Part shown: in pieces, positions 1 to 64,000 of the stretch
Numbering within the stretch: the first letter of the stretch is position 1
Layout: each line of letters starts with the position of its first letter
DNA from: Candidatus Woesearchaeota archaeon
Lineage (GTDB): Archaea > Nanobdellota > Nanobdellia > Woesearchaeales > WJIZ01
Length of the DNA stretch: 64,000 nt
Direction: 5' to 3'
NCBI GenBank assembly: GCA_018221205.1
Contig: JAAOYF010000045.1
Coordinates: 3,264 to 67,263 of the forward strand
The notes under the pieces: generated by a model
The model's input: the letters and a program-made list of their open reading frames with translations, nothing else
Database searches by the model: none
Told to the model about the DNA's origin: nothing
Made by a program: the position numbers and the translations under genes

Positions 1-572
1 TGAAAATCATCAACAAGAAAAAATTTGCCAGGCTGCCAGTGTATGAAGGCCATAAAGACAAGATTATGGGCATGTTCTATTACAAAGATGCATTTTCATA
101 TATCCAGAAAGGTAAATTCGATACCCCCATTGCAAAGTTGTTGAGAAGGCCGCTATTCATTCCAGAAACAAAGAAGATCGATGAGATGCTGAAATTGTTC
201 CAGATGAAAAAGCAGCAGATGGCCATCATCGTTGATGAACATGGAGGAGTGTCTGGATTGGTGACGGTCGAGGATATCCTGGAAGAGATCGTCGGTGAGA
301 TTGCAGATGAGGCAGAGCCGGTGGAGCAGGAAATCATCAAGCAGAGCGGTGACACCTATAAAATCCTGGGCAAAGCCAGCATCCATGAAGTCAACAGGAA
401 GACAAAGACCAAATTCATAGCCACAGAGGATTTTGACACCATCTCAGGATTGATCATGCATGAGCTTGGCAGCATCCCAAAAGTTGGAGAGGAGATTGTG
501 GTTGAGGGAGTCAAGCTGAAAGTGAAGAAGATTGAGGAACATAGGATTATCGAAGTTGAGCTAAAGAAATAA
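1..572 (+). CDS. CorC/HlyC-family protein, C-terminal part (CBS pair plus transporter-associated domain). The 5' end lies outside the window.
   Basis: The reading frame is open from nucleotide 3. The motif LPVYEG..IMGMFYYKD matches the CorC signature, followed by IIVDEHGGVSGLVTVEDILEEIVGEI (CBS2/CorC_HlyC junction). Confidence 0.6.
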   Translation, partial: KIINKKKFARLPVYEGHKDKIMGMFYYKDAFSYIQKGKFDTPIAKLLRRPLFIPETKKIDEMLKLFQMKKQQMAIIVDEHGGVSGLVTVEDILEEIVGEIADEAEPVEQEIIKQSGDTYKILGKASIHEVNRKTKTKFIATEDFDTISGLIMHELGSIPKVGEEIVVEGVKLKVKKIEEHRIIEVELKK

Positions 573-653
573 CAAAAACCTTTATAAATGGGTTCTTTAT
601 CCTTTGACATACGCTATTCGTAGCGATTCTAATGCCGCAAGGCATGGTGAAAA

Positions 654-1148
654 ATGGCAACAGTATATGATGTGGAAGCTCAAAAGCTTATCGAACAAGT
701 AGCTAAGGAACTATCAAATAAGGATAATCTGAAAGCTCCTGATTGGAGCAGATTCGTGAAAACAGGACCTTCTAAGGATAGAGTGCCACTTGATGCAGAT
801 TGGTGGTATGTCCGGAGTGCTGCAGTCTTGAGGACTATGTATAAGGCAAATGGTCCATTAGGTGTGCAGAAATTGCGGATCAAATACGGCAGCAAGAAAA
901 ATCGCGGCCACAAACCTGAAAAATTCTACAAATCATCCGGGAAGATCATCCGAACAATCCTTCAGAGCCTAGAGAAAGAAGGCCTTATCCAGAAAGCTGA
1001 TATCGGTGTCCATAAGGGCAGAGTGATATCCGGCAAAGGAAAATCATTATTAGATAAATCAGCATCTGCTCTTGCAGGCAAACCTGCTAAAAAACCAGTA
1101 GGAAAGCCTGTTAAGAAGCAAGCTGAGAAACCTGCGAAAAATGAGTGA
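654..1148 (+). CDS. rps19e: Ribosomal protein S19e with a K/P-rich C-terminal tail.
   Basis: The N-terminus MATVYDV...DWWYVRSAAVLR is the hallmark of S19e. A TATA-like ctttataaat lies about 55 nt upstream. Confidence 0.9.
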   Translation: MATVYDVEAQKLIEQVAKELSNKDNLKAPDWSRFVKTGPSKDRVPLDADWWYVRSAAVLRTMYKANGPLGVQKLRIKYGSKKNRGHKPEKFYKSSGKIIRTILQSLEKEGLIQKADIGVHKGRVISGKGKSLLDKSASALAGKPAKKPVGKPVKKQAEKPAKNE

Positions 1149-1464
1149 TCTTGACGAGATCAGAAAGAAGAAACTGGCTGAGCTGCAACAGCATGTTAAT
1201 CAGCAGCAAGATCAGGAACAGCAGATGCAGCAGCAGGTTGCACAACTCGAGCATATGGTGAAGCAGCACCTCACCAAGGATGCCATTGAGCGATATGGTA
1301 ACCTGAAGACAGCGCATGCTGAAAAAGCATTGCGATTAATTGCAGTTGTTGCACAGGCTATCCAGCAAGGACAGATCAAAGAGAAGATCACTGATGAGCA
1401 GCTGAAGAGACTGCTGCAGGGAATAGAGCCTGCAAAGAAGGATTTCACAATCAAGCGGAAATAA
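1141..1464 (+). CDS. PDCD5/TFAR19-like double-stranded DNA-binding protein.
   Basis: Helical, Q-rich protein of 107 aa. It overlaps the rps19e stop, which is the conserved archaeal S19e-PDCD5 arrangement. Confidence 0.7.
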   Translation: MSDLDEIRKKKLAELQQHVNQQQDQEQQMQQQVAQLEHMVKQHLTKDAIERYGNLKTAHAEKALRLIAVVAQAIQQGQIKEKITDEQLKRLLQGIEPAKKDFTIKRK

Positions 1465-1465
1465 G

Positions 1466-1639
1466 ATGGCACGAGCAAAACACCCTGGAAAAAAGAAAAG
1501 GCTAGTGAAAGCGTCGAGACAGACGAGATGGGCGCCTTTCTGGACCGTACCAAAGATGTACGGCAAAGCACGAAGGGTGCATCCTGGCAGACATACCTCT
1601 GTCAAGAGAAGCTGGAAACGTGGCAAGATAAAGGCATAA
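1466..1639 (+). CDS. rpl39e: Ribosomal protein L39e. It is absent from the ORF track because it is shorter than 60 aa.
   Basis: Manual translation gives MARAKHPGKKKRLVKASRQTRWAPFWTVPKMYGKARRVHPGRHTSVKRSWKRGKIKA. It lies between the PDCD5-like gene and rpl31e. Confidence 0.8.
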   Translation: MARAKHPGKKKRLVKASRQTRWAPFWTVPKMYGKARRVHPGRHTSVKRSWKRGKIKA

Positions 1640-1640
1640 G

Positions 1641-2180
1641 ATGGCAAAAGACAAAAAGAAGGAAGTGAAGATTGTCTTAGAGAGGACATTCAACGTCCCT
1701 TTACGCAGCTCATGGCTCAAATCTCCTAAATACCGAAGAAGCAAGAGAGCGATGACTGCTTTGAAAGCGTATCTTGTGAAGCATATGAAATCAGATGCTA
1801 TTTCCATCGGAAGGTATGCTAACATGAAAATCTGGGAACATGGTATCAGGAATCCTCCTCACCATATCAAGGTCATTGCCAAGAAAGATGAAGAAGGTAA
1901 GGTCAAAGCTGAGCTGGATGGTGCTCCTGAAGAGAAGCCTCCGGAGCCGATCAAGAAAAGAGTGAAGAAGGAAGAGCCTGAAGCAAAGGCTTTGGAAGAG
2001 AAAGTCGAGAAAGTGAAAGAAGAGAAAGCAGAAAAAGGAAAGGAAATCGAGAAAGAAGAGATCAAGGAGCTGAAGAAAGAGAAACCCCTCCAGCACGCCC
2101 CTAAGAAAGAAGCAAAACAGAAAGATGTTCATGCTCAGCCGACTGCCCCTGCTGGCAAATCTGAGATGAGAAAGCCCTAA
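1641..2180 (+). CDS. rpl31e: Ribosomal protein L31e with a K/E-rich C-terminal extension of about 90 aa.
   Basis: The core KIVLERTFNVPLR...RRSKRAMTALKAYL...IWEHGIRNPP matches L31e. The tail is low-complexity EEKxEK repeats. Confidence 0.85.
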   Translation: MAKDKKKEVKIVLERTFNVPLRSSWLKSPKYRRSKRAMTALKAYLVKHMKSDAISIGRYANMKIWEHGIRNPPHHIKVIAKKDEEGKVKAELDGAPEEKPPEPIKKRVKKEEPEAKALEEKVEKVKEEKAEKGKEIEKEEIKELKKEKPLQHAPKKEAKQKDVHAQPTAPAGKSEMRKP

Positions 2181-2236
2181 TTCTAACACAAAGATTTTTA
2201 AACAGCAAATACCTTTAATTGGAAAAAGAGATTAGA

Positions 2237-2716
2237 ATGAAGAAAGCGCAGGCTGCTATGGAATTTCTCATCACCCATGGGTGGACTATCCTTGTTGTTA
2301 TGCTTGCCCTCATCGCTCTCTCTTTTGTGGGTGTGCAAGTCACTAGACAGGCTCCTTCCCCTTGTATCGGCGAACCAGGACTGGACTGCATCGACAAAGC
2401 ATTCATTTCTGCAGAGACCAATCAGATCCAGTTTATATTGAGGAACAATATGGGTGTGGGCCTTAGCAGACTTTCTGTCATTGGTGGAGGAAATAAGTGT
2501 ACGGTAGAGAAAAGCAATACTACCTATCTACAGCCTGACGGCAGCTGGAAGAATATCAGCAATATACCCAACCATCTGCCGATTCGCATCAGTGTAGACT
2601 GCAGCAACGACATCCGCAAGGGCAAATTCAAGACATTAGTCGATGTCCAATATACCAACAATCAATCTCAATTGACACATATCAGTTCTGTTTCCATCAA
2701 TGGTGTAGCATCCTAA
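2237..2716 (+). CDS. Archaeal type IV pilin-like protein with a class III signal peptide.
   Basis: The N-terminus MKKAQAAMEFLITHGWTILVVMLALIAL has a positive charge, then QAAMEFL, then a hydrophobic helix. The C-terminal region is Cys-containing and beta-rich. Confidence 0.5.
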   Translation: MKKAQAAMEFLITHGWTILVVMLALIALSFVGVQVTRQAPSPCIGEPGLDCIDKAFISAETNQIQFILRNNMGVGLSRLSVIGGGNKCTVEKSNTTYLQPDGSWKNISNIPNHLPIRISVDCSNDIRKGKFKTLVDVQYTNNQSQLTHISSVSINGVAS

Positions 2717-2749
2717 AGATTTATTAAACTCCTTCTTGTCCCCTATCAT

Positions 2750-3715
2750 ATGAAATTACCGTTTGAGCAGATCAAAAAAGAATTGATCATCAGAAAGGAA
2801 GCGATAAGCGATCCGAATCTTGGTGAGAATCCTCTTACAAGGCCGATAAAAGAGTTGGTCTGTTTTGGTGTGGTCAATATCGACAAGCCTAAGGGACCTA
2901 CCTCTCATCAAGTCAGCGACTATGTACAGAGGATTCTCGGCATCAAAAAAGCAGGCCATTCTGGCACGCTTGATCCTGGAGTTACGGGTGTATTGCCGAT
3001 TGCACTCGGAAGAGCTACCCGGATTGTGCAGATCTTACTGCCGGCAGGCAAGGAATACCTCTGCGTCATGCATCTTCATGAAAACGTTTCTGAGAGGAAG
3101 ATACGAAAGGTGTTCAAGGACTTTACAGGAAAGATCATGCAGATGCCTCCGATAAAGTCTGCGGTCAAGAGGCAGCTCAGGGAGAGAGAGATCTATTATC
3201 TTGAGATCCTAGAGATTGAAGGGAAAGATGTCCTTTTCAGAGTTGGTTGTCAGGCAGGCACCTATATCCGGAAGCTTTGCTCTGACATAGGGAAAAAGAT
3301 CGGGAAAGGAGCGCATATGGCAGAATTACGGAGGACAAAAGCAGGGTGCTTTGATGAACAAAACCTGGTTACCCTACAAGAGCTCACTGATGCCCTGCAT
3401 TATTGGAAAGAAGGGAACGAGGAAAAGATAAGGAAGATCATCCAGCCAATCGAGGATGCTGTCAACCATCTGCCGACTGTCTTTGTGCATGACACTGCTG
3501 TCAACTCTTTATGCCATGGGCAGGATTTAGCTGTCCCAGGAATCTCAATGCTCCATAACACCATCAACCCTGGAGATCTTGTCGGGGTGATGACACTCAA
3601 GAAGGAACTGGTCGCGATAGGCGAAGCAAACCTTACCTCTATCGCGATGATCAAGAAGAAGAAAGGGGTTGCCATCAAGACAAATAAAGTGTTCATGAAG
3701 AAAGGGCTGTACTAA
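2750..3715 (+). CDS. cbf5: tRNA/rRNA pseudouridine synthase Cbf5 (TruB family) with a PUA domain.
   Basis: Motifs GHSGTLDPGVTGVLPIALGRATR and the C-terminal PUA-like region VHDTAVNSLCHGQDLAVPGI. Confidence 0.9.
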   Translation: MKLPFEQIKKELIIRKEAISDPNLGENPLTRPIKELVCFGVVNIDKPKGPTSHQVSDYVQRILGIKKAGHSGTLDPGVTGVLPIALGRATRIVQILLPAGKEYLCVMHLHENVSERKIRKVFKDFTGKIMQMPPIKSAVKRQLREREIYYLEILEIEGKDVLFRVGCQAGTYIRKLCSDIGKKIGKGAHMAELRRTKAGCFDEQNLVTLQELTDALHYWKEGNEEKIRKIIQPIEDAVNHLPTVFVHDTAVNSLCHGQDLAVPGISMLHNTINPGDLVGVMTLKKELVAIGEANLTSIAMIKKKKGVAIKTNKVFMKKGLY

Positions 3716-4002
3716 TCTGCTTTGTTCATGATCTCATGCTGTATTCTTTTCGCTTCATTGAAGATGCTCAAGAAGATCTCTTCAACAAAGTCTTCAGAAA
3801 TCTGATAGTCTTTCGCGAGCTTCTTCAGGCGCTTCATGATCTGCTGCTCGCGTTTCTCCTGGAAGATGGGAACATTGTTCTTTTTCTTGTACTCTCCGAT
3901 CTCGGGCATCAAGGACATCCGCTCTCCTAATGCTGTTATCAAGACCTTATCAACACGGTCAATCTGCTTCCTGATCTTCTGGATTTTGTCCATCTTCCCC
4001 AC
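3712..4002 (-). CDS. Chorismate mutase, AroQ class.
   Basis: IRKQIDRVDKVLITALGERMSL...KKKNNVPIFQEKREQQIMKRL is a typical AroQ helix bundle. Confidence 0.65.
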   Translation of the reverse strand: MGKMDKIQKIRKQIDRVDKVLITALGERMSLMPEIGEYKKKNNVPIFQEKREQQIMKRLKKLAKDYQISEDFVEEIFLSIFNEAKRIQHEIMNKAD

Positions 4003-4083
4003 ATTGTCTTAGTGGTCCATATTTAAAAAGGTTTTGAAAAAGATAAGTTTTATATATTGGCCGATATTCCATAGACTAACTTT

Positions 4084-4323
4084 TTGGGGGTTATTACCAT
4101 GGAAACATCACGACCATTAGATGCATTGAATCGGGCAAGAGACAAGAAAGTCATTGTCGAACTGAAGAATCAGAAACAATTTATTGGCAAGTTAAAAGCA
4201 TTTGACATCCATATCAATGTCGTTCTTGAAGATGCTGAAGAAAGAGTAGATGGTGAAATGAAACGAAAGCTTGGAGTGGTCTTCCTCAGAGGAGATACCA
4301 TCACTATCATCTCACCGGAGTAG
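4084..4323 (+). CDS. Sm-like archaeal protein (SmAP).
   Basis: The Sm1 motif (KVIVELKNQKQFIGKLKAFDIHINVVLEDAEE) and the Sm2 motif (VFLRGDTITIIS) are both present. Confidence 0.85.
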   Translation: MGVITMETSRPLDALNRARDKKVIVELKNQKQFIGKLKAFDIHINVVLEDAEERVDGEMKRKLGVVFLRGDTITIISPE

Positions 4324-4330
4324 AATTCTT

Positions 4331-4492
4331 ATGGGAACCGCATCAATGGGCAAAAAATCTGGGAAGAAGAATTTTGTACAGTGTCGACGTTGCGGAAAGA
4401 GGACTATGCATGTCCGTAAAAAGAAATGCTCAAGCTGCGGCTATGGCGATTCTCCTAGAAAAAGAAGCTATGCCTGGCAGAAGAAAAAATAA
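4331..4492 (+). CDS. rpl37e: Ribosomal protein L37e (C4 zinc ribbon).
   Basis: MGTASMGKKSGKKNFVQCRRCGKRTMHVRKKKCSSCGYG. The Sm-L37e adjacency is conserved in archaea. Confidence 0.85.
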   Translation: MGTASMGKKSGKKNFVQCRRCGKRTMHVRKKKCSSCGYGDSPRKRSYAWQKKK

Positions 4493-5134
4493 TCAAGTCA
4501 ATGGATCAACGTCGTTCTTGCAGTCTCGTTTGAGGAAAGAAAACTCGATATTGTCGCATATCTGCTGCTTGCCTGTCGCTTTGGCCAACCTATAGTAGCA
4601 GTTTGCTTTCATTATCTCACTATCGATATAGAAGCACTGGTTGGAATCGGTCAATGATTCTGCCTGCCTGAAGATGCAGCCATCTCTTATCGTTGTCTCT
4701 CGGATAAAAAAGCACTCATCTGTACTATTCAGCTGCTTTGCCATGATCTTATAGCATTCGTCCCTTGTCTCGAAACCGATAACTTGCCTGCATGCATCGC
4801 TTGTCTCGACTTTTCCAGCAACAGTGATAAGGCATTGATCGTGCAGTTTCTGTTCGCCAATCATGAGGCAGACCTCTTGGTCGCCCTGTAATTCTGCGAT
4901 AGAAGCAATACAAGTCCCACTTCCGAGGGTGATGCACGTCTTGATATCCTGATTCTGGATAGCTACCTCGGTCTGGCATGAGCGCTGTACGATATCATTC
5001 TGGATCTGGCTGCAGAAAGAACTATCTTGCAGTTCAAGAGCTTTCTCGAACAGGCAGTCGTCATCTGTGCAATCTGTAGATGGTCGGCATGCTATGAGAA
5101 ATAATACACCCAGCAACCAATAGATTTTTTTCAT
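4493..5134 (-). CDS. Cys-rich secreted or lipoprotein-like repeat protein.
   Basis: Signal peptide MKKIYWLLGVLFLIAC. About 12 quasi-periodic x-C units recur every 15-18 residues (DDC, SFC, RSC, KTC, GTC, EVC, DQC, DAC, DEC, DGC, NQC, ANC, QIC, RDC). Confidence 0.5.
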   Translation of the reverse strand: MKKIYWLLGVLFLIACRPSTDCTDDDCLFEKALELQDSSFCSQIQNDIVQRSCQTEVAIQNQDIKTCITLGSGTCIASIAELQGDQEVCLMIGEQKLHDQCLITVAGKVETSDACRQVIGFETRDECYKIMAKQLNSTDECFFIRETTIRDGCIFRQAESLTDSNQCFYIDSEIMKANCYYRLAKATGKQQICDNIEFSFLKRDCKNDVDPLT

Positions 5135-5219
5135 CGTGCCTGGATTTTCTTCTGGCTTTAAATAGCTTTTGTATGAGTTAAGTTTTTAAATAAGTGTTAG
5201 ATACAATAGATATTCCTAT

Positions 5220-5343
5220 GCGGGGTTGCCGGAGTGGTCAAACGGGATAGGCTTAGGTCAGTCATGGTATGATGAGCGAACGCGATGACTGGAAGATACC
5301 TATTGGCTTAGTGCCTACGCAGGTTCGAACCCTGCATCCCGCA
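5220..5343 (+). tRNA. tRNA-Leu with anticodon TAG and an intron of about 40 nt at the canonical 37/38 position.
   Basis: Acceptor GCGGGGT/ATCCCGC. Three-bp D-stem, as in type II tRNAs. Anticodon stem ATAGG/CCTAT, loop CTTAGG|intron|A. Long variable arm. T-arm GCAGGTTCGAACCCTGC. Confidence 0.75.
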
Positions 5344-5353
5344 TCTTTTTTAA

Positions 5354-5839
5354 ATGGTTGATGTATCCTTCTTCAGTATGGTCAAAGGCATCATCTTCGA
5401 TTACAATCGCACCCTTTTTGACCCTGTGAATAAGTCCCTTATTCCTGGTGCAAAAGAAGTTCTTGATAATCTCTCTCAAAATGGATTCAAAATAGCGCTC
5501 ATGAGCAGAACAAGTGACAAAACAAAGCGCATGGAGCAGATCCATCGGATCGGAATCATGGATAATTTCAGCCATATCCAACTCATTCAAAAAGATACTG
5601 AAGATAAGGGCTTCCACCATCTTAAGGCCTGTGCTGATAAAATGAGCTTACCTGCATCAGAGCTTGCTGTTGTTGGAGATCGTGTAAGATCTGAGATACG
5701 ATTAGGTAAAAAATTGGACATGCTCACTATTTGGTATAAGGCAGGAAAATATTCTGACGAGATGCCTATGGCTGAAGATGAAGCCCCTCACCACACCATC
5801 ACTCAACTTGGTGAAGTAATACGTATCGTGAGGGATTGA
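5354..5839 (+). CDS. HAD-superfamily hydrolase-like protein with a degenerate motif I.
   Basis: IIFDYNRTL is motif I with DxN instead of DxD. A conserved K is present and AVVGDRVRSEI provides motif IV (GDxxxD). Confidence 0.45.
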   Translation: MVDVSFFSMVKGIIFDYNRTLFDPVNKSLIPGAKEVLDNLSQNGFKIALMSRTSDKTKRMEQIHRIGIMDNFSHIQLIQKDTEDKGFHHLKACADKMSLPASELAVVGDRVRSEIRLGKKLDMLTIWYKAGKYSDEMPMAEDEAPHHTITQLGEVIRIVRD

Positions 5840-5842
5840 ACC

Positions 5843-6646
5843 ATGAAAACTATCTTGATTACTGGCTGTTCTTCTGGTATAGGATTATGCCTTGCACAAG
5901 GGCTTCGAAAAAGAGGGTATCATGTCATCGCTAGTGCACGTAAAGATAAAGATGTCCACATGCTGAAGAAAGAAGGTTTCGATACCTTGTTGTTAGATGT
6001 CGACGATTCTTCTTCTATAAAGAATGTGGTGAAGAAACTCAAGAAGATAGATGTCCTGATCAACAATGCTGGCTACGGCCAGCCGGGTGCAGTAGAGGAT
6101 CTGAAAAGAGAAGATGTCAGAAAACAGTTTGAGACGAATGTCTTCGGCGCGATGGAATTGTCTGCTGCAGTCTTGCCCCTTATGCGCAAACAAGGCAGAG
6201 GAAGGATCATCAATATCAGCTCTATTCTGGGAATCGTCGCATTGCCGCACCAAGGTGCCTATAATGCTTCTAAATATGCTCTGGAAGGTTTTACTGATAC
6301 ACTGCGTCTGGAATTAAAGAATAAGAACATAAAGGCCATCCTAGTCGAGCCTGGTCCTATTGAAACGAATTTCCGTCATAATTTCAAGTCGAATTATCGG
6401 CCGCACTATAAAAAAAGCAGCCATCAGCAAGGATATGAAAAAAGAAAGAAAAGAGCAAAGAAAAAATACCCTTTCACCAAAGGGCCTGAAGCGGTTCTGC
6501 GGAAGGTCATCCATGCTGTCGAATCCAGGAATCCAAAGATACGCTATCCTGTCACCTTTCCTAGCTACTTCTTCATGGCATTGAAATGGCTTCTTACTGA
6601 TAAGATGCTTGATAAGGCCATCAAAAGGATCTATAGAAATCTCTAA
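5843..6646 (+). CDS. Short-chain dehydrogenase/reductase (SDR).
   Basis: ILITGCSSGIGLCLA (TGxxxGIG), NNAG, and the catalytic S...YNASKYALEGF (YxxxK). Confidence 0.85.
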   Translation: MKTILITGCSSGIGLCLAQGLRKRGYHVIASARKDKDVHMLKKEGFDTLLLDVDDSSSIKNVVKKLKKIDVLINNAGYGQPGAVEDLKREDVRKQFETNVFGAMELSAAVLPLMRKQGRGRIINISSILGIVALPHQGAYNASKYALEGFTDTLRLELKNKNIKAILVEPGPIETNFRHNFKSNYRPHYKKSSHQQGYEKRKKRAKKKYPFTKGPEAVLRKVIHAVESRNPKIRYPVTFPSYFFMALKWLLTDKMLDKAIKRIYRNL

Positions 6647-8328
6647 CCGAACGTCAAGGCAAACCAATCCCTGAATGAAAGGAATATCTCTGTGACACTT
6701 GCCCGCCAAGAACGCTTCTGGATTTCATCAGAAGAATAGCCTAATGCGAGAGCGATCTGCTCGTATGCTCTCTTGCATTTTACCGGATCTTTCAGGTCAA
6801 AATGATTACACGGCACGACAGCATTGAAGACTGCGCCCTTGAGCTGCACACTTTTAAGCGTGACCATGCTGTCTCCTATGGGATCTATAGAACCGGCTAC
6901 AGTATAATACTCCACTATTCCTGGAGTCTCATCCTGGTTCAATATGGGATGGGAAATCTGGCCTGCCTTCTGCAGCTGTTCGCATTGTGAGGTATAATCT
7001 CGTCCATCCACAAGAGTAAGCACCATGGAAGGGACACCAATAGCTGCACAGTCCTGGATCAGCTGCTTGTTCTCTCCTAAAGGGACTTCGAGACCTTTGA
7101 ACAATTCGTACGTCTGCTCACCGTAGAGGCCTCCACGGCTTGGAGCACCCAAAAGGATGAGCTTGTGGACATTGCGGATATTGTCATCAGTAAGCATATA
7201 TGACTTCGAGATAAGTCCGCCTAAGCTATGGGCTATGATATTGACCTTGTCAGAGCCGGTGCATGCCTTGATCTTATCCACCACTTCTGAGAATGTGTTG
7301 ATGAACTGGGGCTCTTGCTTCTTATCAGACTCGACAATCCGGAGGTATGCTTCCTGTATCACATTGGAAAGCTTTGATTCTTTCTGCACGCCTTGCTTCT
7401 CATAATAGCTCGCTACAAACACTGATTTTGAGCTGATTTCTGGACATGAAGCATCGAAGATGTCCAGCTCGTGTCCATTCTCGTAGCCCAACCCGTTCAC
7501 GAGCGCCCTCTGTAATTTGCGCAGCCTGATAGGGGAACTGGCAAAACCATGGAGAAGAATTGTCGGATAGGTATCCTTTCCTGCAGATACCTGCTGATCT
7601 TCACAGCTACAATCAGGAGAGGAACATCCTTCACGGGGATACGTGCAGATACCATCACCTTCGACAAAAGAGTTTCTTGAGCACTTCCCCACTACACATT
7701 GTTCACCATACCTGCAGTCCACGTCGCTTACACAGAAGCTCGGCGGTATGATGCAATCCTTGCAGGTGAAGGAGGATTCTGGCAATGAACAAAGCCTGTC
7801 GCCGCATTGTGTACAGGTCTGTGGTGTGCAGAGCGAGCTGCATTCTTCTAATTTCTCAAGAGGCCTGCCGCAATTATCAATGAGCCATCTTTCGTTGTCC
7901 CTGCAGCCTACTTGGGCATAGAGGCTGCATCCGATGGTGCAGTTCTTCGCACAGAGACTGAAATACTCGTCAAAATTCTTCATGAAGCTGACGAATCCAT
8001 TTTCCAGACAGACTTCCTCGCAGGCAAATGGAGTATTGCCAGAGATGACAAATGATGCAGAAAGATCATTGAGAGAAGTTCCTGATCTCCCGATATAGGT
8101 AAAATCGACAGGTCCGATGGGGGCGCCTTGCAGAGTGATAAATCCGTACGCATTGCCGTTGATGATGAAATGAGCCCTATCTTTTATAGGATCGATAGTA
8201 GTAAAAGAGACAGATATGTTAATCTCTGGGGTGACAAAGTAGCTTGTGTGGCCGAACTTCACTGAGCTGGAGATATCAGCGTATACTAACGGGATAAGTA
8301 AGATAATCAAGAGCCACGCCTTTTTCAT
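6643..8328 (-). CDS. Secreted alpha/beta-hydrolase (lipase/PGAP1-like) with an N-terminal Cys-rich domain.
   Basis: Signal peptide MKKAWLLIILLIPLVYA. A Cys-dense region of about 120 aa. The lipase nucleophile elbow is present in IIAHSLGGLISKSY. Confidence 0.6.
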   Translation of the reverse strand: MKKAWLLIILLIPLVYADISSSVKFGHTSYFVTPEINISVSFTTIDPIKDRAHFIINGNAYGFITLQGAPIGPVDFTYIGRSGTSLNDLSASFVISGNTPFACEEVCLENGFVSFMKNFDEYFSLCAKNCTIGCSLYAQVGCRDNERWLIDNCGRPLEKLEECSSLCTPQTCTQCGDRLCSLPESSFTCKDCIIPPSFCVSDVDCRYGEQCVVGKCSRNSFVEGDGICTYPREGCSSPDCSCEDQQVSAGKDTYPTILLHGFASSPIRLRKLQRALVNGLGYENGHELDIFDASCPEISSKSVFVASYYEKQGVQKESKLSNVIQEAYLRIVESDKKQEPQFINTFSEVVDKIKACTGSDKVNIIAHSLGGLISKSYMLTDDNIRNVHKLILLGAPSRGGLYGEQTYELFKGLEVPLGENKQLIQDCAAIGVPSMVLTLVDGRDYTSQCEQLQKAGQISHPILNQDETPGIVEYYTVAGSIDPIGDSMVTLKSVQLKGAVFNAVVPCNHFDLKDPVKCKRAYEQIALALGYSSDEIQKRSWRASVTEIFLSFRDWFALTFG

Positions 8329-8401
8329 TACGATAATCCTAGAAGGAAGGCTATAAAAACATTTCTGAAAAGTTTATAAGCTTCAGCATAATTTTACCTG
8401 T

Positions 8402-8734
8402 ATGGCCATTGCAATACTGATGATCATCATTATCATCCTCTTCTCCTTCTGGATGCTTTTCCTTTTTTTGGAGTGGGCAATCATGGGAATAGTGAATTTT
8501 CTGCTTCTGATCGTCATCATACTGCGAGAATATGCTGATCTGCATACAAGGAAATACCTAGCCTATTATGTCATCGGGGCAGCAGTTGGGTGGCTGGCCC
8601 TGTTCTCTGGCATAGCAGATCTCTTGTCTCGATTACAGGTGTTGCTGCCTGTACAATTCTTATTGGTTGCGTTTGTTGTGGCTCAGATCCTGATTTTCAT
8701 TGATAAGAAATATATGCAGCCGAAAATACCCTAG
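8402..8734 (+). CDS. Small integral membrane protein with about three transmembrane helices.
   Basis: Hydrophobic segments only. No recognisable family. Confidence 0.35.
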   Translation: MAIAILMIIIIILFSFWMLFLFLEWAIMGIVNFLLLIVIILREYADLHTRKYLAYYVIGAAVGWLALFSGIADLLSRLQVLLPVQFLLVAFVVAQILIFIDKKYMQPKIP

Positions 8735-8881
8735 TATACTCTTCTCCTCCAAAATGGGGCAAAGGTTTATATATGGCTAAACTCAAAAAGTTAGTACGAG
8801 TTGGGGGTGGTTTAGGAGCGGTTGCTTCTTTTTTTTCTTCTAAAGTAAAAATATTTAAGCTAGCGATTTCTTAATCAGCCT

Positions 8882-10141
8882 ATGTTAATTTCTTTCAATG
8901 ATAAGATAGAACTGCTTGCGCATGCAAGCTTAGTACTTCCAGGAGTGAAGACAGATCTGAAGAAAAATACACTCAATCTTCTTGCGCAAGCTCTAGAGAG
9001 CCGGCAAGAGCAGATCATGAAGGCGAATGAAGAAGATGTGCAAGAGAAGAAAGGGAGGATTGATAAGAACAAATATCTGGAGATCATCAAAGGCATAAAG
9101 GAATTGGTCGAATTGGGTGAACCTACTGGCCAAACGCTGAAGACTGTGGAGCTGGATGAAGGATTCGAGCTCTACTGCATGAGCTGCCCCATAGGTATTA
9201 TCGGAGCGGTGCTGGATGAGAACCTTTTGGCCCTCCTGGAGATCATAGCATTATGCATCAAGTCAAGCAATGCGTTGATGGTGCACCTGCCAGAGAGCAA
9301 GACCGCTGAGAAGATCATGGAGCTTATCGGCAGTGTCTGTGGAGACTTGCCTGATGGCTGGCTTCAGATCATCAAGAAGAAGGAATTGAAGAAGATGTTC
9401 GATGCCCCTCTCGATCTGATGATCCCTATCGGCTCTCGGCAATTCGTAGATGATATCAGGCAGAGCACGAAGATTCCGATCATCGGCCATAAGGGAGGTG
9501 TGTGCCATATCTACGTCGATCAGGATGCCAACGTAGAGATGGCAGTCTCGATCTGTTATGATGCAAAATGCCAGAACCCACTTGCAAAAAATGCGATGGA
9601 AACGCTGCTGGTGCATACAGACATCGCTTCAGCATTCCTGAACAAGCTGAAAGAGACAATGGATGTTGCGCCGGTGAAATTTGTGGGGGATGATAATACT
9701 CTCAAGATATTAAGCATCGAGCATGCGAGAGAAAAAGATTGGGAGACTTCCTATCATGGATTGGCCCTTTCAATCAAGATAGTTACCAGCATTGATGAAG
9801 CGATTGACCATATCAACAGATTCGGCAGCAGCCATACTGATGCCATCGTAACGAGTTCTGACAGGAAAGCGAGGAAGTTCCTGGAGAAAGTCGACTCTGC
9901 TAATGTGTTCTGGAACTGCTCTACCCGTTTCTCTGACGGCTTCCGATATGGCATGGGTGCTGAAGTGACCACCTCGAGCTATAAGATCCACGCGCGCGGT
10001 CCTGTCGGACTGGAAGGATTAGTTACGTACAAATGGAAGCTCCTGGGCAAGGGAAATATCCTTGCAGATTATTCTGGAAAAGATCCGAAGAAAAAGTTCA
10101 ATCATAAATCAATGAGCAAGGATTTTCCCCTTAAAGAATAG
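8882..10141 (+). CDS. proA: Gamma-glutamyl phosphate reductase (glutamate-5-semialdehyde dehydrogenase).
   Basis: CSTRFSDGFRYGMGAEVTTSSYKIHARGPVGLEGLVTYKW is the ProA C-terminal signature. The N-terminal part is aldehyde-dehydrogenase-like. Confidence 0.85.
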   Translation: MLISFNDKIELLAHASLVLPGVKTDLKKNTLNLLAQALESRQEQIMKANEEDVQEKKGRIDKNKYLEIIKGIKELVELGEPTGQTLKTVELDEGFELYCMSCPIGIIGAVLDENLLALLEIIALCIKSSNALMVHLPESKTAEKIMELIGSVCGDLPDGWLQIIKKKELKKMFDAPLDLMIPIGSRQFVDDIRQSTKIPIIGHKGGVCHIYVDQDANVEMAVSICYDAKCQNPLAKNAMETLLVHTDIASAFLNKLKETMDVAPVKFVGDDNTLKILSIEHAREKDWETSYHGLALSIKIVTSIDEAIDHINRFGSSHTDAIVTSSDRKARKFLEKVDSANVFWNCSTRFSDGFRYGMGAEVTTSSYKIHARGPVGLEGLVTYKWKLLGKGNILADYSGKDPKKKFNHKSMSKDFPLKE

Positions 10142-10188
10142 CCGATAGATTTAAATATCAACTAGGACCAATCTTCATCAGAGATTCT

Positions 10189-12030
10189 ATGGCCAAAAAA
10201 AAGAAGGATAAAGTCGATGATGAATTAGCAAAGATGCCTATGCCGAAGCAGCCTGGCATGCCTGAGATGAGCAAGGAAGCTGAGGAGAAACTAAAATCTA
10301 TCAAGCAGAAGCTTGAGAAATTCAAGAACAAGGTCCTTGAGAAATTCGACAAATATATCATGGGCATCACCTTACTTCCTCCTCCTAAGCCGCGAGAGGG
10401 CGAGAAGATCAACAAGGATATGGTCTCTTTGCTCATTTTAGTCGATGATACTGACAGCAGAAAGATGACCAAATATGAATTGAGGTCGAAACTGCAGTCT
10501 ATCGTCGATAATCTCTCAAAAGAGATCGACAAGAATATTGTCCCTGATGTGGTTATCTTATCAGAACTGTGGCAGAACTGCTATGATGCAAAATATGATC
10601 TTCTTCAGCTGATCTCGATGGGTGCACCGATCCATGACACTGGCATGTTGGCAGCAATCAAGATTGCTGAGATCCATAAGACCATGGTGCTGAAGAAATT
10701 CGAGAAATATATCGTGAGCTATGTCTTAGCAGGCAGTCTGACACAAGGAAGGGCCACCAAGACGAGCGATATCGATGTATGGATTGTCATCGACGATACT
10801 GATGTCAAGAAGATGACCCGGGCCGAGTTAAAAGATAAATTGCGAGCCATCATCATCGGTATGGGCATCGAGGCCGGAGATATCACCGGCATCAAGAACA
10901 AATTGAATATCCAGGTGTATATCCTGACAGATTTCTGGGACAGCCTGAAAGAAGCAAACCCTATCATCTTTACCTTACTTAGGGATGGTGTTCCCTTCTA
11001 TGATCGCGGAATCTTTATGCCGTGGAAGCAATTATTGAAAATGGGAAAGATCAAGCCCTCTACAGAGGCTATCGACATGTTCATGAGCTCTGGAGAGCAG
11101 ATGCTGAAAAGGGTCGAATTCACGCTGAAGAACATCGGCATGGAAGATATCTACTATGCTATCCTGACGCCTTCACAGGCAGCTTTGATGCTCTATGGTA
11201 TACCTCCTCCAGCTCCACGGGAGACTGCTGAGCTGATGAAAGAGATATTTGTCAAGAAAGAGAAACTGCTCGAGGAGAAATTCGTGAATATCCTTGAGAG
11301 TAATATCAATATCCGGAAGGACATCGAGCACGGAGACAAGAAAGGCCTTACAGGAAAACAGGTCGATCAGCTGTTGAGTGACGCTGATAAATATCTCAAA
11401 AGAATCAAGCGTCTTTTTGGACAGATCGAGAAGATGAAAGAAGAGGAAGATATGGTCAAGATCTATGATAATGTCCTTACGATCATCAGAGATGTCATGC
11501 GGTTAGAAGGCATCGAGAAAGTCAGCGATGTTGAGATCGTGAATGTGTTCGAGAATGAGCTTATCTCTAAAGGCCTCATTCCAGCTAAATACCTTCGTAC
11601 GCTGAATGATATCATCAAAGCAAAGAAAGATTATGAGCAGAAGAAGCTGACGAAGCAGGAAGTGGAGATGGTGAAGAAAGAAAGCCGAAGCTTCATCAAA
11701 TATCTTGTTGAGCATATCCAGAGAAAGCGCGGAAGGGAGATGGAGCGAGCGAAGATACGTGTTAAATATGGTGATAAATTCGGAGAAGTGCTGCTGCTGG
11801 GCAAGAATGCGTTCATTGTGCATGATATTGATAAAGAGGAAAGAGAGATAACCAAAGGAAAAATAACTCCTGATGGGAAGATCGAGAATATTCAAAAGAG
11901 TTCACTTGAAGAGATGGAGAAGGCGATCGCCAAAGTTGAGATTCCAGAGAAAGTGTTCATCAAAGAGAGCATATTTGAGGACCTGAAGGGTTTATTCGGC
12001 AAAGATGTCAAGGTTATGGTGAATTTCTAA
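10189..12030 (+). CDS. Duplicated Pol-beta-type nucleotidyltransferase (MNT) protein with helical HEPN/KNTase-like domains, 613 aa.
   Basis: The second repeat has the intact motif GSLTQGRATKTSDIDVWIVIDDTD (GS-x-DxD). The first repeat (VSLLILVDDTDSRKMT) has lost the GS. Each repeat is followed by an alpha-helical domain. Confidence 0.6.
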   Translation: MAKKKKDKVDDELAKMPMPKQPGMPEMSKEAEEKLKSIKQKLEKFKNKVLEKFDKYIMGITLLPPPKPREGEKINKDMVSLLILVDDTDSRKMTKYELRSKLQSIVDNLSKEIDKNIVPDVVILSELWQNCYDAKYDLLQLISMGAPIHDTGMLAAIKIAEIHKTMVLKKFEKYIVSYVLAGSLTQGRATKTSDIDVWIVIDDTDVKKMTRAELKDKLRAIIIGMGIEAGDITGIKNKLNIQVYILTDFWDSLKEANPIIFTLLRDGVPFYDRGIFMPWKQLLKMGKIKPSTEAIDMFMSSGEQMLKRVEFTLKNIGMEDIYYAILTPSQAALMLYGIPPPAPRETAELMKEIFVKKEKLLEEKFVNILESNINIRKDIEHGDKKGLTGKQVDQLLSDADKYLKRIKRLFGQIEKMKEEEDMVKIYDNVLTIIRDVMRLEGIEKVSDVEIVNVFENELISKGLIPAKYLRTLNDIIKAKKDYEQKKLTKQEVEMVKKESRSFIKYLVEHIQRKRGREMERAKIRVKYGDKFGEVLLLGKNAFIVHDIDKEEREITKGKITPDGKIENIQKSSLEEMEKAIAKVEIPEKVFIKESIFEDLKGLFGKDVKVMVNF

Positions 12031-12042
12031 TAGGGTTTTTTG

Positions 12043-12054
12043 TATACTAGTATA
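12043..12054. promoter_or_regulatory. A 12-bp perfect palindrome TATACTAGTATA followed by the TATA box TTTTATATATAAA, upstream of the paralog operon.
   Basis: Read directly from the sequence. The palindrome lies about 45 nt and the TATA box about 20 nt before the ATG at 12098. Confidence 0.45.
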
Positions 12055-12097
12055 AAAAAACATAAACTTTTTATATATAAAGAGCTTTTGAGCCGTT

Positions 12098-12673
12098 ATG
12101 GCTAAATATAAGAATATTCAAACACAAGGTAAGCCAGTTCCAGGTGATCTGAAGATCCGTTTCAAAGGCACATGGGATATGCAGGATCTGTATGAAAGTG
12201 TTGCTCATTGGTTAAGGGATAGGAAATGGAAGTTCCATGAGAAGGAGATTGAACAGGAACCTCCTACTCCTTACGGCCAAGAAAAGAAGTATACGTGGTA
12301 TGCTGAGAGGGATATGGATGAATGGGTCAGATTGAAGCTGAATATCTTTATCCATACTTATGATCTGCAGGATATTGTGGTTGTGGGTAATGACGGTGGC
12401 CAGAAAACAGTCCAGAAAGGAAAGATGTGGATCTACATGAAGATCAATGATACCTGGGACTATGAAGAGAATTGGGATAAAAAAAGATTCTTCGGCCAGC
12501 TGAAAGATTTTTACATCAAGTATATCGTGAAAAAAAGAAGGATGCAAGGTTGGTCTCCTCGGACAAGGACTGAACTTGTACAGCTCTATCATTTCATCCA
12601 GAACAAACTGAAGACAGAATCAAGGCAATTTGAGCACAAGCACATCGCTGGTGTGCATAGGAGAGGGCCATGA
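12098..12673 (+). CDS. Paralog A of a four-member family of unknown function. About 190 aa, rich in W, Y, F and H.
   Basis: Shares RFKGTWDMQDLYE, W..RK.KFHEK and IHTYDLQDI blocks with paralog B. The A stop overlaps the B start (ATGA). Confidence 0.6.
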   Translation: MAKYKNIQTQGKPVPGDLKIRFKGTWDMQDLYESVAHWLRDRKWKFHEKEIEQEPPTPYGQEKKYTWYAERDMDEWVRLKLNIFIHTYDLQDIVVVGNDGGQKTVQKGKMWIYMKINDTWDYEENWDKKRFFGQLKDFYIKYIVKKRRMQGWSPRTRTELVQLYHFIQNKLKTESRQFEHKHIAGVHRRGP

Positions 12674-13290
12674 TGGGGAATATGGAGAAGAAGCTCCGGG
12701 AAAAACTCAGGAAAAAGATCAAATGGCAGTATGAACAATATAAGAGTGTAGGAAAGATCCCTCACCCCTTGTCCCATATCAGATTCAAAGGAGTGTGGGA
12801 CATGCAGGATCTGTATGAATTTGTCGCCAATTTCTTACGGGAGAGAAAATATAAGTTCCATGAGAAGATTTACAAGCACAAACACCCTTCGCCCTATGGT
12901 GTTGAGCAGCAATTAGTGTGGGAAGCCAACCAAGTTGTGGATGATGTCTATACCTATGTCATCAATTTTTATGTGCATACCTATGATGCCCAGGACATCC
13001 AAGTAAAGATGAAGGATGGCTCTGTGAGGACATTCACCAAAGGAAGGGTCTGGATCGAGATAACGAGCCATATCGACATGTATGAGCATATAGGCTTCGG
13101 GAAGAATGCGTTCCTCGCCTATCTGAAGATCGTCATGCAAAGCTATTTATTGAGAAAGAGGCATGGATGGATCGAATGGGATGTCATGATGTATCGAGAA
13201 GTGCAGAAGCTGATCTGGCTGATGAGAAGACGATTAAAGATGGAATATGATGAGTACGAACAGAAAGACTGGATGGGAGTGCATACCTGA
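12670..13290 (+). CDS. Paralog B of the same family.
   Basis: RFKGVWDMQDLYEFVANFLRERKYKFHEK...VHTYDAQDI. Its stop overlaps the start of C (TGATG). Confidence 0.6.
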   Translation: MMGNMEKKLREKLRKKIKWQYEQYKSVGKIPHPLSHIRFKGVWDMQDLYEFVANFLRERKYKFHEKIYKHKHPSPYGVEQQLVWEANQVVDDVYTYVINFYVHTYDAQDIQVKMKDGSVRTFTKGRVWIEITSHIDMYEHIGFGKNAFLAYLKIVMQSYLLRKRHGWIEWDVMMYREVQKLIWLMRRRLKMEYDEYEQKDWMGVHT

Positions 13291-13826
13291 TGGGTGAAGT
13301 CAATCAGGTTGTGGACCATCTGAAGCTCGAGTATAAGGGCATCTTCAATATCAAAGAGCTCTTCGGTATGTTCGGCAGATGGTATAAAGAAAGTCCGTAC
13401 GAAAAAGGAGGAGACTATATCTCTGAACAACGGACACACCATGGGAAATGCATCGAATATGTCTACTGGCCGTGGAAGAAACAGACTGACTATATCAGGC
13501 ATTACATGAAACTGAGGATATTGATCTATGATGCGAAAAAAGTGGATGTCATGGTCGATGGAAAGAAGCAACGGCTGGACCATGCCAGGTTTTTATTGTA
13601 CCTTGATGGGTTTGTCGAAAACGACTATGAGAGCAGGTGGAGAGATACTCCGTTGTTCATGTTCATCCGGACTCTGGCCTCAAAGTTTTTTTACAAGCGC
13701 TATGCAAAGTTCATGGAGAGGATGGTCATCGATGACTGCCATCACCTCTATGAGAAATTCGAACGGTTCTTCAACATGTACCGAAGCTTCAGACCAGTGA
13801 AGAAACAACCACACTTTTACTACTAA
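13290..13826 (+). CDS. Paralog C, a second subfamily of the same fold.
   Basis: LKLEYKGIFNIKELFGMFGRWYKE...LLYLDGFVENDYESRW...FMFIRTL aligns with paralog D and more distantly with A and B. Confidence 0.6.
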   Translation: MGEVNQVVDHLKLEYKGIFNIKELFGMFGRWYKESPYEKGGDYISEQRTHHGKCIEYVYWPWKKQTDYIRHYMKLRILIYDAKKVDVMVDGKKQRLDHARFLLYLDGFVENDYESRWRDTPLFMFIRTLASKFFYKRYAKFMERMVIDDCHHLYEKFERFFNMYRSFRPVKKQPHFYY

Positions 13827-13827
13827 A

Positions 13828-14325
13828 ATGGCAGAGAAAAAACTCGTTGTTGATGGGTTGCAGCTTACCTATACTGGAATGTTCGACATAGAAGAATTCT
13901 TCATGGAAGTGGACAGATGGATGGAAGGCCACCATATGGAACGGGAGATCAAGAAAAAACTGGAGCATGTCGAACAGCACGGCAAGAAGATGGAGTATAT
14001 CTTTGAATTGTGGGAGCAGCATGATTATTCTCGTGTTGTTGTCAGGATGAAGGCATTGTTCAGAGATGTGGTCGAATTTGATCTGAAGAGGAATGATGTT
14101 ACAAGACACATGCAGAAGGGGCATTGTCTTATTGTGATTGATGGGTTTGTCGAAGAGGATCTGGAGCATCGTTGGGTACAGAAGCCTGGTTTTGTCTTTA
14201 TCCGTACGTTATATGACAAACTGATCTGGAAATACTGGAGCAGTGCACATGATTCGCACTGCATCAAATTATCGAATGGACTCTATAATGAGTTATTGAA
14301 TTACTTTAAGAAGTATAAGTACTAA
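13828..14325 (+). CDS. Paralog D of the same family.
   Basis: LQLTYTGMFDIEEFFMEVDRWMEG...LIVIDGFVEEDLEHRW...FVFIRTL. It begins 1 nt after the C stop. Confidence 0.6.
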   Translation: MAEKKLVVDGLQLTYTGMFDIEEFFMEVDRWMEGHHMEREIKKKLEHVEQHGKKMEYIFELWEQHDYSRVVVRMKALFRDVVEFDLKRNDVTRHMQKGHCLIVIDGFVEEDLEHRWVQKPGFVFIRTLYDKLIWKYWSSAHDSHCIKLSNGLYNELLNYFKKYKY

Positions 14326-14326
14326 G

Positions 14327-14770
14327 ATGAAACAATACCTTGCACTTGTGGTTTTGATTTTGGTAGCTTGCACACCTCAAGCATTGTGCAATGCCCCTTA
14401 TTTTGAGTATAAGACTGGAGAATGCTGTCTGGACCAAGATGGAAATAATATCTGCGACAGTGATGAAAATGTAGTGGAGAAAGTCATTGAGGTGAAGCAA
14501 GAGGAGATACTCTATGATATCGATGTGGCGCGAAATAATGCTCTGGATGCGGCCAAAGAGTATGTCCGGTCCAACCGTATAGGCATCAGTCCTTCATTCA
14601 CCTTCCTTGAGGAAGAGATTAAAGAAGAGACATATACTGGAGTCTATCATATCAAGTATCTGGAGAATCTCAATGATTTCAATACTGGATATGTGAAAAC
14701 AAACTATGACCTTGTAGATGAAAAAGTCATTTCTGTAATTTTTGCACATGAATTGAGCGGGCTTGAGTAG
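14327..14770 (+). CDS. Small lipoprotein, co-operonic with the paralog cluster.
   Basis: Signal plus lipobox MKQYLALVVLILVAC. A Cys-rich N-terminal stretch CCLDQDGNNIC. Its start codon lies 1 nt after the D stop. Confidence 0.55.
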   Translation: MKQYLALVVLILVACTPQALCNAPYFEYKTGECCLDQDGNNICDSDENVVEKVIEVKQEEILYDIDVARNNALDAAKEYVRSNRIGISPSFTFLEEEIKEETYTGVYHIKYLENLNDFNTGYVKTNYDLVDEKVISVIFAHELSGLE

Positions 14771-14815
14771 GAAATCGTGACATTTATAAATCAAGTTGGA
14801 CTTTTTCTCAATTGC

Positions 14816-14929
14816 GAGAGGGTAGCGAAGTCTGGTTAAACGCGCAGGACTTAAGAGGAACACCTAGTGTTGTACATTAGGAGATCCTGTCCCTTAGTGG
14901 GTCCGAGGGTTCAAATCCCTTCCCTCTCA
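14816..14929 (+). tRNA. tRNA-Leu with anticodon TAA and an intron of about 28 nt at the canonical position.
   Basis: Acceptor GAGAGGG/CCCTCTC. Anticodon stem CAGGA/TCCTG, loop CTTAAG|intron|A. Long variable arm. T-arm GAGGGTTCAAATCCCTT. A T-tract follows the 3' end. Confidence 0.75.
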
Positions 14930-14979
14930 TTCCTTTTTTAACATATAGCCTTATATATCCATATGAGTTCCAGAATATT

Positions 14980-15336
14980 ATGGCATCATTTGAACGTTCA
15001 AGAGAGAGAAAAGGTCGGAAAAAAGATTTTAGAGGTAATCCTTCACGAGGGGGTCCTAGAGGTCGAACAAGCAGTAGAGATAATTTTAGGGGCAAGCGTG
15101 ATTCTGACAAAGATTTCAAAAGGTCTGGTAGGCGTGAGTTGGAATTTACTAAAGTGATGTGCGCATCTTGTGGAGGTAAGTGTGAGGTGCCGTTCAAGCC
15201 GACAGGAAACAAACCTGTTTATTGCAGCGATTGTTTTAAGAAAGAGGATAAGCGAAGTTCCAGTAAGCCTTCTAACAAAGATTTTGATGTGATCAATGAA
15301 AAGCTTGACAAGATCATGGAAGCGTTAGGTCTTTAA
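14980..15336 (+). CDS. Arg/Lys-rich protein with a C-terminal CxxC...CxxC zinc ribbon.
   Basis: The N-terminus is a basic RG-rich low-complexity stretch. CASCGGKCEV...YCSDCFKK forms a four-Cys ribbon. Confidence 0.5.
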   Translation: MASFERSRERKGRKKDFRGNPSRGGPRGRTSSRDNFRGKRDSDKDFKRSGRRELEFTKVMCASCGGKCEVPFKPTGNKPVYCSDCFKKEDKRSSSKPSNKDFDVINEKLDKIMEALGL

Positions 15337-15406
15337 TAAGAATCCAGTCAAGATGTGATCTAAAATTAATAACTTTTATAAATCGTCTAAAAACTAGATT
15401 TCTCGT

Positions 15407-15519
15407 GCTCCCGTAGCTCAGCTGGTAGAGCGTTACCTTGGTAACTTCGAGCGAAGCAAGAAGGCTTGGAACGAAGTTCAAAGAGGTAAAGGTCCCGAGT
15501 TCAAATCTCGGCGGGGGCT
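15407..15519 (+). tRNA. tRNA-Thr with anticodon GGT and an intron of about 40 nt.
   Basis: Acceptor GCTCCCG/CGGGGGC. D-arm GCTCAGCTGGTAGAGC. Anticodon stem TTACC/GGTAA, loop TTGGTA|intron|A. T-arm CCGAGTTCAAATCTCGG. Confidence 0.75.
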
Positions 15520-15568
15520 TGTTCATTGGACACAGTCCTTTATAAACTAAAAAGCGTTCTTCTCGAAT

Positions 15569-16693
15569 ATGGCGTTGGAAGATAGTATCTATGATATTGA
15601 TTATTATATTGGTGTTTGTAGTGATGCAAACACTCTGGCCTTGGCTAGGTTATCGGAAACTAGCAGCGCCATACTTAATATCCTTTCTACAAGAAGATAT
15701 CCAAGATCTTCACATCTCCTTGATCACTATGCTCAGCTTTTATCAGCTCTAGAACATTTTGAAGAGGTATTTGCGGCAAGATCTAAAATGGGTGATGAAT
15801 TGCTCGCTACCTTAAAATCAAAGAGAGAGGGAATCACTTCCTTACTTAGACCTTCTCTTGAAACCCTCCATCACTTGTTCAATGGGGACCATCTTGAGGA
15901 CTGTCTCTACATGGATACGCTTCCAGAACCGATAAAAAGTGCGAAGGATACTGCTTTTTTCTATCTAGCTGGAAGAGATGATCTAACTGTGACTGAAGAG
16001 GGTATTGTGACAGTGGAAGAATGGATAAGGGTAGTTCATCGGTATACTGTATGGAATCTCGCTGTTCTTCATAGTGAAGAAGCAGAGTTTGGAGGAAAAC
16101 CCGCAACATACGTATTTGAGGACACTGGGATACCTTTCTGTGGGGTGGATGCTGATGCCTTTTTCTCCTCTTATTTACCTGAAATCAATCGAGCTATTGC
16201 TGACTTTGAGATAGCTCGTGGTGAAATCAAATTTGAAGATGTAATATTCACTAATCTCGGTTTTTCAGCATTCAAAAGAATAAAACATCATAATGCGCAA
16301 ATCCGTGTCATTTTAGACGGTGATCACTACCATATCCGATTCACTATGGGGGAGGCAGGTTATGGTACTAGTAGAGTTGAATATTGTAGTGAGCTCTTCA
16401 AACCAACGGAATTCACCCATAGAAGTGTCTACCATAATGTTCATAGCGCAACAGCAAGGACAGATGGAAGTACATTGCATCATGATATAACTTTTTTGCT
16501 TTGTGTAGCAGAAAACTTGACTGATGTGGATATTGGCTCAGGTCCTTGTCGACCAGAAGACTTCTATAGGAAATTCAGAATGATTTATGACGGTAAGACA
16601 CAACCAGAAGAACCAGGAAGACCGTTTAAAGTAGGCCATTTGGAAAACGGAGAACGTGTTTGTCATATCGGCTACACACTGTTTTCCTTTTGA
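15569..16693 (+). CDS. Hypothetical protein, 374 aa, lysine-poor and rich in His, Asp and Glu.
   Basis: Long ORF immediately 3' of tRNA-Thr. Its composition differs from the neighbouring K-rich genes. No recognisable motifs. Confidence 0.5.
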   Translation: MALEDSIYDIDYYIGVCSDANTLALARLSETSSAILNILSTRRYPRSSHLLDHYAQLLSALEHFEEVFAARSKMGDELLATLKSKREGITSLLRPSLETLHHLFNGDHLEDCLYMDTLPEPIKSAKDTAFFYLAGRDDLTVTEEGIVTVEEWIRVVHRYTVWNLAVLHSEEAEFGGKPATYVFEDTGIPFCGVDADAFFSSYLPEINRAIADFEIARGEIKFEDVIFTNLGFSAFKRIKHHNAQIRVILDGDHYHIRFTMGEAGYGTSRVEYCSELFKPTEFTHRSVYHNVHSATARTDGSTLHHDITFLLCVAENLTDVDIGSGPCRPEDFYRKFRMIYDGKTQPEEPGRPFKVGHLENGERVCHIGYTLFSF

Positions 16694-16773
16694 ATCTTTG
16701 ACTCGATCTTGGTAGGTGCTTCTTCAGTTTCATATGGCTTCTCCTCAGGCATCGCCAAATTAGATCTTTTTTC

Positions 16774-17043
16774 TTGCACAATCCTTATATATTGTACTCT
16801 TTTTCAAATATCATGCGCATCCCCAAAAAATATGGCTTTTCCAGGAAAATAAACTGTCCGTTCTGCCAGAAGCCATCATTGACTGAGAATCAGCAAGGGG
16901 TACCTGTATGCATCCAGCATAAAAATAAGGTTCTTGAGATTAAATGTCTCTGTGGAGATTGGCTTGATATCAGGAAAGGTAAATTTGGTGGCTATGGTAA
17001 ATGTATGAAATGTGGAAATGTCAATCTGAGCAAAGTTCTTTAA
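16774..17043 (+). CDS. Small zinc-ribbon protein with two CxxC pairs.
   Basis: CPFCQK...CIQH...CLCGDW...CMKCGN. Confidence 0.45.
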   Translation: MHNPYILYSFSNIMRIPKKYGFSRKINCPFCQKPSLTENQQGVPVCIQHKNKVLEIKCLCGDWLDIRKGKFGGYGKCMKCGNVNLSKVL

Positions 17044-17050
17044 GAAACAA

Positions 17051-17488
17051 TTATCCTGCCTGCTTGACTTTCTCGATAAAATCATCCAGTTCTTCTTTCA
17101 GAAAGAGGTTCTTCTTGGTATAGAACAGGTCTGCGATCAGTTTGGTGTTTATTATGAGAGAGAGCATCTCAGCAAAGGCATGCCTTATAGCGCGTGATTT
17201 TCCGACTAAGATGAATGCTGATTTGGTGATGATGTTGGTATTCAGATAGGTCCTCACTGCTGGCGGAATGGCATTGAAATGAGCCGGAGTCACGATGACA
17301 GTCATGTCATAATTCTCTGGTTTGTTATTGTGTGTTATCAATGTCGGTTTCTTGAGAAGGCTCATGAGAAAATATTTGAAGCCTTTATAGTCGTTGGCAT
17401 CTATCACTTCATCGAGATCAGCATCCAGCCTCTTTGCGACATAGTCTGCTATCTTTTCCTGACCGAAATGAACAACAAGTATTCTCAT
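17051..17488 (-). CDS. Flavodoxin-like-fold protein (putative).
   Basis: The start MRILVVHFG is chosen so the gene abuts the purB stop. Alternating beta/alpha pattern. Family not secure. Confidence 0.35.
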   Translation of the reverse strand: MRILVVHFGQEKIADYVAKRLDADLDEVIDANDYKGFKYFLMSLLKKPTLITHNNKPENYDMTVIVTPAHFNAIPPAVRTYLNTNIITKSAFILVGKSRAIRHAFAEMLSLIINTKLIADLFYTKKNLFLKEELDDFIEKVKQAG

Positions 17489-18873
17489 AGTTCTTGGAGC
17501 TTCTCTTCCCATTCCTTGCATATGCCCTTCACTTTCTTCTCTGCTATCCCTATATAGGTTGCCGGATCCTTGAGAATGGCCAATTGCTCTTTGGTGAGTT
17601 TATTAAGATATTGCTTTAATTCTTTGTCTTCTAGGATCAGTATATGTAAAGGTGTCTTTGTCTTTTGGGACTTCAGCGTCAATGTGCGGATATATTCATG
17701 CGCATCTGGATGGTTCTGGAAGGCCAGGAGCATGTATGCGGGCTCGGCTGCGACCATATCCTTATGGAGATTGAAGTTCTTCTCCAATGCTTCTTTGTCT
17801 ACAACCAAATTAGACATCACCCTATTGAGTCTTGATGTCGATAGGTATAATCCTGCAAGAATCTCTGGAACAAATCTTGATGATGCAGAATTTGTCAAAT
17901 CTCTCTGGTGTTCTGAGATCTGGTCCATGTATACTGTCGAGATTCTCGGCATGAACTCTTTCCACATTGACTTGACATTCTCGAAATTGATAGGATTGCG
18001 TTTATGGGGCATGGTGGAGGAGCCAACTTGGTCTTTGCCGAAGGATTCAGCCACCTCATTTATCTCAGTCCTTTGCAGATGTCTCATATCGTCTGCTACA
18101 TTAGCTAAAACACCAAAAGCTGAGATGATTGCATGGATGAAATCTGCCATATACTCAGCTTCCACTACTTGGGTAGAGATAGGGGAAGGTTTTATTCCTA
18201 GCTCCTGGAGCACTTCATACTCAAACACTTCTGGGTCTTTTATGAATAATGAAGAGGCATTATATGCACCTACTGCTCCTGCTATCTTTCCTCTCAGATT
18301 ATCTGCTGATCTCTTTATCTCTTGGATCCTTCTTCCTAATCTGGAGACATATTGGGCAATGGCAAATCCGAATGTTATTGGCTCGGCATGCTGGCCATGC
18401 GTCCTTCCTATCTGCAAGGTAGATCTTTCTCTCAGTGCCAAGGCGATAAGGGTCTTCTCGAGTTCTTTGAGTTTTGGGATAAGGACCTTATTTGTGCAGT
18501 CTTTCAGTCTGGCTGCATCTGCTGAGCAGATGATATCATGGCTAGTGGCTGAGAAATGGACAAAGGGCTTTGCCTCGTCACTCACTTTGTTCCTGATTGA
18601 ATTGGCCAAGGCGCGAATATTGTGTTTGATGCGGTCTTCTTCCTCGTAGACTTCTTCAGCAGTTATCTGCCTTGAAGCATGCTCAATCTCTTCTGCGATC
18701 TTCTTTGAGCAGATTCCTTTTTTTGCCAGGATATTCACCAAAGCTGCCTCTACTTTTGCTAAATAGGTCGTGAATCCTGCTTCAGAAAGATAAGGCTGCA
18801 GAGCTTCGAATGCCTTCTTGTTCCTGCCATAATAGCGGAAATCCAAAGGTGAGATATTGTCGAAGATGTCCAT
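17485..18873 (-). CDS. purB: Adenylosuccinate lyase.
   Basis: The fumarate-lyase signature GSSTMPHKRNP and a typical PurB N-terminus (LDFRYYG). Confidence 0.9.
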   Translation of the reverse strand: MDIFDNISPLDFRYYGRNKKAFEALQPYLSEAGFTTYLAKVEAALVNILAKKGICSKKIAEEIEHASRQITAEEVYEEEDRIKHNIRALANSIRNKVSDEAKPFVHFSATSHDIICSADAARLKDCTNKVLIPKLKELEKTLIALALRERSTLQIGRTHGQHAEPITFGFAIAQYVSRLGRRIQEIKRSADNLRGKIAGAVGAYNASSLFIKDPEVFEYEVLQELGIKPSPISTQVVEAEYMADFIHAIISAFGVLANVADDMRHLQRTEINEVAESFGKDQVGSSTMPHKRNPINFENVKSMWKEFMPRISTVYMDQISEHQRDLTNSASSRFVPEILAGLYLSTSRLNRVMSNLVVDKEALEKNFNLHKDMVAAEPAYMLLAFQNHPDAHEYIRTLTLKSQKTKTPLHILILEDKELKQYLNKLTKEQLAILKDPATYIGIAEKKVKGICKEWEEKLQEL

Positions 18874-18910
18874 ATATGTAAGAGAAATATAAGGGTTTTA
18901 AAGCTTTGTG

Positions 18911-19465
18911 CTATCTACGATTGATCTCTATGCGAACCTTTCCTGGTTTGAAATCTCTCACTGATTTCTCAATTTCTTGGAGTAGGACCATCTCACCAAT
19001 TACTCTGTTGGCTCGATGCTCTTCGTTTGTATCAGCAGGCTCATGATAAGTCCTTATGCCTATTGTATACAATGCTTCAGGAGGTACTGTCTCATGGAGA
19101 TGTACATTCCCATCTGGATAGAACGTTGGGATTTGTAGCCCTGCTTCTTTGATTGCATCTATTGTCGTCAAAACCATGGAAAGAGAAGATTCTCTCCCAT
19201 CTTCAGACGGCCCTCCAGAATAAGAGAAAAATGAAGATGCTATTGCAGGAGAAAATAGTAATTGCCCTGTCGACCAGCAGCTGCATTGACCTCCTTCAGG
19301 GGTCAATGGCTTAAGTCCGTTGTCGGCTATTGTTTCAAGATCTTTCCCGTGCTTAATGCCGTGGAAAAGGAACATTCCTTCATTTGATTGGTCCACTAGA
19401 TTACGGATATGCGGAGCTAGATCTCCTCCGAGGTATCCTGCTACTTTTTGTGCATAATCTTCCAT
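18911..19465 (-). CDS. Hypothetical protein, 184 aa.
   Basis: ORF with plausible codon usage. No recognised motif. Confidence 0.4.
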   Translation of the reverse strand: MEDYAQKVAGYLGGDLAPHIRNLVDQSNEGMFLFHGIKHGKDLETIADNGLKPLTPEGGQCSCWSTGQLLFSPAIASSFFSYSGGPSEDGRESSLSMVLTTIDAIKEAGLQIPTFYPDGNVHLHETVPPEALYTIGIRTYHEPADTNEEHRANRVIGEMVLLQEIEKSVRDFKPGKVRIEINRR

Positions 19466-19477
19466 TTAGTTTACCTT

Positions 19478-20509
19478 TTAACGATATTCTATAGTTGTTC
19501 CGAGATGGACGCGGGCGAGGATTGCTGCAGAAGTTCCTTTGAGGATACTTCTCCTCACATCAAGAATCTGGTTTTTTTCCCTCTCTTCTGGTTGTTCAGA
19601 ACCGTGATTTTCTGAAGATGCATTAATATAGTGTATCATCTTATTTGGAACTTGCATAGGTATTTCTATGGCTCCATTAGCTCTATAGTCTCCAATTGTC
19701 ATGTGGTCGTCTTCTGAAAGCACTTGATGGCTCGCCACTGCCAGTACTGCTGTAGGATTTCCGTTATCATCATGGTAGAAATTCCTAGAAGGAGCAGTCT
19801 CCGGAGTAAAAAGCTTATCTCCTGTGTGCCATTCTGTCGGTTCATCTTCAAGAGGGAAGATTCCATCTAATCGAATGGCAATATCATAATTATGTACTGT
19901 CCTAAAGAGGAGCCTTTTTTCGTTGGCTACCCTTGTTATCTCTCTTAAAAGCAAAGGATTATTGATTCCAAAATCATAACAGACACTAAGATATTTCTCA
20001 ATAGGGAGTTCTCCATTATCTTGTACTTTGGGACGATCATATTTAGTGAACCAAAGTCCTAATTCCCTTTTTGCTGATTCTTTGGAATCAGACGAATGCA
20101 CCATGTTCTCCATTGCGCGATGCTCTAAATCTGCTAGAGCAAAACTGTCAATGGCTTTGTCTCGCCTTATTGTTCCTCTGGGATTATCAATTGGTTGTGT
20201 TTTCTCTCCAGCGAGTCTCCTGACTTGCTTAATAGCACCACCTCCTGCTATTCTTGCTACTACTACATGACTTCTCCTCATATATGACATGAGCTGATCA
20301 TAGAATTCTTCAAAAATTTCCTTACCCTTTTTTCTGAATTTCTCGAGCACTTCTTCGTAATGTTCCTCTAGTGCTCCTTTTGTCGGGTGTGTAACGAATA
20401 AGTCACCTACTTCCAGTCCGCTGCGTTGGAGCCTATCTATAATTCCGAGGGCTTCGCCTTTTTCTACTGCATCAGGCTTGATAATAAGCAGAGTCTCTTC
20501 AATTGCCAT
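19478..20509 (-). CDS. ndk: Nucleoside diphosphate kinase domain fused to a C-terminal domain of about 175 aa of unknown function.
   Basis: The NDK motifs LLIIKPDAV, TIRRD and NMVHSSDS (NxxHGSD-like) occupy the first ~165 aa. The start is taken at the internal MAIEETLL. The remainder has no match I recognise. Confidence 0.7.
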   Translation of the reverse strand: MAIEETLLIIKPDAVEKGEALGIIDRLQRSGLEVGDLFVTHPTKGALEEHYEEVLEKFRKKGKEIFEEFYDQLMSYMRRSHVVVARIAGGGAIKQVRRLAGEKTQPIDNPRGTIRRDKAIDSFALADLEHRAMENMVHSSDSKESAKRELGLWFTKYDRPKVQDNGELPIEKYLSVCYDFGINNPLLLREITRVANEKRLLFRTVHNYDIAIRLDGIFPLEDEPTEWHTGDKLFTPETAPSRNFYHDDNGNPTAVLAVASHQVLSEDDHMTIGDYRANGAIEIPMQVPNKMIHYINASSENHGSEQPEEREKNQILDVRRSILKGTSAAILARVHLGTTIEYR

Positions 20510-20644
20510 ATAATGGGGAATAAAAATAGCATTTATAAAGCTTCCCTTTTTGTTACTATTATATAGTGATATATAAATTGTATAATTTATTTTATCGTCT
20601 TTCTTGCTTATTTTCAATATAGAAAATAATTAAGGCAAAAAAAA

Positions 20645-21415
20645 TTATCCTAATACTTCCAGTACTTTAGCATGAATTTTCTTGTTTGTAGCAACAACAT
20701 AGCTTGATTTTATAGGCAATTTCTTTCCTTGCTTATTCGTTACAGTACCGCCTGCTTCCTGGACAATCAGGCTTCCTGCTGCAAAGTCCCATGGATTCAG
20801 CTTAAATTCCCAATAGCCATCAAATCTGCCAGAGGCTACGTAGCAGAAATCCAATGCTGCGCTGCCTAAACGTCTGATGCCGATGATTCCTTTGTTGAAG
20901 AACTTTCTGATGTTATTCAGGGCATCTAATGCTGGCTTGCCCCGATCATAATAGAAACCAGTCACTAAGATCGATTGTTTCAAGGATGCGGCTTTTGTGA
21001 CAGAGATCCTTTTTCCATTCAGGAAAGCGCCTTTTCCTTTCTCTGCGACAAACATCTCCTTTCTTGTTGGATCAAGAATAACTCCCAGTATGATATCTCC
21101 TTTCTTCGCCAAAGCAATAGAGGTGCAGAATATAGGGATGCCATGCGCATAATTATTCGTGCCGTCCAGAGGATCGATGATCCACGTGTAAGGAGAGGGG
21201 GTCTTCTTATAGTCATGCTCTTCGCAAAGAAAGTTATGATCCGGGAAAGACTTTCGTATTATCCTCACAATCGCTTTCTCTGATTCTATATCTGCTACAG
21301 TGACTTGATCATGGTGAGAAGACTTTGTCTTTATATCTAATTCAGTACGAAAATATTTGAGATGGATCTTAGCAGCTGCTTTCGCTGCTTTTATAGCGAC
21401 CTCTTTAGGATTCAT
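20645..21415 (-). CDS. suhB: Inositol monophosphatase / fructose-1,6-bisphosphatase family (archaeal IMPase/FBPase).
   Basis: WIIDPLDGTNNYAHGIP and the downstream WDFAAG motif. Confidence 0.85.
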   Translation of the reverse strand: MNPKEVAIKAAKAAAKIHLKYFRTELDIKTKSSHHDQVTVADIESEKAIVRIIRKSFPDHNFLCEEHDYKKTPSPYTWIIDPLDGTNNYAHGIPIFCTSIALAKKGDIILGVILDPTRKEMFVAEKGKGAFLNGKRISVTKAASLKQSILVTGFYYDRGKPALDALNNIRKFFNKGIIGIRRLGSAALDFCYVASGRFDGYWEFKLNPWDFAAGSLIVQEAGGTVTNKQGKKLPIKSSYVVATNKKIHAKVLEVLG

Positions 21416-22355
21416 ATTCTTTCAGATTCTCTTTTATCCGTTGAGAAACATCTGCCACTTCTGCCTTGAAGATCTCTCCTGTTACCTCTTCGTAGATCTT
21501 CATGTATTTCTGTGATACTTCTGCAATAATATCCTCAGGAATCTCTGGAATGTCTCCGTCGCCCATGAAATTCTTCTCTTTGATGAGCCACTGCCTCAGA
21601 TATTCCTTATCGAGCATCCGTTGATCTTTTCCTGCTTCGAATAATTCTTCATAGGTATCTACATACCAGTACCGAGAAGAATCTGGTGTATGTATTTCGT
21701 CTGCGAGAATCAACACTCTATTCCCATCAAGACCAAACTCATATTTGGTATCGACTAAAATCATGCCGTTTTTCAGAGAGATCTCTTGGCCGCGTTTGAA
21801 GAGTTCTAATGCTGTTTCCTTGACTTTCTGCAATAATTCTTTTTCCATTATCCCTTTCTCAACAATCTCTTTTTCAGAAATAGGTAAGTCATGACCTTCC
21901 TCTTCCTTGGTAGAAGGAGTGAATAATGGAGTATCAAACTTCTGGTCTTTTTTCATGCCTTCTGGCAAAGTGATACCGGAAACTGCATTGCCCTTCTGAT
22001 AATCTCTCCAGGCAGAACCAGTCAGATAACCACGGATGATGACTTCGATAGGGAGGATCTTCACTTTCTTTCCTACAGTCACATTGGGATCAGGTATGCT
22101 AAGAATATGGTTCTTGCAAATGTCTTTTGTCTTTTCGAACCAGAAAGCTGAGATCTGATTCAATACCTGTCCTTTGAAGGGGATGGTTGTCAGCACTTTG
22201 TCAAATGCACTTATCCTATCTGTTGTTATGAGAAAAACCTTATCTTCGCCAATATAGGTGTCCCTTACTTTTCCTTCATACTTCTTCCCTAAGGCAAGAG
22301 CTGTTCCTTTCAGTGCCAAAGGGATCTGTTTTTTTATCTGGTCTTCAGATATCAT
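21405..22355 (-). CDS. purC: SAICAR synthetase.
   Basis: GKVRDTY...LITTDRISAFD. Long-form PurC. Confidence 0.85.
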   Translation of the reverse strand: MISEDQIKKQIPLALKGTALALGKKYEGKVRDTYIGEDKVFLITTDRISAFDKVLTTIPFKGQVLNQISAFWFEKTKDICKNHILSIPDPNVTVGKKVKILPIEVIIRGYLTGSAWRDYQKGNAVSGITLPEGMKKDQKFDTPLFTPSTKEEEGHDLPISEKEIVEKGIMEKELLQKVKETALELFKRGQEISLKNGMILVDTKYEFGLDGNRVLILADEIHTPDSSRYWYVDTYEELFEAGKDQRMLDKEYLRQWLIKEKNFMGDGDIPEIPEDIIAEVSQKYMKIYEEVTGEIFKAEVADVSQRIKENLKEYES

Positions 22356-22795
22356 TGTGTCACCTGCTGAATAATGTCTTTGCTATGCTTTTGTCCGTTG
22401 AAATAATCTTCTACCATCTTCTTGAGACTGTTATTGCGGAATTCTGAAGCCTGCATTGCATCTATCTCTGCCTTGGAAAACCATTTCACAGCCAATATCT
22501 CGCTTGATGATGATCTTTCTTTGCCGCTGACAACATCCATTGCATAATGCATCCGGAATTTATGCTTTCCATCTTTCTGGTACTCATAGATTCCGACAAG
22601 ATATCTGATGCTGCACCGATAACCGGTCTCTTCTTCGACTTCTCTTATTGTGCCTTCCTCAACTGTTTCATTCTGATCCAGTTTTCCGGTAGGAAGATTC
22701 CATTTGCCATAGCATTTCTTCTCTGCCTCTTGGACAAGGAGAATCTTTCCATCTTTCTCCACAAATCCTGCTACGATAATCTGGAAATCAGGCAT
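22352..22795 (-). CDS. NUDIX hydrolase.
   Basis: The Nudix box GKLDQNETVEEGTIREVEEETGY. Confidence 0.75.
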   Translation of the reverse strand: MPDFQIIVAGFVEKDGKILLVQEAEKKCYGKWNLPTGKLDQNETVEEGTIREVEEETGYRCSIRYLVGIYEYQKDGKHKFRMHYAMDVVSGKERSSSSEILAVKWFSKAEIDAMQASEFRNNSLKKMVEDYFNGQKHSKDIIQQVTQ

Positions 22796-23555
22796 TTTGC
22801 AGTTCCTTATCTGACTCGCGCACCTTTTCTGCATGCGTCTCTCTATATGCCTGGAGTTGATCATACTTCTTCATGATCTCTGCTGCTGCGATGGCTGCAT
22901 TCTCTCCCCTATTCAGGCCGACCCAGAGACCGTTCTTGGAATGCTTCAATACATTCAAGGCAGCTTCTGCAGAATCATCATCTTTATCCATAAGAGGGAC
23001 ATAGATGACCAATTCATTCGTATCGATCGCATCTTCATTCAGACTGGCAAACTTGATGTTCAGTGAGTTTGTTAGTTGATCTGACCATTCATACGGAAGG
23101 GAAAACTCATCTAAAAGTGAAGTGCATTTCTGCGCTGCCTTTGCATCCTTATCGCCGATAAGGTTGATCTTTTCTGCTCCTTTGAGGATGTGCAAGGCCA
23201 TAACAGCAGCAACGCCTGCCTTGTCCACTCCGACTCCCAAGACAGGGATGCCTGGAGGCATCTGCATGATCGAAAGAACCGCATCTAATCCTTCATAATT
23301 TGATTTTACAGGGACACCTATGACTGGACAGAGCACTTTAGAAGCGACGACTCCAGGTAGATGGGCTGCTAATCCAGCACCTGCGATAATGAGGTCATAC
23401 GGATTCTGAAGAATCTCATGGACTTCATCAGGGGTGCGATGTGCAGAGCTTATCCTTACATCATGATCGATCTTCTTTTCTTTCAATTCTTTAGAAATTT
23501 CCTTATAGATATGCTGGTCTGATTTTGAGCCGAAGATAATCAATACTTTAGGCAT
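22788..23555 (-). CDS. purE: N5-CAIR mutase PurE with a C-terminal extension of about 100 aa that repeats the PurE C-terminal motif.
   Basis: SAHRTP, AGAGLAAHLPGVVAS..PVIGVP. The extension ends in a GENAAIAAAEI-like motif. Confidence 0.8.
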   Translation of the reverse strand: MPKVLIIFGSKSDQHIYKEISKELKEKKIDHDVRISSAHRTPDEVHEILQNPYDLIIAGAGLAAHLPGVVASKVLCPVIGVPVKSNYEGLDAVLSIMQMPPGIPVLGVGVDKAGVAAVMALHILKGAEKINLIGDKDAKAAQKCTSLLDEFSLPYEWSDQLTNSLNIKFASLNEDAIDTNELVIYVPLMDKDDDSAEAALNVLKHSKNGLWVGLNRGENAAIAAAEIMKKYDQLQAYRETHAEKVRESDKELQNA

Positions 23556-23596
23556 TTTATCACCAAGAAAAAGCAAACAAAGTAGGTTTAAATAGT

Positions 23597-25321
23597 TTAT
23601 GACTTTCTCTGCAGGGCAGCTTTCACAAAGCCAAAGAACAAGGGAGCAGGGCTTCCTAAAGCTGATTTGAACTCTGGATGGGCCTGTGTTGCGATAAAGT
23701 AAGGATGATCTGGCAATTCAATAAATTCCATCAGTTTGGTATCGTCATCCCTGATATGGTGGCCGGAAAAGATGATGCCTCGCTGTTCCATCTTCTCAAC
23801 AAACTCTGGATTTACCTCATATCTGTGGCGATGCCTTTCAAGGACAGTATCTTCTTTAACTAACTTGCCCAACCTGAATTTGTTATTCTTATCGTGTTTC
23901 AAGCTCTCAAACTGCTCATTGTCTTTCTCGAGCCTTCCTGATTCTTTATAGAGCTTATACACCCGAGAGTTCTTCTTTAAGGTGGCTGCGTATGCACCTA
24001 GACGCATCGTGCCGCCGTAATCGCTTTTCTCTAAAATGGCCTTTTGCGTCGGTAAGATGTCAATGACCGGATGAGGGGTCTTCTTCTGATTTTCAGTTGT
24101 GTTGGCCCCTTCTAGTTTTGCGACATTCCTCGCATATTCGACAACTGCCAGCTGCATACCATAGCATAACCCCAAGTAAGGCACTTTATGCTCTCGTGCA
24201 TACTGGACAGCATTGATCTTTCCTTCCACTCCTGAAGAGCCGAAGCCTCCTGGGACCAAGATGCCGTCGAAATCTTTCAACGCTTCTTTGGTCGTCTGCT
24301 TATCGGTAAGTGTCTTCGCATCTATCCAGGAAATGTCAACACCTGCATCAATGGATGCACCTGCGTGCAGCAATGATTCGTTAACAGAGATATAGGAATC
24401 TTTGAGACTGAAATCACCGATGTCTGCATACTTGCAGATCATCGCAATCTTGACGCGATGTTTTGGTTCGGCAATCCTCTTCACTAGTTTTTTCCATTCC
24501 TTGAAATCAGGCTGTTTTTTGAGCTTGATCCTGAATTCAGAGAGTAATTTCAATCCCAGATTCTCTTTTTCCAGATCAAGAGGAATTCGGTAGATGGTGT
24601 CTATATCTGGTTCGGATATCACATATGATGAGGAGATATTTCCATACAACTCAATCTTTTTCTTCCTGATATCATCCAGCGGCTTTCTTGCCCTGCAAAT
24701 CACGAAATCCGGCAAGATACCATTCTCAGAGAGCATCCTGATAGCCTGTTGAGTCGGCTTGGATTTCATCTCCCCCATATGTCCTGGAATAGGGAAATAA
24801 CTGACCAAGAAATAGACCATGTTTTCCTTGCCAAGCTCCCTCTCTAATCTCTTCATCGCAAACAAGAACGGGACGTTCTCATGATCCCCGATCGTGCCGC
24901 CGATCTCGATGATGGCAAAATCAAAGCCTTTTGCAGATTCTTTTATCCTTCGTTCAATCTCTTGAGGGATATGAGGTATGAATTGTACGGTCTTGCCAAG
25001 GTATTCGCCTTTCCTCTCTTTATCGATGACTGTCTTATACACCTGGCCTGAAGTGATATTGTTCCTTTTTGGAATATGTATCTGTAGAAATCTTTCATAA
25101 TTCCCGAGATCCTGATCGATCTCTCCGCCGTCATCTGTTACCCAGACTTCGCCATGCTCTGTCGGGCGCATGGTGCCGGCATCATAATTAAGATAAGGAT
25201 CTATCTTGATAGCAGTAACCTTATACCCATATTCCTGAAGAATCTTGCCGATTGAAGCGGAAGTCACGCCTTTACCTACGCCGGAAATAACTCCCCCTGC
25301 AACAACGATATATTTTGTCAA
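23597..25321 (-). CDS. pyrG: CTP synthase.
   Basis: MTKYIVVAGGVISGVGKG plus a C-terminal glutamine amidotransferase domain (GLCYGMQ). Confidence 0.92.
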   Translation of the reverse strand: MTKYIVVAGGVISGVGKGVTSASIGKILQEYGYKVTAIKIDPYLNYDAGTMRPTEHGEVWVTDDGGEIDQDLGNYERFLQIHIPKRNNITSGQVYKTVIDKERKGEYLGKTVQFIPHIPQEIERRIKESAKGFDFAIIEIGGTIGDHENVPFLFAMKRLERELGKENMVYFLVSYFPIPGHMGEMKSKPTQQAIRMLSENGILPDFVICRARKPLDDIRKKKIELYGNISSSYVISEPDIDTIYRIPLDLEKENLGLKLLSEFRIKLKKQPDFKEWKKLVKRIAEPKHRVKIAMICKYADIGDFSLKDSYISVNESLLHAGASIDAGVDISWIDAKTLTDKQTTKEALKDFDGILVPGGFGSSGVEGKINAVQYAREHKVPYLGLCYGMQLAVVEYARNVAKLEGANTTENQKKTPHPVIDILPTQKAILEKSDYGGTMRLGAYAATLKKNSRVYKLYKESGRLEKDNEQFESLKHDKNNKFRLGKLVKEDTVLERHRHRYEVNPEFVEKMEQRGIIFSGHHIRDDDTKLMEFIELPDHPYFIATQAHPEFKSALGSPAPLFFGFVKAALQRKS

Positions 25322-28300
25322 CGATGTACCCCCTCTTCTCGATATGCTGACCAGGGCTTGACCAGCAGATCTTTCTCTTGATATTGCGAGATTGCTTGTA
25401 TAAAAAGCTTTGCAACCTGAGTATTGGTGATGAGAGGAGTATTATAATCTACTGCTGTTCTTCTGATGTAGTAATCATTTGTTACTTCTTCCCTCTCAAA
25501 ATTTTTCGGGATGTTGATGACCAGATCGATCTTGCGGTTCTTGAGATAGTCCATGACATTGGGCTTCTTGTCTTCCAAGGGCCAATAGAGGGGAGTAGTA
25601 GAAACTCCGTGCTCTTTGAGATAGGCATGTGTGCCGAATGTTGAATACAATGTATAGCCCATCTTCTTGAGCAAATGGCAGCTTTCGAGCAGGATGGCTT
25701 TTGTCTCTGGAGTTCCTGTAGAGAGGAAAATATTCTTCTTGGGAATGGTATAGCCGACTGAAAGGAATGATTTCAAGAATGCTTCATGGATATCATCACC
25801 GAAACAGGCCACCTCTCCAGTGGAAGCCATCTCCACTGACAGGATAGGATCTGAGCCTTTCAGCCGTGAGAAGGAGAATTCCGGCGCTTTTACACCGACA
25901 TAATCGAGCTCGAAAGCTGATTTCTCTATCTTCGGCAATTTCTCGTTCATGATGGCTCGAGTTGCGACATCGATGAAATTGACCTTGAATATCTTTGAGA
26001 CAAAAGGAAAGCTTCTTGATGCTCTTAAGTTGCACTCAATGACTTTGACTTGGTTTTCTTTTGCAAGGAACTGGATGTTGAAGGGGCCAGTTATGTTGAG
26101 CTTTTTTGCTATGGCTTTGGCGATATTCTTTATCCTCCTCGCAGTCTCTAAGTACAGGTATTGCGGCGGGAGAACTATTGTCGCGTCTCCGGAATGCACT
26201 CCTGCATTCTCAACATGCTCGGAGATGGCCCAGCAGACCAATTTCCCTTTAAAAGCCACTGCATCACATTCTACTTCCTTTGCGTTGTTGATGAACTTGC
26301 TGATGACAACTGGATATTCCTTTGAGACTTTTGAAGCAAGCTTAAGGAAAGCGTTCATGCTTTGATCATTGAAGGCGACTGACATGGCAGCTCCGCTGAG
26401 GACATAACTTGGCCTTATTAAAACAGGATATCCCACTCTCTTGACGAATCTCTTTGCCTCTTTTATGCTTGAGAGCTCTTTCCACTCTGGCTGGTCTATG
26501 CCGAGATCGTCCAATAATCTGGAGAATTTATGGCGGTTTTCAGCGTTGTCGATCGAATCGGGAGAGGTGCCTAAGATCGGAACCTTTCGCTCATGGAGTT
26601 TTGCTGCCAGATTATTGGGAATCTGGCCGCCCATCGAAACGATAAGGCCAAGAGGCTTTTCTTTCTCATAGATGTCTAAAACTGTTTCCAGGCTCACTTC
26701 ATCAAAGATCAGCTTGTCGCAGATGTCATAATCTGTTGAGACAGTCTCTGGATTGTAGTTGAGCATGATGGTCTTATAGCCTAATTTTCTTAATGTCAAG
26801 GCAGTGCTGACGCAGCACCAGTCAAACTCCACAGAACTGCCTATCCTGTAAGCGCCGCTGCCCAGGACCATGACCTGCTTTCCTTTATTGAACACTATAT
26901 CGTTTTCTTGTGCATTATAGGTGAGATAGAGGTAATTGGTCCGAGCAGGATATTCTGCTGCTAAAGTGTCTATCTGCTTGATGAAAGGCGTTATCTTTAA
27001 CTGAAGGCGTTTCTTTCTCACCTCATCTGGATTTGTTTTCAGTAAATGTGCAAGCTGATAGTCTGAGAAGCCGTTCTGCTTCGCTTCTTTGAGAATCTCT
27101 TTAGAAAGCTTTGATAATTTTCGTGCGCTCTTGATCTTTTTTCCCATCTTGACTATATTCCCTAACTTATGCAAGAACCATCTATCGATTTTCGACAATG
27201 CATAGATCCTATCGACAGAATAGCCCTGCTGGAATGCTTTAGCGATAGCAAAGACGCGTTCATCTGTCGGCTGCTGAAGTTCTTTCTCGAGATTCTTGAA
27301 CTTGATATCATTACAGACAAGTCCGTGCATGTCCTTTCCGAGCATCCTGATGGCTTTTTGGAGCGTCTCCTCAAAGCTTCTGCCAATAGCCATTATCTCC
27401 CCTACACTTTTCATCTCTGAGCCGATCTCTCTTTTCACTAACCTGAATTTTTCTAGGTCCCATCTCGGGATCTTTATGACAATGTAATCTAATGAGGGTT
27501 CGAAGCAGGCTTTAGTCGCTAAAGTGATGGAATTCTTGACTTCTGTCAGTGAATATCCTAATCCTAATTTTGCAGCGACAAAGGCTAATGGATAGCCTGT
27601 TGCTTTCGAAGCCAAAGCTGAACTTCTTGACAATCGTGCATTGACCTCTATGATCCTATAATCTTCTGATCTTGAATCTAGTGCATATTGGATATTGCAT
27701 TCTCCGATAATGCCGAGATGTCTGATGACCTTGATGGCGATATCTCTCAATTTATGGTATTCTTTATTCGTCAGAGTCTGTGAAGGCGCTACTACTATGC
27801 TCTCGCCAGTATGGATGCCCATGGGATCGAAGTTTTCCATGTTGCAGACCGTGATGCAGTTGTCATATTGGTCCCTCACTACTTCGTACTCAATCTCTTT
27901 CCAACCTGCGAGATATTCCTCTATCAGCACCTGCTTGACTTTTGAGAATGCCTGCTTTGCCTTTTCAGCCAACTCCTGCTCATCTATGCACATCCCTGAG
28001 CCAAGTCCTCCTAACGCGAACGCAACGCGAGTCATGACTGGATAGCCTATCTTTTTCGCTGCTTTGATCGCTTCCTTCACACTAGATGTAGCTATGCTTC
28101 TTGGTGTTTTGACCTTGATCTGATCCAATTTATCGACAAAGAGTTTTCTGTCTTCTGTCACCTCTATGGTCTTGACTGGAGTGCCAAGAACTTTCACCTT
28201 GTGTTTCCTGAGAATCCCTCTCTTGTATAGCTCAACACCGCAATTCAAGGCAGTCTGGCCGCCGAAACTCAACATGATCGAGTCTGGCTTTTCTTTCTTG

Positions 28301-28518
28301 ATTATCTTCTCCACAGTCTCTGGTGTTATGGGATTGAAGTAGACTTCATCTGCCAAATGCTCAGAGGTCTGGATTGTCGCGATGTTTGGATTGATGAGAA
28401 TGGTCTTGATGCCTTCTTCTTTCAAGGCTTTGATGGCTTGGCTTCCTGAATAATCAAACTCTCCTGCCTGGCCTATCTTGATGGCGCCGCTACCTAAGAT
28501 CAAAGTCTTCTTAGCCAT
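25318..28518 (-). CDS. carB: Carbamoyl-phosphate synthase large subunit.
   Basis: Two ATP-grasp halves plus an MGS-like C-terminus, 1066 aa. The stop overlaps the pyrG start. Confidence 0.95.
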   Translation of the reverse strand: MAKKTLILGSGAIKIGQAGEFDYSGSQAIKALKEEGIKTILINPNIATIQTSEHLADEVYFNPITPETVEKIIKKEKPDSIMLSFGGQTALNCGVELYKRGILRKHKVKVLGTPVKTIEVTEDRKLFVDKLDQIKVKTPRSIATSSVKEAIKAAKKIGYPVMTRVAFALGGLGSGMCIDEQELAEKAKQAFSKVKQVLIEEYLAGWKEIEYEVVRDQYDNCITVCNMENFDPMGIHTGESIVVAPSQTLTNKEYHKLRDIAIKVIRHLGIIGECNIQYALDSRSEDYRIIEVNARLSRSSALASKATGYPLAFVAAKLGLGYSLTEVKNSITLATKACFEPSLDYIVIKIPRWDLEKFRLVKREIGSEMKSVGEIMAIGRSFEETLQKAIRMLGKDMHGLVCNDIKFKNLEKELQQPTDERVFAIAKAFQQGYSVDRIYALSKIDRWFLHKLGNIVKMGKKIKSARKLSKLSKEILKEAKQNGFSDYQLAHLLKTNPDEVRKKRLQLKITPFIKQIDTLAAEYPARTNYLYLTYNAQENDIVFNKGKQVMVLGSGAYRIGSSVEFDWCCVSTALTLRKLGYKTIMLNYNPETVSTDYDICDKLIFDEVSLETVLDIYEKEKPLGLIVSMGGQIPNNLAAKLHERKVPILGTSPDSIDNAENRHKFSRLLDDLGIDQPEWKELSSIKEAKRFVKRVGYPVLIRPSYVLSGAAMSVAFNDQSMNAFLKLASKVSKEYPVVISKFINNAKEVECDAVAFKGKLVCWAISEHVENAGVHSGDATIVLPPQYLYLETARRIKNIAKAIAKKLNITGPFNIQFLAKENQVKVIECNLRASRSFPFVSKIFKVNFIDVATRAIMNEKLPKIEKSAFELDYVGVKAPEFSFSRLKGSDPILSVEMASTGEVACFGDDIHEAFLKSFLSVGYTIPKKNIFLSTGTPETKAILLESCHLLKKMGYTLYSTFGTHAYLKEHGVSTTPLYWPLEDKKPNVMDYLKNRKIDLVINIPKNFEREEVTNDYYIRRTAVDYNTPLITNTQVAKLFIQAISQYQEKDLLVKPWSAYREEGVHR

Positions 28519-29584
28519 TTTTTACCCTCTTGATGAATCTATCAAACAAGAATGCTGTATCCACCGGCCCTGGACTGGCTTCTGGATGGAACTGCACACT
28601 GAAAAAAGGCTTTCTCTTGTGGATGATACCTTCATTCGTCCCATCATTAGCATTCACAAACCATTCTTCCCATCCTACGGGGAGCTTTTTCGGATTGACG
28701 GCAAAACCATGATTTTGAGAGGTAATGAAACAGCGTTTTGTGCCTTTCTCTATGCAGGGCTGGTTCTGGGAGCGATGGCCGAACTTCAGCTTGTAGGTAT
28801 CGCCGCCGGCAGCTAAAGCGAGAAGTTGGTTTCCCAGGCAGATTCCAAAGATAGGCTTCTCTTTCTGGAGTGCAATCTTGATATTTTCTATGGTCTCCTG
28901 CGCCATCTTTGGGTCGCCAGGGCCATTAGAGATGAAAAGGCCGTCATACTGATGCTTGTTGAAATTATAGTCAAAAGGAACCCTGGTTACTTTCACCTTT
29001 CTCCGGATGAATGACCTGATGATGTTGTATTTACATCCTGTATCGACAATCATGATCCTCCTTTTCCCTTTTCCATACTGAGTAACCTTTTTAGGGGAGA
29101 CCTGTTCAACGAGATTCTCTTTATTGGGATTATAGAAACTGATATTTTCCTTATTGATGATTTTGCCAAGCATGCTGCCCTTTGTCCTGAGCTTTTTTGT
29201 CAGGGCGCGAGTGTCTATGCCGTAGATGCCTGGAATGTTCCCATCTTTCATCCAGTCGGATAATGAAGAAGAGGCATTCCAATGGCTATAGTTATGGGAA
29301 TAATCTGAGATGATCAATCCTTTGATATGGATTCTTGAAGATTCAAAGAACTTCAAGAGCTTATGCTCCACCTCTTTCGGAGGGACACCATAATTGCCTA
29401 TCAAGGGATATGTCAAAACGAGAATCTGTCCCCGATATGATGGGTCAGTCATGGTCTCGGGATAGCCTACCATACCGGTGTTGAAGACAACCTCTCCTGC
29501 TTCAGAACTGTCTGCACCAAACGGCTTTCCTTCAAAGACAGAGCCATCTTTGAGAACAAGTCTTGCCAGAGTTTTTTCTTTCAT
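28511..29584 (-). CDS. carA: Carbamoyl-phosphate synthase small subunit.
   Basis: The GATase motif GICLGNQLL and an N-terminal CPSase small-chain domain. Confidence 0.92.
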   Translation of the reverse strand: MKEKTLARLVLKDGSVFEGKPFGADSSEAGEVVFNTGMVGYPETMTDPSYRGQILVLTYPLIGNYGVPPKEVEHKLLKFFESSRIHIKGLIISDYSHNYSHWNASSSLSDWMKDGNIPGIYGIDTRALTKKLRTKGSMLGKIINKENISFYNPNKENLVEQVSPKKVTQYGKGKRRIMIVDTGCKYNIIRSFIRRKVKVTRVPFDYNFNKHQYDGLFISNGPGDPKMAQETIENIKIALQKEKPIFGICLGNQLLALAAGGDTYKLKFGHRSQNQPCIEKGTKRCFITSQNHGFAVNPKKLPVGWEEWFVNANDGTNEGIIHKRKPFFSVQFHPEASPGPVDTAFLFDRFIKRVKNG

Positions 29585-29713
29585 CTCTGGGATATTTCAG
29601 AAGACAGACCGATTAATAAGCTTTTGTATTATGGAATGGCTATTTTACCGTCGAGAAGAGAGCACTCTCAATATGTTGATTTCGGAGTGAGTTTCTGTTT
29701 TTAAATGTTGTGG

Positions 29714-30154
29714 CTAGATAAATTCATACTCTTGATAGTGTTCGCTATATAATAAATCCTTGAGAATCTTTTCGGCTGTCTCTTTGCTATCGACATGCAT
29801 CTTCCATAACACACCTTGACGCATGCTATGGAGGTTGTCGAAGCCTAATTGTTCTCTCAAAGTTTTGAACAAGGGAGCGTCTCCTTTATTTATGACCACT
29901 GCATTGAATGTTTCGTGTTTGGGTGCGTCTTCTACCTTGTAGATCGAGGTGGAATGCTTATTTGCATTGACGACGATATCTGTCTGGACAATATCCTTCA
30001 TGAACTTTTCTGCATCTTTTAAGACTTCAAATTCATAGAAGTCTTCTCTTTCTAGCTTTTTTAATTCTTTGAAACCCATCTTCTCAAGAGTATGGAAGGC
30101 AGTTATGCAGGTAGTGTCGGGAATCTTGAGTTTGACCAATAGCCGTATCTTCAT
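29714..30154 (-). CDS. purS: FGAM synthase PurS subunit; it appears to be a tandem duplication of the PurS fold.
   Basis: It sits directly downstream of and overlapping purQ. Two repeats of about 70 aa show the PurS-like beta-alpha pattern. Confidence 0.55.
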   Translation of the reverse strand: MKIRLLVKLKIPDTTCITAFHTLEKMGFKELKKLEREDFYEFEVLKDAEKFMKDIVQTDIVVNANKHSTSIYKVEDAPKHETFNAVVINKGDAPLFKTLREQLGFDNLHSMRQGVLWKMHVDSKETAEKILKDLLYSEHYQEYEFI

Positions 30155-30912
30155 CTTATGTATTCCCTCATGGATTCAAAGATTTTAGCAGCGGCTGCTA
30201 ATGACATAGCATCTTCGAAGTTGTTCATGGTCTTCTCTTTGAGATGCTTCTTGAAAAATGCCCTTTCGGGATGAGGCATCATCGCCAACACATTCCCTTT
30301 CTTATTGGAAATGCCAGCAATGTTTGCTGTGGAGCCGTTTGGATTAGCAGCAGCATTGATAGTTCCGTTCTCGTCGCAATATTTGAAGACTATCTGATCA
30401 TTCTTCTCAAGCCCCTCTACCAATTGAACATCATTCGTTACAAATCTTCCTTCGCCGTGAGCAATGGGGATGTCGATGATATCTTCTTCGTAGAATGCAT
30501 TGAATGCGTTCTTCTTTCCGACATTCTTGATCTTGACCCAGGTGCAGTAATAGCCGCTCACGACAGGATTGATATTCGGGGCGACAGCCATATGCACCTT
30601 ATCCTTCAGTCCGGGAATCAGTCCAGCTTCCACCAATATCTGGCAGCCGTTGCAGATGCCCAAGACAGGCTTTCCTTTTTTTGCCTGCTCCTTTATCTTC
30701 TGCATCAACGGATCCTTGGCAGAGATGACTCCGGCCCGGATACGGTCTTCATAGGACCAGCCGCCTGGCAAAACAAAGCCATCATACTCATCCAGGTCTT
30801 TCTTGGTGTTCCATCTAAGGATATCTGCCTGCATCCCTACTGCATCGCACGCTAGCTTGGTCTCATTTTCGCAGTTGGTTCCGGGAAAATAAATCACGGC
30901 TATTTTTTTCAT
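30151..30912 (-). CDS. purQ: FGAM synthase glutamine amidotransferase subunit.
   Basis: MKKIAVIYFPGTNCE, GICNGCQIL, and a catalytic His-Glu near the C-terminus. Confidence 0.9.
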   Translation of the reverse strand: MKKIAVIYFPGTNCENETKLACDAVGMQADILRWNTKKDLDEYDGFVLPGGWSYEDRIRAGVISAKDPLMQKIKEQAKKGKPVLGICNGCQILVEAGLIPGLKDKVHMAVAPNINPVVSGYYCTWVKIKNVGKKNAFNAFYEEDIIDIPIAHGEGRFVTNDVQLVEGLEKNDQIVFKYCDENGTINAAANPNGSTANIAGISNKKGNVLAMMPHPERAFFKKHLKEKTMNNFEDAMSLAAAAKIFESMREYIR

Positions 30913-30913
30913 T

Positions 30914-31324
30914 TTAGCTTGCGTAGCAATCCTCCTTGATCTGCTGCAGCGTAGCTATCCTCTGTTGAGAGGGATCTAATTGTTCATCGAGCTCTTGCTG
31001 CAATGTATCATCAATCTCAATATATGCTTCTTCAAACGCATCTTGGGTCATGGCGAGCTTCTCTTCCGGATGGATCTCACCGCACCATCTTTCGGGAATC
31101 TCCTTTTCCTGTGCTAATGCATGCTGGACTATGGTCATAAAACACTCATTCCTTGCGATAACTGTCCTTTTACAGGCATTCTCTGCCTGCTGCATATCTT
31201 CTCTCTGGATGAACTTTGATGCATAATCATGATAGGTCAGATCCAGCTTATACCGTTGGGCAAGCTGTTCATCATACTGGGTGCAGGCTGTCATGAGTAT
31301 CAACAATGCTATGAGCCATCTCAT
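30914..31324 (-). CDS. Small lipoprotein, hypothetical.
   Basis: Lipobox MRWLIALLILMTAC. Its ATG overlaps the purL stop (ATGA coupling). Confidence 0.45.
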   Translation of the reverse strand: MRWLIALLILMTACTQYDEQLAQRYKLDLTYHDYASKFIQREDMQQAENACKRTVIARNECFMTIVQHALAQEKEIPERWCGEIHPEEKLAMTQDAFEEAYIEIDDTLQQELDEQLDPSQQRIATLQQIKEDCYAS

Positions 31325-33642
31325 TGTAGCGCCTCTGTAAATCCAGAGGTCCATGCTTTTTTCATCTCTTCAATAGATAATCGGAATTGTTTATCTTTTG
31401 CGGTGAATCTCAGATCTGAACCTCCGGTCTCACCGAGGATCATTGCATCTGGAAACATCTTCTTGATTTTTGGGATGTGTCCATTATCAACCTCGAACAC
31501 AAAGCCAGAGCTTTCGCTGAACAATATCTTTGATAAAGGTAAGGAAGAGAAATCTAAGTTAATAGAAGCTCCAATCTTTCCATCTGCCTCTCCTCCCAAC
31601 ATCATCTCAGCTACGGTTGTCAACAATCCGCCATCTGAGATGTCATGGCAGCTCAGGATAAGTTTCTTTTCTATGGCATCGATAATGGAATGGATCATCT
31701 TTTTTTCTTTCTCATAATCGATTTCAGGAACATTCTTTCCGAGATGATCATGGAGCTCGTAATATACTGAACCCCCTAACTCATCCTTCCTTTCGCCGAC
31801 CAGGAATAAGGTAGAGTTCTCTTTCTTGATCTTCATGGTTATTGCTTTGCTCACATCTTCCAATTTGCCCAGACAGGCGACAACTGGAGAGGGCGCTACT
31901 GATTTTCCGGCTGCGCTTTCGTTATAGAAGGAGACGTTTCCTCCGATGAACGGAACTGGTCCTTGTGTTCCTTTCAGATGGAGCCTGGAAGTGGCTTCTG
32001 CCAATCCTTTCACTGCTTCAGTGAATTCTGCAAACTGCTCTGGCTTCTCTGGGTTGCCAAAGTTCAGGCAGTCAGTCATCGCGATTGGAACGGCTCCTAC
32101 TGCTGCAACATTCCTCATCGACTCTGCGACTGCATTGATGGCAGCCTGTTTTGGATCAATCAATGCATAACGAGGATTTGCGTCTGCTGACAAAGCCAGA
32201 CCTGCAGGACAGCCGTCTATCGGAGCCTGCACTCCTGCATCTGCCTCTCCTGCTCTGATGACTGCCAATCCTTGGACTTCAGTATCATAGTGCTTATAGC
32301 ACGCTAATTTAGAAGCGACTGTAGGGTGAGAGAGCACTTTCAGGCACATGTCCTTATAATCTGGTTCAGCTATTGATGGCTCTTTTCCTGTATATTTTTT
32401 TTGGCGAGATTCTCTTTTATATTTTATGCCTTGAGTTATCTGGTTGACATCAGCATTGCAGATGATCTTTCCTTTATGTCTCAGGACATAGTTGTTCTCT
32501 TTCGTTACGGTGCCGACAACAGATGCTTTGGCGCCTTCTGAGACACTGGGCAAATCAAAATCTTCATTATAGATTTTAAGAATAGTAGGGGTAAAATCTT
32601 TCGGGCAGATCCAGGTGAATCGCTCTTGGGTTTCAGAGCATGTTATCATGTAGGGAGGAAGATTATGCATCGAGACATGGATCTTATCAATGTCAATGTC
32701 TGCTCCGAAACATGCTGAGCTTGTCAGCTCGGTTGTGGCGCACATTATGCCGCCAGCGCCCATATCCTTGAAGCCGACTGGAATATTTTTTTCTCTTACA
32801 ATTTTGAAGACTGCTTCTGTTGCCCTGAAGAGAACATTCTTCAGGAATGGATCAGGCACTTGCACTGCTCCCCTGTTGCTTTCCCTATCATCTTCATCTA
32901 GGATAACTGAAGCGAATGTTGTGCCGCCGAAACCAGAATTGTCTGTCGCTTTTCCTACAATGATGATATCGAAACCTTCTGCATCCTTGGGAGCATGGCT
33001 ATGGATGATTTCCTTTTCCTTGATGAGCCCTAATGTAATGACATTCACCAGACAGTTGTCATCAAAGCTTTCATTGAAATAGACATCTCCACAGATGACT
33101 GGAACACCTAGGGGATTTCCATATCCTGCTATGCCTTCAATTACTTGCGATGCGATATATTTTGTGCGATTTTTATTTTTGCCAAAGGGATTTCCGAATC
33201 GTAATGGATCGCCGCAAGCAATAACTCTGGCACCCATACAAAGAACATCTCTTACATTGCCGCCTATGCCTGTTGCCGCACCTTCAAAAGGAATAACTTG
33301 GCTTGGATGATTGTGAGATTCATGCGACATAGCAATGCCATACTTATCGCCCTGCCATTCTGTGAACAAAGCAATGCCTGCATCTTCCTTCGGGCCGAGG
33401 ATGACTGTAGGGCCCTCTGTAGGTAGTTGCTTAAGAATATCCTTGGAACTCTTATAGCTGCTATGCTCAGACCATTGTGTATTGAAGATATGCAGTTCGG
33501 TAATAGTAGGATCTCTTCCGAGAATCTTAGGCAGTTTCTTTATCTCTTCTATGCTAAAACCCAGGCCATTCTCTTTAATGAGCGCAGAAAGCTCTTTATC
33601 TGAAAGGTCGAGATTTATCGTGTTTATGTCGATATCCCCCAT
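31321..33642 (-). CDS. purL: FGAM synthase II (large subunit).
   Basis: AIR-synthase-related N- and C-domains, 773 aa. Confidence 0.92.
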   Translation of the reverse strand: MGDIDINTINLDLSDKELSALIKENGLGFSIEEIKKLPKILGRDPTITELHIFNTQWSEHSSYKSSKDILKQLPTEGPTVILGPKEDAGIALFTEWQGDKYGIAMSHESHNHPSQVIPFEGAATGIGGNVRDVLCMGARVIACGDPLRFGNPFGKNKNRTKYIASQVIEGIAGYGNPLGVPVICGDVYFNESFDDNCLVNVITLGLIKEKEIIHSHAPKDAEGFDIIIVGKATDNSGFGGTTFASVILDEDDRESNRGAVQVPDPFLKNVLFRATEAVFKIVREKNIPVGFKDMGAGGIMCATTELTSSACFGADIDIDKIHVSMHNLPPYMITCSETQERFTWICPKDFTPTILKIYNEDFDLPSVSEGAKASVVGTVTKENNYVLRHKGKIICNADVNQITQGIKYKRESRQKKYTGKEPSIAEPDYKDMCLKVLSHPTVASKLACYKHYDTEVQGLAVIRAGEADAGVQAPIDGCPAGLALSADANPRYALIDPKQAAINAVAESMRNVAAVGAVPIAMTDCLNFGNPEKPEQFAEFTEAVKGLAEATSRLHLKGTQGPVPFIGGNVSFYNESAAGKSVAPSPVVACLGKLEDVSKAITMKIKKENSTLFLVGERKDELGGSVYYELHDHLGKNVPEIDYEKEKKMIHSIIDAIEKKLILSCHDISDGGLLTTVAEMMLGGEADGKIGASINLDFSSLPLSKILFSESSGFVFEVDNGHIPKIKKMFPDAMILGETGGSDLRFTAKDKQFRLSIEEMKKAWTSGFTEALQ

Positions 33643-33665
33643 GAGAAAATCAAGCGGAACTTGGT

Positions 33666-34514
33666 TTATATAGTTTTTGCTCCTTCACGGATTATCCAGA
33701 TTCCTGAGCCTATGATCAAGAGGCCTCCAAGGAAGGAAAGCATATGAAGAGTTTCCTGGAATATCAGGAAACCAAAGAACACTGTGAAGACTATCTCGAT
33801 ATAGGCGATGATGCCTGCATGCTGTGCCAGCACTATTTTCAGTCCCTTTAAGAAGAGCAGTACTGCAATAACTCCTCCCACTACAGCAAGATATGCCATC
33901 AATCCAAAATCAACGAGTGATGGTATTACTCTTGGTAGAAACGGCAGGGCAAGAACTGCAAGGCCGAGATTTGTGTAGAACATAAGTCTTAATAGGGGAT
34001 TTTTTGCCACATATGCTTTGTAGACTGTCAAGTTCACTGCATAAGCCAACGCAGAACCAAGTCCGAGCCAGATTCCCCAGACATCTTTCTGAGAGATAGC
34101 CCCGAACTGGAACAATAATGCCAGACCTGCCATAGATATGACTATGGCAACAAGGCTTTTCCAATGGAATTTCTCTTTCAGGAAAAAGACTGAGAGGATC
34201 AAGACAAAAACAGGCATGGTATAATGGCTGAACATAGCGTTGGCAAAAGAAGTCAAGCGGAGAGCAGAGAAGGTAAGAGCGATATTACCTAATGCAGAAA
34301 GGATGATTAGGGGATAGAGTTTTATGGGCTGAGGGAACTTCAACAGGTTTCTGTCCCTGATCACTATGGCAAGCATAACGACGAACTGAAGGACGAAAAC
34401 AACAGCCAAGAGCTGCATCAGAGGGAGAGAGATGAAACGGACAAAAACCGACTGTATAGAAAAAAGAAGCATAGCAAGAATGATGAACATACTGCCTTTA
34501 ATATAAGAATTCAT
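33666..34514 (-). CDS. EamA/DMT-family transporter.
   Basis: Ten predicted transmembrane helices. The duplicated EamA pattern. Confidence 0.65.
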   Translation of the reverse strand: MNSYIKGSMFIILAMLLFSIQSVFVRFISLPLMQLLAVVFVLQFVVMLAIVIRDRNLLKFPQPIKLYPLIILSALGNIALTFSALRLTSFANAMFSHYTMPVFVLILSVFFLKEKFHWKSLVAIVISMAGLALLFQFGAISQKDVWGIWLGLGSALAYAVNLTVYKAYVAKNPLLRLMFYTNLGLAVLALPFLPRVIPSLVDFGLMAYLAVVGGVIAVLLFLKGLKIVLAQHAGIIAYIEIVFTVFFGFLIFQETLHMLSFLGGLLIIGSGIWIIREGAKTI

Positions 34515-35011
34515 CCTAATACTCTCACGACAAAGATAACCTCAATGATCGCGAGAAGAATTCCTCCAAAGATGTCAACTATAAAATGCTTCTTGGAGAT
34601 ATAACGGTGGAGAAAGACCAGGACTGCGAGCATTCCTGAGAAGATCATCACCCAAAGGAAAGGGTACTGCAGACTGAAGAGGATCGCTAAAATGGTGACA
34701 TTCAGACTGTGGGAACTTGGGAAGGAAGACGCAAGGACTTTTTCTATGAAAATGGAAAATTCCTCTTTCTGCGGCCTGTCCTTGAAATGGACGCTCTTGA
34801 TGACAATGATAAGTGCCATGGCTATGAGGAACGAGTAGAACAGCCGGAAAAAGAACTCTCCTCTCTCTATGAAGAGCATCGCAGCCAGAATAAGGATATA
34901 GAAAGGGATGCTGCCGAAATTGGATATATCATCCAGGATAATCCTAAGGATCTTCCTGGACATGAACTGCTTCGGAAGCTTCCTGATGGATTTTTTCATA
35001 GTATAAAGCAA
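34511..35011 (-). CDS. PAP2-family membrane phosphatase.
   Basis: SSFPSSHS (the PSGH-like motif) embedded in hydrophobic helices. Confidence 0.5.
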   Translation of the reverse strand: MLYTMKKSIRKLPKQFMSRKILRIILDDISNFGSIPFYILILAAMLFIERGEFFFRLFYSFLIAMALIIVIKSVHFKDRPQKEEFSIFIEKVLASSFPSSHSLNVTILAILFSLQYPFLWVMIFSGMLAVLVFLHRYISKKHFIVDIFGGILLAIIEVIFVVRVLG

Positions 35012-35034
35012 TAATCTGCATTATTTAAAGGTTG

Positions 35035-36204
35035 TCAAATTTCTCCCACTGTATAGATAGATCCGGTCACGATTATGAGATCTGTCGGCTGGGCAAGTTT
35101 TTCAGCCTTCTTGAGCGCTTTCTTCACATCATTGATCATCTCAGACGGCAACGAGGTATACTGGGCAAGATCCTCTGGCTTGGATGCCCTATGGAATTTC
35201 GGCTGGGTAAAGATGATATAATCAGAGAATTGGGAGAATATGGTTACCATGCTTTCGATATCCTTATCTGACATGATGCCGATGACCGAGATGACCTTCT
35301 CATATCTTTTCCGTATGGTCTTGATCTCTTTCTTCAACGTGAGTGCACCTCCTGGATTATGGGTGCAGTCCAGCAATATGTTATTTCGGAACTCGAATCT
35401 TCCAGGCCAACTCGTATTTCCGAGCCCTTTTCTTATAGCATCTTCAGAAATAGTGACCTTGAGCATGTCAACAGCCTGGACAGCCAAAGCTGCATTCTCC
35501 AACTGGAAGTTCCCTTCCAGCGAGAGTTTGAGATCCTCATAGGCATTGATGCTGAAATGGGCATTGTGATTCCTATAGGAATGCGGGGTATGTATCTTGG
35601 CATGCTTTTTCCTGGCGATCTCCTTTATCACTTTCAATGCTTTTCCTTTGGCAGCAGTGATCACCGGAACATTCTCTTTGATGATGCCTGCCTTCTCAAA
35701 AGCGATCTGTTCTAATAAAGCGCCTAAATAATCAGTATGCTCCTCTGAGATATTGGTTATGATGGAGAGAAGAGGGGTAATGACATTGGTTGCGTCCAGT
35801 CTTCCACCCAGACCTACTTCCAAGACAAGGAAATCAACATCCTGGAAATAGAGAAAGGCTATGGCTGTTGCTGCTTCAAAGAACGTCTGATTTGTATGAA
35901 CACTCCTGACTGTAGCTATATGCCTCTCGAGTTCTTCCTCATCTATCTCCTTCCCGTCCTTCTGGAAACGTTCATTGAACCTTTTAAGATGGGGAGAAGT
36001 ATACATGCCTACCTTGAAGCCCTGCTCTTTCAGGATCGAAGAGAGCATGGCACAGACAGAGCCTTTGCCGTTTGTTCCGGCGACATGGATGCACTTTATT
36101 TCTTTATGGGGGTTGCCTAGCTTTTCCAAGAGAGCAGTCATCCTTTCCAATCCTAAGACCGTTCCCGCACTCACCAGACTGAGCAGCCAGTCGAGGTTTT
36201 TCAT
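35035..36204 (-). CDS. folC: Folylpolyglutamate synthase / dihydrofolate synthase (Mur-ligase family).
   Basis: The P-loop HVAGTNGKGSV and Mur-ligase middle and C-terminal domains. Confidence 0.85.
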   Translation of the reverse strand: MKNLDWLLSLVSAGTVLGLERMTALLEKLGNPHKEIKCIHVAGTNGKGSVCAMLSSILKEQGFKVGMYTSPHLKRFNERFQKDGKEIDEEELERHIATVRSVHTNQTFFEAATAIAFLYFQDVDFLVLEVGLGGRLDATNVITPLLSIITNISEEHTDYLGALLEQIAFEKAGIIKENVPVITAAKGKALKVIKEIARKKHAKIHTPHSYRNHNAHFSINAYEDLKLSLEGNFQLENAALAVQAVDMLKVTISEDAIRKGLGNTSWPGRFEFRNNILLDCTHNPGGALTLKKEIKTIRKRYEKVISVIGIMSDKDIESMVTIFSQFSDYIIFTQPKFHRASKPEDLAQYTSLPSEMINDVKKALKKAEKLAQPTDLIIVTGSIYTVGEI

Positions 36205-36288
36205 AATGCAGCATACTTTATCTCAATTTATAAACTTATTGTAAAAAAATATTATATTATGAACTTAATCTTATTTTAGATATATATC

Positions 36289-36308
36289 AATACTATTTTA
36301 ATAGTATT
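36289..36308. promoter_or_regulatory. A 20-bp palindrome AATACTATT-TT-AATAGTATT in the promoter of the wHTH-ATPase operon.
   Basis: Perfect 9-bp arms with a 2-nt spacer. The TATA-like CTTTATAAATT lies about 25 nt downstream, and the wHTH ORF starts at 36353. Confidence 0.45.
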
Positions 36309-36352
36309 TTAAGTTTAAAATCGAAAGCTTTATAAATTCGTCATCAGGATAA

Positions 36353-36589
36353 GTGTATGTGGCAGGAACAGGGAAAAGAACGTTCAAACAACTGCAGAAA
36401 CTTATTCTTAGAAGCCTGAAGGCTCGTCCTCTAACGATCAATGAGATCTCTTCTAAAAGTAGAGTGAACTGGAATTCTACTGCAAAGCAATTGATCCTAT
36501 TGAAAGGCCATGAATTAGTCAAAGAGATAATCAGTCACCGAAGATTAAGGGTATTTGAGCTTACCAAAAAAGGGAGAAAACTGTTATGA
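36353..36589 (+). CDS. Small winged-helix transcriptional regulator.
   Basis: LQKLILRSLKARPLTINEISSKSRVNWNSTAKQLILL is helix-turn-helix plus wing. A 20-bp palindrome lies in its promoter. Confidence 0.55.
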   Translation: MYVAGTGKRTFKQLQKLILRSLKARPLTINEISSKSRVNWNSTAKQLILLKGHELVKEIISHRRLRVFELTKKGRKLL

Positions 36590-39024
36590 AGCGACTATTG
36601 ATTTTAGGGCTCCTTCTTTTTGCGAGCTTTGCTGCTGCTGTCACGACCGAATCCTATGTCCTCGAGCCAGCGATGATCACTGGCGCCCTGGAACTGGATG
36701 ACCACTTCACCCAAAGCCTGTTTATCCAGAGCAGGGGACGTGAACTGAGCGGGACGTTATCTGTCTCAGGAAATGCCTCTTCTTTAGTGAGCTTCAACAG
36801 GCATGAATTCACTGTCCAAGCACTGCAGGAGACAATCCTCAATATCAATCTCTTCGGCATCGAAGAGACAAACTTCAACGAACAGGAACTCATCGCCTAT
36901 CCCAGATACTACAGCGGCATCATCCATGTCAAAGGTGATATCAACCAGGATATCCCTCTGGAGATTGTGGTCAACCAGCGAGGGAACAAGAATGCAGGCT
37001 CTTTGATCCTGCAACTCAAGCCTCTCCGCACCAATGTCATCGTCGGCAGAAATCTGAGATATGTCGTCGACCTGCAGAATGTCTTTGCGAGCAAGCAGTT
37101 CGACGTCAAGCTGAGACATCGCCTGGTGAGACTGAGGAACGACCTCAATAGGACGTCGGGACCTATCCGGTTCGATAAGGAAGAGATCAATGAGAGCGTC
37201 CTCCTCAGCGAGGACAATCTCACGCTGATCAAGAGCTTCTCCCTGCCAAAGGATTTTGCTATCGAGAAAAACTTCACGACTGGAGAGTATATCCTGCTCA
37301 TCCAGGCAGAATATTTAGGATTGCTGTCAGAGAGCGCTGCTCTCATCGAGTTCCAACTTCCGTTTCTCAAGAAGAGGGCTTTCGGCTTTTTCCCCTATTG
37401 GCTCATTCTCTTGCTCCTTACTCTAGGGGCAGTTGGTTTTGTCACCTATAAGATCATCAAGCATGAGATGTCAAAAAGAAAGAGATTCAATGCCAAGGTG
37501 GATTATAAGGAAGTGCCTAAAGAAGGGCCGAGAAGCCTGTTTGTGGGAATGATAGCAGAGACTAATAAGCGGGCTTATTTTGATATGGATATCTTGACTG
37601 TCCATAGTATTGTGGCTGGATCTACAGGTGGAGGAAAGAGTATCGCAGCGCAGGATATTGTCGAAGAAGCATTGATCAAGGGAACTGCAATCGTTGTGTT
37701 TGATCCGACTGCTCAATGGTCTGGCATGTTGCGGAAGTGCGTCGATAAGAAGATGTTGAGTTTCTATCCTAATATGGGCATGAAAGCAAAAGAGGCCCGA
37801 TCTTTCCCGGGAAACATCAGGGCAGTCAAGGATGGAAGAGAGGTCATCGACATCCATAAGTACTGGAAACCTGGAGAGATCCAAGTCTTCACCACCTCTA
37901 CTTTAGATCCAAAGGATTATGACATCTTTGTCGCTAATACAGTAAGAGAAATCTTTCACAGCAACCTCCAGGAATTCAGGGGTTTGAGACATATGCTCGT
38001 GTATGATGAGATCCATCGTATCTTGCCGAAATTCGGCGGCTCTGGACAAGGTTTTATCCAGATTGAACGTGGATGCCGAGAGTTCCGAAAGTGGGGAATC
38101 GGCATCTTGCTGATCTCTCAGGTGCTGCAGGACTTTGTCGGACAGATCAAGGCCAACATCAATACCAACGTACAGATGAAGACACGAGATGAGGGCGACT
38201 TGAACAGGATCAAGACCAACTATGGAGAGCAGTTCATCCAGGCATTGATCAAAGCTCCTGTAGGCAGCGGGATGGTCCAGAACTCTGCTTGGAACAGAGG
38301 AAGGCCGTATTACGTGACATTCCGTCCTATCCTGCATTCGGTGATCAGGCTGAGCGATGAAGAGCTTGAGAAATATAATCAATATAATGATGTTGTCGAC
38401 GATCTGGAATTCCAGTTTGAACAGCTGGAAAAAGAAGACCAGGATGTGTTCGACCTCAAACTTGAATTGAAACTGGCCAAAGATAAAGTCAAATCGGGCA
38501 ACTTCAACATGGTGCAAATCTATCTTGATGGCCTTACCCCTCGTGTCGAGAAGATCTGGAATAAGATAGGGAAGAAGCCCCAGAAAATGGAGAGAAAGCT
38601 CATTGATGTTGGGGCGATGGAAGCAGAGCTACAGCAGGCAAAAGAAGAGCATGAGCAAGCTGCAGACAAGGAGAAGCAAGAAAAGAAGAAAAAGGTGGAG
38701 ACGAGGAAGGAAGAGAAAAAAGAGGTCAAGCTGAGCAAAGAGCAGATCGCTGCCAATATTGAGAGCATAGGCCAGTTGGGCAAGCAGATAGAGGGATTGA
38801 TACTCCATAAAGACTGGATGACCATCAATGATCTCCTGATGGAGATCAAGAACATTCCTTTGCCTAAGGAGAGTGCTGCGAAGAAAGAGGCAACAGTCAA
38901 GAAACTCGAGGAGGCTATTGAGCTGGGGAAGAATCCGCCTAAGGAAGAGAAGAAGGAAGCGGTAAAACCACAGGAAGCGGTAAAACCAGCTGCCACAAAT
39001 GGAACTCCTAAGGCAAAGACCTGA
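36586..39024 (+). CDS. Membrane-anchored HerA/FtsK/VirB4-superfamily ATPase. It has a signal peptide, an extracellular beta-rich domain, one transmembrane helix, a cytoplasmic P-loop ATPase, and a K/E-rich coiled-coil tail.
   Basis: Signal MKRLLILGLLLFASFAAA. Transmembrane helix FFPYWLILLLLTLGAVGFVTY. Walker A VAGSTGGGKSIAAQDI. Walker B LVYDEIHRI. Overlaps the wHTH gene stop. Confidence 0.65.
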   Translation: MKRLLILGLLLFASFAAAVTTESYVLEPAMITGALELDDHFTQSLFIQSRGRELSGTLSVSGNASSLVSFNRHEFTVQALQETILNINLFGIEETNFNEQELIAYPRYYSGIIHVKGDINQDIPLEIVVNQRGNKNAGSLILQLKPLRTNVIVGRNLRYVVDLQNVFASKQFDVKLRHRLVRLRNDLNRTSGPIRFDKEEINESVLLSEDNLTLIKSFSLPKDFAIEKNFTTGEYILLIQAEYLGLLSESAALIEFQLPFLKKRAFGFFPYWLILLLLTLGAVGFVTYKIIKHEMSKRKRFNAKVDYKEVPKEGPRSLFVGMIAETNKRAYFDMDILTVHSIVAGSTGGGKSIAAQDIVEEALIKGTAIVVFDPTAQWSGMLRKCVDKKMLSFYPNMGMKAKEARSFPGNIRAVKDGREVIDIHKYWKPGEIQVFTTSTLDPKDYDIFVANTVREIFHSNLQEFRGLRHMLVYDEIHRILPKFGGSGQGFIQIERGCREFRKWGIGILLISQVLQDFVGQIKANINTNVQMKTRDEGDLNRIKTNYGEQFIQALIKAPVGSGMVQNSAWNRGRPYYVTFRPILHSVIRLSDEELEKYNQYNDVVDDLEFQFEQLEKEDQDVFDLKLELKLAKDKVKSGNFNMVQIYLDGLTPRVEKIWNKIGKKPQKMERKLIDVGAMEAELQQAKEEHEQAADKEKQEKKKKVETRKEEKKEVKLSKEQIAANIESIGQLGKQIEGLILHKDWMTINDLLMEIKNIPLPKESAAKKEATVKKLEEAIELGKNPPKEEKKEAVKPQEAVKPAATNGTPKAKT

Positions 39025-39073
39025 TTCTGGAGTCATAACACATCTTTATATATGATGACGCTATTATAGGACT

Positions 39074-39364
39074 ATGGTTGATGAGAAGATAAAGTTGAGA
39101 CGGCCTAATCTGTTTGAGAATATGCTGCTCGTCATGAGCATCCTGGCAACAGGCATCGGCTATTTCTTTGTCCATCAGATGGTGTTGCAATATAGCTTAA
39201 TCAGTTTTGAGAGTACGATGGCAGTGCTGCTCTGGCTGCTGCTCATCATCTTCATCATCAATGTCTCGGTAAATGAGAACTCGAAAGAGGAACTGAAGAT
39301 CCTCATCAAGCAGCAGCATGAAGAGATGAGAATATTAAGGCATGATCTGAGAAGAAAACGTTAA
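39074..39364 (+). CDS. Small membrane protein.
   Basis: Two hydrophobic helices. No family. Confidence 0.35.
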   Translation: MVDEKIKLRRPNLFENMLLVMSILATGIGYFFVHQMVLQYSLISFESTMAVLLWLLLIIFIINVSVNENSKEELKILIKQQHEEMRILRHDLRRKR

Positions 39365-39633
39365 CGCCTTGCGAGGCTCCTTCTTTTATTGAAAAGATTC
39401 AGGATATTATCTGAGAACAATAATCCAAGGAAGAAGAGATAGCCGAGGGTGAAGAACACAAGGCCGACAAACAAAGGCTTGTTCTCTATAGGGGAGAATT
39501 TCTCATTTGGGGCGATTTCAATCTGCCAAGAGGATCTTAATGCGACCAAGAAGGTGGTGCTTAAAATAAGCGGCATGGTTAGGAATGAAAAAATCATGAT
39601 CTTCTTACCCTGTGACCAGTTTTCGATATTCAT
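39361..39633 (-). CDS. Small membrane protein.
   Basis: Two to three hydrophobic helices. Overlaps the pilin gene start. Confidence 0.3.
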   Translation of the reverse strand: MNIENWSQGKKIMIFSFLTMPLILSTTFLVALRSSWQIEIAPNEKFSPIENKPLFVGLVFFTLGYLFFLGLLFSDNILNLFNKRRSLARR

Positions 39634-40064
39634 TGGCAGTTCCTCAGCCTTTCTAATTCAACTCTCTTGCTGATGCAATCCTCCTCTCCACTAGAAGGTA
39701 TCACCCTTATTTTTAAAATTTGTGTCACTTCCAATCCTGAAAGGGGAAACGAGACCTTCTTGAAACTCCCGGGAGCGATGCCTTCTGTCATCTCCTCTGT
39801 GAGGACCGCGTCCTGGGTGAGAAGCACAATCTTCAGCCTGTCGATGTGTGTTGGGCCGTTGTTCTCGACAACAGCCTCAATCGATGAGGGTGTGAGGCAG
39901 ATCTCTTTTCTCTCTTCAAGCGTCACGATGCCGAGTTCGACCTCTTTGCAGGAAAAGTCCTTCACTGCACCCCATGACATCACCAAAGTACCAAGTCCGA
40001 TGGCAAATCCTAACAGAAGAATGGTGCTCACTAAGGGTGTTATGCCTTTTTTCATTTCAGCCAT
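39630..40064 (-). CDS. Archaeal type IV pilin-like protein with a class III signal peptide.
   Basis: MAEMKKGITPLVSTILLLGFAIGLGTLV, the classic KG/ITPV pattern. Confidence 0.55.
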   Translation of the reverse strand: MAEMKKGITPLVSTILLLGFAIGLGTLVMSWGAVKDFSCKEVELGIVTLEERKEICLTPSSIEAVVENNGPTHIDRLKIVLLTQDAVLTEEMTEGIAPGSFKKVSFPLSGLEVTQILKIRVIPSSGEEDCISKRVELERLRNCQ

Positions 40065-40318
40065 TTATCGATCTTTTTTTCTTCCCTATGGGTTATGCGA
40101 ACGTACGGAACAGCTCCTGCAAGAAGGATTATGATGCCCAATAGGATCAGGGTATTGAGCATGAAAGGATCGATATAGTCAAAGAAGAAACCTAAAACTG
40201 CAATGAGCATGAATATGATATACAAAGCGAGGCTTTTGTCGAGAATTAATTTTGCTTTTTCTCTGGCTATGCGTGATTTTTCGAGTTCTAGATGGATCTT
40301 CATATCCTTAGATACCAT
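40052..40318 (-). CDS. Small membrane protein.
   Basis: Two transmembrane helices. Co-operonic with the pilin. Confidence 0.3.
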   Translation of the reverse strand: MVSKDMKIHLELEKSRIAREKAKLILDKSLALYIIFMLIAVLGFFFDYIDPFMLNTLILLGIIILLAGAVPYVRITHREEKKIDKWLK

Positions 40319-40393
40319 AGCAAAACTTTTGCTTGTAGATTATATAAATGTTTGCCCGATAGATTTATATAAATTCATTCAAGCAAAAAAGGT

Positions 40394-41140
40394 ATGGCTG
40401 AGATGACTCCAGAGCAGCAAGCTGAACTCAGGAAAAAGCTCGAAAGCATGAGTCCTGAGGAATTAAAGGAATTCCAGAAGAAGCAATGCATCTTCTGCCA
40501 TATGGTTTCTGGAAAGGTTGCTGTGAAGAAGATCTATGAAGATGATAAAGTTCTTGGAGTGTTAGACATCAATCCTGCCAATCCGGGACATGTCCTCCTT
40601 CTTCCCAAAGAACACCACATGATCATGCCTCAGCTTCCTGAGGATGAGCTGCAGCATATCTTCAAAATATCTAAACAGCTGAGCAACACTGTCCTTCGTG
40701 CATTAGATGTCAGGGGGACAAATATCATCGTTGCCAACGGGCCGGCTGCAGGGCAGAGAGCGCAGCATTTCATGGTGCATATCATCCCGAGAAAAGAGAA
40801 GGATGGATTGGAGTTTTCGTTGCCCTCTCATCAATATGCTGAGGAGCAGCTTGAGCAGACAGCTCAAGTCGTGAAGCAAAAACTCAATGCGCTGCTAGGA
40901 ATTGATGAAAAACCAGTGCCCAAATTAGTTGATGATGAATTCAAGCCAAAAGAAGAACCCGATGAGGAATCTGATGAAGATGCTGATGATGAAGATGCTG
41001 ACGACTCGGAAGATGATGATTCTGATGAAGAAAAAACAGATGATGAAACTGATGAAGATGACTCGGATGAAGGAGATGATTCTGATGAGAAGGATAGTGG
41101 ATTAGACCTTGATGCGATTGGGAGGCTGGTCAATGGCTGA
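40394..41140 (+). CDS. HIT-family hydrolase with a poly-acidic D/E/S C-terminal tail.
   Basis: The histidine triad HFMVHIIPR. A tail of about 70 residues of D, E and S. Confidence 0.8.
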   Translation: MAEMTPEQQAELRKKLESMSPEELKEFQKKQCIFCHMVSGKVAVKKIYEDDKVLGVLDINPANPGHVLLLPKEHHMIMPQLPEDELQHIFKISKQLSNTVLRALDVRGTNIIVANGPAAGQRAQHFMVHIIPRKEKDGLEFSLPSHQYAEEQLEQTAQVVKQKLNALLGIDEKPVPKLVDDEFKPKEEPDEESDEDADDEDADDSEDDDSDEEKTDDETDEDDSDEGDDSDEKDSGLDLDAIGRLVNG

Positions 41141-41660
41141 TTGCGTCATTTGCAAGATCATCAAGGGAGAAGTTCCTGCCAAAAAGATCTATGAAGATGA
41201 TGATATCCTCGCTTTCTTAGATGTGAATGGTGCGGCAGAAGGGCATACGTTTGTTGTGCCCAAGCATCATTATCCAATCTTCGAACAAGTGCCTGATCCT
41301 TTAGTAGGGAGATTGTTCTCTGTCTCAAATAAGATATCTACTGCGCTTTTTGAGACCCTCAATGTGCAAGGAACAAATCTTTTTGTGACGAACGGAGTGA
41401 GCGCAGGACAGAGTGTAGCGCATTTTGTCATCAATATCATTCCGCGAAAAGAAGGAGACGGCATCAACCTGCAATGGCAGACCAGGCAGCTCTCTGAAGA
41501 GGAGATGTCCACTGTAGAACTTAAACTGAAAGATGGGGCAGCACATGTGGGCGTGACTGAGAGTGAGGATGTCATTGAGAAGCCCATAGAAAAACGTAAG
41601 GTCGTTTCTGGTAGGGAAGAAGACTATCTCTGGCGGAGCGTCAACAAAAAGATAGGTTAG
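41133..41660 (+). CDS. HIT-family hydrolase, a second tandem paralog.
   Basis: AHFVINIIPRKEGD. The start is taken at MADCVICKI. Confidence 0.8.
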   Translation: MADCVICKIIKGEVPAKKIYEDDDILAFLDVNGAAEGHTFVVPKHHYPIFEQVPDPLVGRLFSVSNKISTALFETLNVQGTNLFVTNGVSAGQSVAHFVINIIPRKEGDGINLQWQTRQLSEEEMSTVELKLKDGAAHVGVTESEDVIEKPIEKRKVVSGREEDYLWRSVNKKIG

Positions 41661-42511
41661 AATAGCAGATATAATATATTTCCAAAGAATAATGTCAGGA
41701 TCCAGCCGAACAGAAAGCTCGGCACAAAGGGAATGCCTTCTTTCACTAAGATTCTCTTGATCTTCTTTTGTTTATAGAGCCTTTTCAAGATGGCTATCTG
41801 CTTCTTCGTCACTCCTAGATCCTTCGGACCGGTGACGTGTTTTCCTGCATGCTTGATCTCTTTTGCTATCCAGTCTCCTTCTGTCAACAATGAAGGCTCG
41901 ACAAGCTTATACATCGATGATTTCTCCACTGCCTTTATCAATATCCAGAGATAAAAGGTGAAGAAGACCGCTACTGCAAAGGTGAGGAGCATCATCCTGA
42001 TACCGAAGTGCGGAAAGAAAAACCCGCCCAAAAGAAACACTATAGTGAAGGCCAGCATGACTCTTCTTTGTCTTCTCGCCTTCTGGATCACTTTTAGATA
42101 TTCTTTCGTGAACTTTTTTCTATTCTTGAACGCAAGGACAATGCTCCATATCAATCCATAGACTGCACCCGCTATCAAGGTGTTTATGAGGAATCCTACT
42201 AAAAAGAGAGAGTCAATATTGAAGCCGTATAATGCTCCCAGACCCATAAGCAGCTTGGCGTCTCCGCCTCCCCATTGGCCAGTATAGAACATCGCCAATG
42301 CAAGGACAATGAATATGGCCAGCCCGAAGAGACTATTCATTATATACATCGGATCATGATGCACCAAAGAGAAGGTGAGGTTTGCAGCAAGGGCGAATGC
42401 GATAAGGCCATAATTTGCCCAGTCTGCTATCTCGCGAGTCTTCAGATCTGAGATGGAACCGGTAAGCAGATAGATTCCTGAGATGACATGCTTTATGAGT
42501 AATTCAATCAT
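41657..42511 (-). CDS. Archaeal prepilin/preflagellin peptidase (A24 family, PibD/FlaK-like).
   Basis: A polytopic membrane protein. It has the first catalytic Asp region (SDLKTRE) and the GGGDAKLL motif. Confidence 0.7.
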   Translation of the reverse strand: MIELLIKHVISGIYLLTGSISDLKTREIADWANYGLIAFALAANLTFSLVHHDPMYIMNSLFGLAIFIVLALAMFYTGQWGGGDAKLLMGLGALYGFNIDSLFLVGFLINTLIAGAVYGLIWSIVLAFKNRKKFTKEYLKVIQKARRQRRVMLAFTIVFLLGGFFFPHFGIRMMLLTFAVAVFFTFYLWILIKAVEKSSMYKLVEPSLLTEGDWIAKEIKHAGKHVTGPKDLGVTKKQIAILKRLYKQKKIKRILVKEGIPFVPSFLFGWILTLFFGNILYLLF

Positions 42512-42585
42512 GATTATATTTCAAAGAACTGAGTTTATAAAGATATCTAGAAAATTATTTATATCAGCGTCACCAAATAGGGAAT

Positions 42586-42741
42586 ATGAAATGGGAATGT
42601 TCAAATTGTCAGTATGTGTTGAATAAGGAAGAATTTCCAGACAGATGCCCTTACTGTGGAGAAAAAGGTACGATGGGTAAAGTGAAATCAGCCCAGGATA
42701 TCATTGATGGCAGCAAAGTAGAAAGATTGCCTAAGGATTAA
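42586..42741 (+). CDS. Zinc-ribbon or rubredoxin-like protein of 51 aa. Not in the ORF track.
   Basis: Manual translation gives [51 protein letters not shown], with two CxxC pairs. Confidence 0.4.
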
Positions 42742-43145
42742 TGGCTTAATTTATTATCGATATTTCTTGCAGCTTCTATCAAATCAAGCAAAGTCCTCTG
42801 GATGTCTTTCTCGAGTTCTTCAATAAGATCTGAGAGGCTGTCTACACGCAGCAGATAAGAACTTCCCTGGTGCACTACCAGGCCCGATTCTATGAGGTGA
42901 TGCATATGGTGGATCACTGTGCCCCTGCTTAAATAAAGATGTTCAGCAAGCTCATCCGAACTCAATGGTTTATTTTTCTTTGTGGATTTAAGCAATTCAA
43001 TGAATATTCTGAAACATGACTTATTCTTATCTCGTAGGTTGAATAATCCGAGAGAACTGCCTAACCACTGCAATTGCTGATTCAGGCTTTTCTCAGCTGG
43101 CTTCCTGATGTTCATGATGGTTATGCGCTGATGGATAATTCTCAT
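42738..43145 (-). CDS. Winged-helix (ArsR-like) transcriptional regulator, divergent from grpE-dnaK-dnaJ.
   Basis: [31 protein letters not shown]. Confidence 0.6.
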
Positions 43146-43283
43146 AATCGACGTATGGGGAAGGTAGTATAAAAAGGTTTGCCGGAAGGTTTAAATATAA
43201 CTTGTTTACTACATATCTATCTGGTTGATTTAAGGTCAACTCAGAAACAAATGTTTAAATAGTGATTTGGGATCCATGCTAAG

Positions 43284-43745
43284 ATGAAAGACGAAAAGAA
43301 AGTGAAGAAAAATCTGAAAGATGGGAAGATAGCAGAGCTGACCGATACTTTACAGCGGCTGCAGGCAGAATTTGAGAACTATAAGAAACGGGTTGAGAAA
43401 GACAATCTTGAGTTCAGGAAATATGCTGATGCAAAGATCATTGAGAAGATACTTCCTATTGTCGATAGTTTTGAGCTGGCATTGAAAAACAATGACAACG
43501 CTGAAGAATTCAAAAAAGGTGTCAAGATGATCTACGGCCAGCTTTTTGATACACTAGAGAAGGAAGGAGTAAGGCCTATAAAAGCAGAGGGAGAGAAGTT
43601 CGATCCGTACAAGCATGAAGTGCTGCTCAATGAGAAGACAGAGAAGGAAGAAGAGGATGGGCAGATTGTTGAGGAACTGCAGAAAGGATACATGCTCAAA
43701 GATAAAGTATTGCGCTATGCAAAAGTGAAGGTGAAGAAAAAATGA
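43284..43745 (+). CDS. grpE: Nucleotide exchange factor GrpE.
   Basis: LQRLQAEFENYKKRVEKD plus a C-terminal beta domain. Confidence 0.85.
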   Translation: MKDEKKVKKNLKDGKIAELTDTLQRLQAEFENYKKRVEKDNLEFRKYADAKIIEKILPIVDSFELALKNNDNAEEFKKGVKMIYGQLFDTLEKEGVRPIKAEGEKFDPYKHEVLLNEKTEKEEEDGQIVEELQKGYMLKDKVLRYAKVKVKKK

Positions 43746-43910
43746 TCCATTATGAACCTAAGCCAAAGCCTCAACAGGAAGACTATTTCTTGCTGCATGT
43801 CGATACTGTGCTGGATAATGCTCAACGAATAATTGATCGTACCTCTAAAACCATTGAACGAGAAGAACAGCATTTGCGCACTATGAAAGAAAAATACAAA
43901 AGGTGATACT

Positions 43911-44252
43911 ATGGAAAAAAAGATCAACTTAAGCATCAATGAAGGGACAGCATTCTTTGCTCATGAAGCAAGCATCAATTTCGGACCTACTCAAGTCATC
44001 ATGGATTTTCGATGCATCACACCTCGCGTCGATCCTCGGAGCAATGAGGCTCCTACGCTGAATATGGCCCATAATGTCATCATGGTGGAGCCATATCATG
44101 CGAAGAGACTCTTTGAGCTCTTGGGGACAACTATCGAGAAGTATGAGAAAGAATTCGGGAAGATCGAAAAGAGCAAGGCAATGAAATCTGCTGAGAAGAA
44201 ACGAAAAGAGATGAAGAAAGATCCTCAAGTTTCGCCCAGTTATTTTGGTTAA
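43911..44252 (+). CDS. Hypothetical protein between grpE and dnaK.
   Basis: 113 aa. No recognised motif. Confidence 0.45.
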   Translation: MEKKINLSINEGTAFFAHEASINFGPTQVIMDFRCITPRVDPRSNEAPTLNMAHNVIMVEPYHAKRLFELLGTTIEKYEKEFGKIEKSKAMKSAEKKRKEMKKDPQVSPSYFG

Positions 44253-44271
44253 AAGTTGCTTCGCAACTTTT
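44251..44271 (+). terminator. A stem-loop AAAAGTTGC-TTC-GCAACTTTT between the hypothetical gene and dnaK.
   Basis: A 9-bp stem with a 3-nt loop. The T-run is part of the 3' arm. It could be an intra-operon attenuator or terminator. Confidence 0.3.
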
Positions 44272-44352
44272 CAAACCTCCCCACTAGTGCATAAAAGGTG
44301 CGTTTCCCGCCCCTAACAATGAAATCATAATCAAACACAAAGGTGATCAAAC

Positions 44353-46218
44353 ATGGCAAAAGAAAAAATAATCGGAATTGATTTAGGAACAAGCAACAGT
44401 GCGGCTTCTGTTTTGCAGGCCGGTAAGCCTATCATCATACCGTCTGCAGAGGGCGCTACACAATATGGGAAAGCTTTCCCCAGCGTGGTCGCGTTCACGA
44501 AGGACGGTCAGATGCTGGTCGGAGAGCCTGCGCGAAGGCAAGCGACCTCCAACCCAGACCGGACAATCGCTGCTGCCAAGAGGAAGATCGGTACTGACTT
44601 CAAATACAACATCAATAACAAAGAATACACTCCGCAGCAGATCTCTGCATTCATCTTACAGAAGATCAAGAAAGATGCCGAGGATTTTCTCGGAGAGAAG
44701 GTAACCAGAGCAGTCATCACTGTACCTGCTTATTTTGACGACAACCAGAGGCAGGCAACGAAAGATGCTGGAACGATCGCGGGCCTTGATGTTGTCAGGA
44801 TAATCAACGAGCCTACGGCTGCTTCATTGACCTATGGACTGGATAAGTCTGGGAAAGACCTTAAGATCCTTGTCTTTGATCTTGGCGGCGGAACATTTGA
44901 TGTCACGGTCATGGAATTTGGCGAGGGAGTCTTTGAGGTAAAATCAACATCAGGAGACACCCAATTGGGTGGAACAGATATGGATGAATCTCTAGTGGAA
45001 TTCATCGCTAAAGAATTCAAATCCAAAGAAGGCATCGATCTGACAAAAGACTCAACAGCGATGCAGCGATTGAGGGAAGCGGCTGAAAAAGCAAAGATTG
45101 AATTGAGCACGACTGTCGAGACCGATATCAACCTGCCATTCATCACTGCCGGTCAGGAAGGCCCTAAGCATCTGCAGATGAAATTGACACGGGCAAAGCT
45201 CGAAGAATTGGTCGAACCCATCATCAAAAGAGTGCACAAGCCAATGGATCAGGCCATCAAGGATGCAGGCCTGAGCAATACTGACATCGGCAAAGTCATC
45301 TTAGTGGGCGGCCCTACCAGGATGCCTATCGTACAGAAGGCTATTGAGGATTTTACAGGAAAGAAAGCTGAACGAGGAGTGGATCCGATGGAATGTGTCG
45401 CCATGGGAGCGGCAATCCAAGGAGGAGTATTGGCTGGAGAGGTCAAAGATGTCCTGCTTCTGGATGTTACCCCTCTTACCCTTGGCATCGAGACTTTAGG
45501 AGGAGTGATGACAAAGCTTATCGAAAGGAACAGCACTATTCCGACAAAGAAGAGCCAGATATTCTCAACAGCATCAGACAATCAGCCTGCTGTTACCATC
45601 AACGTACTGCAAGGCGAGAGACCGATGGCTGCAGACAACAAGGCATTGGGAAGATTCGATCTAGTAGGCGTACCTCCTGCACCTCGGGGAGTGCCTCAGA
45701 TCGAGGTTACTTTCGACATCGATGCGAACGGCATCGTGCATGTGCATGCAAAAGACCTGGGAACAGGCAAAGAACAGAGCATCAAGATAACAGCAACGCA
45801 GAAATTAAATGATGAAGACATCGAGAAGATGAAAAAAGATGCAGAAGCGCATGCTGAAGAAGACAAGCAACGGCTGGAAAGAGTGACCGTGCTGAATGAG
45901 GCAGAGTCTTTGGTCTTTCAGTATGAAAAGACTATTAAAGACCTTGGAGATAAAGTCAGCAAGAAAGACATCGAGCCTATCAAGAAAGACATCGACGGCT
46001 TGAAAGAGCTGCTTAAAGACAAAGAGAAGAACTTTGAGGCGATCAAGAAAGCCAAAGATGCCTTGGTGCAGAAATTCCAGAAAGTCTCTGAGGAACTGTA
46101 CAAGAAAGTTGCTGAAGAGCAGGCAAAGAAGCAGGCAGAACAACCGAAAACTGAGAAGAAAAAAGATGATAAGGTTGTTGATGCTGACTTCAAAGTCGAG
46201 GACGAGAAGAAGAAATGA
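44353..46218 (+). CDS. dnaK: Hsp70 chaperone.
   Basis: [22 protein letters not shown], and the full Hsp70 architecture. Confidence 0.95.
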
Positions 46219-47309
46219 GCAAGGATTACTATGATGTTTTGGGAGTGAGCAAGAGTTCCACCAAAGAAGAGATCAAGAAAGCATATAAGAATCTCGCCAA
46301 GAAATACCATCCTGACATCAATAACGAGGATGGTGCTGAGCAGAAGTTCAAAGACCTCAATGAGGCTGCCTCTGTCTTGGGAGATGATGCGAAGAGACAG
46401 CAATATGACCAGTTCGGAGATGCAGAAGCGTTCAAGAGAGCTGGCGGCCAAGGGTTTGGCGGCTTTGATTCTGGTGGTTTCGGTGATTTTGCAAGCTTTG
46501 ACTTCGGTGATATCTTTGACCAGTTCTTCTCTGGTGGCGGCTTCCGCTCACGAAGCAGAGCAAGGAATGGGGCAGATATCAGGGCAGACATCGAGATAAG
46601 CCTCGAAGAGGCTTCTTCTGGTGTGGAGAAAATCCTCACCCTCCCCAGGATAGAGCAATGCCATAGCTGCGATGGCTCTGGTGCAGCAACACCTTCTGAT
46701 CTCAAAGAATGCTCTGAATGTGGGGGGGCGGGCACGAGCAGACGCACGCAACGGACTCCTTTTGGTGTCTTTACTACCACTTCCACCTGCCGGACATGCA
46801 AAGGAAAAGGGAAGAGCATAACAAAGGAATGCAAGACATGCGACGGCACCGGACTTATCAGGAAACAGCGGAAGATCGAGATCAAGATCCCGGCAGGAGC
46901 AGAAGAGGGAACAAATCTGCGATTGACAGGACAAGGAGAAGCTGGAGAATCTGGTGCGGTAAGCGGTGATCTGTACATCGTCATCCATATCAAAGAGCAT
47001 GATACTTTCGAGAGGCATGGTGATGACCTCTATCTCAAGATATCTGTCCTTTTTGTCACTGCTGCACTAGGCGGCGAGATCGATGTCGATACGCTAGGCG
47101 GAAAGGCCAAGCTGAAGATACCTTCTGGCACGCAGTCCAATACGGTCTTCAGGATGAGAGGAAAAGGGATACCTCACCTTCATGGTTCAGGCAAGGGAGA
47201 CCAGCATGTCGAGGTCGTAATCGAAGTTCCTGAGAAATTAAGCAAAAAGCAGAAAGACCTCCTTAAAGAGTTTGGAAAAATAGGAATGAAGAAAGGATTA
47301 TTTAGCTAG
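46215..47309 (+). CDS. dnaJ: Hsp40 co-chaperone.
   Basis: J-domain with HPD, a G/F region, and four CxxCxGxG zinc motifs. Confidence 0.92.
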
Positions 47310-47783
47310 GCGTTCTTCAGCATTGATTGAATCAAGATATACTGCCACTGATTTCGGCACCAGATGATTCCATGTCTTTCCTTCCTGGATCCTCTGCCTG
47401 ATATCAGTTCCATTCATGCCATGAATAAAGCGGACCTCCCTCACAGGAATGTCCTTGTCCCAGAACAATGATTTCACCTTCTGGTTTCCTGATAACACAC
47501 AGTGGAACTCTCCGACTGTCTTTTCGACATGATCGACCCATTTGTTGTCGTCATTGACATCGGGCACAGCGATGATCTCGACAGGCTCAAGCTTGTCTTC
47601 CTCTACAGCCTTCTTTATCATCTCTTTGCGCTCTTCAAAAGAGAAAGGATTCTCTACAGTATCTTTTTCTTGAGAACTGCCTATGCCTATGATGACTTTT
47701 GAAGAGATATACAATGCACTCCTGATATCCTCCAAGTGGCCATTATGGAACGGCTGGAATCGTCCGATGAAAAGGGTAATCAT
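47298..47783 (-). CDS. nadM: Archaeal nicotinamide-nucleotide adenylyltransferase.
   Basis: MITLFIGRFQPFHNGH. Confidence 0.85.
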   Translation of the reverse strand: MITLFIGRFQPFHNGHLEDIRSALYISSKVIIGIGSSQEKDTVENPFSFEERKEMIKKAVEEDKLEPVEIIAVPDVNDDNKWVDHVEKTVGEFHCVLSGNQKVKSLFWDKDIPVREVRFIHGMNGTDIRQRIQEGKTWNHLVPKSVAVYLDSINAEERLAK

Positions 47784-47792
47784 ACTATCACC

Positions 47793-48599
47793 TCACTCCT
47801 TTAATTCTAAGACGGGCACAGGGCCCCTTTTATGCTTCTGCTTCTCAATCCTTTGCAGGGTTTTCTTCACTAAATTGTCCTTCTTATTTAACTTTTCCCC
47901 TTTGAGCACCCTCTTGAGGATTGAATCTAATTTGGAATAAGAAGCGCCTAAATCAGCTTCGTCTGTCTGGCCGACTGTCAATTCTGCAGAGGGCCTCTTG
48001 CGGATGATAGAAGGAGGTAGTTTAAGATATCTTGATATTTCCATGATCTCTGTCTTCAGCAGATCCCCTATGATCATCACATCACTTGCTAAGTCTCCAT
48101 ATTTTGTGCCATAACCGAGCATCAACTCAGATTTATTTGAAGTTCCTACAACAATGGCATTGTTGCTGTTTGCATAATTGTATAAGAGGACTGCCCGTGC
48201 TCTTGCCTTGGTATTCATCAACGCTATCTTGCTCTGCTTCCAGGCAAGATGATGATAGCTCTCTAAGTGGGGATTTATTTCAACAAGAAAATGTTTCACT
48301 CTCAGCTTTTTTGCCCAGTTCAACGCATCCTGGATATTCTTCTCTTTTGTGAGGCCTTTTTCCGGCATCATCAACGCAGTTACATTCTTTGCGCCCAAGG
48401 CATCGCAGCATAGTTTAAGGCATAGTGCAGAGTCAACGCCTCCGCTCAAACCTATAACTGCCTTATGGTGATGGTGTCTTTTGAACCAGCCCTTGATCTG
48501 TTCCAATAGCAGGTAATACGTCGTTTTCATGCACCTTTGGGAACAATGGGGGGTATAAAAAGCTTGCGGGCTGTAATGAAAACGAGATGGATGCGTCAC
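47793..48599 (-). CDS. nadE: NH3-dependent NAD+ synthetase.
   Basis: The PP-loop GLSGGVDSAL. Confidence 0.85.
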   Translation of the reverse strand: MTHPSRFHYSPQAFYTPHCSQRCMKTTYYLLLEQIKGWFKRHHHHKAVIGLSGGVDSALCLKLCCDALGAKNVTALMMPEKGLTKEKNIQDALNWAKKLRVKHFLVEINPHLESYHHLAWKQSKIALMNTKARARAVLLYNYANSNNAIVVGTSNKSELMLGYGTKYGDLASDVMIIGDLLKTEIMEISRYLKLPPSIIRKRPSAELTVGQTDEADLGASYSKLDSILKRVLKGEKLNKKDNLVKKTLQRIEKQKHKRGPVPVLELKE

Positions 48600-48991
48600 T
48601 TCAACTTTGAACTTTTAAAAATATGCTCTTTATAGGGTTCGAGCCGGATAATCTTTGCTTTTATTCTTCTTTTTTTCAGCTCTTCTTCCAAATTAGCTGT
48701 GAATGCTTTCTGATCATAACCTAGACAGATGATATCTGGCTTGAGTTCCTCAATAATCTCATATTTATCTTCCTTATGGCCAAAGACCACTTTATGAGGA
48801 ATGCCTGTCAGTTCGAGATGGGATTTCCTTTCCTTTTCTGAGTATTTTGGGGGCTTTCCTTTGATCTCTTTTATGGTCTCATCTCTTGCCAGGACAACAA
48901 TAAGCTCTCCTAATTTTCTTGCCTCTAATAAATAGGCGAAATGTCCTGGATGCAGCTGGTCAAAGCTGCCGAATGCCATTACTCGTTCCAT
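48596..48991 (-). CDS. Cytidylyltransferase-fold protein (RibL-like FAD synthase or similar).
   Basis: AFGSFDQLHPGHFAYL, an (H/T)xGH nucleotidyltransferase motif. Confidence 0.55.
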   Translation of the reverse strand: MERVMAFGSFDQLHPGHFAYLLEARKLGELIVVLARDETIKEIKGKPPKYSEKERKSHLELTGIPHKVVFGHKEDKYEIIEELKPDIICLGYDQKAFTANLEEELKKRRIKAKIIRLEPYKEHIFKSSKLK

Positions 48992-49740
48992 GATAATGAA
49001 GAATATTTCTCTCTGCTCAACTCTTTTGCTTTTTTCAGCTCTTCTTGAGTGAGTATTGAAGGGATGAATTGAAGCTTGAGCGCTTTCTGGAAGCCTTGCT
49101 TCATGGCCTCTGCGACTTGGGCATAATCAACTTTTTTTCCTTCATCGTTGATCGAGGTTATCCTGCTCTTCAGAGCTTCTTTTTGTTTATCTGATAATCC
49201 TTTGAAGCAGCCTGCATATTTCTCAATGTCCATATCGATGAGGACAGCACCATGCTGCAGCACTTTTCCTTTTGTCCTTTTTTGCGCGGAACCGACGATC
49301 TTCTTTCCATTCACGAGAATCTCATACCAGCTTGGATCATGGAAACAGACCGGGGATTTTTCCACTTTATGCACCTCGTCATTGAGCTCTGGCTGTAATC
49401 CCAGGATTTCGAAAGCTTTGACAATCCCTTTACTGATCTCCTTGTAGGATTCGATGACTGATTTAGGCATACGGTCTTGAGAGATGATGAAAGAATAGGT
49501 CAATTCCTTATCATGCAATACTGCATTCCCCCCTGTCGGCCTTCTGACGATCTGGATTCCTTTTTCTAGGCAGAATTCTTTATCAATGTTTATGGCTGAC
49601 TGATCATAGCCAATAGATAATCCTGGTGGGATCCATTGATAGAATCTCAGTACTGGTAGCTCAGAATCCAACAATACCTCATCGATCGCCATATTCATGG
49701 ATGGTGTATTAGGACTGGAGTTGATCAATCTGCATTTCAT
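48979..49740 (-). CDS. lplA: Lipoate-protein ligase A, catalytic domain.
   Basis: BPL/LPL catalytic-domain pattern. It is adjacent to lipA. Confidence 0.75.
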   Translation of the reverse strand: MKCRLINSSPNTPSMNMAIDEVLLDSELPVLRFYQWIPPGLSIGYDQSAINIDKEFCLEKGIQIVRRPTGGNAVLHDKELTYSFIISQDRMPKSVIESYKEISKGIVKAFEILGLQPELNDEVHKVEKSPVCFHDPSWYEILVNGKKIVGSAQKRTKGKVLQHGAVLIDMDIEKYAGCFKGLSDKQKEALKSRITSINDEGKKVDYAQVAEAMKQGFQKALKLQFIPSILTQEELKKAKELSREKYSSLSWNE

Positions 49741-50657
49741 CGGAAATCATCTTCATTGACAAGCTCGTCAGCATGAAAGCTGCTCCTCACTAACGGACCG
49801 GAAAATACGTTCTTGAATCCTAGCTTTTTTCCTTCTTGTTCAAATGACTTGAACTCATCTGGTGTTACGTAACGATGCACTTTCTCATGCCTCTCTGTCG
49901 GTCTTAGATATTGGCCTATGGTGACAATGTCTATACTCTGTTCTCTTAAATCTTTCAAAGTTGAAAGGATCTCTTCATTCGTCTCTCCAAGGCCGACCAT
50001 CATTCCAGATTTTGTAATCATTTTCGGATCAAATTCTTTCGCTTTCCTTAAAAGTTCTAATGAATAATCATAATCGCCTTTTGCCCTTACCTTCTTATGC
50101 ACTCTCCTTACGGTCTCGATATTATGGCCGAACACATCGGGCCGGGCATCAACGACTGACTTGAGGGAATCCTTATAATCTGGAGTGAGGAGTTCTATCC
50201 TGATAGTTGGATCGATCTTCCTGATCTCTTCTATGGTCTTGATATACTGTGATGCACCGCCATCTTCCAGATCATCTCGATCAACTGAGGTGATGACTGC
50301 ATATTTTATGCCCATGACTTTGATGCTTTCTGCGACTTTTCTGGGCTCTTCTGGATCTACGGCTTGGCCTTGATTTCCTGTCTTGACATTGCAATAGCGG
50401 CAAGCCCTTGTACAGGTATCTCCTAGAAGCATAAATGAAGCTGTCCTTCGATTCCAGCAATCTCCGATGTTAGGGCATTTGCCTTCCTGGCAGATTGTGT
50501 GAATATTGTTCTGCTTCACCAATTCCCTGACTTCTCGATAATTCTGGCCATCAGGAAACTGCACCTTGAACCAAGAGGGCTTCTTCGAGATCTGAATGAG
50601 TTCTGACATAGTGATGATTAAATACAAGCGATTTAAAAATCTATTGTCAAACAGCAA
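49737..50657 (-). CDS. lipA: Lipoyl synthase.
   Basis: Radical-SAM CxxxCxxC (CTRACRYC) plus the N-terminal auxiliary cluster Cys. Confidence 0.92.
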   Translation of the reverse strand: MLFDNRFLNRLYLIITMSELIQISKKPSWFKVQFPDGQNYREVRELVKQNNIHTICQEGKCPNIGDCWNRRTASFMLLGDTCTRACRYCNVKTGNQGQAVDPEEPRKVAESIKVMGIKYAVITSVDRDDLEDGGASQYIKTIEEIRKIDPTIRIELLTPDYKDSLKSVVDARPDVFGHNIETVRRVHKKVRAKGDYDYSLELLRKAKEFDPKMITKSGMMVGLGETNEEILSTLKDLREQSIDIVTIGQYLRPTERHEKVHRYVTPDEFKSFEQEGKKLGFKNVFSGPLVRSSFHADELVNEDDFR

Positions 50658-50688
50658 GATTTATTAATAATCCTGCTAAAATTAGGGT

Positions 50689-52032
50689 ATGGCACATATA
50701 GATGTCAGCTTTGTGACTGGGCTGTTGGATACTAAGCAAGATGTTCAGCTGCGAAAGCTCATCAAGAACTCGGAGATTCCTGATCTTGCTATCCTTATAG
50801 ACCAGCTCAAGGAAAGGCATAAGATCAAATTCTATCTCCTGTTTCCTTCCAAGATCTCTTCAGAAGTGCTGCTGGAAGTGAGCTCTCACTCTAGGCGATT
50901 TATCCTCAAAAGTATGAAGGATAAATATATTGTGAGCATGATCGAAGAAACTGCTTCTGATGACTCTGCAGATATCTTGAGTGAGGTTCCTGAGCATAAA
51001 TTGCCCCACATCCTCCAGCGGCTGACCAAAAAGAAGCAAGAGGCTTTAGAGCCAATCATGAAGCATGAAGAAGATACGGCTGGACACCTTATGCAGAGTG
51101 AACTTATTGAAGTTTATCAGTCTATACTTGTGAAGGATGCTATCGAACAAGTGAAAAAGCAACTTTCTAAAGTAGAAGGAGTCAACTATGTGTATGCTGT
51201 CGATAGTAATCATCGCTTAAAGGGTGTTGTTACGATCCATAATCTCTTCACTTCTTCTCCTCAGAAAAAGATTGCCCAGATCATGAACAAGAATGTTGTC
51301 ACTCTTCGGCCTGAGTTGAAGAAGAAGAAAGTTGCGGATGTGTTCATGAAAGAAGATATCCATGTGTTGCCAGTTGTCAATAAAAAAGGAGTCATAAGAG
51401 GAATTGTTACCGTAGATGATGTCCTTGATGTCATCGAGGAAGAGGCAACTGAGGATATGTTCCAGCTGGCAGGAGTGCATCCTGATGAGAGTCCTTTCGA
51501 TCCTTTATCAAAATCCTTGAAAAGAAGATTGCCTTGGCTGGTGATCAACCTCGGCACCTCTGTCCTTGCAGGATTGACGGTTGCTGCTTTTGCTGATACT
51601 CTTGGAGCACTTGTCATCCTGGCTGCATTCTTACCGATCATCGCAGGTATGGGAGGGAATGCTGGTACGCAAACACTCACTTTGATTGTTCGGGGACTTG
51701 CACTCAACCAATTGACTTTACATAACTATCAGAAAGTACTGTTGAAAGAGGTCCTTCTCGGACTTCTCAATGGACTCATCACTGGATTGGTGCTGGCAAT
51801 AGGCGTATACTTCTGGCTGGGCAATATCTTCATCAGCCTTGTTCTGTTGATGGCAATGACCATCAACTTAGTTGTTGCTGGCTTGATCGGTACATCAGTT
51901 CCGATCATCCTCAAACGCTTCAAAGTAGATCCTGCTGTAGCAAGCAGCATCTTCTTGACAACCTTCACCGATGTTATCGGATTTCTTGCTTACCTAGGAA
52001 TAGCTACGCTTTTCTTGCACTGGATCGTTTAA
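50689..52032 (+). CDS. mgtE: Magnesium transporter MgtE.
   Basis: N-domain, CBS pair, and a 5-TM MgtE domain with GNAGTQ. Confidence 0.9.
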   Translation: MAHIDVSFVTGLLDTKQDVQLRKLIKNSEIPDLAILIDQLKERHKIKFYLLFPSKISSEVLLEVSSHSRRFILKSMKDKYIVSMIEETASDDSADILSEVPEHKLPHILQRLTKKKQEALEPIMKHEEDTAGHLMQSELIEVYQSILVKDAIEQVKKQLSKVEGVNYVYAVDSNHRLKGVVTIHNLFTSSPQKKIAQIMNKNVVTLRPELKKKKVADVFMKEDIHVLPVVNKKGVIRGIVTVDDVLDVIEEEATEDMFQLAGVHPDESPFDPLSKSLKRRLPWLVINLGTSVLAGLTVAAFADTLGALVILAAFLPIIAGMGGNAGTQTLTLIVRGLALNQLTLHNYQKVLLKEVLLGLLNGLITGLVLAIGVYFWLGNIFISLVLLMAMTINLVVAGLIGTSVPIILKRFKVDPAVASSIFLTTFTDVIGFLAYLGIATLFLHWIV

Positions 52033-52100
52033 AATCTGTTTTAATACATAAACCTCAGTAATAAAAGCCTTGCACTTAGTCTTATCGATAGATACCTTTA

Positions 52101-52124
52101 AATATCTTCCAGAAGGAAGATATT
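52101..52124. promoter_or_regulatory. A 24-bp palindrome AATATCTTCC-AGAA-GGAAGATATT upstream of doxX.
   Basis: Perfect 10-bp arms. Followed by a GGGGGTG Shine-Dalgarno-like element and the ATG at 52143. Confidence 0.4.
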
Positions 52125-52142
52125 CAATAAGGGGGTGAACCT

Positions 52143-52562
52143 ATGTTAAAAAATATGTGTGAAAAATATACTGATCACTTCTACTTTCTCATGAGGGTGA
52201 TCGTAGGATATATGTTCTTTCTGCATGGACTGCAGAAATTTGGAATGTTAGGTGGACCGGGGATCGACGGCTTTGCTGGATTCATGGCAGGTGGAGATCC
52301 TACTGGATTATTCATCTTCTTCGCATATATAGTAGCGATTGTTGAGACTGTCGGCGGATTATTCATCGCACTCGGCGTGATGACCAGACTTGCTGCTGGC
52401 TTAGGAGCCATTACCATGTTAGTTGCATTCTTGTGGATGCATCTCAGCTGGAATCCTTTAGCAAGCGGTGGAGAAGCAGCATTGCTCTATTTGGTGATCT
52501 TTTTGGTTCTAAAGACCAAAGGACCTGGCAAGTGGGCTTTGATGAAGAAAGAGGTCGTCTAG
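52143..52562 (+). CDS. DoxX-family membrane protein.
   Basis: A four-TM DoxX pattern. A 24-bp palindrome lies upstream. Confidence 0.65.
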   Translation: MLKNMCEKYTDHFYFLMRVIVGYMFFLHGLQKFGMLGGPGIDGFAGFMAGGDPTGLFIFFAYIVAIVETVGGLFIALGVMTRLAAGLGAITMLVAFLWMHLSWNPLASGGEAALLYLVIFLVLKTKGPGKWALMKKEVV

Positions 52563-52581
52563 ACTTTTTTTTCTTTTCTTT

Positions 52582-53148
52582 ATGGTACTCGTCATCTATG
52601 TTCATCCGCAAACACCAGGACATGGTCCTGTGATGCTGGAGGAACTGAAAAAGGCTCTTTCTGAACGGAAAGAGAAATTTGAAATTCTTGATTTGTATAA
52701 AATAAAGTACGATCCGGTGCTGCATGAGAATGAGCATTATACTTCTGGTGGGAGAGAGATCTCAAAACAAAACAAGGACATACAGAAAAAGATCTCAAAA
52801 GAGAAGAAACTCATCTTTTTGTATCCGGTCTGGTGGTATAGCATGCCAGCTATGCTGAAAGGATTCCTTGACCGAATACTTACTGCCCGTTTTGCTTTCA
52901 CGTACAAAGGGGCCATTCCGGTTAAATTGCTCAAAGGAAAGAAAGCAAGGGTGTTGATCACTACTGGGGCTCCATCATGGGCCTGGTTCTTGCCAGGCAT
53001 ACGAGCTGCAAAGCTCTTGACCAAAGAGATATTGCAGTTCTGCGGCATAAAGACTAAAGTGTTCTGCCTCCATGGCGCTCAGAGATATTCTGAGGATAAA
53101 TTACCCAAGATACGTCTCCTTATCCAGAACGCATTACGTGATTTTTGA
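52582..53148 (+). CDS. Flavodoxin-like NAD(P)H dehydrogenase (quinone) family.
   Basis: VLVIYVHPQ...[20 protein letters not shown] matches the Flavodoxin_2/MdaB-like pattern. Confidence 0.7.
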
Positions 53149-53828
53149 TGCAGCTTACAAAAGATCTTAAAGATTTAGCGAATCCTAAGAAAAAGAAGAT
53201 TCTTCAACGGTTTTTCAAGACTGGTAAAGGAGAGTATGGTGAGGGAGATATCTTTCTTGGAGTGATGGTGCCTGAGCAGAGGAAGATTGCGAAGAAATAC
53301 AAGGATCTTCCCTTGAAGGATATCCAGTCCTTATTGAACAGCAAGATCCATGAGCATCGATTAGTTGCGTTGTTTATCCTTGTCGGGCAGTATAGCAAGT
53401 CCAAAGATAAAAAGTATGTTGATTTTTATCTGAAGAATACTAAACGGGTGAATAATTGGGATCTTGTAGACCTGTCTGCGCATAAGATCCTTGGAGATTA
53501 CTTATTGGATAAGAAACGAGATATCTTGTATATGTTAGCTCGATCTAAGAATCTGTGGGAGAGAAGAATATCTATTCTTTCTACTTTTGCATTCATCAAT
53601 AATGGCGAGTATAGAGATTCTTTGCGGATAGCTGAGATGTTGCTCCATGACAAACATGATCTTATCCATAAAGCTGTAGGCTGGATGTTACGTGAAGTTG
53701 CTAAACGAGTGAATAAATCCAAAGCAAAAGCATTTCTTGTCAAACATAAGAAAGACATGCCTCGGACGATGCTGAGATATGCTATCGAACGTTATCCTGA
53801 AAAAGAACGGAAGATGTTGATGAGCTAA
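53145..53828 (+). CDS. DNA alkylation repair (AlkD-like HEAT-repeat) protein.
   Basis: [29 protein letters not shown], which I recall as the alkylation-repair family (Pfam PF08713). Confidence 0.7.
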
Positions 53829-54070
53829 TTCTCCTTATTCTCTGGTATTATCTCTGTATACGGACATAAGGTGGGATCGTCATTCTCTACAATCTGCTTT
53901 GCATATGCGTAGCATGTTGTATGACCGCACTTCCCGCAGTTGAGACCTGGAAGCTGTCTCTCAAGTATCTTTATCCTTGGCTCATGGAACGCTTTGATCT
54001 TTTTCGGGAGGAAATGCAAAATAAGCCCGATGATAAGAATAAAGAATCCTATCACTAGTATCCCTATCAT
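53825..54070 (-). CDS. RnfB N-terminal-domain-only protein (a membrane anchor plus a Cys-cluster region).
   Basis: [25 protein letters not shown]...CP parallels the RnfB N-terminal Fe-S domain. No ferredoxin domains. Confidence 0.55.
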
Positions 54071-54633
54071 GGTGCCACCCCGATAAATGCTGCTGAGATG
54101 ATGGCTGCGATGATCAGTGCAATGGGAAGGCCTTTGAATGGCTTTGGGATATTCAGCTTATCTACTTTCTCTTTCAGGGCTGAGAAGATGAATAAAGCAA
54201 GGGAAAAGCCTAAAGCAGCTGAGAATCCTGCTACGATAGATTGGACCAACGTGAATTGTTCCTGGAGATTAAAGAATACTATTCCGAGAATCGCAGTATT
54301 CGTTGTCAATACTGGCAGATATCTGCCGAAAGATCTGTGCCATTCAAAGAGGTATTTCTCAATGAATATGTGGAAGAGCTGTGCGAAGAACATGATGGAT
54401 ATAACAAAAGCCACTATAAAGAGATATTCCACTTCAAAGGGGATGAGGATAAAGAAGTTGATCAACCAGGCAATAACACTTGAGAAAGTCATGAAGATTA
54501 TCATAGCTAGGCTTAAGCCTAGAGTGTGCCTCCTTTCTGATAGGCCAAGGAGGGGGTGAAAGCCCAGAAACTTGGTGAGGACAATATTATTGGCGAAGAT
54601 CATGCTCAACCCTAACAAGAGCAGCTCATTCAT
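54067..54633 (-). CDS. rnfA: Rnf/Nqr complex subunit A (RnfA/NqrE family).
   Basis: FANNIVLTKFLGFHPLLGLS. Confidence 0.7.
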   Translation of the reverse strand: MNELLLLGLSMIFANNIVLTKFLGFHPLLGLSERRHTLGLSLAMIIFMTFSSVIAWLINFFILIPFEVEYLFIVAFVISIMFFAQLFHIFIEKYLFEWHRSFGRYLPVLTTNTAILGIVFFNLQEQFTLVQSIVAGFSAALGFSLALFIFSALKEKVDKLNIPKPFKGLPIALIIAAIISAAFIGVAP

Positions 54634-55363
54634 CTTTCTTTTCCTCCTTCCTTTCTTCCTTCTTCTCCAGTTTCTTTATTTTTTGCAGCTTTTTTCTCTG
54701 ATCGTGGATAAAGGCATGCATGGCGATGATCAATGCCAGAACGATCAAGGCTCCTGGTGCTAATCCCAGCAATGGGAAGGCTCCAAGATATTTTGCCTTC
54801 ACCACCTGGATCCCGAATACCATAAGCCTGCCTGTCGAGAACAGCTCTCTCAACAGAGCGATGAGTATGACGAGAAGAGAGAGTGCGACGCTGAAGCCGA
54901 GCGCATCCAAGATTGCCCTCAATGGGTTGTGCTTTGAGGAAAAGGTCTCTGCCCGTGCATAGAGCATGCCGTTCACTGCAATCAACGGAAAAAATATCCC
55001 TAGAGATTCCTGCATGCCGGAGAAGTTCTCCTGGAACAGTATGTATACAGCTGTTGTCAAGATCGTTGTGATGACCGTGACAATGAACCTTTTCTGCTCA
55101 AGAGAATATTTCAAGAGCGACATGAAAAAAGCAGAGAGGACAAATATGCCAGTGAATGCTACCATCATGCTGAGCGCATTATCTAATGAGATGGTAATAG
55201 CGAGAATAGGAAAAAGACCCCATAGAAGGAATGAGGAGTTCTTGAGTGAAAATGCTTTGGTACATTCAGACAGATAACTGACAATAGCGCTGCCTATGTG
55301 GATGAGCTTATCTTTTGTCTCTTTCGGAATCAGCTCGATTCCTGTGTCTTCGTCTTCTGCCAT
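54626..55363 (-). CDS. rnfE: Rnf/Nqr complex subunit E (RnfE/NqrD family) with a K/E tail.
   Basis: SLGIFFPLIAVNGMLYARAETF...LDALGFSVALSLL. Confidence 0.7.
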   Translation of the reverse strand: MAEDEDTGIELIPKETKDKLIHIGSAIVSYLSECTKAFSLKNSSFLLWGLFPILAITISLDNALSMMVAFTGIFVLSAFFMSLLKYSLEQKRFIVTVITTILTTAVYILFQENFSGMQESLGIFFPLIAVNGMLYARAETFSSKHNPLRAILDALGFSVALSLLVILIALLRELFSTGRLMVFGIQVVKAKYLGAFPLLGLAPGALIVLALIIAMHAFIHDQRKKLQKIKKLEKKEERKEEKKDE

Positions 55364-56118
55364 CTTTCTATCAAAGGAGTGAGGAAACTCATGAAAAGTA
55401 TAGCATATAGCACTGCATGCAATGGATTGAAACTTCGTATAAGGACTGTCAGCATGCCTGCACCTATGGCGTAGGTCGCTTTGCCTTCGATATGTCTTGG
55501 AAAGGTATTGAATGTCGGGAGGAGGAAGAATGCTGCCAAGAGGAGATCGGTATTGAGAAGCTGGAAGACGTTCTGCTGCAAGACAAATATCAAGCCATAG
55601 ACTGATATGAGGAAAAAGAGAGGTATGCGCCAGTCAATCACTCTTGCGATCATGAGGATTAAGCCGCCGATGATGAGGGCGAATGGAGATATCGTCCCGA
55701 AGGTAACTTGATTGAAAAGCAAGGGAAAGGAGATGATGAGGAAGACGATCGAGACAATAGAAGGGTGGAAAGGGATATTGGATCCGAAGATATTGATGAG
55801 AGCGACTGCAACTATCGATGAGAGGATGGGAAGCCACAATGGAGCATTCACCGGCAGCAACATCGCACTCAATAAAGAAGCTGCAATCGCTGCTCCGATC
55901 GATTTGTAGGATGGCACACTCAAGAGAATGTTTATCAGCGACTGGGTGAGCATTCCCAGCAATACTGCTATGATCTGGATGACCAATGCCTTATTGCCAA
56001 GAACAAAAACTGAGGCAAATGATGCCGGCAAAAGCGCGATGACGACAAGCCAAAGCCTCCTGTCGATGTAATTTGAGAAATATTCTCCTAAAAGCTTGAG
56101 CTCAAATGATTTCTGCAT
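55330..56118 (-). CDS. rnfD: RnfD/NqrB-like polytopic membrane subunit (putative).
   Basis: Polytopic membrane protein directly upstream of rnfE and rnfA, with an NIPFHP motif. Its position supports the call. Confidence 0.45.
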   Translation of the reverse strand: MQKSFELKLLGEYFSNYIDRRLWLVVIALLPASFASVFVLGNKALVIQIIAVLLGMLTQSLINILLSVPSYKSIGAAIAASLLSAMLLPVNAPLWLPILSSIVAVALINIFGSNIPFHPSIVSIVFLIISFPLLFNQVTFGTISPFALIIGGLILMIARVIDWRIPLFFLISVYGLIFVLQQNVFQLLNTDLLLAAFFLLPTFNTFPRHIEGKATYAIGAGMLTVLIRSFNPLHAVLYAILFMSFLTPLIERWQKTKTQESS

Positions 56119-56151
56119 ATGTTCATTCTAGAAGGGGAGATATATAAAGAT

Positions 56152-57036
56152 TTACTCTTTGGTGCCTTGGAATGCAAGCAGGTCTTCTGTCGTCAGTTTC
56201 ATCCTTTTCTTTATCTTCTCTTCGACAGAGAGCTTCTTCTCTTCAAGCGCTTTTTCTTTCTTCTTCTCTGATTCTTTTCTTGAATCATGCTTATGTATCG
56301 AGAGCTTTTCGTTCAATTGCTTCAGTTCAGTGAGCCTCTCTTTCAAGGCGTCATTCAGCTCGTTGAATTTCTTTTTCTGCTCGACGAATTGTTTGAACTC
56401 TTCCTCTTCCTTGGCCTTCATATCATCAATATCCTTGGAAGCGCTTATGAGCGTCTCATGCCTGCCTTGGCTCTCTTTGGCGATGTTCTGGATCTTCTTA
56501 TGGCTTTCCTGGGCGACACGCTTCTTTTCGTCGGTCTCTTTCGAAAGCTCTTGGATCTGCTTGACGATGCCTGACACTACTTCCGCTTCCTTGAACTTCT
56601 TCTTCAGATCCTTGATCTGTTTCATCAGGCCTTTCTCCTTCTCAAAGGACATAGGCTCTGTCTCGATCTTCAATTCCATCTCAGCAATCTGCTTGACGAT
56701 CTGAGTAGGGTCTTTTATCTTGTGCTTTCTCAATACCTCATCCCGTTTTTTCTCGAGATCCTTTATTTTAGTGACTGATTCTTTGACCTGGACATTTTTT
56801 TTATTCCTGTCGACTTTCTGCTTCCTCACCTTATTTGTCAACGTATCACGTTCAGATCTGCTTTCCTTTATCTCAGAAATCAAACTTGCAATGCGCTCAG
56901 AAATCTCTGTTTTCTTCTTATAATGGTGCTCTTTTTTATCGTTGATGCTATTTAACTCAGCCTGGAGCTGAGAAATTTCCTTTCTTTTCTCCGAGATTCT
57001 TTTGAGGGTCTCTTTTCTCTCTTCAACTGTCAGCAT
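56152..57036 (-). CDS. K/E-rich coiled-coil protein.
   Basis: 294 aa of heptad-like charged repeats. No enzymatic motif. Confidence 0.45.
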   Translation of the reverse strand: MLTVEERKETLKRISEKRKEISQLQAELNSINDKKEHHYKKKTEISERIASLISEIKESRSERDTLTNKVRKQKVDRNKKNVQVKESVTKIKDLEKKRDEVLRKHKIKDPTQIVKQIAEMELKIETEPMSFEKEKGLMKQIKDLKKKFKEAEVVSGIVKQIQELSKETDEKKRVAQESHKKIQNIAKESQGRHETLISASKDIDDMKAKEEEEFKQFVEQKKKFNELNDALKERLTELKQLNEKLSIHKHDSRKESEKKKEKALEEKKLSVEEKIKKRMKLTTEDLLAFQGTKE

Positions 57037-57067
57037 ATGGTGTCACTTCATAGTAAAATAGGGTGCC

Positions 57068-57373
57068 TTATCCAAATAAGGCGCCCAATCCGGCAGCAGC
57101 CTGCTCTTCAGACTTCTTATCGTCTGCTGCCTTCTCCTTCTTCTCTGCTGGTTTGTCAGCAGCGGCAGGAGCAGCGGCAGGAGCAGCGGCAACAGCTACA
57201 GAAGCTTTTTCGATCGCTTCATCGATGTTAACGCCTTCGAGGCTGGCCACCAAGGCCTTTACACGGGCATCATCTGTTTTGACGCCTGCACTTTCAAGCA
57301 CTTTTTTGACAGTGGCTTCATCAACTTTGCCACCTGCTTTGTGGATCAACATTGCTGCATATATATATTCCAT
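57068..57373 (-). CDS. rpl12e: Acidic ribosomal stalk protein P1 (L12e).
   Basis: [15 protein letters not shown], an Ala-rich hinge, and the C-terminal GLGALFG. Confidence 0.9.
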
Positions 57374-57387
57374 TTTAATACCTCCAA

Positions 57388-58434
57388 TTAGGATTGTTCC
57401 TTTGTTTCTTTTTTCTCCTCAGGCTTATCAGCCTTTGGCTCTTCTTTCTTCTCCTCTGATCTCTCTTCAGTCTTCTCCTGGGCCTCGGGTTTCTGCTCTT
57501 TTGGAGCTTCTTCCTTTTTTGGCTCTTCTTTCGGAGTTTCAGGTTTGGGCTCTTCTTTCGGAGCCTCTTCCTTAGGAGCATCAGGGATATTAGCTGTCTG
57601 CTTTAATGATTGCATCTGGTTTTCTGCTTTAGCGAGTAACTCTGCTGTCACTGCATCAGCCATGAAATTCGCCTCTAAAGCGAGTGCTTTAGAATCTCTG
57701 AATGCCTTTGCGACAAGCTCTGGCATCAGTTCCTTTGTCAGATGGCCAATGTCCATAGCAAGATTCCTTGCCCAGCTAGCTGCTTGCTGTAGATCGGCCA
57801 TGAATCGATCTTCATCAACATCCAATACTTTTCGATCATAAATCGTTCCTGCCTCATAGATCCCTGTTATGTCCAAACCGATCTCCATGGGCTTGATGTC
57901 GAGCCTTGCCAAGACGCTCGCGACATTTGCCTGGATCACTTCGCCTTCCTTGACAACGACAGAATCTTCTTTGATGGCGACCTTTCCGTTTTCCACGCCT
58001 GTCTTGATGCCTATCTGGCCCAGCTCTCCGATAATGGGGCCGGGCATGAATGGGGTGGTGCCTGCCTTGACCATGATGTCTTTCGGAGCCTTCTGTCCTG
58101 CTTTGGCAACGGCTGGAGATTTTGACTTCTTGATTATCTTGTAAATAGCAAAGGGGTTTTCTTTCGTGAATAAAAGTGCGGGCATGCCATCCAAGCGTTC
58201 AACAAGGGTGTTGATGCCTTTTTTTGATTTCTCAGCCTCTTCGAACGCTAATTTCATCAATCTTCGCTTTGCCATGAATATCTCTGCTTTTCCTCTTAGC
58301 TTGGCACGCATGGTCTGGACAGCGCTTGCAGGCAGATTCTCCATGTTGACAGCGCCGATTATAGGAGCATCTACAATAAGCTTCACGAGCTTCTTTACCA
58401 GCTCTTTCTTATACGATGCTGCTTTTGTTTTCAT
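57388..58434 (-). CDS. rplP0: Ribosomal stalk protein P0 (L10e) with a K/E/P-rich tail.
   Basis: The N-terminal L10 domain and a C-terminal low-complexity extension. Confidence 0.9.
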
Positions 58435-59251
58435 CTTCGGTTTCAGGCTTTGATTCTATGTTAGGAGCAGGTTTTTCTTCAGGTTTGGCCTTTACTTCTT
58501 TCTTAGGTTTTGTCTCGGGATCGGCCTTTGCTTTCTTCTTAGGAGTAGGTTTTTTCTTAGGCTTCTCCTTCGGTGCTTCTTTCTCTTGCGGCTTATACTC
58601 TTCGCCTACTTTGAACGCCTGGCCCATGGTCATCTTCAGATAGACTTCCCGGATGTTATGGATATCACTAGGAAGGGCGTGGACCAATGCATTGTAGAGT
58701 GTCATGATATTATCTATGATATGTTCTTCATCCATCTCCTCTGTCCCTACGCGAGACTGGAAGATTGGAGCAGCATCTATCCGTATCCTGACTGTCTTCT
58801 GCAGCTTTTCTGCTACAGCCTGTAGGTTCGCATTAGGGGGAACGACACAGCCTGCTTTTGGATTAGGCATCTTTCCTCTCGGACCCAATGACCTACCGAA
58901 GGATGTAGCTACCTGAGGCATGATATTTGCCTGCGCCACAAAGAATGTATGTTCTTTAGCAAGCTTTTTCAGCACTTTCTTATCACTGAATTTTGAGAAA
59001 TCAGTTGCTGTGATAGACTTATCGAAATGCTTTTCAGCCTGATCCTTCAATTCTGGACCGACTAATCCGCAGATCTTGGTCTTCTTTCCTGTGCTGAAAT
59101 GGAGCTGGGCAAAGACATCTACCTTGTTATCCTGTTTCTTCAGATCAATGTCTTTGAGATTAACGACTATGTCTATGCTCTGCTTGAAATTCCGTTTAGG
59201 AGAATTATCTTTGATGATCTTTAAGGTCTGTTTTACTTGTGCTTTATCCAT
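58409..59251 (-). CDS. rpl1: Ribosomal protein L1 with a K/P/E-rich tail.
   Basis: L1 core followed by about 60 aa of KPxEK repeats. Confidence 0.9.
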   Translation of the reverse strand: MDKAQVKQTLKIIKDNSPKRNFKQSIDIVVNLKDIDLKKQDNKVDVFAQLHFSTGKKTKICGLVGPELKDQAEKHFDKSITATDFSKFSDKKVLKKLAKEHTFFVAQANIMPQVATSFGRSLGPRGKMPNPKAGCVVPPNANLQAVAEKLQKTVRIRIDAAPIFQSRVGTEEMDEEHIIDNIMTLYNALVHALPSDIHNIREVYLKMTMGQAFKVGEEYKPQEKEAPKEKPKKKPTPKKKAKADPETKPKKEVKAKPEEKPAPNIESKPETEDENKSSIV

Positions 59252-59345
59252 CTTCTCGCCCCTGCTAGCTGCGTGCAGTTAGTTTACGGGTATTACTGCT
59301 CTAGTCAAGGATTGAGAAGGGGTATATAAAGATTACGGATAAGGA

Positions 59346-59696
59346 TTAGAGGTATGGTTGAATATTCTTATGGGCTTCTCGGATTAACTCTGGACGACAT
59401 TCTCCATATGTAAATCCTGTTAAGGCTTCTGCGTCTCGAATGCCCAAAAATGACCATGCAAAGCGTGCTACTGCCTCTTGATAAGGATCATATGAACTTG
59501 TAGAAACATAACTTATGCCCCTGAGACCTTCGATAGCTTCATCCACGAATCTGTTCAAAATCATGCGATCCCCTGTAGAAAGATGCATCCGAAATCCATT
59601 TCTCACTAGAAGGTATGCTTTTCTCTTGAATTCTGATCTATATCTGCATGCTATTGCATGGATATCAATTTTCCTCACAAAACCTTCTAAGTCCAT
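59346..59696 (-). CDS. Hypothetical protein of 116 aa, lysine-poor.
   Basis: ORF preceded by a TATA-containing 25-nt element that is repeated upstream of the next gene. Confidence 0.45.
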   Translation of the reverse strand: MDLEGFVRKIDIHAIACRYRSEFKRKAYLLVRNGFRMHLSTGDRMILNRFVDEAIEGLRGISYVSTSSYDPYQEAVARFAWSFLGIRDAEALTGFTYGECRPELIREAHKNIQPYL

Positions 59697-59703
59697 AGTC
59701 GAG

Positions 59704-59728
59704 AAGAATGAATATCAGTATATAAAAT
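59704..59728 (-). promoter_or_regulatory. A 25-nt element AAGAATGAATATCAGTATATAAAAT (plus strand), copy 1. It contains a TATA box about 28 nt upstream of the 116-aa gene start.
   Basis: An exact second copy lies at 61502-61526. On the minus strand it reads ATTTTATATACTGATATTCATTCTT. Confidence 0.55.
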
Positions 59729-61452
59729 CAGGTGGCATATTGAACAAAATTCTTCTGTAAGAATGCTGAGACTTTTTCATCGCCGAGTCTGTCTGTTATT
59801 CTTTTTGCGCCTAGTGCAGATGTTAAATCTGCTTTTACAGTATCTCGTCTTGCATCTGCTATATCCAGAAATGCTAATCCGACAGCATATTGTCGGATTT
59901 CTGTTGGAGCTTCTTGTTCTTTTTCAAAATCGAAAATTGGAGTAGGGTCATCTATATTGTACAGGTACTCAGCACCATTTTCTAGTCTGTGTTCTGCAAT
60001 TCTTTCATAAATACTTGGTGCGGCTGATCTAGGATCCCAATCGTGAGCAGCGAGGATAACATGTACTGGATCAACATCTTCTCTTTTTACATCACTCTCT
60101 TTAAAGGGACCCCAATATGAATCGACTAGTCTTTCTACATAATGTATTAGATTACTATCACCATCAAGCCTTTGAACTAAATCCTTAAATCCGTCTAACT
60201 CCATCAATTCATGGGCTATCATAGTTTTGCCCATAAACCGATATCGATTTCCGCGTTCTTCTGATCGTGCTGCTTCTGCCCTTCTTTCATCTCTTCGTGA
60301 TTGGTACGTTTTATACTCTGAATCGATAGCCTGTAGGCTTCTTTTATCTCCTAATGATCCATATGCTTCTTTTACAAAATTGACTCCTGTATGCAAGTAA
60401 AAAGAGTCTCCTCCCTCTTTCATCACTTGTTGAGCGTGCTGATGGGTCCTGATAGCTGCACTCCTAAGCGTTTCACCCTCTAAGTCCATCAAGATACGCT
60501 TGAAATGCGCAGATTCCATAAGGATTAATCCATCTGCGTCTGTCATCTTCTCATGCAATCGTGTTAAGACTTTTTCATAATCAAATTCAGTCTGAGTTGC
60601 TACTCGCAATGCATATTCCCAGGCATATCTCCCTTTTTCCCCTAGTTGCCTTGCTATCTTGACGACTTCTTCTTTGACTTTTTCATCCATCTTTAATGCA
60701 CTTTCTGCATATACCTCAGCCAAAGTGTACATTTTTCTTTCTATAAGGTGGTGTGAAATAGCAATATAATCAGTAGCAGTTTGCTCTAGCGTTGGCTTAA
60801 TTCTCTGAAGAATCTCAGCGACTGGTGCCTTATCATAAGTGCTCGGGTAGGCGAACCAATTACATAATAGATCTTCACTACGCATCCAAAGCATTTCTCT
60901 ATTTTGAACAGACACTCCTGGCTCCCTTCCTAATTTTTCAAAGAATTTCAAAGCTTGATTTAATGCCTCTGGAGATGGATGGTCTTCCATGTAAGTTTGT
61001 GCTATCTCTGCACGACGGTCATCATCAATATCTTCTGTTTGTTCAAATAGGGATATGATTGTTTCGAGAGGTTTGTAGGATATTACACCATTTTCCCATT
61101 GTGGATGGAGAAAATCATGAGCGATTTCTTTTACCTTATCTTTTCTTCCGATTTGTGAAAATATTTCGGCCTGATATTCCTTATGTACTGCTGATATCCT
61201 CTGTACAGCGACCTCTTTGGCTTCTTCTGGAAGGAGTGCATATAACGCACCGATTCTTTCAGCAACAAAATCAATGGCTATTCCTCCTTGAGAGAGTCGT
61301 TCTACGAGATAATTAATGCCATGTTGAGCGATTCCAGTTCGTTCATCTTCATCAAACATAGAAAGATCTGGAGCAGTTTTTATATCGCCTGCCCTCTTCA
61401 CAGCTGATGCTGCAGCACCCATGGTCTGGAGTAAAAACTTTGGTATAGTCAT
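59728..61452 (-). CDS. Hypothetical alpha-helical protein of about 575 aa, Arg-rich and Lys-poor.
   Basis: Long ORF. The track start at 61461 is a TTG; the first ATG is at 61452. A GAGGAG Shine-Dalgarno-like element lies upstream. Confidence 0.5.
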   Translation of the reverse strand: MTIPKFLLQTMGAAASAVKRAGDIKTAPDLSMFDEDERTGIAQHGINYLVERLSQGGIAIDFVAERIGALYALLPEEAKEVAVQRISAVHKEYQAEIFSQIGRKDKVKEIAHDFLHPQWENGVISYKPLETIISLFEQTEDIDDDRRAEIAQTYMEDHPSPEALNQALKFFEKLGREPGVSVQNREMLWMRSEDLLCNWFAYPSTYDKAPVAEILQRIKPTLEQTATDYIAISHHLIERKMYTLAEVYAESALKMDEKVKEEVVKIARQLGEKGRYAWEYALRVATQTEFDYEKVLTRLHEKMTDADGLILMESAHFKRILMDLEGETLRSAAIRTHQHAQQVMKEGGDSFYLHTGVNFVKEAYGSLGDKRSLQAIDSEYKTYQSRRDERRAEAARSEERGNRYRFMGKTMIAHELMELDGFKDLVQRLDGDSNLIHYVERLVDSYWGPFKESDVKREDVDPVHVILAAHDWDPRSAAPSIYERIAEHRLENGAEYLYNIDDPTPIFDFEKEQEAPTEIRQYAVGLAFLDIADARRDTVKADLTSALGAKRITDRLGDEKVSAFLQKNFVQYAT

Positions 61453-61501
61453 ATGTATCAAACTCCTCAGAAATCTGAGGTTTTACCCTCTTTTTTAACG
61501 C

Positions 61502-61526
61502 AAGAATGAATATCAGTATATAAAAT
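61502..61526 (-). promoter_or_regulatory. The same 25-nt TATA-containing element, copy 2, upstream of the 575-aa gene.
   Basis: Exact repeat of 59704-59728. Confidence 0.55.
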
Positions 61527-61533
61527 TACTGAA

Positions 61534-62280
61534 CTATAATTTAAACACGTCTAATGGTTCTGGCAGAATCACTTTTATCGTGGAATCTTTCATCGCTTTC
61601 TTGATCTCTTCTTTCTTATCTCTGCGGCAGCTTCTATGGATATGAGTCAATGCTAATGCTCGAATCTTTCTTCTCTCTGCCATCTCGATTGTTTTCTTGA
61701 TCGATGAATGGCCTTGCTTTTCCTGTTCGAAGAAAAACGTCTCCTGGATCAATAGATCGCAGTTCTCATAGAGCTTCTCTGTCTCTGGGGTAAATTGGCC
61801 ATCGCCGGAATAGCAGACAGAATGCTTATTGTCAGTCACCCTTACTGCAAGATTAGGGACAGGATGGATAGTAGGGGCAAAGGTCAATTTCAGCTCGTTC
61901 AACGTGAGATCCTCTCCTGCTTGCACTTCGATGATGCTGAAAGGAAAAGTAAATCGTTCTTGCAGTTTGCTATAGCCTAATTTTATTATCTCTTCGATGA
62001 GCTTCTTTACCCCTTTTTGGCAGACTATGGTCAGTTTTTTTGTTCTCTGCTCTTCTGCCATCCTCACCAGTAAGGCTGGCAGGCCAAAATAATGGTCTGC
62101 ATGCCTATGGGAGATGTAGATCGCGTCAAGAAAATCTCTCTCGTCAGTATACTTCCATAATTGCCTCGGTACGGAATAGCCGCAGTCTAAAAGAAGATTA
62201 GTCTTTGAATGGATAAGATGAGAATTATTCGGAAAGCGTTCATCAGCTGCCTCTCCTACACCGATATGGATTAGTTTCAT
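61534..62280 (-). CDS. Metallo-beta-lactamase-fold hydrolase.
   Basis: The HRHADHYFGL (HxHxDH) motif. Confidence 0.7.
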   Translation of the reverse strand: MKLIHIGVGEAADERFPNNSHLIHSKTNLLLDCGYSVPRQLWKYTDERDFLDAIYISHRHADHYFGLPALLVRMAEEQRTKKLTIVCQKGVKKLIEEIIKLGYSKLQERFTFPFSIIEVQAGEDLTLNELKLTFAPTIHPVPNLAVRVTDNKHSVCYSGDGQFTPETEKLYENCDLLIQETFFFEQEKQGHSSIKKTIEMAERRKIRALALTHIHRSCRRDKKEEIKKAMKDSTIKVILPEPLDVFKL

Positions 62281-63362
62281 CCTGCTAGAGAAGGGATGGG
62301 GATATATATAGGTTTTCTTCTTTCCAATTGATTATATATCACCCCCACAATACTTTCTACTCCATTTTCTGGATGATAGGTATTCAATGGCAAAACAGTC
62401 CGCGGATTTCCAAACCTTTCGAGAGCATTACTAAGTTCTCTTTGCAGCTCTTCTTTGTTTTTTGCGATAGGCACCCGAGATTCAAATACATCTGCCCTTA
62501 TTGTATCACCCGGCCATGGCTGATAGCTCACACCAGGCACATCCGCAATACTTGCGTCAAGAAGTGTTGTTGAATAGGAACTTACAGCAACATCAGAGTT
62601 TGCAATGATAGTTATACAATCCCCTTGAACAAAGGGTATCCCTTCTGATCTGGCTCTTTCGAAGTGAGATTCGTTTGATTGTCCATGTTTCTTTATCTGA
62701 AACTTCACTTCTTGACCTAACCTTCTTATTGCATCCATAACCCCATCAAGAAATTGGCCTTGAGAATAAGGGCCTATTCTCAGAATCCCTCTTTCATAGT
62801 CAAGCTCGAAAGGACAGTCAAGATAAGTGACTACTGGAGTTTCATTAGCAGTAGCTGAAGCTCTTTTAACTCTTTCATATACCCCATCGAAATGAGGATT
62901 TCCAACTTCAATGAATGCCTGCGGATCGATTCCATGATCCTGCATATACGTATGGGTCGCGGGGTCTGTTATCAGTATTTTTGTTGGTAGCAATAACTGC
63001 CCATCAAGACGTTCAGAGAATTTGGCTAAACCAATCTGCCCCCCCATATCGGGTATGAGCATAAGATAGGTCGTATCGAGCTCACGGCATAAGCGCATCA
63101 GGGTATTTTCTGAGGGTTCCCGATAGGATTTGCCGCTCAGTACGAGGTCTGCCTGTTCTACCAACTGTCTTGCTTCTTCTTCGAAGGAGGCTTCTATCAA
63201 TTGATAATCTATCCCCATCTGATCCAATGTTGCTGCTCCAAATCCATCGTTAATGACTAGAAGTTCAAGTGAGGTATCTTGGCGTAAGGTATCTATTACG
63301 GGTTTAAGAGCCCGAGCAGCTAAAACTTCGCTTAGTAAGATAAGAATTTTTTCTTTTGACAT
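62277..63362 (-). CDS. Two-Rossmann-domain (GT-B-like) protein, hypothetical.
   Basis: Overlaps the MBL gene (ATGA coupling). Alternating beta/alpha pattern in two halves. Family not secure. Confidence 0.35.
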   Translation of the reverse strand: MSKEKILILLSEVLAARALKPVIDTLRQDTSLELLVINDGFGAATLDQMGIDYQLIEASFEEEARQLVEQADLVLSGKSYREPSENTLMRLCRELDTTYLMLIPDMGGQIGLAKFSERLDGQLLLPTKILITDPATHTYMQDHGIDPQAFIEVGNPHFDGVYERVKRASATANETPVVTYLDCPFELDYERGILRIGPYSQGQFLDGVMDAIRRLGQEVKFQIKKHGQSNESHFERARSEGIPFVQGDCITIIANSDVAVSSYSTTLLDASIADVPGVSYQPWPGDTIRADVFESRVPIAKNKEELQRELSNALERFGNPRTVLPLNTYHPENGVESIVGVIYNQLERRKPIYIPIPSLAG

Positions 63363-63479
63363 GGTAACTCCGAACGTTAGATATGTCTAGCAGACTCATT
63401 ATTGATTTATATATTATATCTGAATTATTTTTGTAAAAACAGAATATTTTTATATAATAACTATAATATTACAAAGATA

Positions 63480-64000
63480 TGGATCAAATCTTCAGATTAT
63501 CGGGAAACGAGCTCTCTGTTCTCCGCCAATTGGAGTCAAACGCGCGGATGTCTTACTCGACAATCGGCAAGAAAACAAGAAAAAGCCAGCAGCGGGTAAG
63601 CTATGCTGTGGCATCAATGGTAAAGAAAGGCATCATCACAAAATTGTATCCGTTGATTGATTATGCCAAATTAGGAATCTTGAGCTTCCGGGTTTACTTC
63701 AAGCTCTCCTATAAAAGCGAGCGTGAAGTGAAGGAATTTGTCGATCATCTTGCTTCCCGGAACTTTACATACTGGATTGCCCATACTGGTGGAGTATATG
63801 ATTTAATTTGTACCTTCTTTTCACCGAATGTTTCGCAGTTTTATAAGAATTTACGTCGGGTTATGGCGACATTTCCTACACTCATCCGTGACTATGCTGT
63901 GCTTACCACAATCGTCACCAGGAGATTCGGCAGAAAATATCTCAGAGTCGATGATCCTTCGAAGATAATCTATCTCGGCGGTGATCGTCCGAGGGAAGAG
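63480..64000 (+). CDS. Lrp/AsnC-family HTH regulator. The 3' end lies outside the window.
   Basis: LSGNELSVLRQLESNARMSYSTIGKKTRKSQQRVSYAVASMVKKGII is HTH_AsnC-like. The frame is open to the window end. Confidence 0.65.

Follow-up and report, generated by a model that had tools for sequence, protein, structure and literature searches.

The window analysed in this work, that is, the whole 64-kb stretch of DNA, comes from an uncultured Woesearchaeota (DPANN) archaeon and contains a block of minus-strand genes in which two hypothetical ORFs of 116 and 574 aa lie between the gene for ribosomal protein L1 and that for a ribonuclease Z-like protein, each preceded by one copy of a 25-nt direct repeat. 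The features of this locus are the following:

58409..59251, minus strand: ribosomal protein L1, the downstream anchor and first gene of an L1-L10-L12-DUF7121 block
59346..59696, minus strand: 116-aa orphan ORF, NCBI GOV09_05635, hypothetical
59704..59728, minus strand: copy 1, predicted core promoter of the 116-aa orphan gene, TATA box at 59719-59726
59728..61452, minus strand: 574-aa near-orphan ORF, NCBI GOV09_05640, hypothetical
61453..61494, minus strand: predicted 42-nt 5' leader of the 574-aa gene
61502..61526, minus strand: copy 2, predicted core promoter of the 574-aa orphan gene, TATA box at 61517-61524
61534..62280, minus strand: 248-aa metallo-beta-lactamase-fold protein, ribonuclease Z at NCBI, the upstream neighbour
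63479..64000, plus strand: Lrp/AsnC-like winged-helix regulator, the upstream anchor, divergent and running off the window

A scan of the 64-kb window located two exact copies of the 25-mer AAGAATGAATATCAGTATATAAAAT, on the plus strand at 59704-59728 and 61502-61526, confirming the identical duplication reported for these two positions in the earlier note. This is the longest exact repeat of the window, direct and inverted alike, the second longest (22 nt) being a tandem coding repeat, and it exceeds by about 8 nt the longest repeat expected by chance in 64 kb; blastn-short on the two copies gave E = 6e-9. No further copy with up to 3 mismatches was present in the window (0 expected; 0 matches in 100 shuffles), and nothing else in it came nearer to the 25-mer than 8 mismatches. 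One such 8-mismatch match, at 63436-63460, is the palindromic TATA box of the plus-strand regulator gene and was rejected as a family member. Outside the 25 nt the similarity between the copies was at background level on both flanks, as judged by flank comparison and blastn-short, and the 71 kb of related loci that we scanned contained no comparable promoter repeat. A 20-mer of the sequence had 3 chance matches, all bacterial, among the GTDB species representatives, and a 22-mer had none in the JGI metagenomes, two collections that do not include the source genome. In IMG/VR an 18-mer had 2 matches, both outside a TATA context, and a degenerate pattern of the family gave 8 single matches, within rough chance expectation.

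Read on the coding (minus) strand, the 25-mer consists of the dinucleotide AT, the TATA box TTTATATA and 15 further nt. In both copies the box is an 8/8 match to the local TATA consensus TTTAWATA, which we found upstream of about 27 genes of the window. Archaeal TATA boxes are centred about 26-27 nt upstream of the transcription start, and genes with leaderless transcripts therefore show a fixed distance between the box and the ATG. In at least 11 genes of the window, a set comprising 10 genes (the 116-aa ORF with copy 1 among them) plus the regulator gene at 63479, the TATA box ends exactly 22 nt from the ATG; this is the modal spacing among the leaderless-type genes of the window, and it fits leaderless mRNAs. 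Since only 2 nt of the repeat precede the TATA box and the sequences 5' of the box differ between the copies (cacctgAT vs ttcagtaAT), a BRE is not part of the 25-mer. Most TATA boxes of the window are preceded by an A-rich stretch that is missing in both copies, so the two promoters may be weak or activator-dependent, as judged from their sequence. Archaeal BREs vary in strength, and the missing BRE thus lowers the predicted strength of these promoters but does not rule them out. Therefore, of the BRE/TATA-like box followed by 16 nt of identity that had been proposed as a shared promoter or operator, the TATA box stands, the BRE is absent and the downstream identity is 15 nt long; the promoter assignment itself holds by position, through the TATA consensus and the spacing of copy 1, and it is from this position that we infer promoter activity and start sites for both copies. 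The spacers of the other promoters of the window are poorly conserved, with a mean of 11.2 of 37 columns identical per pair, implying that the 15 additional identical bases reflect more than a generic promoter requirement.

Copy 1 spans positions -31 to -7 of the 116-aa ORF. It is separated by 7 nt from the ATG at 59696, and its TATA box by 22 nt; base 59728 is shared with the 574-aa ORF, where it is the final base of the TGA stop (1-base overlap). The predicted transcription start of the 116-aa gene is the A of its ATG, which would yield a leaderless mRNA. Both copies had been placed immediately upstream of their genes, a description that suits copy 1; for copy 2 the distance to the ATG at 61452 is 49 nt (-73 to -49), and its TATA box is 64 nt from this codon. 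Copy 2 begins 7 nt beyond the TAG that terminates the RNase Z-like gene, and in the 81-nt gap upstream of the 574-aa gene no other sequence matches the TATA consensus as well as its box (8/8); a 7/8 TATA-like sequence, TTTAAATT, is found just upstream of it, within the last codons of the preceding gene. The distance of 64 nt predicts a transcription start near 61494 and a 42-nt leader, akin to that of L1 (71 nt) and of a few other genes. At 10 nt from the ATG this leader contains a Shine-Dalgarno-like AGGAG, overlapped by the 3' arm of a hairpin (CCUCAG-AUUU-CUGAGG, 61465-61480) of marginal stability (MFE -11.5 kcal/mol, z -1.9). Folding around the copies was no better than in shuffled sequences (z +0.26 for copy 1 and -0.24 for copy 2), and positions 59000-62000 had no Rfam match at E <= 1. 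An integron attC/cassette array was considered and rejected, as no inverted-repeat hairpin of 50-150 nt was present and folds were at shuffle level around both copies.

The proteins encoded behind the two copies share no similarity with each other. For the 116-aa protein, whose annotated frame is the top-scoring coding frame, no homologue was found among 1.84 billion representatives; in the same set the 574-aa protein had two, both remote. The alignment with these homologues supports the ATG at 61452 as the start, giving 574 aa (577 aa from an upstream TTG) and correcting the length of 575 aa assigned earlier. The three proteins have in common PDLSMF near the N-terminus and F...NF near the C-terminus, and the presence of common motifs near both termini indicates that the 574-aa ORF is full length. 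At both remote homologue loci the repeated promoter and a 116-aa-like neighbour were absent and the gene contexts were unrelated; the homologue at one of them (L009) has a leaderless-type promoter, suggesting that the 42-nt leader of the 574-aa gene is secondary. Sequence searches of Pfam, PHROGs, PADLOC, NCBIfam and PDB with the orphan proteins returned nothing significant, and their AlphaFold single-sequence models were poor (pLDDT 55 and 44). Foldseek against PDB matched the 574-aa model to generic TPR-like helical repeats only (TM < 0.21), which says nothing beyond "all-alpha"; with low confidence, the modelled protein may be all-alpha and TPR-like. The GC3 of the 574-aa gene (0.280) is the lowest among 58 genes and that of the 116-aa gene (0.308) is among the lowest, vs 0.48 +/- 0.07 for the window.

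The check for many copies of the repeat, which the earlier note had suggested running genome-wide, was carried out on the 64-kb window, to which our copy count refers; besides the two exact copies it yielded one diverged relative, 44 kb from the pair, in front of a third orphan that directly follows an intron-containing tRNA gene:

15537..15583, plus strand: third promoter relative, TATA box TTTATAAA at 15539-15546, 22 nt before the ATG
15569..16693, plus strand: 374-aa orphan ORF, GC3 0.307

From the TATA box through codon 5 this promoter is identical to the copy-1 region at 33 of 43 positions (z about 5-6; about 5 in the local alignment), keeping 10 of the 15 spacer bases and 15 of 16 bases around the start. 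In register the identity was 32/47, vs 12.5 +/- 3.2 over 2,795 ATG-anchored windows, the next best of which reached 24. The likeness was noticed post hoc, yet it ranks first among the 2,795 comparisons. The 116-aa and 374-aa proteins show no similarity, and a profile search detected no members beyond these three in the window. In copy 1 the similarity to the promoter at 15569 continues beyond the 3' end of the 25-mer, and in copy 2 it does not, so that copy 2 looks like a truncated derivative. The 3' end of the tRNA gene beside the 374-aa orphan has no second copy in the window, and hence leaves no mark of an integrated element.

The surroundings of the pair were compared in four relatives found via L1 (L1 identity at most 72%). 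All four retain the L1-L10-L12-DUF7121 block, and L004 and L005 also have the regulator anchor; the regulator is 58% identical to the one that in the closest relative (L004) sits one gene from L1. Immediately upstream of L1 each relative examined has different genes, and the 116-aa, 574-aa, 361-aa and RNase Z-like genes occur in none of them. For an empty-site comparison none of these relatives is close enough to reveal how the site looked before the duplication. A search with the RNase Z-like protein, whose gene has a typical GC3 (0.474) and a TATA box of its own at 22 nt from the ATG, revealed no related metagenome locus.

Together, these results lead us to favor, with moderate confidence, promoter reuse or capture as the process that gave rise to two separately transcribed young genes. 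[quoted passage not shown] Copy 1 would direct a leaderless 116-aa mRNA, the normal mode of this genome, and the transcript from copy 2 would begin with a leader of about 42 nt that carries the Shine-Dalgarno-like site and the small hairpin ahead of the 574-aa coding sequence. The full identity and the sharp edges of the repeat are best explained by a recent copying event. As to its direction and timing, we infer that copy 1 would be the more complete family member and copy 2 a truncated derivative joined to a foreign leader, and that the copying probably occurred when the 574-aa gene joined the fast-turnover interval upstream of the L1 operon. The genes of both copies are probably co-regulated, because they have one basal promoter in common, including the TATA-to-start spacer, a region commonly bound by archaeal repressors.

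Promoter reuse in front of non-homologous genes has been documented (Matus-Garcia, Nijveen & van Passel 2012; commentary PMC3575422). As described in the commentary, the survey set its threshold at 80% identity or more across no fewer than 50 nt of the region -150 to -50, and the putative mobile promoters were suggested to act by activating or rewiring genes, recently acquired ones among them (PMC3575422). Our case resembles them in that similar upstream sequences precede non-homologous genes of one genome with no known mobile element; in contrast, only 25 nt are identical here and they lie at the core promoter, short of the survey threshold, the pair formed by copy 1 and the promoter at 15569 is identical only at 33/43 positions, and the system is archaeal (TATA/TBP) and leaderless. 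The class of mechanism is therefore already known, and the repeat neither constitutes a new kind of element nor opens a long-standing question.

An insertion footprint, as also proposed in the earlier note for a 1.8-kb segment, would mean that a target-site duplication or att-type core repeats flank a 1.77-kb segment (leader plus 574-aa gene) that landed just downstream of the 116-aa promoter, duplicating it as a by-product. The repeats are indeed direct, identical and sharp-edged, features equally expected from a duplication made by insertion, and they bracket exactly one gene, of atypical composition and with the lowest GC3 in the window; this gene has an atypically long leader and no TATA box of its own, and the relatives show a hotspot of gene turnover in this interval. 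However, the segment ends (GCGTTAAAAAAGAGG... and ...CAATATGCCACCTG) are not complementary and form no terminal inverted repeats, and neither the interval nor its neighbours (59.3-64 kb) encode a transposase, an integrase or a mobile-element domain. A length of 25 bp is beyond the known target duplications of IS elements and casposons, and the nearest tRNA genes are 44 kb away, leaving no tRNA target. The segment is moreover not MITE-like, as it amounts to a full-length member of a small protein family, and a full-length 574-aa ORF ending exactly at the repeat edge would be a coincidence. Furthermore, the 116-aa gene, which would not belong to the insert, has a GC3 no less atypical, a related promoter exists at a third locus, 44 kb off, and, unlike target-site duplications or att repeats, the 25-mer coincides with a predicted functional promoter unit. 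We thus regard the insertion as disfavoured and unlikely.

It is somewhat less likely still that the 25-mer is the operator of a regulon, in which an old identity is kept by selection for a putative factor binding to the 15-nt spacer, perhaps with the 374-aa gene included. Archaeal repressors typically block polymerase recruitment in the region between the TATA box and the start, and the conserved stretch runs from the TATA box to position -8; the third member, as described above, keeps most of the spacer and of the bases around the start, and a divergent gene for an Lrp/AsnC-like regulator lies 1.95 kb upstream. Known regulon motifs that overlap archaeal core promoters, for example the TrmB/Tgr, SurR and Phr sites, are degenerate and usually palindromic. 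The repeat is like them in offering a common sequence between TATA box and start that permits joint control, and unlike them in its 25/25 identity, its sharp edges and the lack of symmetry or of an identified regulator: selection on a binding site rarely yields such identity stepping to background at both edges, and inspection of the spacer revealed no convincing dyad or tandem half-sites, nor a hairpin. The regulator is conserved in a relative without these genes and is consequently not specific to them, and the similarity of the third member reaches into the first five codons, a pattern more suggestive of a DNA segment inherited from a common ancestor than of a binding motif.

To the import of the 574-aa and 116-aa genes as a module, from a virus, plasmid or mobile element with its own stereotyped promoter, we assign a similarly low probability. 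In archaeal viruses, early and anti-defence genes that are small, fast-evolving orphans carry a near-identical promoter core, as in SIRV2 and many others (PMC11065993), and here too related promoters, two identical and one diverged, precede three unrelated orphans, two of them consecutive. Both genes of the pair have a low GC3, and the third promoter stands before an orphan beside a tRNA gene. Yet the motifs reported from these viruses come with a strong purine-rich BRE and usually span at least 30 nt with regulator-binding repeats (PMC11065993), whereas the 25-mer has no BRE and occurs in a chromosomal context without viral signal. No viral or plasmid hallmark gene was found nearby, the proteins had no PHROG or PADLOC match of weight and no match in IMG/VR or the phage collection, the flanking genes are ordinary cellular ones (RNase Z-like, L1 operon), and the tRNA 3' end is unrepeated in the window. 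Finally, a chance repeat or a loop made by a metagenome assembler is very improbable, for although the contig comes from a metagenome-assembled genome, the repeat is well beyond chance length and unmatched in the shuffles, both copies are placed plausibly for promoters and are flanked by ORFs that are intact and full length, and 25 nt is below the final k-mers usual for common assemblers.

In summary, our data point to the reuse or capture of a promoter by the 116-aa and 574-aa genes. The uniform 22-nt distance between TATA box and ATG is in itself useful for correcting gene starts in such genomes. A bolder version, to which we give little credence, is that a promoter-start module of about 45-50 bp (TATA box, 22-nt spacer, ATG and a few codons) has been copied around this genome, in which translation is mostly leaderless, and that the three related copies before unrelated orphans of atypical composition are its traces; were this true, a landing module would switch on acquired or formerly non-coding DNA as a leaderless gene, providing a simple route to the birth of orphan genes in DPANN archaea. 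If promoter reuse is the true explanation, the locus would represent a clean, datable case of a compact archaeal genome giving genes that are newly acquired or newly born their expression signals, in which a 25-bp core promoter was copied rather than evolved anew, and it would offer a way into proteins that lack any annotation by marking two, perhaps three, DPANN orphans as a probably co-regulated set.

The 25-mer AAGAATGAATATCAGTATATAAAAT occurs exactly at two sites of the 64-kb window, and is best explained, on the sequence at hand, as a duplicated archaeal core promoter that would serve two orphan genes. In an all-against-all search it was the longest exact repeat of the window, direct or inverted, the second-longest being tandem or paralogous coding repeats of at most 22 nt. 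No third copy with up to three mismatches was present in the 64-kb window, where the next-closest matches differed at 8 positions; shuffles likewise gave none. The upstream regions carrying the two copies matched each other with E = 6e-9 (blastn-short), a comparison that returned no other significant similarity besides the 25-mer, and when the 190 nt surrounding either copy were aligned, similarity stayed at background level right to both edges of the repeat. The exact duplication claimed in the earlier note is thus real and non-random. The features concerned are as follows.

61502-61526, minus strand: copy 2 of the repeat
59728-61452, minus strand: 574-aa ORF
59704-59728, minus strand: copy 1 of the repeat
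59346-59696, minus strand: 116-aa ORF
57388-59251, minus strand: genes of ribosomal proteins L1 (280 aa) and L10/P0 (348 aa)
63479-64000, plus strand: Lrp/AsnC-like winged-helix regulator gene, divergent, running off the window end
14816-14929 and 15407-15519, plus strand: tRNA genes of about 113 nt, found with Rfam and missed by ARAGORN, introns presumed
15537-15583, plus strand: promoter and start region of a 374-aa orphan
15569-16693, plus strand: 374-aa orphan ORF

The two intron-containing tRNA genes and the L1-L10-L12 operon mark the window as archaeal. On the minus strand the order is the 361-aa orphan, a 248-aa protein of metallo-beta-lactamase fold annotated as RNase Z, copy 2 and the 574-aa ORF, copy 1 and the 116-aa ORF, L1, L10, L12, DUF7121, RnfD and further genes; the 361-aa orphan and the regulator gene have a 116-nt divergent intergenic region in common. 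Both L1 and L10/P0 have long C-terminal tails rich in Lys, Glu and Pro, their genes overlap by 26 nt at the start of L10, and L1 of relatives measures 215-299 aa (most 240-290). Elsewhere in the window, the two tRNA genes are separated by a gene for a treble-clef zinc-finger protein (14980-15336), and neighbouring genes at 12098-14325 (plus strand) have exact 15-18-nt words in common at constant offsets (12179/12802, 12230/12853, 13603/14138), indicating tandem paralogues.

On the coding strand the repeat is laid out as AT-TTTATATA-CTGATATTCATTCTT. When the sequences upstream of every plausible gene in the window were aligned, a TTTAWATA box proved common, its final base lying exactly 22 nt 5' of the ATG in ten genes, with the regulator gene as an eleventh (starts at 14980, 15569, 36204(-), 40394, 42511(-), 43145(-), 43284, 56118(-), 59696(-), 62280(-) and 63479); three further genes had distances of 20, 21 and 23 nt. 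Since a TATA box in archaea canonically occupies -30 to -23, the 22-nt-spaced genes are predicted to yield leaderless mRNAs whose first base is the A of the start codon. Such mRNAs would then be the norm in this Woesearchaeote, and the 22-nt rule could serve to correct gene starts.

At copy 1 the TATA box keeps this exact 22-nt distance from the ATG of the 116-aa ORF. At copy 2 it ends 64 nt 5' of the ATG of the 574-aa ORF, so that transcription is predicted to begin around 61494, giving a leader of 42 nt. Within this leader we found AGGAG 10 nt before the ATG and a perfect 6-bp hairpin (CCUCAG-AUUU-CUGAGG, 61465-61480, minus strand) of marginal fold stability (-11.5 kcal/mol, z = -1.9); since its 3' arm covers part of this Shine-Dalgarno-like site, the hairpin could control translation of the 574-aa gene. 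Of the BRE/TATA-like box proposed previously, the TATA part is supported by the TTTAWATA sequence and the spacing at copy 1, whereas the BRE has to be dropped because the copies have different sequences directly 5' of the box; the A-rich stretch that precedes most other TATA boxes of the window is also missing at both. Other promoters show no conservation between TATA box and start (11.2 +/- 3.4 of 37 columns identical per pair), so that the 15 extra identical bases exceed general promoter needs.

Several promoters, namely 56118(-), 62280(-), 8328(-), 43145(-) and that of L1 at 59251(-), contain a CCTTCT-type C/T-rich stretch between TATA box and start, perhaps a promoter-proximal element. The L1 gene also has an unusual TATA-to-ATG distance of 71 nt, as would be expected if its leader holds a putative L1 autoregulatory site.

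The 116-aa and 574-aa ORFs correspond to NCBI proteins of 'Candidatus Woesearchaeota archaeon', encoded on a 70-kb contig, and are unrelated, no similarity between them being detected. Neither gave a significant match in Pfam, PHROG, PADLOC, NCBIfam or PDB; single-sequence AlphaFold models were of low confidence, and a fold search yielded generic TPR-like repeats only (TM < 0.21). No homologue of the 116-aa protein was found in 5.8 billion clusters, a phage collection or PDB. For the 574-aa protein a word-indexed search returned only itself, and HMMER, run exhaustively over 1.84 billion representatives, retrieved two remote homologues with E-values of 2e-9 and 1.5e-4. These align with it end to end, sharing a PDLSMF motif close to the N-terminus and F...NF towards the C-terminus, which indicates a full-length ORF that starts at ATG 61452 and ends naturally at its TGA, the final base of which also opens copy 1. 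Both homologues occupy unrelated gene contexts, one behind a leaderless-type promoter, and neither has a 116-aa-like neighbour.

Even though the annotated frame is the top-scoring coding frame for both ORFs, their codon usage is atypical: third-codon-position GC (GC3) is 0.280 for the 574-aa ORF, the lowest of 58 genes, and 0.308 for the 116-aa ORF, vs 0.48 +/- 0.07. Low values also characterize other Pfam-less genes (15569, 18911, 62277). The lowest-GC3 genes (0.28-0.34 vs a mean of 0.48) are 15569-16693, 18911-19465, 19478-20617, 59346-61452 and 62277-63362, Pfam-less ORFs except for the kinase-domain gene 19478-20617; orphans thus make up a class of distinct composition in this genome.

The repeat belongs to a small promoter family that includes at least one diverged member. 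This is the promoter and start of the 374-aa orphan (GC3 0.307), a gene just 3' of an intron-containing tRNA gene; aligned in register, it is similar to the copy-1 region. When the ten promoters with 22-nt spacing are compared outside TATA box and ATG, this pair is identical in 25 of 37 columns (z = 4.1; next pair, 17), and across all 2,795 ATG-anchored windows in 32 of 47 positions, vs 12.5 +/- 3.2 (next best, 24). The best local alignment, 33/43 and ungapped, runs from the TATA box through codon 5 (score 36 vs 14.9 +/- 4.2). As this similarity extends beyond the 3' edge of the 25-mer (TTCTTCTCGAnTATGG, 15/16) in copy 1 and not in copy 2, whose 3' flank is unrelated, copy 1 is probably the complete member and copy 2 has the look of a truncated derivative. 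Beyond this, no relationship links the 116-aa protein to the 374-aa one; the latter lacks a family or PDB match, and a profile from the three sequences recovered no further member in the window. The exact 374-aa product is absent from the NCBI protein set; the annotated start may therefore differ.

An insertion footprint, with the repeats as target-site duplication or att, is unlikely. The copies are indeed identical and direct, and the bracketed gene is low in GC3, but every supporting hallmark (inverted termini, recombinase, tRNA target) is missing, the length is 25 bp, a full-length ORF would have to end by coincidence exactly at the repeat edge, and neither the equally atypical 116-aa gene nor the third promoter relative is explained. 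The position of the conserved bases would suit an operator whose identity is maintained by selection; this is quite unlikely, however, as the edges are step-like, symmetry is absent and the similarity reaches into codons. Import of both genes by a mobile element, which fits their orphan, low-GC3 pattern, is distinctly improbable, no viral or plasmid signal having been found in support. Chance or misassembly is very unlikely.

Relatives were reached through L1 (best identity, 72%), none of them near enough to display an empty site. L1-L10-L12 and a 294/295-aa DUF7121-type gene are kept in all four examined, and directly upstream of L1 these carry, respectively, a divergent methyltransferase, three small ORFs, a ROK-family gene and an unrelated 450-aa ORF. 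In the closest relative an orthologue of the regulator (58% identity, E = 9e-70), a two-domain regulator at 2808-3800 of its locus L004, lies one gene from L1. Because the L1-upstream genes differ per relative and the regulator is near L1 in the closest one, the regulator-to-L1 interval is a turnover hotspot. No counterpart of the four interval genes was found in any fetched relative locus, no locus related to the RNase Z-like or 574-aa protein in metagenomes or viral contigs, and no comparable repeat in 71 kb of related loci.

Promoter reuse is the most economical reading of the repeat. A 25-bp core promoter segment would have been copied, leaving two adjacent, unrelated, young genes each with its own identical promoter, one transcribed as a leaderless mRNA and the other with a leader. 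The perfect identity and sharp edges suggest that the copying was probably recent, and the shared spacer makes co-regulation of the two genes likely. Near-identical promoters before non-homologous genes are documented for prokaryotes generally (PMC3575422), and in archaeal viruses successive single orphan genes have one promoter core repeated in front of each (PMC11065993), a form very like the present one. Our case agrees with both in concept and lies outside the formal definition of either: its repeat spans 25 nt rather than the 50 or more of the former, and, unlike the latter, it has no BRE and no viral context. It would thus add one more case to a class of event already known, and might gain wider importance if the full genome shows the promoter-start module spread widely before orphan genes.
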